The notes under the pieces are model-generated. The model was not told where the DNA came from and ran no database searches. It saw nothing but the letters and a program-made list of their open reading frames with translations. Of a stretch of 64,000 bases of DNA, positions 1 through 64,000 are shown piece by piece. A program made the position numbers and the translations under genes. Within the stretch, counting starts at the first letter, position 1. Every line of letters begins with the position of its first letter. Where the stretch lies: the NCBI GenBank assembly GCA_000004695.1, contig CM000154.2:2592001-2656000 (forward strand). The letters are read 5' to 3'. This DNA comes from Dictyostelium discoideum (taxonomy: Eukaryota).

Positions 1-677
1 TTCGAGAAATTCTTATTCAACAATGATTTATTATTTTCACTGTAATTATACCACTCGAATTCCATGCCTTGAACAGGGTCAAATTGATGTTCGTGGCATT
101 TCTTTATAACCTTTTTCAAAGTGGAACGAGGACAAATAGGTAATGGCTCTCCATTGGTGCCAATGAAATCCATCAAGAATAGTGGTACATCATATTCCCA
201 TGGAATGGTACGGAATGTTGATAAATCTGGTCTTGCTCCCATATCTGGATACCCCGTATGATTACCTGTGAATTTAACATTATCATAGGCACTATCAGAA
301 CTGTCCCACCCAAATATTACACTACAAAATCCTAACCCTTTCTTTATAGATGATTCAAATTTACTCTTATCCAAATATTTTCCCCTCAAAATTCCATCAA
401 TATCAGATCCTGCAATCTTTACAAATGGTGATTTTGAAATCTTTATTTGATTTAATATTAAATCTTCTGCATTCATTAATTTTGATTCTTCATATTTATT
501 ATTATTATTATTATTATTATTTAATTTACTGCTACTACTGAATGATTTTAAATCATTTTTATTTTTATTAAAAATATTATTATTATTATTATTTGTTTTA
601 GTTGAATAATTATTTACAAAGTTTTTTAATGAATTATTTTTATTTATAAAAATATTCTTATTTACTAATTTATTCAT
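1..677 (-). CDS. Type-1 glutamine synthetase-like protein (GlnA/FluG-like). N-terminal beta-grasp part; the gene continues beyond the window start.
   Basis: The minus-strand ORF starts at ATG 677..675 and is open to position 1. After an Asn-rich N-terminus it reads '...VKIAGSDIDGILRGKYLD...FGWDSSDSAYDNVKFTGNHTGYPDMGARPDLSTFRTIPWEYDVPLFLMDFIGTNGEPLPICPRSTLKKVIK'. This matches the glutamine-synthetase N-domain pattern (PDxsT..iPW, dPR..Lk). GC content is higher than the flanking DNA. Confidence 0.5.
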   Translation of the reverse strand, partial: MNKLVNKNIFINKNNSLKNFVNNYSTKTNNNNNNIFNKNKNDLKSFSSSSKLNNNNNNNNKYEESKLMNAEDLILNQIKISKSPFVKIAGSDIDGILRGKYLDKSKFESSIKKGLGFCSVIFGWDSSDSAYDNVKFTGNHTGYPDMGARPDLSTFRTIPWEYDVPLFLMDFIGTNGEPLPICPRSTLKKVIKKCHEHQFDPVQGMEFEWYNYSENNKSLLNKNFS

Positions 678-1136
678 ATTTCTTTTTATAATTAATAAAA
701 TTGTTTTTTTTTTATTTTATTTTTTTTTATTTTTTTTTTTTTTGTTTATTAATTATCTTTGTTTTCTTTTTTTCTAAAATTTTTTTATTTATTTTGTATT
801 TTGTAATTTTTTTTTTTTTTTTTTTTTTTAAATTAATTATTGATTGTTCAATTTAAATTTTTTTTTTTTTTTTTAATTTAATTTTATTTTAATTATTAAA
901 ATTTTTATTATTTTCACTTTTTTTTTTTTTTATTTTAAATTTATTTTCTTACCAATTGGCAATCTACTTTTTATTTTTTTTTTATTTTTTTTTTTTTTAT
1001 TTTTTTTTTTTTTTTTTTTTTGAAGGGAATCATCACTCCTTAAAATGGATAAAAACAACCACTTTTTGTTTTTTTTTTTTTTTAAATGCGAGATAATTTT
1101 TTTTTTTAAATAAAATTAATAATTTAATATTAATAT

Positions 1137-1212
1137 TTGTGTGTTAAGGTAAATTAAAAAACAATTATATTAATATTTTATAATTGTTTTTTAATTTACA
1201 ATTAACACACAT
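1137..1212. repeat. Near-perfect inverted repeat (hairpin) with arms of about 30 bp and an 11-nt loop
   Basis: Left arm 'tgtgtgttaaggtaaattaaaaaacaattat', loop 'attaatatttt', right arm 'ataattgttttttaatttacaattaacacacat'. The arms are reverse complements with 1-2 mismatches. Confidence 0.6.
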
Positions 1213-1582
1213 AAAAATTAAATAAAAAGATTGGAGATTTATTTAATTTTTTTTTTTAAATTAATTTTTTCCTTTTGTAAAAAATAGAAAAAATCATGTT
1301 AGCTTCAAAATTTATTTAATTTTTAAAAATAAATAATATACTAATATATAATATTTAATATTTACCCTACTGTCTCATTTGTGTGTAGAACACTATTGCC
1401 AATTTTATTGATTATTTATTAGTGGGATTGAAGATTACAATTTCGGTACAAGAATTGGTTGGAACTAGTTTTGATGTTATTTAGATGCACCGCAATCAAC
1501 TCAAGACGTTTTTAATCTTGGAACTTTATTTATAGCTTCCACTTTCATGTATCTCTGAAATTCTGAACTGAAAAAAAGTAAG

Positions 1583-1593
1583 GCATCGAACCA
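1583..1593 (-). promoter_or_regulatory. Extra B-box-like motif (GGTTCGATGCC) about 30 bp downstream of the tRNA gene
   Basis: The minus strand reads GGTTCGATGCC, fitting the pol III B-box consensus GGTTCGANNCC. It lies just 3' of the tRNA at 1624..1696. Dictyostelium tRNA genes often carry a downstream 'ex-B' box. Confidence 0.4.
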
Positions 1594-1623
1594 GCGATGT
1601 AATCTTGGTGTTTTAAAAAAATT

Positions 1624-1696
1624 CACCCATTGTGGGTCTCGATCCCACGACCTGCAGCTTAGAAGGCTGCCGCAATTCCAACTTTGCTAAACGGGC
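1624..1696 (-). tRNA. tRNA-Arg, anticodon UCU
   Basis: The minus strand reads GCCCGTT TA GCAA AGTTGGAA TTGC G GCAGC CTTCTAA GCTGC AGGTC GTGGG ATCGAGA CCCAC AATGGGT G. This gives a 73-nt cloverleaf: 7-bp acceptor stem with two G-U pairs, D-arm containing GG, 5-bp anticodon stem, loop CUUCUAA (anticodon TCT), and T-arm GTGGG/ATCGAGA/CCCAC. An A-box (TAGCAAAGTTGG) and a B-box are present. Confidence 0.8.
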
Positions 1697-1727
1697 TTTG
1701 ATGAAATTAAAAATATTACCCGAAATT

Positions 1728-1742
1728 ATAACTCAATTCAAT
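1728..1742. repeat. Target-site duplication, left copy (ATAACTCAATTCAAT)
   Basis: A perfect 15-bp direct repeat of 5664..5678 brackets the retroelement block. Confidence 0.6.
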
Positions 1743-2001
1743 CAAAAAAACAAACAACAACAACAATCTCTTTTTTTGATTATTTCATTTTTCATATAAA
1801 AAAGACTTAAAAAACAAATAAATAAATAAATAAACTATTTTAAAAAGCCATCTTTTTACTTTATTGTAATTTATTATTTGTTTCGTTTTGAGAATTTTGC
1901 GTAGCAAAATTTTCAAAAAAAAAGCAAAAAATAATCAGATCGAAAAAAACAAACAACAACAATCTCTTTTTTTGATTATTTCATTTTTCATATAAAAAAG
2001 A

Positions 2002-2037
<36 letters not shown>

Positions 2038-2113
2038 GGAACCCAAGTTAATCAGAAAATTTCCAGATTTTTAACTTTTTAAAGAAAAATAAAAAAAATA
2101 GAAAGAAAATAAG

Positions 2114-3448
2114 ATGAAAATCACAAACAACACCACAAATATTAAGCAACACAAATGCCTACAAAAAATAAGCGAAATTGTGGATAAAACTCAATTAAAA
2201 AAAAAACAATTCAAATACGTCATAAACATCAATCACGAACCAGACGATAAAATAAAAAAAGATTTAGAAAAAAGTTTGGACAAAAAAGATGTTTTAATCA
2301 AAAGTAATAATACATTCAAAATTCTCACAGACAGTATTAGTACAGTAATCTATTTTGTAAATATGTTTGATGCAGAATTAAAAGGACAATTTATAACCAC
2401 TATAAGACCAAAAAATATGTATACAGATTTTGATTGGTATAAATCACTCACAGAAATAGAATGGGTAATAGAAAATGAAGGATGTAAACTAATTAAATTA
2501 GAAATTAAAGGCGAAACTCTAATTATCAAAACAGTGAAAAGAGTCGTAGAAGAATTTGACACTATCATTGAACTAGACAATCTAACATTAATTGGACACT
2601 CCAACAAAGGATGGAGAGATCAAACCTCATTACCAGAAAATCAAGAAGAAAACAAAAATAAAAAACAATCAGATGAACAACAACCACAATCTACATCAGA
2701 ACAAATACCAAAACAAGGAAAAAGAACAATCATTATCCCACCAATCACATCCTCATCTAATGATAAAACATTTATGGCCCTAGATGATACAGCTCAAAAG
2801 GTAATAGAAGCATCACTAGAAAACGTAGATGAACTAACAAGAATAGAGAATGAGATCAATACACAATCGATAAACAATCAAGAAATTAAAACAAAATCAG
2901 AAAAACCTATCGAACCACCATCTCCATACAATACACCAATAAAACAACACGGCGAAACAAAGGGACTAACAACGGAAGAAAAACTTAGAGAGGCAAATGA
3001 TATCTTCGACTTCACCAGCCCAAACACTGATGCAATAAGAAAAATAGAATTCCCACTTTCAATCCCTTCAAATCAATGGTTCTTCTCCTCTCCAATAAAA
3101 CATATCATGAGTTTCAGCCCAACCTATGGTACACCATCGAAAATTATCGATTCACCAAGTAAATTGTTAAACACACCAAAAAAGAAACAACAAGACAAAA
3201 CAAACAAGACCAACAAAACACCAGTCAAACCAAAATTGGGTGAATATGGACAAAAAAGCATAAAAACAAAAATGGATGAAGATATAGACAACTTCAACAA
3301 GGAAATTCTAAAACAAATCAATAAATCAAAAAACCCCACAAACACACAAGACCAACAACACAACGAACAAAGTAAAGATCAGTTAGAAGACAAAATAAAC
3401 CAGAAACTTCAAAAGGTAGATAAAAATTTACCCCAAATAAAACTATAA
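2114..3448 (+). CDS. Retrotransposon ORF1 protein (444 aa, Lys/Gln/Thr-rich), copy A
   Basis: The ORF is intact and is followed in another frame by the endonuclease N-terminus of ORF2. A near-identical copy at 3898..4929 argues for a repeated-element protein. Confidence 0.6.
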   Translation: MKITNNTTNIKQHKCLQKISEIVDKTQLKKKQFKYVININHEPDDKIKKDLEKSLDKKDVLIKSNNTFKILTDSISTVIYFVNMFDAELKGQFITTIRPKNMYTDFDWYKSLTEIEWVIENEGCKLIKLEIKGETLIIKTVKRVVEEFDTIIELDNLTLIGHSNKGWRDQTSLPENQEENKNKKQSDEQQPQSTSEQIPKQGKRTIIIPPITSSSNDKTFMALDDTAQKVIEASLENVDELTRIENEINTQSINNQEIKTKSEKPIEPPSPYNTPIKQHGETKGLTTEEKLREANDIFDFTSPNTDAIRKIEFPLSIPSNQWFFSSPIKHIMSFSPTYGTPSKIIDSPSKLLNTPKKKQQDKTNKTNKTPVKPKLGEYGQKSIKTKMDEDIDNFNKEILKQINKSKNPTNTQDQQHNEQSKDQLEDKINQKLQKVDKNLPQIKL

Positions 3449-3454
3449 AGAAAA

Positions 3455-3700
3455 ACCCAATAAGAATAGGTGTTTGGAACATCCAAGGATCCAACACCAT
3501 CCAATCTGCCAGCATAATAAACACCGTTTTAGACAACAACAAGCTGGACGCAGCACTTTTAACTGAAACAAATATAAAAACAAATAAAATTTACTCAATA
3601 AATCAACAATATAAAAACAAAATAACACCCCACGCACCAATTGATAAAACAGGACAAGGGGTGTCACAAATCATCATCAACACCCGCAATAGAACTTCCT
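3455..3700 (+). pseudogene. ORF2 remnant: only about 82 codons of the N-terminus of the apurinic-like endonuclease domain remain, and RT is deleted
   Basis: It translates to 'KNPIRIGVWNIQGSNTIQSASIINTVLDNNKLDAALLTETNIKTNK...' then a stop, and the poly(A) tail follows at 3740. The same stub recurs at 4936..5181. Confidence 0.5.
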
Positions 3701-3744
3701 AAACATCTCAAAAAATACAATAATTCACTCAGTACTTTCTATAA

Positions 3745-3779
<35 letters not shown>

Positions 3780-3889
3780 NNNNNNNNNNNNNNNNNNNNN
3801 NNNNNNNNNNNNNNNNNNNNNNNNNNNNNNNNNNNNNNNNNNNNNNNNNNNNNNNNNNNNNNNNNNNNNNNNNNNNNNNAATATAAGAC

Positions 3890-4929
3890 CAAAAAATATG
3901 TATACAGATTTTGATTGGTATAAATCACTCACAGAAATAGAATGGGTAATAGCGAATGAAGGATGTAAACTAATTAAATTAGAAATTAAAGGCGAAACTC
4001 TAATTATCAAAACAGTGAAAAGAGTCGTAGAAGAATTTGACACTATCATTGAACTAGACAATCTAACATTAATTGGACACTCCAACAAAGGATGGAGAGA
4101 TCAAACCTCATTACCAGAAAATCAAGAAGAAAACAAAAATAAAAAACAATCAGATGAACAACAACCACAATCTACATCAGAACAAATACCAAAACAAGGA
4201 AAAAGAACAATCATTATCCCACCAATCACATCCTCATCTAATGATAAAACATTTATGGCCCTAGATGATACAGCTCAAAAGGTAATAGAAGCATCACTAG
4301 AAAACGTAGATGAACTAACAAGAATAGAGAATGAGATCAATACACAATCGATAAACAATCAAGAAATTAAAACAAAATCAGAAAAACCTATCGAACCACC
4401 ATCTCCATACAATACACCAATAAAACAACACGGCGAAACAAAGGGACTAACAACGGAAGAAAAACTTAGAGAGGCAAATGATATCTTCGACTTCACCAGC
4501 CCAAACACTGATGCAATAAGAAAAATAGAATTCCCACTTTCAATCCCTTCAAATCAATGGTTCTTCTCCTCTCCAATAAAACATATCATGAGTTTCAGCC
4601 CAACCTATGGTACACCATCGAAAATTATCGATTCACCAAGTAAATTGTTAAACACACCAAAAAAGAAACAACAAGACAAAACAAACAAGACCAACAAAAC
4701 ACCAGTCAAACCAAAATTGGGTGAATATGGACAAAAAAGCATAAAAACAAAAATGGATGAAGATATAGACAACTTCAACAAGGAAATTCTAAAACAAATC
4801 AATAAATCAAAAAACCCCACAAACACACAAGACCAACAACACAACGAACAAAGTAAAGATCAGTTAGAAGACAAAATAAACCAGAAACTTCAAAAGGTAG
4901 ATAAAAATCTACCCCAAATAAAACTATAA
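3890..4929 (+). pseudogene. Retrotransposon ORF1, copy B. It is 5'-truncated at the N gap and corresponds to codons from about 97 onward of copy A.
   Basis: A 343-aa ORF nearly identical to 2400..3448 (for example VIENEG versus VIANEG). Confidence 0.55.
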
Positions 4930-5225
4930 AGAAAAACACAATAAGAATAGGTGTTTGGAACATCCAAGGATCCAACACCATCCAATCTGCCAGCATAATA
5001 AACACCGTTTTAGACAACAACAAGCTGGACGCAGCACTTCTAACTGAAACAAATATAAAAACAAATAAAATTTACTCAATAAATCAACAATATAAAAACA
5101 AAATAACACACCACGCACCAATTGATAAAACAGGACAAGGGGTGTCACAAATCATCATCAACACCCGCAATAGAACTTCCTAAACATCTCAAAAAATACA
5201 ATAATTCACTCAGTACTTTCTATAA

Positions 5226-5285
<60 letters not shown>

Positions 5286-5361
5286 GGAACCCAAGTTAAT
5301 CAGAAAATTTCCAGATTTTTAACTTTTTAAAGAAAAATATAAAAAATAGAAAGAAAATAAA

Positions 5362-5562
5362 ATGAAAATCACAAACAACACCACAAATATTAAGCAACAC
5401 AAATGCCTACAAAAAATAAGCGAAATTGTGGATAAAACTCAATTAAAAAAAAAACAATTCAAATACGTCATAAACATCAATCACGAACCAGACGATAAAA
5501 TAAAAAAAGATTTAGAAAAAAGTTTGGACAAAAAAGATGTTTTAATCAAAAAGACCCTGTAA
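5362..5562 (+). pseudogene. Retrotransposon ORF1 N-terminal fragment, copy C (66 codons before it diverges)
   Basis: It shares the 80-bp leader 'cctgggaacccaagttaatcag...' and the first 63 codons with copy A. It then diverges into '...aattgcgttatccaattc' plus poly(A). Confidence 0.5.
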
Positions 5563-5631
5563 AAAAAAAAAAAAAATAAAATGAGATCTAGCATCTCAAG
5601 GAGAAGCAAATAATAATTGCGTTATCCAATT

Positions 5632-5663
<32 letters not shown>

Positions 5664-5665
<2 letters not shown>

Positions 5666-5678
5666 ACTCAATTCAATA
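5664..5678. repeat. Target-site duplication, right copy (ATAACTCAATTCAAT)
   Basis: It lies immediately after the terminal poly(A) at 5581..5663 and is identical to 1728..1742. Confidence 0.6.
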
Positions 5679-6433
5679 TAAGGTTGAAAATTATAATTAA
5701 AGTGGTCTAAAGTACTTTATTTATTTTATATTTTAATTTATTTTTATATTTATTATAACTTTTATAATATTTTATTTTATCTTAATTTTATTATCTAATC
5801 TTTATTTTGAAATTTAACAATCCCTTTTATATTTATATATTTATTTATTACACTAATAGCTTATATAGCTTTAATTTAAATCACAATATATAAAGAAAAG
5901 TTAATTATTTTCAATATTTATATTAATTTAAATGAGTGACATAATTATTAATAAATAATTATTTTATATTTTTATGTTTGCTGATTTTAATAAAATTATT
6001 ATTTGAGATATTATGACACTAATTTGAATAAAAGCGAAATAGGTTTAATTATAAAATAGTAGCCCTTATTTTAAAAACAAAAATTTAATACAACTATAAT
6101 ATAATCAAAATTCAACTAATTTAGAACAAAAAAAAATAAAATAAAATAAAAGCTTTATAAAAAATTAATTTATGAGAATTAAAAACTCTAATTAAAATGA
6201 GAACAATTGCATTATCTAATTTAAAAAAAAAAAAAAAAAAATGAAATTTAAGATATTTTAAGCCTTGTGCAAAAAGAATCAAATGACGCAATTTGATTTT
6301 TTTTTTTTTTCACGGTTTGGAATTCCAAAAAATATCTTAAAAAAAAAAAACAGTTGTTTTTTATACACAAAAAAAAAAAAAAAAAAAAAAACTATTTTAT
6401 TTTTTATAGTAAACATTTTTAAACTAAAAAAAA

Positions 6434-7534
6434 ATGAATATAATTAAATCATTATCAATATTAATTTTATTTACAATTTTAATTAATGTTATATCATCAC
6501 AATCATCATCAGGTGATGATTCAATGCCAATTTTATTATCATTTTTTAGTAACGACCCAAGTAGAGATACATTATTTAAATTTAATAGAGTTGATTTAGA
6601 GGATGGTTCATTAAATATTACCCTTTACACTAGATATACAGCCTATGGTAAAATGTTGGGTGTTACTGGATATGATGGTGTTAATTGGTTTGATTATCAA
6701 TTTAAATATGAAACGGATCCAGATGAATTCCAAGACGGTGGTATCTCTGATTTAGGACAAGGTGATTCATCAGCTTCATGGATGAACGCAGATTTCTATG
6801 AAACCCATCCAGCCCTTGTAGACTATAATCCACATCCAATAGGTCAAGACGATGCACGTAGTGAATACCTTAGTGTTGGTTGGTCAAAGAAAACTCAAGC
6901 ATTATTAACACTCGGTTTCAATTATGTCGGTAACAATATGTTCTTTTATTATAATATAACTCAATATCAAGTTAGCGAGGCCTATGAAAATAGTTTAACC
7001 CAATGTTATGATTACACTCAAGGTTTAATGTACATAAATTATATTAACCCAACAAGCACCCAAAGACAAATTCTAGTTTATCAACCATTCAATCATTCAG
7101 ATGGTATATGCATTGATGAATATTCATTCGAGCCAGGCACAGATCTTACCAAATCAGTTGAATCCAATGTTTATCTTTTCTATTCAACCGTTGGAAATCA
7201 AAAAGAAAGTCCACTCTATATGGTTGAAGTTGCAAATGTTACAGGCACAAATTCAACCGTTAATTTATTATCAGTTGGTTTATCTGCCACTGGTTACACT
7301 GCATCAAGTAGTGTCATCTTATCTTTAGATAATAGTTATGGTTCAAATATTGATGGTATTCCATTATGCTATTTAGATCAACTTCATCAATATTTAATCT
7401 TATTATCAAAACCAACTTCAAAAATGTCTTATACTATTACAACTGTTGATCTTATTAATAATTATAAAACTACTTCAATTACAACTGATGTTGTTGATTT
7501 TTATAATTATGGTTTATATTACCAAGATAAATAA
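6434..7534 (+). CDS. Secreted hypothetical protein (366 aa) with an N-terminal signal peptide
   Basis: The start context is aaaaaaaATGaat. The N-terminus MNIIKSLSILILFTILINVISSQ is hydrophobic, followed by a Ser/Thr/Asn/Tyr-rich mature region with many N-x-S/T sites. No domain was recognised. Confidence 0.5.
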   Translation: MNIIKSLSILILFTILINVISSQSSSGDDSMPILLSFFSNDPSRDTLFKFNRVDLEDGSLNITLYTRYTAYGKMLGVTGYDGVNWFDYQFKYETDPDEFQDGGISDLGQGDSSASWMNADFYETHPALVDYNPHPIGQDDARSEYLSVGWSKKTQALLTLGFNYVGNNMFFYYNITQYQVSEAYENSLTQCYDYTQGLMYINYINPTSTQRQILVYQPFNHSDGICIDEYSFEPGTDLTKSVESNVYLFYSTVGNQKESPLYMVEVANVTGTNSTVNLLSVGLSATGYTASSSVILSLDNSYGSNIDGIPLCYLDQLHQYLILLSKPTSKMSYTITTVDLINNYKTTSITTDVVDFYNYGLYYQDK

Positions 7535-7571
7535 ATAAATAAATAAATAAAAAAAAAAAATTTTATTTATC

Positions 7572-7607
<36 letters not shown>

Positions 7608-8671
7608 AGAAAAAAAAGCAAATAATTAAATGAGAAAAAAAAAAAAAACGATAATAAAATTATAAAAAAAAAACGATAATTAAATTATAAAAAAAGTAAA
7701 TAATAAAATTAAAAAAAAATGAAATAATAATAAAATGAGAAAAACCGATAATTTTTTTTATTTGGTAAATATTAATCAAAATCATATTTTATTGTTGTTT
7801 TAGTTTTTTTTTAAAGAATAAAATACCTGTTAAAATGAAATAGAAAAATTAGTAATCAATTTATATGTATTTTTTTTTAGTTTTTTTTTAAAAAAAACAC
7901 CATTTTATTGTTTTGGATCAGAGTTTTTGGCTTAATTAAAAATTAAATCTTATCTTGTCAATCACAGTCGTGTCGGACGGGGAAAGAAATCATCATCTAA
8001 ACAATAAAATAGTTTCTTTTTTAAAAAGTGTTTGAAACTTACAAGAAAAAGCAAAAGAAAGGACCAAGAATTGAAAGAACACCTCAAAGATAATAAAAGA
8101 AACTGAAAAAAAGACTCAAAGTAACCTAAATAAATCTAGAAAATTAATAAACAAAATTATATTAATATATTACTTTTATATTTTTTTAAATAAACAACCC
8201 AGTTAAATAATATAATAATGGGTATAAAATGTATTTATTAATGTTGTATGGTCAGAAGCAAAACTGGCGTGTCTTGTAAATCCGAATCATCATTAAGATT
8301 GCAGACTGGGGCGGTTGTCAATCATCATTCCAAAAACAAAAAAAATAAATATACACATAAATAATAATACTATTTATAACTTACAATTTGTTGTTAGTTG
8401 TGAATGAAATATTTTTTTTTTTTTTTTTTCTTTTTGTTGAAAGGAAAAAAAAAAAAAAAAAACTTTGAAAAAAAAAAAAATAAAAAAAAAAAGTAAAAAA
8501 TAAAAAAAAAAAAAATCACGAAAAAAGAACGTTATTCACGCATATTGTTTTTTTTTTTTTATTTTAATTTTTTTAATTTTTTTTATTTTTATTATTACTT
8601 TTTTTTTTTACTAAAAATAAATTTATTTTTATTTTTATCTATTTTTATTTTTATTTCTATTTTTTTACAAT

Positions 8672-12589
<3,918 letters not shown>

Positions 12590-12714
12590 ATAAATTTTTC
12601 TACAATATATCTAGTTATCTAGTTATACCAAAATAAATCCAAAAAAAAGTGTGTCACATGGTTTCCATTTTTTATTTTTTTTTATTTTTTTTTTATTTTT
12701 TTTTTATTTTTTTT

Positions 12715-39993: not shown

Positions 39994-40460
39994 GGTAATA
40001 CTCTGGAATTACAAATATTCTAATTAGCACATTTACACCACAATAATAAATTAATATTATATAATTGTGGTTTTTTTTTTTAAACTTGTTTAAAAAAAAA
40101 AATGTAAATGAGGAGTGGTCAGTCGTTCCTTAATTAGGTTGAGAGCACATGTCTGGCTCTCCAACTTTCCCACTTTAACTGATCACAGCACTAATTAATC
40201 ATTAATTAAATAATCAATTAATTAAAAGATTTGGCTTCAAATGACCTGAGTACAAAGAAAATTTAAAAGAATTTAAACATCTACATATCCTATAAAAAAT
40301 TTAATAATTTTTTTTTTTTTTTAAATAGAGATTTCTAAAGAAAAAAAAAATATATCTATAAAATATAGGTGTGATGTTTTCTTTTTATGATTCTTTGGAG
40401 TAAAAATCTTTTTATTACTCTTTTAACCCTATTTTTAAAAATGATAATAGTAAAAAAAAA
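39994..40460 (+). repeat. Mosaic-conserved repeat of about 450 bp, copy 1
   Basis: It shares the following blocks with copy 2: ggtaatactctggaattac, tattctaattagcacatttac, gtaaatgaggagtggYcagtcgttYccttaattagg, catgtctg, tccaactttcccactttaactgatcacagcactaattaatcatta, tttggcttcaaatgacctRagtacaaagaaaatttaaaagaatttaaacatctacat, and gtgtgatgtWttctYtttatgattctttggagtaaaaatctttttattactcttttaaccct. Confidence 0.6.
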
Positions 40461-41493
40461 TATGGATAACTTTATAAACTTGGAAATAAAAATTCGTTTT
40501 TACCTATAATAAAAGAGAAAGAGATAAAAAGAGAATTTAAAAAAAATTAGTACATACTTTTTTTTATATTTATTTATTTATTTAGGTATTTTATTTATTA
40601 GAGAATATTTTTTTTGGCTATTTATATTAAAACCTTTTTAATATAATAGTAAATCGATACTAAATAATATTATTTTAAAATGAACATTTAAAAAAAAAAA
40701 AAAAATAATGGTATTAAAAATAAAAAAAAAATAAAAAAAAATAACAAAAAAAAAAAAAAAATAAAATAAAATAAAAATATATTTAAATAAAAATAGAAAA
40801 TAAAAATAAAAATAAATTTCAATGGTTAATTGTGACAAAAAATCCTATTACCCCCATTTGGTAATGTAAAAATTTTTTTTTTTTTTTTTTTTTTAATGTA
40901 GAAATAAAAGATAAAAGGGTGTGATAAAAAAAAAAAAAAAAAAAAAAATTAAAAATTAAAAAAAAATTAATGGAATACAACATTCAAATCAAATTTTTAT
41001 AAGATAATAAAATTAAATTTAATTATCAGCCACCCCTAAGGGGTGTTTTTGTTTTTTTTTTTTTTTTTTTATTGTAAGAGATATTATTTTAAAGTAACCA
41101 AAAATATAATTATTAAATAATGTTTAACTTATTTAATTTATTTTTTTAATGAAATAGAGTTAATTTTGGAGTCCATAAAAACTGCCCATATAAAATAAAT
41201 AAAAAAAAAAATAAAAATAAAAATAAAAAACCTATAAACTCTCAAGAGTTTTACTCCATACTTGTATAATTAAAAATAAAGAATAAAAAAAAAAAAAATT
41301 TTGGATTTTATGAGATGGAAATTTTATTAAAAATAAGAGAGTCCCTATTCCTAAAAAAAACAATTAACGGTCAATAAATATTTACTTGAATGAGAGGTTT
41401 TCCTTTTTTTTTTTTTTTTTTTTTTTTTTGTTTGTATTAATTAAATTATTTTTTTTTTTTTTTTTTTTTTTGTTTTTTTATTGTTTAAAAAGA

Positions 41494-41932
41494 GGTAATA
41501 CTCTGGAATTACTATATTCTAATTAGCACATTTACTCTACAAAAATGATTAAATGATTGTAGTTTTTTTTTTTTTTTTTTTTCATTTAAAAATAAAAAAA
41601 AAAAAAGTAAATGAGGAGTGGCCAGTCGTTTCCTTAATTAGGATGAAAATACATGTCTGATTTTCCAACTTTCCCACTTTAACTGATCACAGCACTAATT
41701 AATCATTAAATAATTTAATGAAAGACTTTGGCTTCAAATGACCTAAGTACAAAGAAAATTTAAAAGAATTTAAACATCTACATAACATAAAATATTATTA
41801 ATTTCACTCTAAATTAAATAAAAGTAAAAAACAATAATAATTATAGTAGTGTGATGTATTCTCTTTATGATTCTTTGGAGTAAAAATCTTTTTATTACTC
41901 TTTTAACCCTCTTTTAAATAATAATAGTTAAT
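41494..41932 (+). repeat. Mosaic-conserved repeat of about 450 bp, copy 2
   Basis: It has the same orientation as copy 1 and lies 1.5 kb downstream. Conserved blocks are separated by divergent AT-rich spacers. Confidence 0.6.
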
Positions 41933-42492
41933 AAAAAAAAACACATTATTTGTACATATTTGACCTAAAATTAAAAAAATGAAGAAAGAGAAAAAAAAAA
42001 AAAAAAAAAAATGGAAATTAGTAAATTTAATTTATAAACTAAAAAAAAAATACCTTTTTAATAATCTCTCTCTCTTTTTTTTTAATTGACTCTTGCTTGT
42101 TTGTCAAATAAAAAATAGTTAAAATGAAAAAAAAAAAAAAACATTTATTGTGATATAAACTTTCTCTTTTTTTTTTTTTTTTTTAATTTTATTTTAATTT
42201 TATTTTAATTTTTCTGTTTTTTATTTTTTTATTTTTTTTTTTTTTTATTTTTTGTTATTTTTTTTATAATAACAATGATATTATCGCCACCACACATCTC
42301 CTTTGGGAAATTTAAATTAAAATAAAAAAAAAAATAAATAAAAAAAATCTTTTTCATAAATATCTTTTTTATTTTTATTTTTCTGTTTTTATTTTTTTTT
42401 TTATTTTTTTTTTATTTTTAATTATTTTTATTTTAAATTTTTTTTTTTTTTTTTTTTTTTTAATCTTATCTTTCACCAATTAAAATGTGATC

Positions 42493-43507
42493 TTATTTTT
42501 TAACAATTTGAACAATATCTTCATCTGCTAAAACGTGATCCTTACCACAACGTTGAGGGTTATGTTTAGCTGAAGAACCCCAAACCAAAGCACTAAATTA
42601 AAATTAAAAAATAATAAATATTAATAAATTAATAATTATATTTATGATAATAATAAAATAATAATAATAAGCAATAATGATTTCATTTGTGTGGTGTATT
42701 TTTTTTTTTTTTTTTTTTGTGTGTGGTAATGGTAGTTGAGTGTGTATTTAAGTGTGTGGATAAAAATTAAATTTTTAAAAAAAAAAAAAAAAAACTTACT
42801 ATCTAAATTGTCTAATAATTGAATTATGAATATGATTACAAAAAGTTTCAATTGAAGCTTCTTCACCACCTCTAATGACGACTGGTTCATTGTAATCTGG
42901 AATGAGACCTTTTGGTTTAGTGTAAACTCTAATCAATTTTAAGTATTCCCAAATTTTATCGAGGAGGGCATCTAAATTCCATTCCAAATGAGAAGAGATT
43001 GGAACATAATGAGGAATTTTATCTAAAAGGTCCAACTCTTCGATAGAGATAGCATCGATCTTATTTAAAACGTAAATACATGGAACGTAGATACGATTGC
43101 CTTCAATGACATCGATGAATTCATCCACTGTACAATTTCCACGTAAAATCACATCTGCATTGTGAATTTTATATTCTGCACAGATTGCTTTCACAGTTTC
43201 ACTATCCAATTGGGTTGGATTGACATTTGGTGTATGTGAAAAGTTAATACCACCCTTCTCCTTCTTTTTGAATGTGATTGGTGGTGGTTGTTTATTCAAT
43301 CTAATACCAAAACCATCCAACTCTCTCTCTATAATCTTTTTATGTACCAATGGTTTCATTGCATCCAATACAATTAAAATAAGATTACATGTTCTACCAA
43401 CTGCAATAACTTGTCTACCTCTACCTTTACCATCTTTTGCACCTTCAATAATACCTGGTAAATCTAATAACTAAAATATATATATTATATATATTAATTT
43501 CAATTTA

Positions 43508-43541
<34 letters not shown>

Positions 43542-44101
43542 TTAAAATATATATTATAATATACTTACTTGAATTTTAGCACCTTTATAATTAATTACAC
43601 CAGGAATACATGTTAAAGTTGTGAATTCGTATGAGGCAACTTCAGATGAGGTACCAGTTAATTTAGTTAATAAAGTTGATTTACCAACTGATGGGAAACC
43701 AATTAAACCAACACGAGCATCACCTGCTTTTGATACATCGAAACCTTCACCTGCACCTGCTGCTGCACCTTTACTTGGTCCTAACAATAATTCTCTTTTA
43801 TATTTTGCTAATTTTGCTTTCAATACACCTAAATGAAAGCTTGTAGCTTTATTTTTTTGGGTACGAGCCATCTATTTATATTTATATATTTATTTTATTG
43901 ATTGATTGATTGATTGGGTTAACATTTTATTCTAAAATAATTTATTTCTTATTTATCATCACTTCCACTATATTGATTGTGTAATATTTCAAATTTTAAA
44001 TTCCATTCTCATTGTAATTGAAGCAAAAGTGATGAATTAATCTGTAAAAAAAAAAAAAAAAAAAAAACTTACCTCATCCTCGACCTCTTTGATTTTTTGT
44101 A
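42493..44101 (-). CDS. drg1: Developmentally regulated GTP-binding protein (DRG1-like Obg-family GTPase), four exons
   Basis: The exons are 44101..44063 ([13 protein letters not shown]), 43871..43569 ([24 protein letters not shown]...[11 protein letters not shown]...YKGAKIQ), 43470..42800 ([36 protein letters not shown]...NKID...IRQF) and 42592..42493 (R)[33 protein letters not shown]). The introns are GTAAGT..AG of 191, 98 and 207 bp with consistent phases. The sequence is collinear with the DRG1 N-terminus through TGS domain. Confidence 0.8.
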
Positions 44102-44934
44102 CAAGACTCATTCTGTATTATATATTTTCTCCCTATATATTGTATAAACTAAAACCTAATTAATTAAAGTTATTTCGATTTAGAAAGGATGTTCTATATA
44201 TATAATTGGAAACGAAAAAAAAAAAAAATAAAAAAAAAATGAAAAAAAAAAAAATTGAAAAAAATTTTAAAAAAAAATAAAAAAAAAAAAGTGAAAATGC
44301 AAAAAAAAAAAAAAAAAAATAAAAAAAAACTAAACAAATAATTTTTGATTTAATGTCAATTCCAATTGGAATTTTTAATATTTATTCATTTGTTTATTTT
44401 CATTTATTACTTTCCATATTATTTATTTGAAATTTTTTTTTTTTAAAAAAAAAAAAAATTTAAAATATGATTTTAATTTATTTGATAAATTTTTTTTCCA
44501 ATTTTATTCAAACTTTTTTTTTTTTTATAGTTTTATTTTTTTGTACAATTTTATTCATCTAAAAGTATTATTATTATTTTCTGATTTTTAATTCTAAAAA
44601 AATATTTTTAAAAAAAAAAAAAAAAAAAAAAATTTAATAAATAAATGAAAAAAAAAAAAAAGATATAAAATAAAAAAATTAAATAAATAAATGAAAAAAA
44701 AAAATAAATAAATGAAAAAAAAAAATAATTTGCATTGATTGTTGCCCCCTAAAACTTTTTAAATCTAAGTTTGTGTTTTTTATTATTGGGGGAGAAGAAA
44801 AAAAAAAAAAAAAAAAAAAATTAAAAATAAAAATAAAAAAAAAAAAAAAAATTAAAAATAAAAAAGAATGGTCATAGAAGATCTTTTTTCCTCCAATAGC
44901 ACCATCTCATTTTTTTTCGCTTTTTTTTTTTTTT

Positions 44935-44983
<49 letters not shown>

Positions 44984-45045
44984 GTTTTTATCAATTTTTT
45001 TTTTGCATCAAAGGCGAGATTTTATTATTGTATGCAGTGCAATGA

Positions 45046-45079
<34 letters not shown>

Positions 45080-45677
45080 CTTATTATAATAATAACAACG
45101 CAAGGTAATTAATTAATTTTAACCATCCATTCAAATAACAGGCAGAAATAAAAAAAAAAAAATAAAATAAAAATAAAAATAAAAAAAAAAAAAAAAAAAA
45201 AATATCGACTGGTAAAAAAAAAAAAAAATAAATAAATAAATAAAAAAAAAAGTAGTAGTAACCCTTTTTCATTAAAATTTGAATAAAAAAAAAATAAATG
45301 AAAAAGAATTACTCTTCACCCATAACCACCTTTTTTTAAAATATTACTTCCACATTGCCCACAAAAAAAAAAAATAAAAAAAAAAAAAAATAAAATAAAA
45401 TAAAACTTAAATTATACATTACCACAAAAAAAACAAAAAAAAAAAGTAAAAATAAACAAAACAATAAATCATTAATAATAAAAAAAAAAAAAAAAAAAAA
45501 GGATTTATTTTTTTAAAAATCTGTGCTTTAGTTTTCAAAAAAAAAAAAAAAAAAATTAAAAGGAATTAAAAAAAAAAAAAATTTGGAGGTGGCCATTTTT
45601 ATTTCGGGTCTATGGGTAAACCCCTCTTTTCTCTCAAAATTTTTTAATAATAATTTTTAAATCCTTTTGGAAAAAAT

Positions 45678-48602
<2,925 letters not shown>

Positions 48603-48647
48603 AAATATTTCATTGAAAATATAAAATTATTTATAATTTTATAAGTA

Positions 48648-48686
<39 letters not shown>

Positions 48687-48826
48687 ATTTAAAAAAGATA
48701 AAAATAAATATTTTGATTTTAAAAAAATATCATTATATTTTACTTTTCTTTTTAAATTTATCATGTTTTTTTATTTATTTATTCATTTATTTATTTATTT
48801 TTATTAATTAATTTAATCTCAAATTA

Positions 48827-48857
<31 letters not shown>

Positions 48858-48945
48858 AGATTTAATAAATAAAATAGATTTTAAAATTCTGAACATTTGC
48901 TCTATACAAAATATATATTATATACAAAAAAACGTAATTTATTTT

Positions 48946-48983
<38 letters not shown>

Positions 48984-49021
48984 CAGTTTGGTTTGGGGTT
49001 TTTATTTAAAATATTATAAGG

Positions 49022-49573
49022 TTAAATTTCATTAGGAAGCGAAAACAACGAAGAAATATCGTAATTGATATAGTTATTTTGATCTGTTGAAACTGAAGGT
49101 GTTGATTGTGATAAAGGTGTAGTTAAATGGTGATGAGTTTGATGAATATGATGATTTATAGTGCCAGTGGTAGAAGCTGACATATTTGGAGTTGGGATAT
49201 TGTTGTTGTTGTTGTTGTTATTGTTATTATTATTGTTATTGTTATTGTTATTGGTTGTGGTGGTTGTAGTATTTAAATTATTAGGTTGAGTTGGATGATA
49301 AGGTAAATGACTCATTTGAGCATGTTCTTGTTTAATATGTTGATGTTGTTGTAATGGTTGTATCCTATGTTGATTATCATCAAAGAGTAAAAAATCGTTA
49401 TTGTTTTCAATTGTATAAGTATTGGTTGTATTATCAGAAGGAATCAATGTTTGGGAACCAGATGTGGATGACCCCCAATAGTCATAATAGTATGGTACCT
49501 CGTGTGGTTCAATTGGGTGACTATTTGAGAATGTTGTATCCGTATTATTACTATTGACTTGTGAATTATTAGT

Positions 49574-49614
<41 letters not shown>

Positions 49615-49796
49615 GATGTTGGTTATGTGTAGTATTTATATGTTGTTGATGGTGTTGAACTTGTTGTGGATGATGTTGTTGAGCTTGTTGTGGATGATGT
49701 TGTTGTTGGTGGTGTTGTTGTGATAGTTGTTGTTGGTAATGTTGTTGCATTAATTGATATTGTTGTTGATATTGTTGATGTTGTTGCATTAAATAT

Positions 49797-49867
<71 letters not shown>

Positions 49868-50063
49868 GGCTTGTTGTTGTTGTTGATAATGATGTTGTTC
49901 CATTGAAGATTGATTTGGTATGATATTTACAGATGTTGAAGAAGGCATTGAAGGTTGTTGAAGATGGAATTGTTGAAATTGTGCATTTTGAATTTGTTGA
50001 TCAATTGGTAATTGTTGAATATGAGGTTGTTGAGAAATAACAGGCATTTGTTGTTGTTGAATA

Positions 50064-50106
<43 letters not shown>

Positions 50107-51521
50107 GCTGTTGTTGTTGTTGTTGTTGTAATTGTTGTTGAGTTTGTTGTTGAGTTTGTTGTTGAGTTTGTTGTTGTTTTGAATTTTTTGGAGATTGTGG
50201 CACTTTTTGTTTGTCATGTGTCTTTTTGGAAGAAAGAGATGGTGAAGAATTTGGGGTTGTTTGAGCCCTAATTATTTTTGGTGCAACCAAAGGTTCATTG
50301 GTTGTTATTGCTGTATTGGTATTACTACTATTGTTATTATTGTTATTATTGTTATTATTATTATTAATACTATTGGTACTATTTGTACTATTATTTAAAT
50401 TATTTGTAGAGGTTGTTGTACTACCAGAGAGTGCAAAAGGTGGAATATTTGATTTTTCAGAAGAATTTGTTGTAGTAGTTGTAGTAGTTGTTGTTGTTGA
50501 AGAGGAAGATTGATATAAAGATATTGGAGATAAAACTGGAGAACTACCATCCTCTGCATCTTCATCGTCATCGTCGTCATCATCTTTCTCTTTGTTTAAA
50601 GATTTTGAATCACCACCAATTTTTTTGAGTAGGGTAGAATTCCAATGATTTTTAATTGCATTTGCAGGTCTACCATCCAACATTTTAGAGATTGCAGTCC
50701 ATTTATTACCCAACGAAGCGTGAGCATCAATGATAATTTTATCCTCTTCAGGGGTCCAATTTGTTTTTCTAACCTCTGGTGAGAGATGATTGAACCATCT
50801 CTCTCTGCATTGTTTACCGATTCTACCGGGTATTTTAGCTGCTATTGAAGACCATTCCTTTGGTCCACATTTATTAACCAACTCTACCAATTTTGCATCC
50901 TCTTCATCCTTCCAAGGTCCCTTAACTATACCAGGACTAGAAGGTTTACCATTGTCTTTACTGGTTGTAGATTGCCATCTCTCCTCTGAATTTTGATATT
51001 TACTCTTACTGCTACTTCTGCTGTTTTTACTCTTTTTAGATGGTGACATTGGTGCTGAGCACGGCCCCAATGAAGGTGACATACTCAATGGAGTTGATGG
51101 TGCTGATAACGATGCATTTGCAAATGCCATTTGCATCGAAGTTAAACCAGGTGATGCTGATAATGGTGTTAAAAGTGGTGATGACACCAATATTGGTTTC
51201 AAACTATTATTGTTACTCATTAAATATTCATTGGTTAAATTGGATGTTGGTTGTCCAACACCCATATCCTCCTCTAGTTTTCTTTTACTTCCCATCATTG
51301 GTGATAATATTTGCTGTTGTTGTTGTTGAGTTTGTTGGTGATGATGATGATGTTGTTGTTGGTGATGATGTTGCTGTTGTTGTTGTTGTTGTATATTTTG
51401 TGGTTGAGATGATAATGTTGGTGTTAATGGTGTTAATGAAGTTGTAATGGAGGGTGGAATCATAGAAGTAGATGTCGTACTCTCTCCGTAATTTTGTTGT
51501 TGTTGTTGTTGTTGCTGCTGC

Positions 51522-51576
<55 letters not shown>

Positions 51577-51751
51577 GCTGTTGTTGATGATGGTGATGTT
51601 GATGTTGATGTTGATGATTTTGGTTAATATTATTATTATTATTGTTGTTATTATTGTTATTATTATTGTTATTATTGTTATTATTATTATTACTATTGTT
51701 GTTCGTTGTCATGATCATATAATGCCCCCCTGTGGATCCACAATACAACAT
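49022..51751 (-). CDS. R2R3-type Myb DNA-binding protein with extensive poly-Q, poly-N and poly-T tracts (909-aa ORF)
   Basis: 'GPWKDEEDAKLVELVNKCGPKEWSSIAAKIPGRIGKQCRERWFNHLSPEVRKTNWTPEEDKIIIDAHASLGNKWTAISKMLDGRPANAIKNHWNSTL' forms two canonical Myb/SANT repeats. The real start may be an internal Met (MIMTTNNN). Confidence 0.7.
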
Positions 51752-51825
51752 TTTAGTAAATTGGTTTTTTTTTTTATTGTTATTATTTTTATTTTATAAA
51801 TAGTTTTATTATTAGTTTGTTGGTA

Positions 51826-51895
<70 letters not shown>

Positions 51896-52244
51896 GTTAT
51901 TTGAAAAAAAGGGTAAAAAAAAAAAAAATTGAAAATTTAAAAAAAAAAAAATAAAAATAAAATTAAATAATTTGAAAAGATTTTTTGGTTAATATATATA
52001 TATATATAAATATTTAATTTATTGAGATTTAGTATGTATATGTGTTATTGTTTGAAAAAAAAATAAAACAATAAAAAAAAAAATAAAAAAATAAAAAAAA
52101 AATAAAAATTAAAAAAAACATAAAAAAAGAGAAAATTTAAATTANNNNNNNNNNNNNNNNNNNNNNNNNNNNNNNNNNNNNNNNNNNNNNNNNNNNNNNN
52201 NNNNNNNNNNNNNNNNNNNNNNNNNNNNNNNNNNNNNNNNNNNN

Positions 52245-52255
52245 GCTCGGTACCC
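52245..52255. other. Cloning-vector polylinker remnant (GCTCGGTACCC, pUC-type SacI-KpnI-SmaI segment) beside the N gap
   Basis: 'gctcggtaccc' sits directly after the N run. GGTACC preceded by GCTC is the pUC18/19 MCS junction, and it is foreign to the local composition. Confidence 0.45.
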
Positions 52256-52380
52256 TAACCTAATTCCTTGCATTGTTGCTTGTGAAAAATATGCATGTAT
52301 TAAACCACTTTGTAATCCTCTTATACCTTCTGTCTTGTAAATCTGTTTAAATGCATCCCATACTCCATTATATATTCTTT
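52256..52380 (-). pseudogene. Mitochondrial carrier (SLC25) family exon fragment, truncated by the gap and vector junction
   Basis: The minus strand reads 'RIYNGVWDAFKQIYKTEGIRGLQSGLIHAYFSQATMQGIRLG', a typical carrier repeat segment (G.WD.f..I...EG...L..G). Confidence 0.4.
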
Positions 52381-52945
52381 GTGAAAATTAATACACAATT
52401 TTAAAATATTAAAAGAATTAAAAAAATTAAAATAATAATGAAATGAACGAGATTAATCAAAAAAAAAAATAAAAAAATAAAAAAACAAAAAAAAAAAATA
52501 ATATAATATTTAAAAAAAAATTATTACCTATTTACTAGAATAACGATAATAATAATATACTAATAATAGTAATTAATAAAGGTGAACTTTTTATACTATT
52601 ATTATTATTATATTTTTATTTTTATTTTTTCCTCCTTTGTATTGATATTAATATAATGAAACAATTCTTGTTATTTGTGTTATTGCTATTGTTTTTTTTT
52701 TTTTTTTATTGCGATATCTTTTTTATTGTGTTAAATTCTCATAAAATGAAGTCTATTATTAGATTAGAACTATTAATTAATTTTATATTAAGGAATTATT
52801 TTTTTTTTTTTTTTGGTTTTGTTTATTATTCCCTATTTATTTTATTTTAAAACAGAACTTTATTTTAATTTAATTTTATTATATTTATTATTTTAATTTA
52901 TTTTTATTTTTTTTTTTTTTTTTTTTTTTGAAAAACACTATAGAG

Positions 52946-53010
<65 letters not shown>

Positions 53011-53519
53011 GCAAAAAAAAAATTTGAAAAAATTAAAAAAAAAAAAATTAAAAATAAAAATAAAAATAAAAATAAAATTAAAAATAAAATTAAAAATATT
53101 TTATTAGATTCAAAATATGAAAATAAGATCCAAAAAAAATAAATAAAAAAATAAAAAATAAAAAATTATAAGATTAAAAAAAAAAAAAATAAAAAAAAAA
53201 AAAGATATTGTTACTTTATGTATAAATTTTCCAACGACAATGTTTTTTTTTTTATTTTATTTTTTTTATTTTTTTATTTTTTTTTTTTTGTTTATCAGAT
53301 GTGTGTATTAACATTCTTTGAAATTTTTCAACTTTTTTCCATAAACTTTAAAATGATCATATGTTTTTTAACTGACTGTTTTACCAACAATAAATAGACT
53401 TTGAAAAAATGATAGCAACATAAAGATTGTGGTTGGGTGAAATTAAACCCATATTTATAAATTATTTAAAAAATAATAAAAAGATGTTTTGGTTAGTATT
53501 TTTAAATCCTAAGGTATAT

Positions 53520-53708
53520 TTAAAAAAAAATAAAAAAAGACCATCTTTTAAGATTTGTAGTGGCACAGCCACGACAACATTGTTGAGATTGAACCACTTG
53601 ACCGTTGTAAGAGGTGACTTTAATCAATTTCTCGTCTTTTGTGGTATCGATATGTTTAACTCTCCACTTGAGGTTAATATCCAATGATTTTGGAAAATGA
53701 TCCAACAT
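53520..53708 (-). CDS. Small hypothetical ORF (62 aa); its status as a gene is uncertain
   Basis: MLDHFPKSLDINLKWRVKHIDTTKDEKLIKVTSYNGQVVQSQQCCRGCATTN is GC-richer than the flanks, and the start sits in a 15-bp inverted repeat. No domain was recognised. Confidence 0.25.
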   Translation of the reverse strand: MLDHFPKSLDINLKWRVKHIDTTKDEKLIKVTSYNGQVVQSQQCCRGCATTNLKRWSFFIFF

Positions 53709-54114
53709 AAAAAATAAAAAAATAAAAAGGTAAAAACAATTGTTTTCAATATGAAAATGGATAACTTTTAGTTTAGATTTTTTTTTTTTTTTTTTTTATG
53801 TTGGATCATTTTTTTTTTATTTTTTTATTTTTTTTATTTTTTTTTATTTTTTTTTTCTTTTTTTTTTTTCTTTTTTTTAATAATTATTTATTTTTGATCT
53901 ACTTTTTCAAAAAAAAAAAAAATAATAAAAAAAAAAAAAAAAAAAAAAATTTTATTTGTATAGATAATTTCTTTTTTTTTTTTTTTTAGTCTTGTTTTTT
54001 TTTTTCTTTTTTTTTTTTTTTTAGTCTTCTTTTTTTTTTCCTTTTTTTTTTTTTCTTTTTTTTTTTTTGGTTTAGCTTTTTTTTTTTTTTTTTTTTTGTT
54101 GGTTATTGATAAGT

Positions 54115-55389
54115 TTATTGTTGTTCGACTGGAGTGGCATTGGTTTCAGTGACAACAGTGACGACTGGAGCAACTGGTAAAGTGTTATTTGATGCCATAG
54201 CGATCATATCAGCATAGGTTGGTTGCTTCTTTTCGTTTGAAGAATCAGTGGTGGTGGCAGTGGTGACTGGGGCAGCTGGAGTTGGTGCGGTTTTCGATTT
54301 ATCTTCAACTTTTGATGGTGATTTCTTTGGTTGAGATGATTGAGTGGTTGATTTTTTGTTTGATGGAGCATTGGTTGAAGCTGCGGTTTGAGTGGTGGTT
54401 GTTGTAGTTGGAGTAGCGGTAGCAGTTGATGATGATGAAGCAGCAACATTTGAAGTTGGTGCAACTGGAGTTGTTGTTGTTGTTGTTGGTGGTGAAACTA
54501 CAGTGGTTTCAACTGGTAATACGCTTTTTTTATCGGCTGGACCCCATTCCATTTTTTTAGTTTCAACAACAGATGTTTGTTGTTCACTTCCATTTAAAGG
54601 TGGGAAATGTTGTGGACCTGGTGGTACAACAACAGTTGCTGCCTTTTGGCTGTGTTTCTCTTTATGTTCATCGTTTGATGAATGATTAGATTTCTTTGAT
54701 TTATTGTGATGTGATTTTGGTTTATTAGAAACTGATGATTTTCTTTCGGTATTGGTGGTGGTAGTTGAAGTTGTAGCAGTGGTGGTTGTAGTGGTTGTAG
54801 TGGTGGTTGGTGATGATGGTGAAGCGGTAGTTGTGGTTGGGGTTGAAGTGGTAGCAGTTGAGGTGGTTGTATTATTATTATTGCTATTATTATTGCTATT
54901 ATTATTATTATGGTGTGAAATATGTTTTGGTTTTCTTTGTGTATGACGCTTTTCTGTATTTGTATTAGTTGGTTTATTTTCTGTATTCTCTGTATTATTA
55001 TTTATATTTTCTTTTGGGGTAGTACTATTATTATTGCTATTTGAAAAATGACTATTATTATTATTGTTGTTGTTGTTATATGTATTATTAAAATCTCTTC
55101 TTGGTGGTCTTGATGAATCTTTTGGACCACGTTGATAGTGTTTACGTTCACCATTTCCAGTGGTGGTAGCTGGTTGTTGTTGTTGTTGTTGTTGTTGGGC
55201 TTGTTGTTGTTGTTGTTGTTGTTGTTGGGCTTGTTGTTGTTGTTCATAGTTACTGTTACTGTTATTGTTATTGTTATAATTTCTTGACCATTGTTTTTGA
55301 CCATTATAATATGAAGATCTATGTGATGAAGCAGCACCAGATGCAGCTGAAGATTGATATGGAGTGAATTGAGCACCGTTTGGTCTACC

Positions 55390-55426
<37 letters not shown>

Positions 55427-55793
55427 GCTGGTGATGGTGTTTTCATTAAAGATTCAGATTTAATTCTAGCTTTAATTTGTTTATCTTTAAAGGTTAAATT
55501 TTTAATTTGATCGTGTGCTTCTAATGCATCTTCCTCTTTATCGAATTGAATGAACCAATAGTTACCAATATCTGATCTGACTGATGATATGGTTTTACCA
55601 GTTTCTGAAAAGATTCCTCTAATCTCTTCAACTGGTGTCTCTGTTGGGATATCTCTTAAAATAATAATATTTCTTTGTAATTTAAATGATGGTTTAATTA
55701 ATGTTTTGGTTTCATCTATAATAACATTTGAACTTTTTGACATAACTTCAACAATTAAATTCATATCAGTTGTTAAATTTTTAACCATCTAAA

Positions 55794-55826
<33 letters not shown>

Positions 55827-56078
55827 TTTTATTTAGTAAATATATTTTTTTTTTTTTATTTATTTATTTTTAATGTTAAAACTTACTTTGAAATTTGCAA
55901 TAACTTCAATTGCAACAAACATTTCATTATTCATTCTACTTGTAAGATAATAATCTGTTGATAAATTCTCACGAGATAAATAATATTCAATTTGTTTTTT
56001 GATGGCATCTTCCAAAGCTTTTCCTTCTAAATTTTGTGGCGTTATCGGTGTTGTTGTTGATGATGATGATGATATCAT
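54115..56078 (-). CDS. La-related protein (La motif plus RRM-like domain, long Gln/Asn/Thr-rich tail), two exons
   Basis: Exon 1 (56078..55887) reads MISSSSSTTTPITPQNLEGKALEDAIKKQIEYYLSRENLSTDYYLTSRMNNEMFVAIEVIANFK (La motif). The intron at 55886..55789 runs GTAAGT...TTTTAG. Exon 2 (55788..54115) reads MVKNLTTDMNLIVEVMSKSSNVIIDE...IIILRDIPTETPVEEIRGIF...YWFIQFDKEEDALEA (RRM-like). Confidence 0.7.
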
Positions 56079-56533
56079 TTTATGTGTGTATATATAAGTA
56101 TTTTTTTTTTTTTTTTTGTTTATTTATTTATTTACAATATTTAATTAAGAATAATAAATGTTAATATTAATTTTTTTTAGAAAAAAAAAAAAAAAAAAAC
56201 CCAAAAAAAAAAAAAAAACCCAAATTTAAAAAAAAAAATAAAAAAAATTAAAAAAAAAAGGGGCCGGGGCCCTTTTAAAAAAAAAAAAAAATTTAAAAAT
56301 AAATTAAAATTAAAAAAAAAAACCCAAATACCCCATTTTTTTTTTTTGAAAACGCCAAAAAATAAAAAAAAAAATAAAATAAAAAATATAGATTTGAGGT
56401 TTACCAGGATTTTTAAATTTGGATTTCTGGAAATATTTGATTAGCAAATGCATCATCATTAATTTCCCAAATAAATATCTTGTAAATTTAATATATGAAG
56501 AAATAAAGAATTACAAAATAGAAGAAGAAGAAG

Positions 56534-56565
<32 letters not shown>

Positions 56566-56606
56566 AAATATAAATTTATATTTCGATAATTATTGAGTGA
56601 ACATAC

Positions 56607-56706
56607 CTAATTTTGGTTGAGAAGTAGCTGAGGCAGCAGTGTTGGTGGTTGAATCTGCTGATGATGGTTGTTGTTGAGTGGTTTGAGCGTTATCCAAAGT
56701 TGCCAT
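56607..56706 (-). CDS. Candidate orphan 5' exon (MATLDNAQTTQQQPSSADSTTNTAASATSQPKL, then a GTATGT donor). The downstream partner exon was not identified because the sequence between is low-quality.
   Basis: A GC-rich ORF starts at ATG 56706 and ends at a canonical GTATGT donor at 56606. The region 56160-56350 downstream is stuttered. Confidence 0.25.
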
Positions 56707-56920
56707 TTTCTGTTGTATAGTTGATTGTGATGGTTAAATATTCTATCTAAAAAAAAAAATTGATGATATTTAAAAAATCTTTTTAAAATCGCTTTCTTAA
56801 TATTTATTATAATTAGTATTTGCTTTAAAAACTATTATTTCTATTACTACTATTATATATTTCTTTTTTTGTGATAATAATTCATAAGGTGTATTTTGTT
56901 TTTGTTTTTTTTTTTTTTTT

Positions 56921-56990
56921 TATTTTTGTTTTTGTTTTTGTTTTTGTTTTTGTTTTTGTTTTTGTTTTTGTTTTTGTTTTTGTTTTTGTT
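56921..56990. repeat. (TTTTTG)n microsatellite of about 11 units, followed at 57020-57110 by a 31-bp tandem repeat x3 (aaaaaaaatgaatgttccttttttttttt)
   Basis: Direct reading of the sequence. Confidence 0.8.
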
Positions 56991-57390
56991 TTTATTAATA
57001 TACAGGTTTTATAAAAGGAAAAAAATGAATGTTCCTTTTTTTTTTTTAAAAAAAAATGAATGTTCCTTTTTTTTTTTTAAAAAAAAATGAATGTTCCTTT
57101 TTTTTTTTTAAAAAAATAAATAGGTTTCTTTTATTATTTTTTTTTGTTTCTTTGTTTTTTTTGGTTTTATTTTTATTTTTATTTTTATTATATTTTATTT
57201 TTATTATATTTTTTACAGTAACCAAGAAAGACAAAAATGATAAATAGAGAAGAAAAAAAAAAAAAAAATAAAAAAATCTTTTTTAAACAGGAGAAAAAAA
57301 TAACAAAAAAAAAAAAAAGAGTTTCAAAAGTGGTCTTTTTTAAACAGGAGAAAAAAATTTGTGTTAATCTTTTTTTTTTGTTTTTTTTAA

Positions 57391-57422
<32 letters not shown>

Positions 57423-57831
57423 TAAAAAATAAAAATTAAAAAAAAATAAAAATAAAACCCTTTTACCTGTTTTATTGTTATTATTATTATTATTTATTTT
57501 ATTTTTATTATTGTTTTTTTATTATAAAATAAATGACCCAATGTTGATATGAACACATAAATTCCCACAATAGATAAAGATTAGATTAAATAGTAACAAT
57601 TAATATAAAAAAGTATTATCCTTTTTTGCATTTACAAGGGGAAGAGGGTGGGTTGGTGCGTGTTATTTCTAAATAGTGGGGTTTTTTTATGACAAACACG
57701 GAGTGTGTTAAATTTAATTTTTTTTTTTTTTTTTTTTTTTTCTCTAAACAACTTTTAAAACCCAAAATATTATAATATTAAAAAAAATAATTGTAAAAAA
57801 GAGTAAACGAAGAAATTTTGTTTTGTTTTGG

Positions 57832-57888
<57 letters not shown>

Positions 57889-58599
57889 TCGATATGATTT
57901 GATTTGATTATGATTTTAATGATGTGAAGGGAAGGAATAGTTTTTAAATATTTTTTAAATATTTTTTTTATAAACATCCAAAAATGGTTAAATAATAAAG
58001 AAAGGAAAAAAATAAAAAAAAAGAAAAATAAAAAATAAAAAATAAAAAAATTTGTGTTGATCTTGTGTATAAATATTTAACTGTTTTTGTGGTAGTACTA
58101 TTATCATATTAATTATTATCGTACTATTATTATTATTATTATTATTATTATTACTACACCTATTTATTTTTATTATTATTATTATTGGCCTGCTATTGAA
58201 TCTTTAAAAATATACTTTTTTTTTTATGTGTTTTTAATAATATATTATTTAATTTTTAAAAAAAAAATATATTTTTTTCTTTTTTTTTTTTTTTTCAAAA
58301 ACTTTCTGTTTGATATATCCTTCTGTTTCAAATCCTTTTTGTAAAAAAAAAAATCCAAAAACTTAATTACAAAGAGATACTAATAAAAGAAAATAAAATT
58401 TCAATTTCAAAACCGAAAAAAAAAAAAAGGAAAAAAAAAAAAAAAAAAGGTTTTTTTTTTTTTTCAAAAAATAAAAAAAAAATAAAAAAAAAAAAAAAAC
58501 ACAAAAAAATTATAAAAAAAAAAAACTCTGATGATGGCACTATTGCTTCCAATAAATTATTTGAATAGTCATGAAAATTGCCATTTTGTCATTTATTTC

Positions 58600-58661
<62 letters not shown>

Positions 58662-58998
58662 CTTTTTTAAACTAAAATTTTGATTTTATTAATTTTTTTT
58701 TTCCAAATTGATTTAAAAAAAAAATAAAATAAAATAAAATAAAAATAATAAAAAATTAAAAAAAAAAATAAAAAAAAAAAAAAAAATTCTGGATAAAAAA
58801 ACCAAATTGTCTATTATTACTCTAAAATCCAACATTTCTTTCCATTATTGATCTCTAATATTTATGAATAAATAAATAAATAAAAAATAAAATAAAATGA
58901 CATATGTCAATAAACTAAATTTAATTATAATTGTTTTTTTTTTTTTTTTTTTTTTAATTGTGTTTTTTTATTATTGAAAAATTGAAAAATTGATTAGT

Positions 58999-59779
58999 TT
59001 ATTTATTTTTTTTTTCATTCATTTTTTGTAGTATAGTTTCACCTAATTTGGCTGGTGAAAAAGTAACTGTAACACCTGCAGCTTTCAAAGCTTCAATTTT
59101 ACTGTTGGCATCACCTTTACCACCACTGATGATGGCACCAGCATGACCCATTCTTCTACCTGGTGGTGCAGAGAGACCAGCGATGAAAGAGACGACTGGT
59201 TTATCGGTTGGATTATCAATTAACCATTGGGCGGCTTCTTCTTCGGCTTCACCACCGATTTCACCAATTAAAATGATACCTTCGGTTTGTGGATCTTGAG
59301 TGAACATCTTTAAACAATCGATAAAGTTTGTTCCATTGAATGGATCACCACCAATACCAATACAAGTTGATTGACCTAAACCAACAGCGGTAGTTTGAGC
59401 GACTGCTTCATAAGTTAATGTACCTGAACGTGAAACGATACCAATCTTACCTGGTTTATGGATGTGACCTGGCATAATACCAATCTTGCATTCACCTGGT
59501 TTAATAATACCTGGACAATTTGGTCCAATTAAACGAGTTTTATTTTGTTTATTAAGTAAATATTTAACCTAAAATAAAATAAATTAAAAAAAAAAATAAA
59601 AAAAAAATTCCAATAATTAAAAAGGAAATTTCATTTCATTTTTTTTTTTTTTGAATAAATTTTGAAATTTGAAATTGAAATTGAATTTGATAAAATTTGA
59701 AATTAAGTTTGTTGTTGAATAAAATATATTTAAGTTGGTTGGTTGATTGATTGGTTGATTGATTGATCGATTCATTTTT

Positions 59780-59822
<43 letters not shown>

Positions 59823-60299
59823 TTAATTAAATTGATCTTCACTTTTTTTTTTTTTGTGTGTTTAATGTTTTTTTTTTTTTTAATAATATATAAATATTTT
59901 ATATATTTTTTTTAAACTTACTTTAACCATATCTTGTTGTGGGATACCTTCAGTGATACAAACTACTAATTCCATTTCAGCATCGATAGCTTCTTTGATA
60001 GCAGCGGCAGCATGTGGTGGTGGTACATAGATGACGGTAGCATTTGCACCTGTGGCTTCTTTTGCTTCTTTGACAGTGTTGAAAACTGGTAAATCTAAAT
60101 GTTTTTGACCACCTTTACCTGGAGATACACCACCAACCATATTGGTACCATATTCGATGGCTTGTTTACTGTGAAAAGTACCTTGATTACCGGTGAAACC
60201 TTGACAGATAACTTTAGTGTGTTTATTGATTAAAACGGATGGTTTGGTTGAGAAAAATCTCTTTCCAAAGTTACGAGCAATCATACCTGCTGAAATCAT
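58999..60299 (-). CDS. scsA: Succinyl-CoA ligase (succinyl-CoA synthetase) alpha subunit, mitochondrial, two exons
   Basis: Exon 1 (60299..59922) reads [65 protein letters not shown]...[14 protein letters not shown]. The intron at 59921..59569 runs GTAAGT...TTTTAG and is 353 bp. Exon 2 (59568..58999) reads [55 protein letters not shown]...[12 protein letters not shown]...*. It is collinear with SCS-alpha (CoA-binding, CoA-ligase and phospho-His loop). Confidence 0.85.
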
Positions 60300-60693
60300 T
60301 TTTCTTTAAATATATAATGAATTTTAAAAATCACTTATTATGAAAAAAAAATAAAAAATTAAAAAAATTTTAAAAAAAAAAAAAAAAAGTTTTTAGAAAA
60401 AAAAAAATAAAAAAAAATAAAAAAAAAAAAATTTAAAAAAATTCCAAAAAAAAAAAAAAAAATCAAAAAAATTAAAAAAATAATAATGAACTATTTATTT
60501 ATTTATTTTTTTATTTTTTTTTGAAATAGATAAAACATTGTTGAGTTGCTTATTCTTGAGATAAATCTCATTAAAATTTTTTTTTTTTTTGTGTGATTTA
60601 TTTTTTTTATTTTTTTTTTTAAAATACATTTTTTTTTTTTTTTTTTTATTTGATCGGGCATTGTTTACAAAATTTTTTTTTTTTTTCCAGATT

Positions 60694-60772
60694 TTATATT
60701 TCCGGTAATTTCTTATTTGAAATAAAAGATGAGGAAATTTTTGGAGTATTTATATTACTATTTGTATTAATT

Positions 60773-60861
<89 letters not shown>

Positions 60862-62757
60862 TGATGAAGTAATCATTGGTATTGGTAAACCTTTAAATCT
60901 TGAAGCATTTCTATCTAACCATTTTTCAATTTTATGAATTCTTTCTTCTGGTGATGGATGAGTTGAAAGGAAATCAACTACCATTGATTGAGATTGAATA
61001 GAGGTTGAAGAGGTAGTACCCATTAAAATTGAATCATTTTTAATTGTATATTGTTGTAGCTTCTTTTGAACACTTAAAGCAGCGTATGGATTATAGTTTG
61101 CTTTTACCATAAATTCCAAACCAATTGCGTCTGCTTCAATCTCTTGAATACGACTATAACGAAGGTTCAATAAATTTGCAGAGAACATTGTTGTAAGATT
61201 TCCAGTGATAGTTTCACCAACCAAACCACGAGTTAACGTTAAAAACATGTATCCCAATTTACTGATACTCAAATGCTCAGCAGCATGACGAGCAACGGCG
61301 TGACCAATCTCGTGAGAGATGACCGAGGCTAACTCATCCTCGCTTTCGCAAATATCGAAAAGTTTTGAAAAAACAAAGATCTTACCATTTGGTAAAACAC
61401 ATGCATTGACAACTTCACTATTGACAACATGACATTCCCACGCCAAATCTGGTCTATCAGTGACATCGATGATACGTTTTGCAACTTCTCTAACTCTATT
61501 TTGAAGGGCATTGTTCTCTGGAAGGAAGTAATCGGATAATTGAGTTTTCATCTCTTCATAACCCATCTCACCAAGATCTTGTTCCTCCTTCTTACTATAA
61601 CTAACGACTCTTGATCTACCAGTGACTGGTGCTTCGTCATGATTCAATGCTAAATAACCACCTGTTGCACTTGCCAATATTAATATTATCAAACTAATTC
61701 TCTTAAATAAACTCATTGATTTCATATGTTTTCTAACTCCACTCATTGCAATTGGTACAAATATTCTTGCAGCCTTTGATAAAATAAACATTTGTGGTGC
61801 ACTACCACTAAAATGTCTAAATTGATCTCCAACTCTATTTGATGTATTTTGTAATAATATTGTTGTTGACATATTAAAATTTCTATTCTTTTTATTAACA
61901 TCATTTGTAGTAGTAGCAGTAGCAGTAGTAGCAGCAGTAGCAGTAGTATAATTTGTATTTGTTGCTGTAGTAGTAGTAGTAGTAGTAGTAGTAGTATTTG
62001 TATTTGTTGAAGTTTCTACATTTTCAATATCTTCATTATTATAATTATTATAATATGGTTTTGAATTAAATCTTAAATTAGAATTACAATATTTTTTAAA
62101 ATCTTTACATTTGAGATCAACTAAATAATAAGAAATCATTGGATTTTGAATGAATTTATAAAAAGTATTCTTTAAAGATAAAAATAATTTTGGATTGCTT
62201 TGATTTTTGTTATCTTTACAACTTTGATTTCTTTGTTGATGTTGACGATAGTAATGTTGATGGTGATGATAATCATATTGTTGTTGTCTACGTTGAGTAT
62301 TATCATTACACTTGTTTGCTCTATTATAATATCTACGATTTGAATGATTATAGAAATGTGATCTAAAATAACTGTGACTTTTATTATGGAAATTGTTATG
62401 CTGAGAAAACCAATAATCTCTAAATCTAAAACCACCAGTATTATTATTATTATTTGTGTTGTTGTTATTGGTGTTACTGTTACTATTGTTGGAAGTGGTA
62501 TTGTTGTAGTTGTTGGTATTATTATTATTAGAGGAGGTATTGTTGGTATTTCTATTTCCATTACAACCACAATTAGTTCGACGATGGCCATAGTGATGAG
62601 AGTATTCATAATTGTGGAAATGTTGTTGCCAATATCTCTTGTGAATTTCCCTCATTTTCTCGTATTCAATATGACGTCTTTCATGGTTTAAAACTAAACG
62701 ATTTACACTCTCTCTAATTGAATTTGAGAATTTAAAAGAAAATATTTTATCTAACAT
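60694..62757 (-). CDS. M48-family zinc metallopeptidase (OMA1-like) with an Asn/Thr-rich N-terminal region and a poly-N C-terminus (687 aa)
   Basis: HEXXH is at 'ASVISHEIGHAVARH', the third zinc ligand and metal-binding motif at 'IQEIEADAIGLEFMVKANYNP', and a transmembrane segment at 'ISLIILILASATGGYLAL'. It is a single ORF. Confidence 0.65.
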
Positions 62758-62799
62758 TTTTATTCTTTGATTTTTTGATTTTTTTCTTTATTTTTTTCT

Positions 62800-62830
<31 letters not shown>

Positions 62831-63751
62831 TTAAAAAAAAAAAATAAAAAATAAAACTCTAATACATAAATTATTTACGTTTTTTTATTATTATTATTTT
62901 ATATTTTATTGTTTTTTTTTATTTTTTTTATTTATATAAAGGGAACAAATAAATTTAAAGCCACGACACGTGACCAAGAATTGAATAAAAAATAAAAAAA
63001 AATAAAAAAAAAAAAAAAACAAAAAAATCAAAAAAAAACATTTTATTTTTTTTTTAAAAATTAAAATTTAAACTAAATTAAAATTAAAAAAAAAAAAAAA
63101 TTTAATAAAATGTAACCTTAAAAAGGTTGACTTTTTTTTATTTTTTTTATAATTTAAAAAAAAACAATAACTTTTTTTTTTTTTGGTGATTTGATTTTAT
63201 TCCATTTTTGGATTCCCTTTTATTTAATATGGTGTTTGATTTGAATTTATTTTCCATAATTGTATTTCCCACATTTCCAAAAAAAAATTATTAAAAGCAA
63301 ACCAAACCCCAATATTTTTAAAATTTGAATAAATATATATTATTACTATTATTACTATTTTTATCTACAATTTTAATTTAATTTATTTTTACAACTACTC
63401 AAAATGTATATGTTGGTTTAAAAAAAATAATTGATTTTACATGAAATTGTGGTGAATGTTTTTGTGATATTGAATTCTTAAAATAATTTTCCTGATTATT
63501 ATTATTTAATAAATTATTTCCCTCTGATATTGAATTTAATTTTTTATTAATTTGATCTAAAAAAAAAAAACAATTTTGTTAAAAAAATATAAATATTGAT
63601 AAAATTAAATTATTATTTTAAATTAAAAGAAATTTACCAAATAACATTTTTTTATTTATTTTTATTTGTTTTAAAAAATTTTTTTTTAATATTTAGTTTT
63701 ATTATTTTATTTTTAATTAAAAATAATAATAGTTAAATTATTTTTTTTTAA

Positions 63752-63805
<54 letters not shown>

Positions 63806-64000
63806 TAATCATTATTAAGCTTTATAGACAAGTATTGTAATAATTTAAATTCAAACAATTATTTAAAAACATTTATTCAAAGGAAAAAAGGATAAAATTA
63901 GATTTGTTTTTTAAAAATTGATTTTTCATTTTCGTAAAATTAAATAAAAAAAAAATTAATAAATAAATTAAAAAAAAACAATTTTTACAAAATATTTTAA

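Follow-up and report, generated by a model that had tools for sequence, protein, structure and literature searches.

Two adjacent Dictyostelium lncRNAs probably share a paralogous, structured RNA domain of ~445 nt

The repeat pair and its host transcripts

Two neighboring stretches in a 64-kb segment of Dictyostelium discoideum chromosome 5 (the whole segment analyzed here, hereafter the window) raise the question of what has kept parts of them nearly identical and let the rest diverge. In line with the original prediction of two ~450-bp repeats in the same orientation and ~1.5 kb apart, they are direct copies, located at positions 39990–40438 (copy A; chr5 ~2,631,990–2,632,438) and 41490–41918 (copy B) and listed without a strand, with a start-to-start spacing of 1480–1504 nt. 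Global alignment over 526 columns gave 88% identity, and the conserved blocks are 93.9% identical, with 16 substitutions in 264 columns. The seven near-identical blocks that had been described were recovered (~9–62 nt, 95–100% identity), but the spacers, which had been called unrelated, align at ~70% identity with many indels (69.7%, 28 gap columns). The most divergent parts of the repeat are homopolymer-rich, and the five-fold difference in substitution density between blocks and spacers is also seen in the spacer parts that are not homopolymers. The expectation that the blocks are GC-richer than their surroundings clearly holds for the central block only (41%, with a window mean of 23%); the others have 25–28%. 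The three long blocks occur twice each in the window, where no occurrence is expected, and neither BLAST nor a covariance model found a third copy of the repeat there. The conserved unit also includes the block GAUUUGGCUUC.

The two boundaries of the unit differ. On its left side, the similarity between the copies falls to background immediately (z of -1.0 and 1.3) and the flanks are not alignable. On its right side, the similarity continues for ~35 nt, through a conserved flank (40441–40470 at copy A) to a common A9 run (40452–40460 at copy A and 41933–41941 at copy B), and is weak further out. This run, which reads T9 on the minus strand, could be a T-stretch of a minus-strand promoter or an A-tail on the plus strand.

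Coding exons were ruled out as an explanation. As predicted, there is no long open reading frame (none of more than 40 aa overlaps either copy), a 45-nt block that is invariant between the copies has stop codons in 6/6 frames, the block ends are without GT/AG, and the indel lengths are not divisible by three. Strings from the unit had no match in the literature searched, and when metagenome, viral, and prokaryote collections were scanned for exact patterns, only two chance matches were returned, both in GC-rich coding DNA. The closest protein-database match of the neighboring DRG protein (DDB_G0289317) has 69% identity.

Both copies are covered by published transcript models. The offset between window and chromosome 5 coordinates (2,592,000) was set with the snoRNAs CD2 and CD13, and the DRG stop codon and three annotated genes agree with it. 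Copy A is contained in CUFF_4344_1/DDB_G3972875 (39300–40700; chr5 2631300–2632700; single exon, 1400 nt; PMC5295588 S4, S6), and copy B in CUFF_4345_1/DDB_G3969847 (40935–42291; chr5 2632935–2634291; single exon, 1356 nt; PMC5295588), so that each copy lies within its own member of the D. discoideum intergenic lncRNA catalogue. Both models carry the authors' plus-strand label. As described in the available part of Rosengarten 2017 (G3; PMC5295588), this catalogue comprises 621 intergenic lncRNA models, built from rRNA-depleted, strand-specific RNA-seq. That part of the paper does not report paralogy or structure for the two models, mentions secondary structure for tRNAs only, and describes insertion mutants, which had no phenotype, as the only functional test of lncRNAs. 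The correlations of the two paralogues with their neighboring genes over development differ (0.50 and 0.90 versus -0.21 and 0.04; PMC5295588). The original prediction of unannotated small transcripts therefore has to be replaced by lncRNA models of ~1.4 kb that are already catalogued. Since these models are three times as long as the unit, the unit may not be a separate transcript.

Substitutions and base pairing

The substitutions that separate the two copies were compared with their predicted pairing. Within the blocks, 10 of the 16 substitutions combine into five double changes at which base pairing is kept (one in the closing helix P1, one in helix P7, and three in the junction hairpin J3). 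None of the other six disrupts a pair: four are at unpaired positions, and two produce G-U pairs when the minus strand is read. Only 0.30 doubly changed pairs would be expected at random, and five were reached in 0/100,000 permutations (P<1e-5). Outside the blocks, a variable hairpin (CCACAAU/CUACAA) contributes a sixth compensatory pair. Pair counting on the RNAalifold structure gave 116 pairs, with 100% of cells paired and eight pairs changed on both sides; when the partners were slid by 1–3 columns as a control, 0–2 such pairs were obtained. The same core architecture was found in copies A and B when each was folded alone, and all blocks are mutually complementary. The MFE z-scores are -8.0 (copy A) and -5.3 (copy B) on the minus strand and -5.9 and -3.3 on the plus strand, as compared with -0.9, -1.3, +0.8, and +0.5 for four neighboring segments of the same region. 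Since only two sequences are compared, the covariation rests on six events, and the fold was derived from the same two copies that show it. The substitution pattern is that produced by selection on RNA base pairing.

The same pattern bears on two explanations that do not involve a functional RNA. A regulatory module acting at the DNA level, i.e. a common promoter or enhancer whose blocks are conserved because factors bind them, would be consistent with the conserved blocks amid variable AT-rich DNA, which look like clustered binding sites, and with the T9 run and TATA-like box that lie next to copy A on the minus strand. However, binding sites keep their sequence, and covariation between positions 10–440 nt apart is not expected of them, nor is the mutual complementarity of the blocks explained. 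In addition, the unit is part of the transcript models and does not precede them, and the proposed check for a DUSE-like upstream element found no DUSE ([AT]CCCA[ACT]AA) on either strand between 37272 and 43854; an internal TCCCACTT differs from it in the last two bases. We regard a DNA module as highly improbable. Of the two possibilities raised in the original prediction, functional RNA is thus supported by the compensatory substitutions and the RNA-seq transcripts, and a shared promoter module is insufficient, because compensatory changes link positions up to 440 nt apart.

A fairly recent neutral duplicate could also diverge unevenly if low-complexity AT tracts undergo slippage and substitution at a fast rate, with template-switch correction mimicking compensation. 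Template-switch repair of quasi-palindromes can mimic compensatory change in short hairpins, so such an origin is conceivable for short hairpins such as J3, which contains 3/6 of the compensatory pairs, but it is less likely for P1, because the strands of P1 are 440 nt apart. The homopolymer-rich character of the most divergent parts fits a neutral duplicate as well. Against it, the five-fold difference between blocks and spacers includes spacers that are not homopolymers, compensation is also seen between positions that are 70 and 440 nt from each other, the left flanks, which have the same composition, cannot be aligned, and neighboring segments do not show the excess folding of the unit. 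Neutral divergence therefore appears very unlikely.

Predicted fold, strand, and interpretation

In the predicted fold, P1 would join both ends of the unit. After it would come the short hairpin H2, the long hairpin H3 with its variable tip, a three-way junction, and P7, which would bear AT-rich expansions. The conserved blocks would correspond to helix strands and junctions, and the spacers to hairpin tips and linkers. In copy A, P1 pairs 39990–39995 with 40428–40433 (AAUAGG/CCUAUU in the minus sense) and can be extended to 9–12 bp using flanking A and U residues. In copy B, it pairs 41490–41495 with 41908–41913 (AAGAGG/CCUCUU), so a U-A pair is replaced by G-C in a compensatory change that spans ~440 nt.

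These paired ends can also be viewed as the terminal inverted repeat of a mobile element. Two insertion or copying events would then have placed a discrete ~480-bp element here (a MITE-like element, a SINE-like retroposon, or a solo LTR pair), whose structure helps it to propagate or is a relic, and the lncRNA models would simply read through it. The 9–12 bp inverted repeat at the unit ends, the sharp boundary on one side, the resemblance of direct repeats 1.5 kb apart to LTRs, and the common A9 run at the end of the plus-strand 3′ flank, as a possible A-tail, all agree with this. However, the terminal inverted repeat covaries between copies A and B, and the mosaic divergence with compensatory substitutions is unlike neutral LTR or MITE decay. 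There are only two copies in 64 kb, which are adjacent, no ORF remnants are present between them, and the candidate target-site duplications are weak AT-rich matches only. An LTR or TRIM element in particular was rejected, as the ends are AATAGG..CCCTATT rather than TG..CA and neither copy has a tRNA-like PBS or a PPT beside it. Overall, we consider a mobile-element origin unlikely.

Hairpin H2 (GAGUAA/UUACUC; 40398–40420 in copy A and 41878–41900 in copy B) does not differ between the copies. The long hairpin H3 (40253–40397 and 41750–41877) has a conserved stem of ~22 bp in three segments, CAAAGAA/UUCUUUG, AAAAGAA/UUCUUUU, and ACAUCACA/UGUAGAUGU, and a variable, AT-rich tip of 70–80 nt. Its fold was recovered independently in both copies, and on the minus strand one A-to-G change yields a G-U pair. 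The geometry of H3, in which the arms are conserved and the tip varies, would also fit a microRNA or siRNA precursor that is diced, but neither the arm sequences nor the coordinates are listed in the supplementary miRNA tables of two studies on D. discoideum/Amoebozoa, and this reading would account for only one third of the unit. Such a precursor is hardly to be expected here.

The three-way-junction domain (40114–40174 in copy A and 41617–41678 in copy B) is formed by helices AGUGG/CCACU and AGUUG/CGACU and by hairpins GAGAGC..GCUCUC and CCU..AGG. One of these hairpins, J3 (40141–40161 and 41645–41665), contains three compensatory pairs, with a stem of GAGAGC/GCUCUC in copy A and GAAAAU/AUUUUC in copy B. 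The invariant 45-nt block (40160–40204 and 41664–41708) contributes strands to the junction helices and also contains a small palindromic hairpin (CUGAUCAG) as well as UAAUUAGU, a sequence able to pair with 40021–40028. Helix P7 (CAUUUACA/UGUAAAUG; 40030–40110 and 41529–41613) surrounds a U-run/A-run hairpin and the variable hairpin, and one of its pairs is A-U in copy A and U-A in copy B. In the variable hairpin (40038–40070, CCACAAU..AUUGUGG, in copy A and 41537–41562, CUACAA..UUGUAG, in copy B), a C-G pair is replaced by U-A in a compensatory manner, and the loops are unrelated.

Folding energies favor the minus strand, both for the alignment (RNAalifold, -68.2 versus -53.4 kcal/mol) and for single sequences (MFE for copies A/B, -105.2/-95.6 versus -96.4/-76.5). 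Moreover, the central U-G pair of helix AGUUG/CGACU on the minus strand becomes a C-A mismatch on the plus strand. On these structural grounds, the minus strand is somewhat favored as the functional strand of the unit, opposite to the plus label of the published models. This disagreement points to a possible problem with strand labels in a widely used Dictyostelium lncRNA catalogue.

We put the probability at roughly two in three that the unit is a paralogous structured RNA domain of ~445 nt that is under selection and embedded in two adjacent catalogued lncRNAs. The mutations in the ~445-nt core leave its folded shape intact, so it very likely functions as a structured RNA, one of a previously undescribed type. 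The domain would act as RNA, most likely either as a protein-binding scaffold within the lncRNAs or as a stable ~450-nt RNA trimmed to P1. A bolder proposal, which we treat as speculative and rather unlikely, is that the unit is the excised mature form of an unrecognized dictyostelid class of ~450-nt structured RNP RNAs with two differently expressed paralogues, perhaps a missing RNA partner (a guide or chaperone for one of the rRNA 2′-O-methyl sites to which no snoRNA has been assigned, or some other RNP component that is still an orphan). What is new is the kinship and fold of the two lncRNAs; the lncRNAs themselves were already known. To our knowledge, real base-pair covariation has been seen in very few lncRNAs of any organism. 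Hundreds of Dictyostelium lncRNAs have been catalogued, and this pair supplies a defined 445-nt lncRNA domain with a testable fold, in an organism in which double knock-outs are easy.

Comparison with known RNA families

In agreement with the earlier statement that the blocks match neither U1–U6 and 7SL nor the tRNA consensus, a search of 39400–42800 against Rfam 15 found no family at the gathering threshold or at E<=10 except two chance CRISPR-repeat matches (18–19 bits), a tRNA/tmRNA scan found nothing near the unit, and the 131-nt central block alone gave one 12-bit chance match at E<=10. Several individual families were also considered and rejected. RNase P/MRP RNA was rejected because the CR-I-like GUGGGAAAGUUGG on the minus strand has neither a complementary CR-V strand (P4) nor an Rfam match. 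The box A-like UACUCAGGUCAUUU of U3 is present without C′/D or B/C boxes or an Rfam match, and the Alu-like UGUAAUUCCAG of SRP likewise without an Rfam match. The Dictyostelium telomere repeat is AG(1–8), and the unit has no C/U-only template for it, so telomerase RNA was rejected as well.

The plus strand of the central block (40103–40191 in copy A and 41606–41695 in copy B) could instead be read as a box C/D snoRNA hosted by the lncRNAs, with the other blocks aiding its processing. It contains, in both copies, a candidate C box AUGAGGA (one deviation from RUGAUGA) and a D box CUGA 68 nt later, within the 50–100 nt expected of such boxes. Its ends could pair in a short stem, UGU/ACA, and it has an internal hairpin. 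AUGAGGA is the accepted C box of D. discoideum snoRNA OR8, the host lncRNAs are labeled plus, the snoRNA survey by design left out candidates within longer transcripts, and two rRNA 2′-O-methyl sites, 17S-Am1469 and 26S-Am2547, are still without a guide. A C/D guide should form 7–15 bp that place a mapped 2′-O-methyl site at the fifth position upstream of box D or D′. However, the predicted target of the D guide CCCACUUUAA is AAAGUGGGA, which we take to correspond to yeast 25S ~2459–2468 (a placement checked against four known sites), and no methylation has been mapped at this position in yeast or at the corresponding 26S position in D. discoideum. The context of 26S-Am2547 is GCCAAAUGCCUCG, which the guide does not match, and an snR13/U15-type guide for this site was discarded, as the published duplex for the neighboring Gm2554 shows the true sequence. 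E. coli genomes, scanned as a proxy for universal rRNA complementarity, gave no match, and no C/D family was matched at E<=10, even in the 131-nt search. A box C/D snoRNA should be expressed as a discrete RNA of 66–113 nt, and the unit is absent from the 47 CD/OR snoRNAs and their coordinates. A snoRNA would also leave P1, H3, P7, and the 18 invariant bases that follow the D box on its 3′ side unexplained. We consider a snoRNA improbable.

Relative to the Dictyostelium box C/D snoRNAs (DdR/CD/OR; Diesend et al. 2022), the unit's plus strand has a similar C-like box, D box, and terminal stem at snoRNA spacing, and clustered snoRNA genes with AT-rich spacers, such as DdR2 and DdR13 in the same window, resemble it superficially. 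However, no discrete small RNA is known from the unit, and its conserved helices reach far past snoRNA size. Class I/II and other DUSE-driven dictyostelid ncRNAs are also lineage-specific, have a closing stem of 5′ and 3′ ends, and show compensatory evolution of their stems between paralogues or species. Class I/II RNAs are 42–65 nt long, however, with the motif CCTTACAGCAA (located after the 5′ stem in Class I) and a DUSE ~63 bp upstream, features that the unit does not have; the Class I motif CTTACAGC was not found in the whole window. RNase P/MRP RNA, 7SL, and the telomerase RNA core are similar to the unit in size (300–450 nt) and in having a closing helix, conserved junctions, and lineage-specific, AT-rich tip expansions, but the unit is without an Rfam match (E<=10), Sm site, H/ACA box, or DUSE. 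When compared with the rest of the Rosengarten 2017 set, the two host models are likewise single-exon, AT-rich, and intergenic, but here one third of each model is formed by a common domain with compensatory substitutions.

The repeated unit and its genomic setting

The repeated structured RNA domain of ~445 nt (hereafter, the unit) is discrete, duplicated, transcribed and non-coding, and the substitutions between its copies preserve a multi-helix fold. The two direct copies, A (window positions 39990–40438) and B (41490–41918), are spaced by ~1.5 kb and are located in a 3.1 kb interval flanked by convergent genes: a FERM-LRR gene (end 39367) and the DRG GTPase gene DDB_G0289317 (minus strand, chr5 2634493–2636111), the last exon of which ends at 42496. 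All seven conserved blocks of the original prediction are present, and the three long ones each occur exactly twice in the window (0 expected). The spacers, which had been described as unrelated, align with ~70% identity and 28 gap columns; overall, identity between A and B is 93.9% in the blocks and 69.7% in the variable parts. The proposed GC-richness of the blocks is evident for the central block (41%; the G+C content of the window is 23%) and not clearly so for the others. In agreement with the absence of a long ORF noted earlier, none of >40 aa overlaps either copy. A third copy was not found in the 64 kb, either by BLAST with 8-nt words or with a covariance model of the central domain with filters off. 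Exact 20–21-mer matches to unit blocks in a phage contig (L001 6060–6080) and a bacterial MAG (L002 6785–6804) are located in GC-rich coding DNA and are therefore chance matches.

On the low-coordinate side, the similarity between A and B ends at P1, the predicted helix that closes the unit ends (flank z-scores of -1.0 and 1.3). On the high-coordinate side it runs on for ~35 nt, up to a common A9 run (T9 on the minus strand), and is weak past it. The one-sided stop at P1 and the end near A9 indicate that the unit is a discrete segment of ~480 bp rather than the recognizable portion of a tandem duplication of 1.5 kb. In the surrounding region, the ORFs of DDB_G0289315 (27707–28714) and DDB_G0289311 (30703–32476) are both on the minus strand. 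A low-complexity tract between the FERM and LRR coding parts (37052–38345, including a run of ~76 T at 38013–38088) probably splits transcript models through unmappable sequence. An isolated GC-richer island at 42269–42315, ~200 nt past the DRG stop codon and where the second lncRNA model (40935–42291) ends, may be the DRG 3′ UTR or a lncRNA boundary.

Predicted fold and the pattern of substitutions

The blocks are mutually complementary, and one architecture was obtained both from RNAalifold on the A+B pair and from separate MFE folding of each copy. In the minus sense, it comprises P1 (AAUAGG/CCUAUU, extendable to 9–12 bp), the H2 hairpin (GAGUAA/UUACUC), the long H3 hairpin with three conserved stem segments and a variable tip of 70–80 nt, a three-way junction (AGUGG/CCACU, AGUUG/CGACU and the hairpins GAGAGC/GCUCUC and CCU/AGG), and helix P7 (CAUUUACA/UGUAAAUG), with a U-run/A-run hairpin and a variable hairpin inside it. 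Two long-range helices, UAAUUAGU/GCUAAUUA and UACUC/GAGUA, are possible. All AT-rich spacers are hairpin tips or linkers in this predicted fold. Folding z-scores were -8.0 (A) and -5.3 (B) on the minus strand and -5.9 (A) and -3.3 (B) on the plus strand, compared with -0.9, -1.3, +0.8 and +0.5 for four neighboring stretches of the same intergenic region, two of which include long A and T runs.

The blocks contain 16 substitutions in 264 reliably aligned columns. Ten of these form five double changes that keep pairing (A to B: U-A to G-C in P1; A-U to U-A in P7; and G-C, G-C and C-G to A-U, A-U and U-A in hairpin J3 of the junction). Of the others, two alter one side of a pair and produce G-U pairs in the minus sense, four fall at unpaired positions, and none breaks a pair. 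When 16 substitutions were placed at random, the mean number of double-changed pairs was 0.30, and five was not attained in any of 100,000 permutations. A sixth compensatory pair is found in the variable hairpin (CCACAAU/AUUGUGG in A and CUACAA/UUGUAG in B). Across the whole structure, 232 of 232 cells (100%) are paired and 8 pairs are altered on both sides, compared with just 0–2 when the 3′ partners were slid by 1–3 columns; all of these covariation counts come from two sequences and from a fold derived from those same two. Given the predicted fold, this pattern is evidence for selection acting on base pairing of the unit.

Transcripts over the unit and their strand

From rRNA-depleted, strand-specific RNA-seq across development, Rosengarten et al. 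2017 described 621 intergenic lncRNAs (PMC5295588). According to files S4 and S6 of that study, two single-exon models, both labeled plus, each contain exactly one copy: A lies in chr5 2631300–2632700 (window 39300–40700, 1400 nt) and B in chr5 2632935–2634291 (window 40935–42291, 1356 nt). Flank comparison found no similarity between the models outside the unit, and the copy A flanks have no excess folding. Correlations with neighboring genes are 0.50 and 0.90 for one model versus -0.21 and 0.04 for the other (PMC5295588). The models are separated by 235 nt of homopolymer-rich sequence, so both may be parts of one longer transcript. The CUFF identifiers in S4 disagree with those in S6 for the same coordinates (for 2631300–2632700, S4 gives CUFF_4135_1 and S6 gives CUFF_4344_1; PMC5295588), and the S4 identifier column appears to be scrambled. 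The unique part of the first model contains GC-richer islands at 39673–39758 and 39860–39938, which lack excess folding (z +0.8 and +0.5) and whose short minus-strand ORFs (75 and 51 aa) have no Pfam match. Between the copies, within the second model or at its border, two plus-strand GC-rich hairpins are followed by a long T run (41031–41070, CACCCCTAAGGGGTG + T-run; 40846–40893, ATTACC-CCCATTT-GGTAAT + T21); a terminator-like scan gave 2 sites (0.3 expected), one of them at 41031–41045.

Structure favors the minus strand. The RNAalifold consensus energy is -68.2 kcal/mol there versus -53.4 kcal/mol on the plus strand, and the MFEs of the single copies favor minus by 9 and 19 kcal/mol. Both one-sided block changes are G-U when read on minus, and the mid-helix pair of AGUUG/CGACU is U-G on minus, where plus would have a C-A mismatch. 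However, this structural argument is not decisive, because three G-U pairs are gained on plus, two in the outer helix of the junction and one in H3. The published labels of both repeat-bearing models are plus (PMC5295588). All three other lncRNA models in the window that overlap clear coding sequence are labeled opposite to the ORF strand: 29211–29873 (chr5 2621211–2621873, plus) overlaps a minus-strand FNIP-repeat ORF (29155–29811, Pfam 8e-49), 33190–37024 (chr5 2625190–2629024, minus) a plus-strand FERM ORF (33515–36328, 2e-20), and 38105–39507 (chr5 2630105–2631507, minus) plus-strand LRR ORFs/exons (38443–39367). These three models may represent antisense transcription of unannotated genes or pseudogenes; alternatively, the files may invert the strand of novel single-exon models. 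If the labels are inverted, both repeat-bearing lncRNAs are minus-strand, and the 207-nt overlap of 38105–39507 with 39300–40700 is an ordinary convergent 3′ overlap. On balance, we somewhat favor the minus strand for the unit RNA.

Proposed working and comparison with known elements

The unit would act as RNA. Protein or RNA would contact it at the 45-nt block and the invariant junction, and its AT-rich tips would be neutral expansions. Its working form could be a module within the 1.4 kb lncRNAs or a P1-closed core of ~450 nt after trimming.

No Rfam family was found for the unit, including in a 131-nt search at E ≤ 10, and neither a DUSE nor a Class I motif is present at it. The supplements of two miRNA studies contain neither its arm sequences nor its coordinates, and it is not one of the 47 CD/OR box C/D snoRNAs (PMC8817022). 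The window contains one tRNA-Arg gene and two minus-strand snoRNAs, DdR2 (CD2; 7917–7999) and DdR13 (CD13; 8252–8331), listed at chr5 2599916–2599999 and 2600248–2600331, both minus (Diesend et al. 2022, PMC8817022, Table S5). These positions place the window at chr5 2,592,001–2,656,000 in unchanged orientation, and the annotated genes DDB_G0289317, DDB_G0289311 and DDB_G0289315 bear this out. On the minus strand of 7800–8520, a GTAAGT is located shortly upstream of each snoRNA, with a GC-richer stretch between the two, and they look like intronic snoRNAs in a host gene that is spliced and possibly non-coding; in the 2022 survey, every snoRNA except CD38 was called intergenic (PMC8817022).

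Read on plus, the central block looks similar to a C/D snoRNA (AUGAGGA, 68 nt, CUGA, terminal UGU/ACA). A role as guide for the orphan site 26S-Am2547 was rejected, the site context being GCCAAAUGCCUCG according to the published duplex for neighboring Gm2554. The guide would target AAAGUGGGA, without mapped methylation there (site placed by correspondence with yeast 25S). Elsewhere in the unit, GAUUUGGCUUC (40226–40236, plus; 41723–41733 in B) is complementary to 8 nt (AGCCAAAU) of 26S rRNA including the guide-less methylated A2547, and to only 7 nt in copy B; with neither an upstream C box nor a proper D′ box, the match is probably coincidental. A C/D snoRNA reading of the central block also leaves P1, H3 and P7 unexplained. 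An LTR, TRIM or MITE is an unlikely reading in view of the termini, the lack of a PBS or PPT, and a divergence that is mosaic and compensatory.
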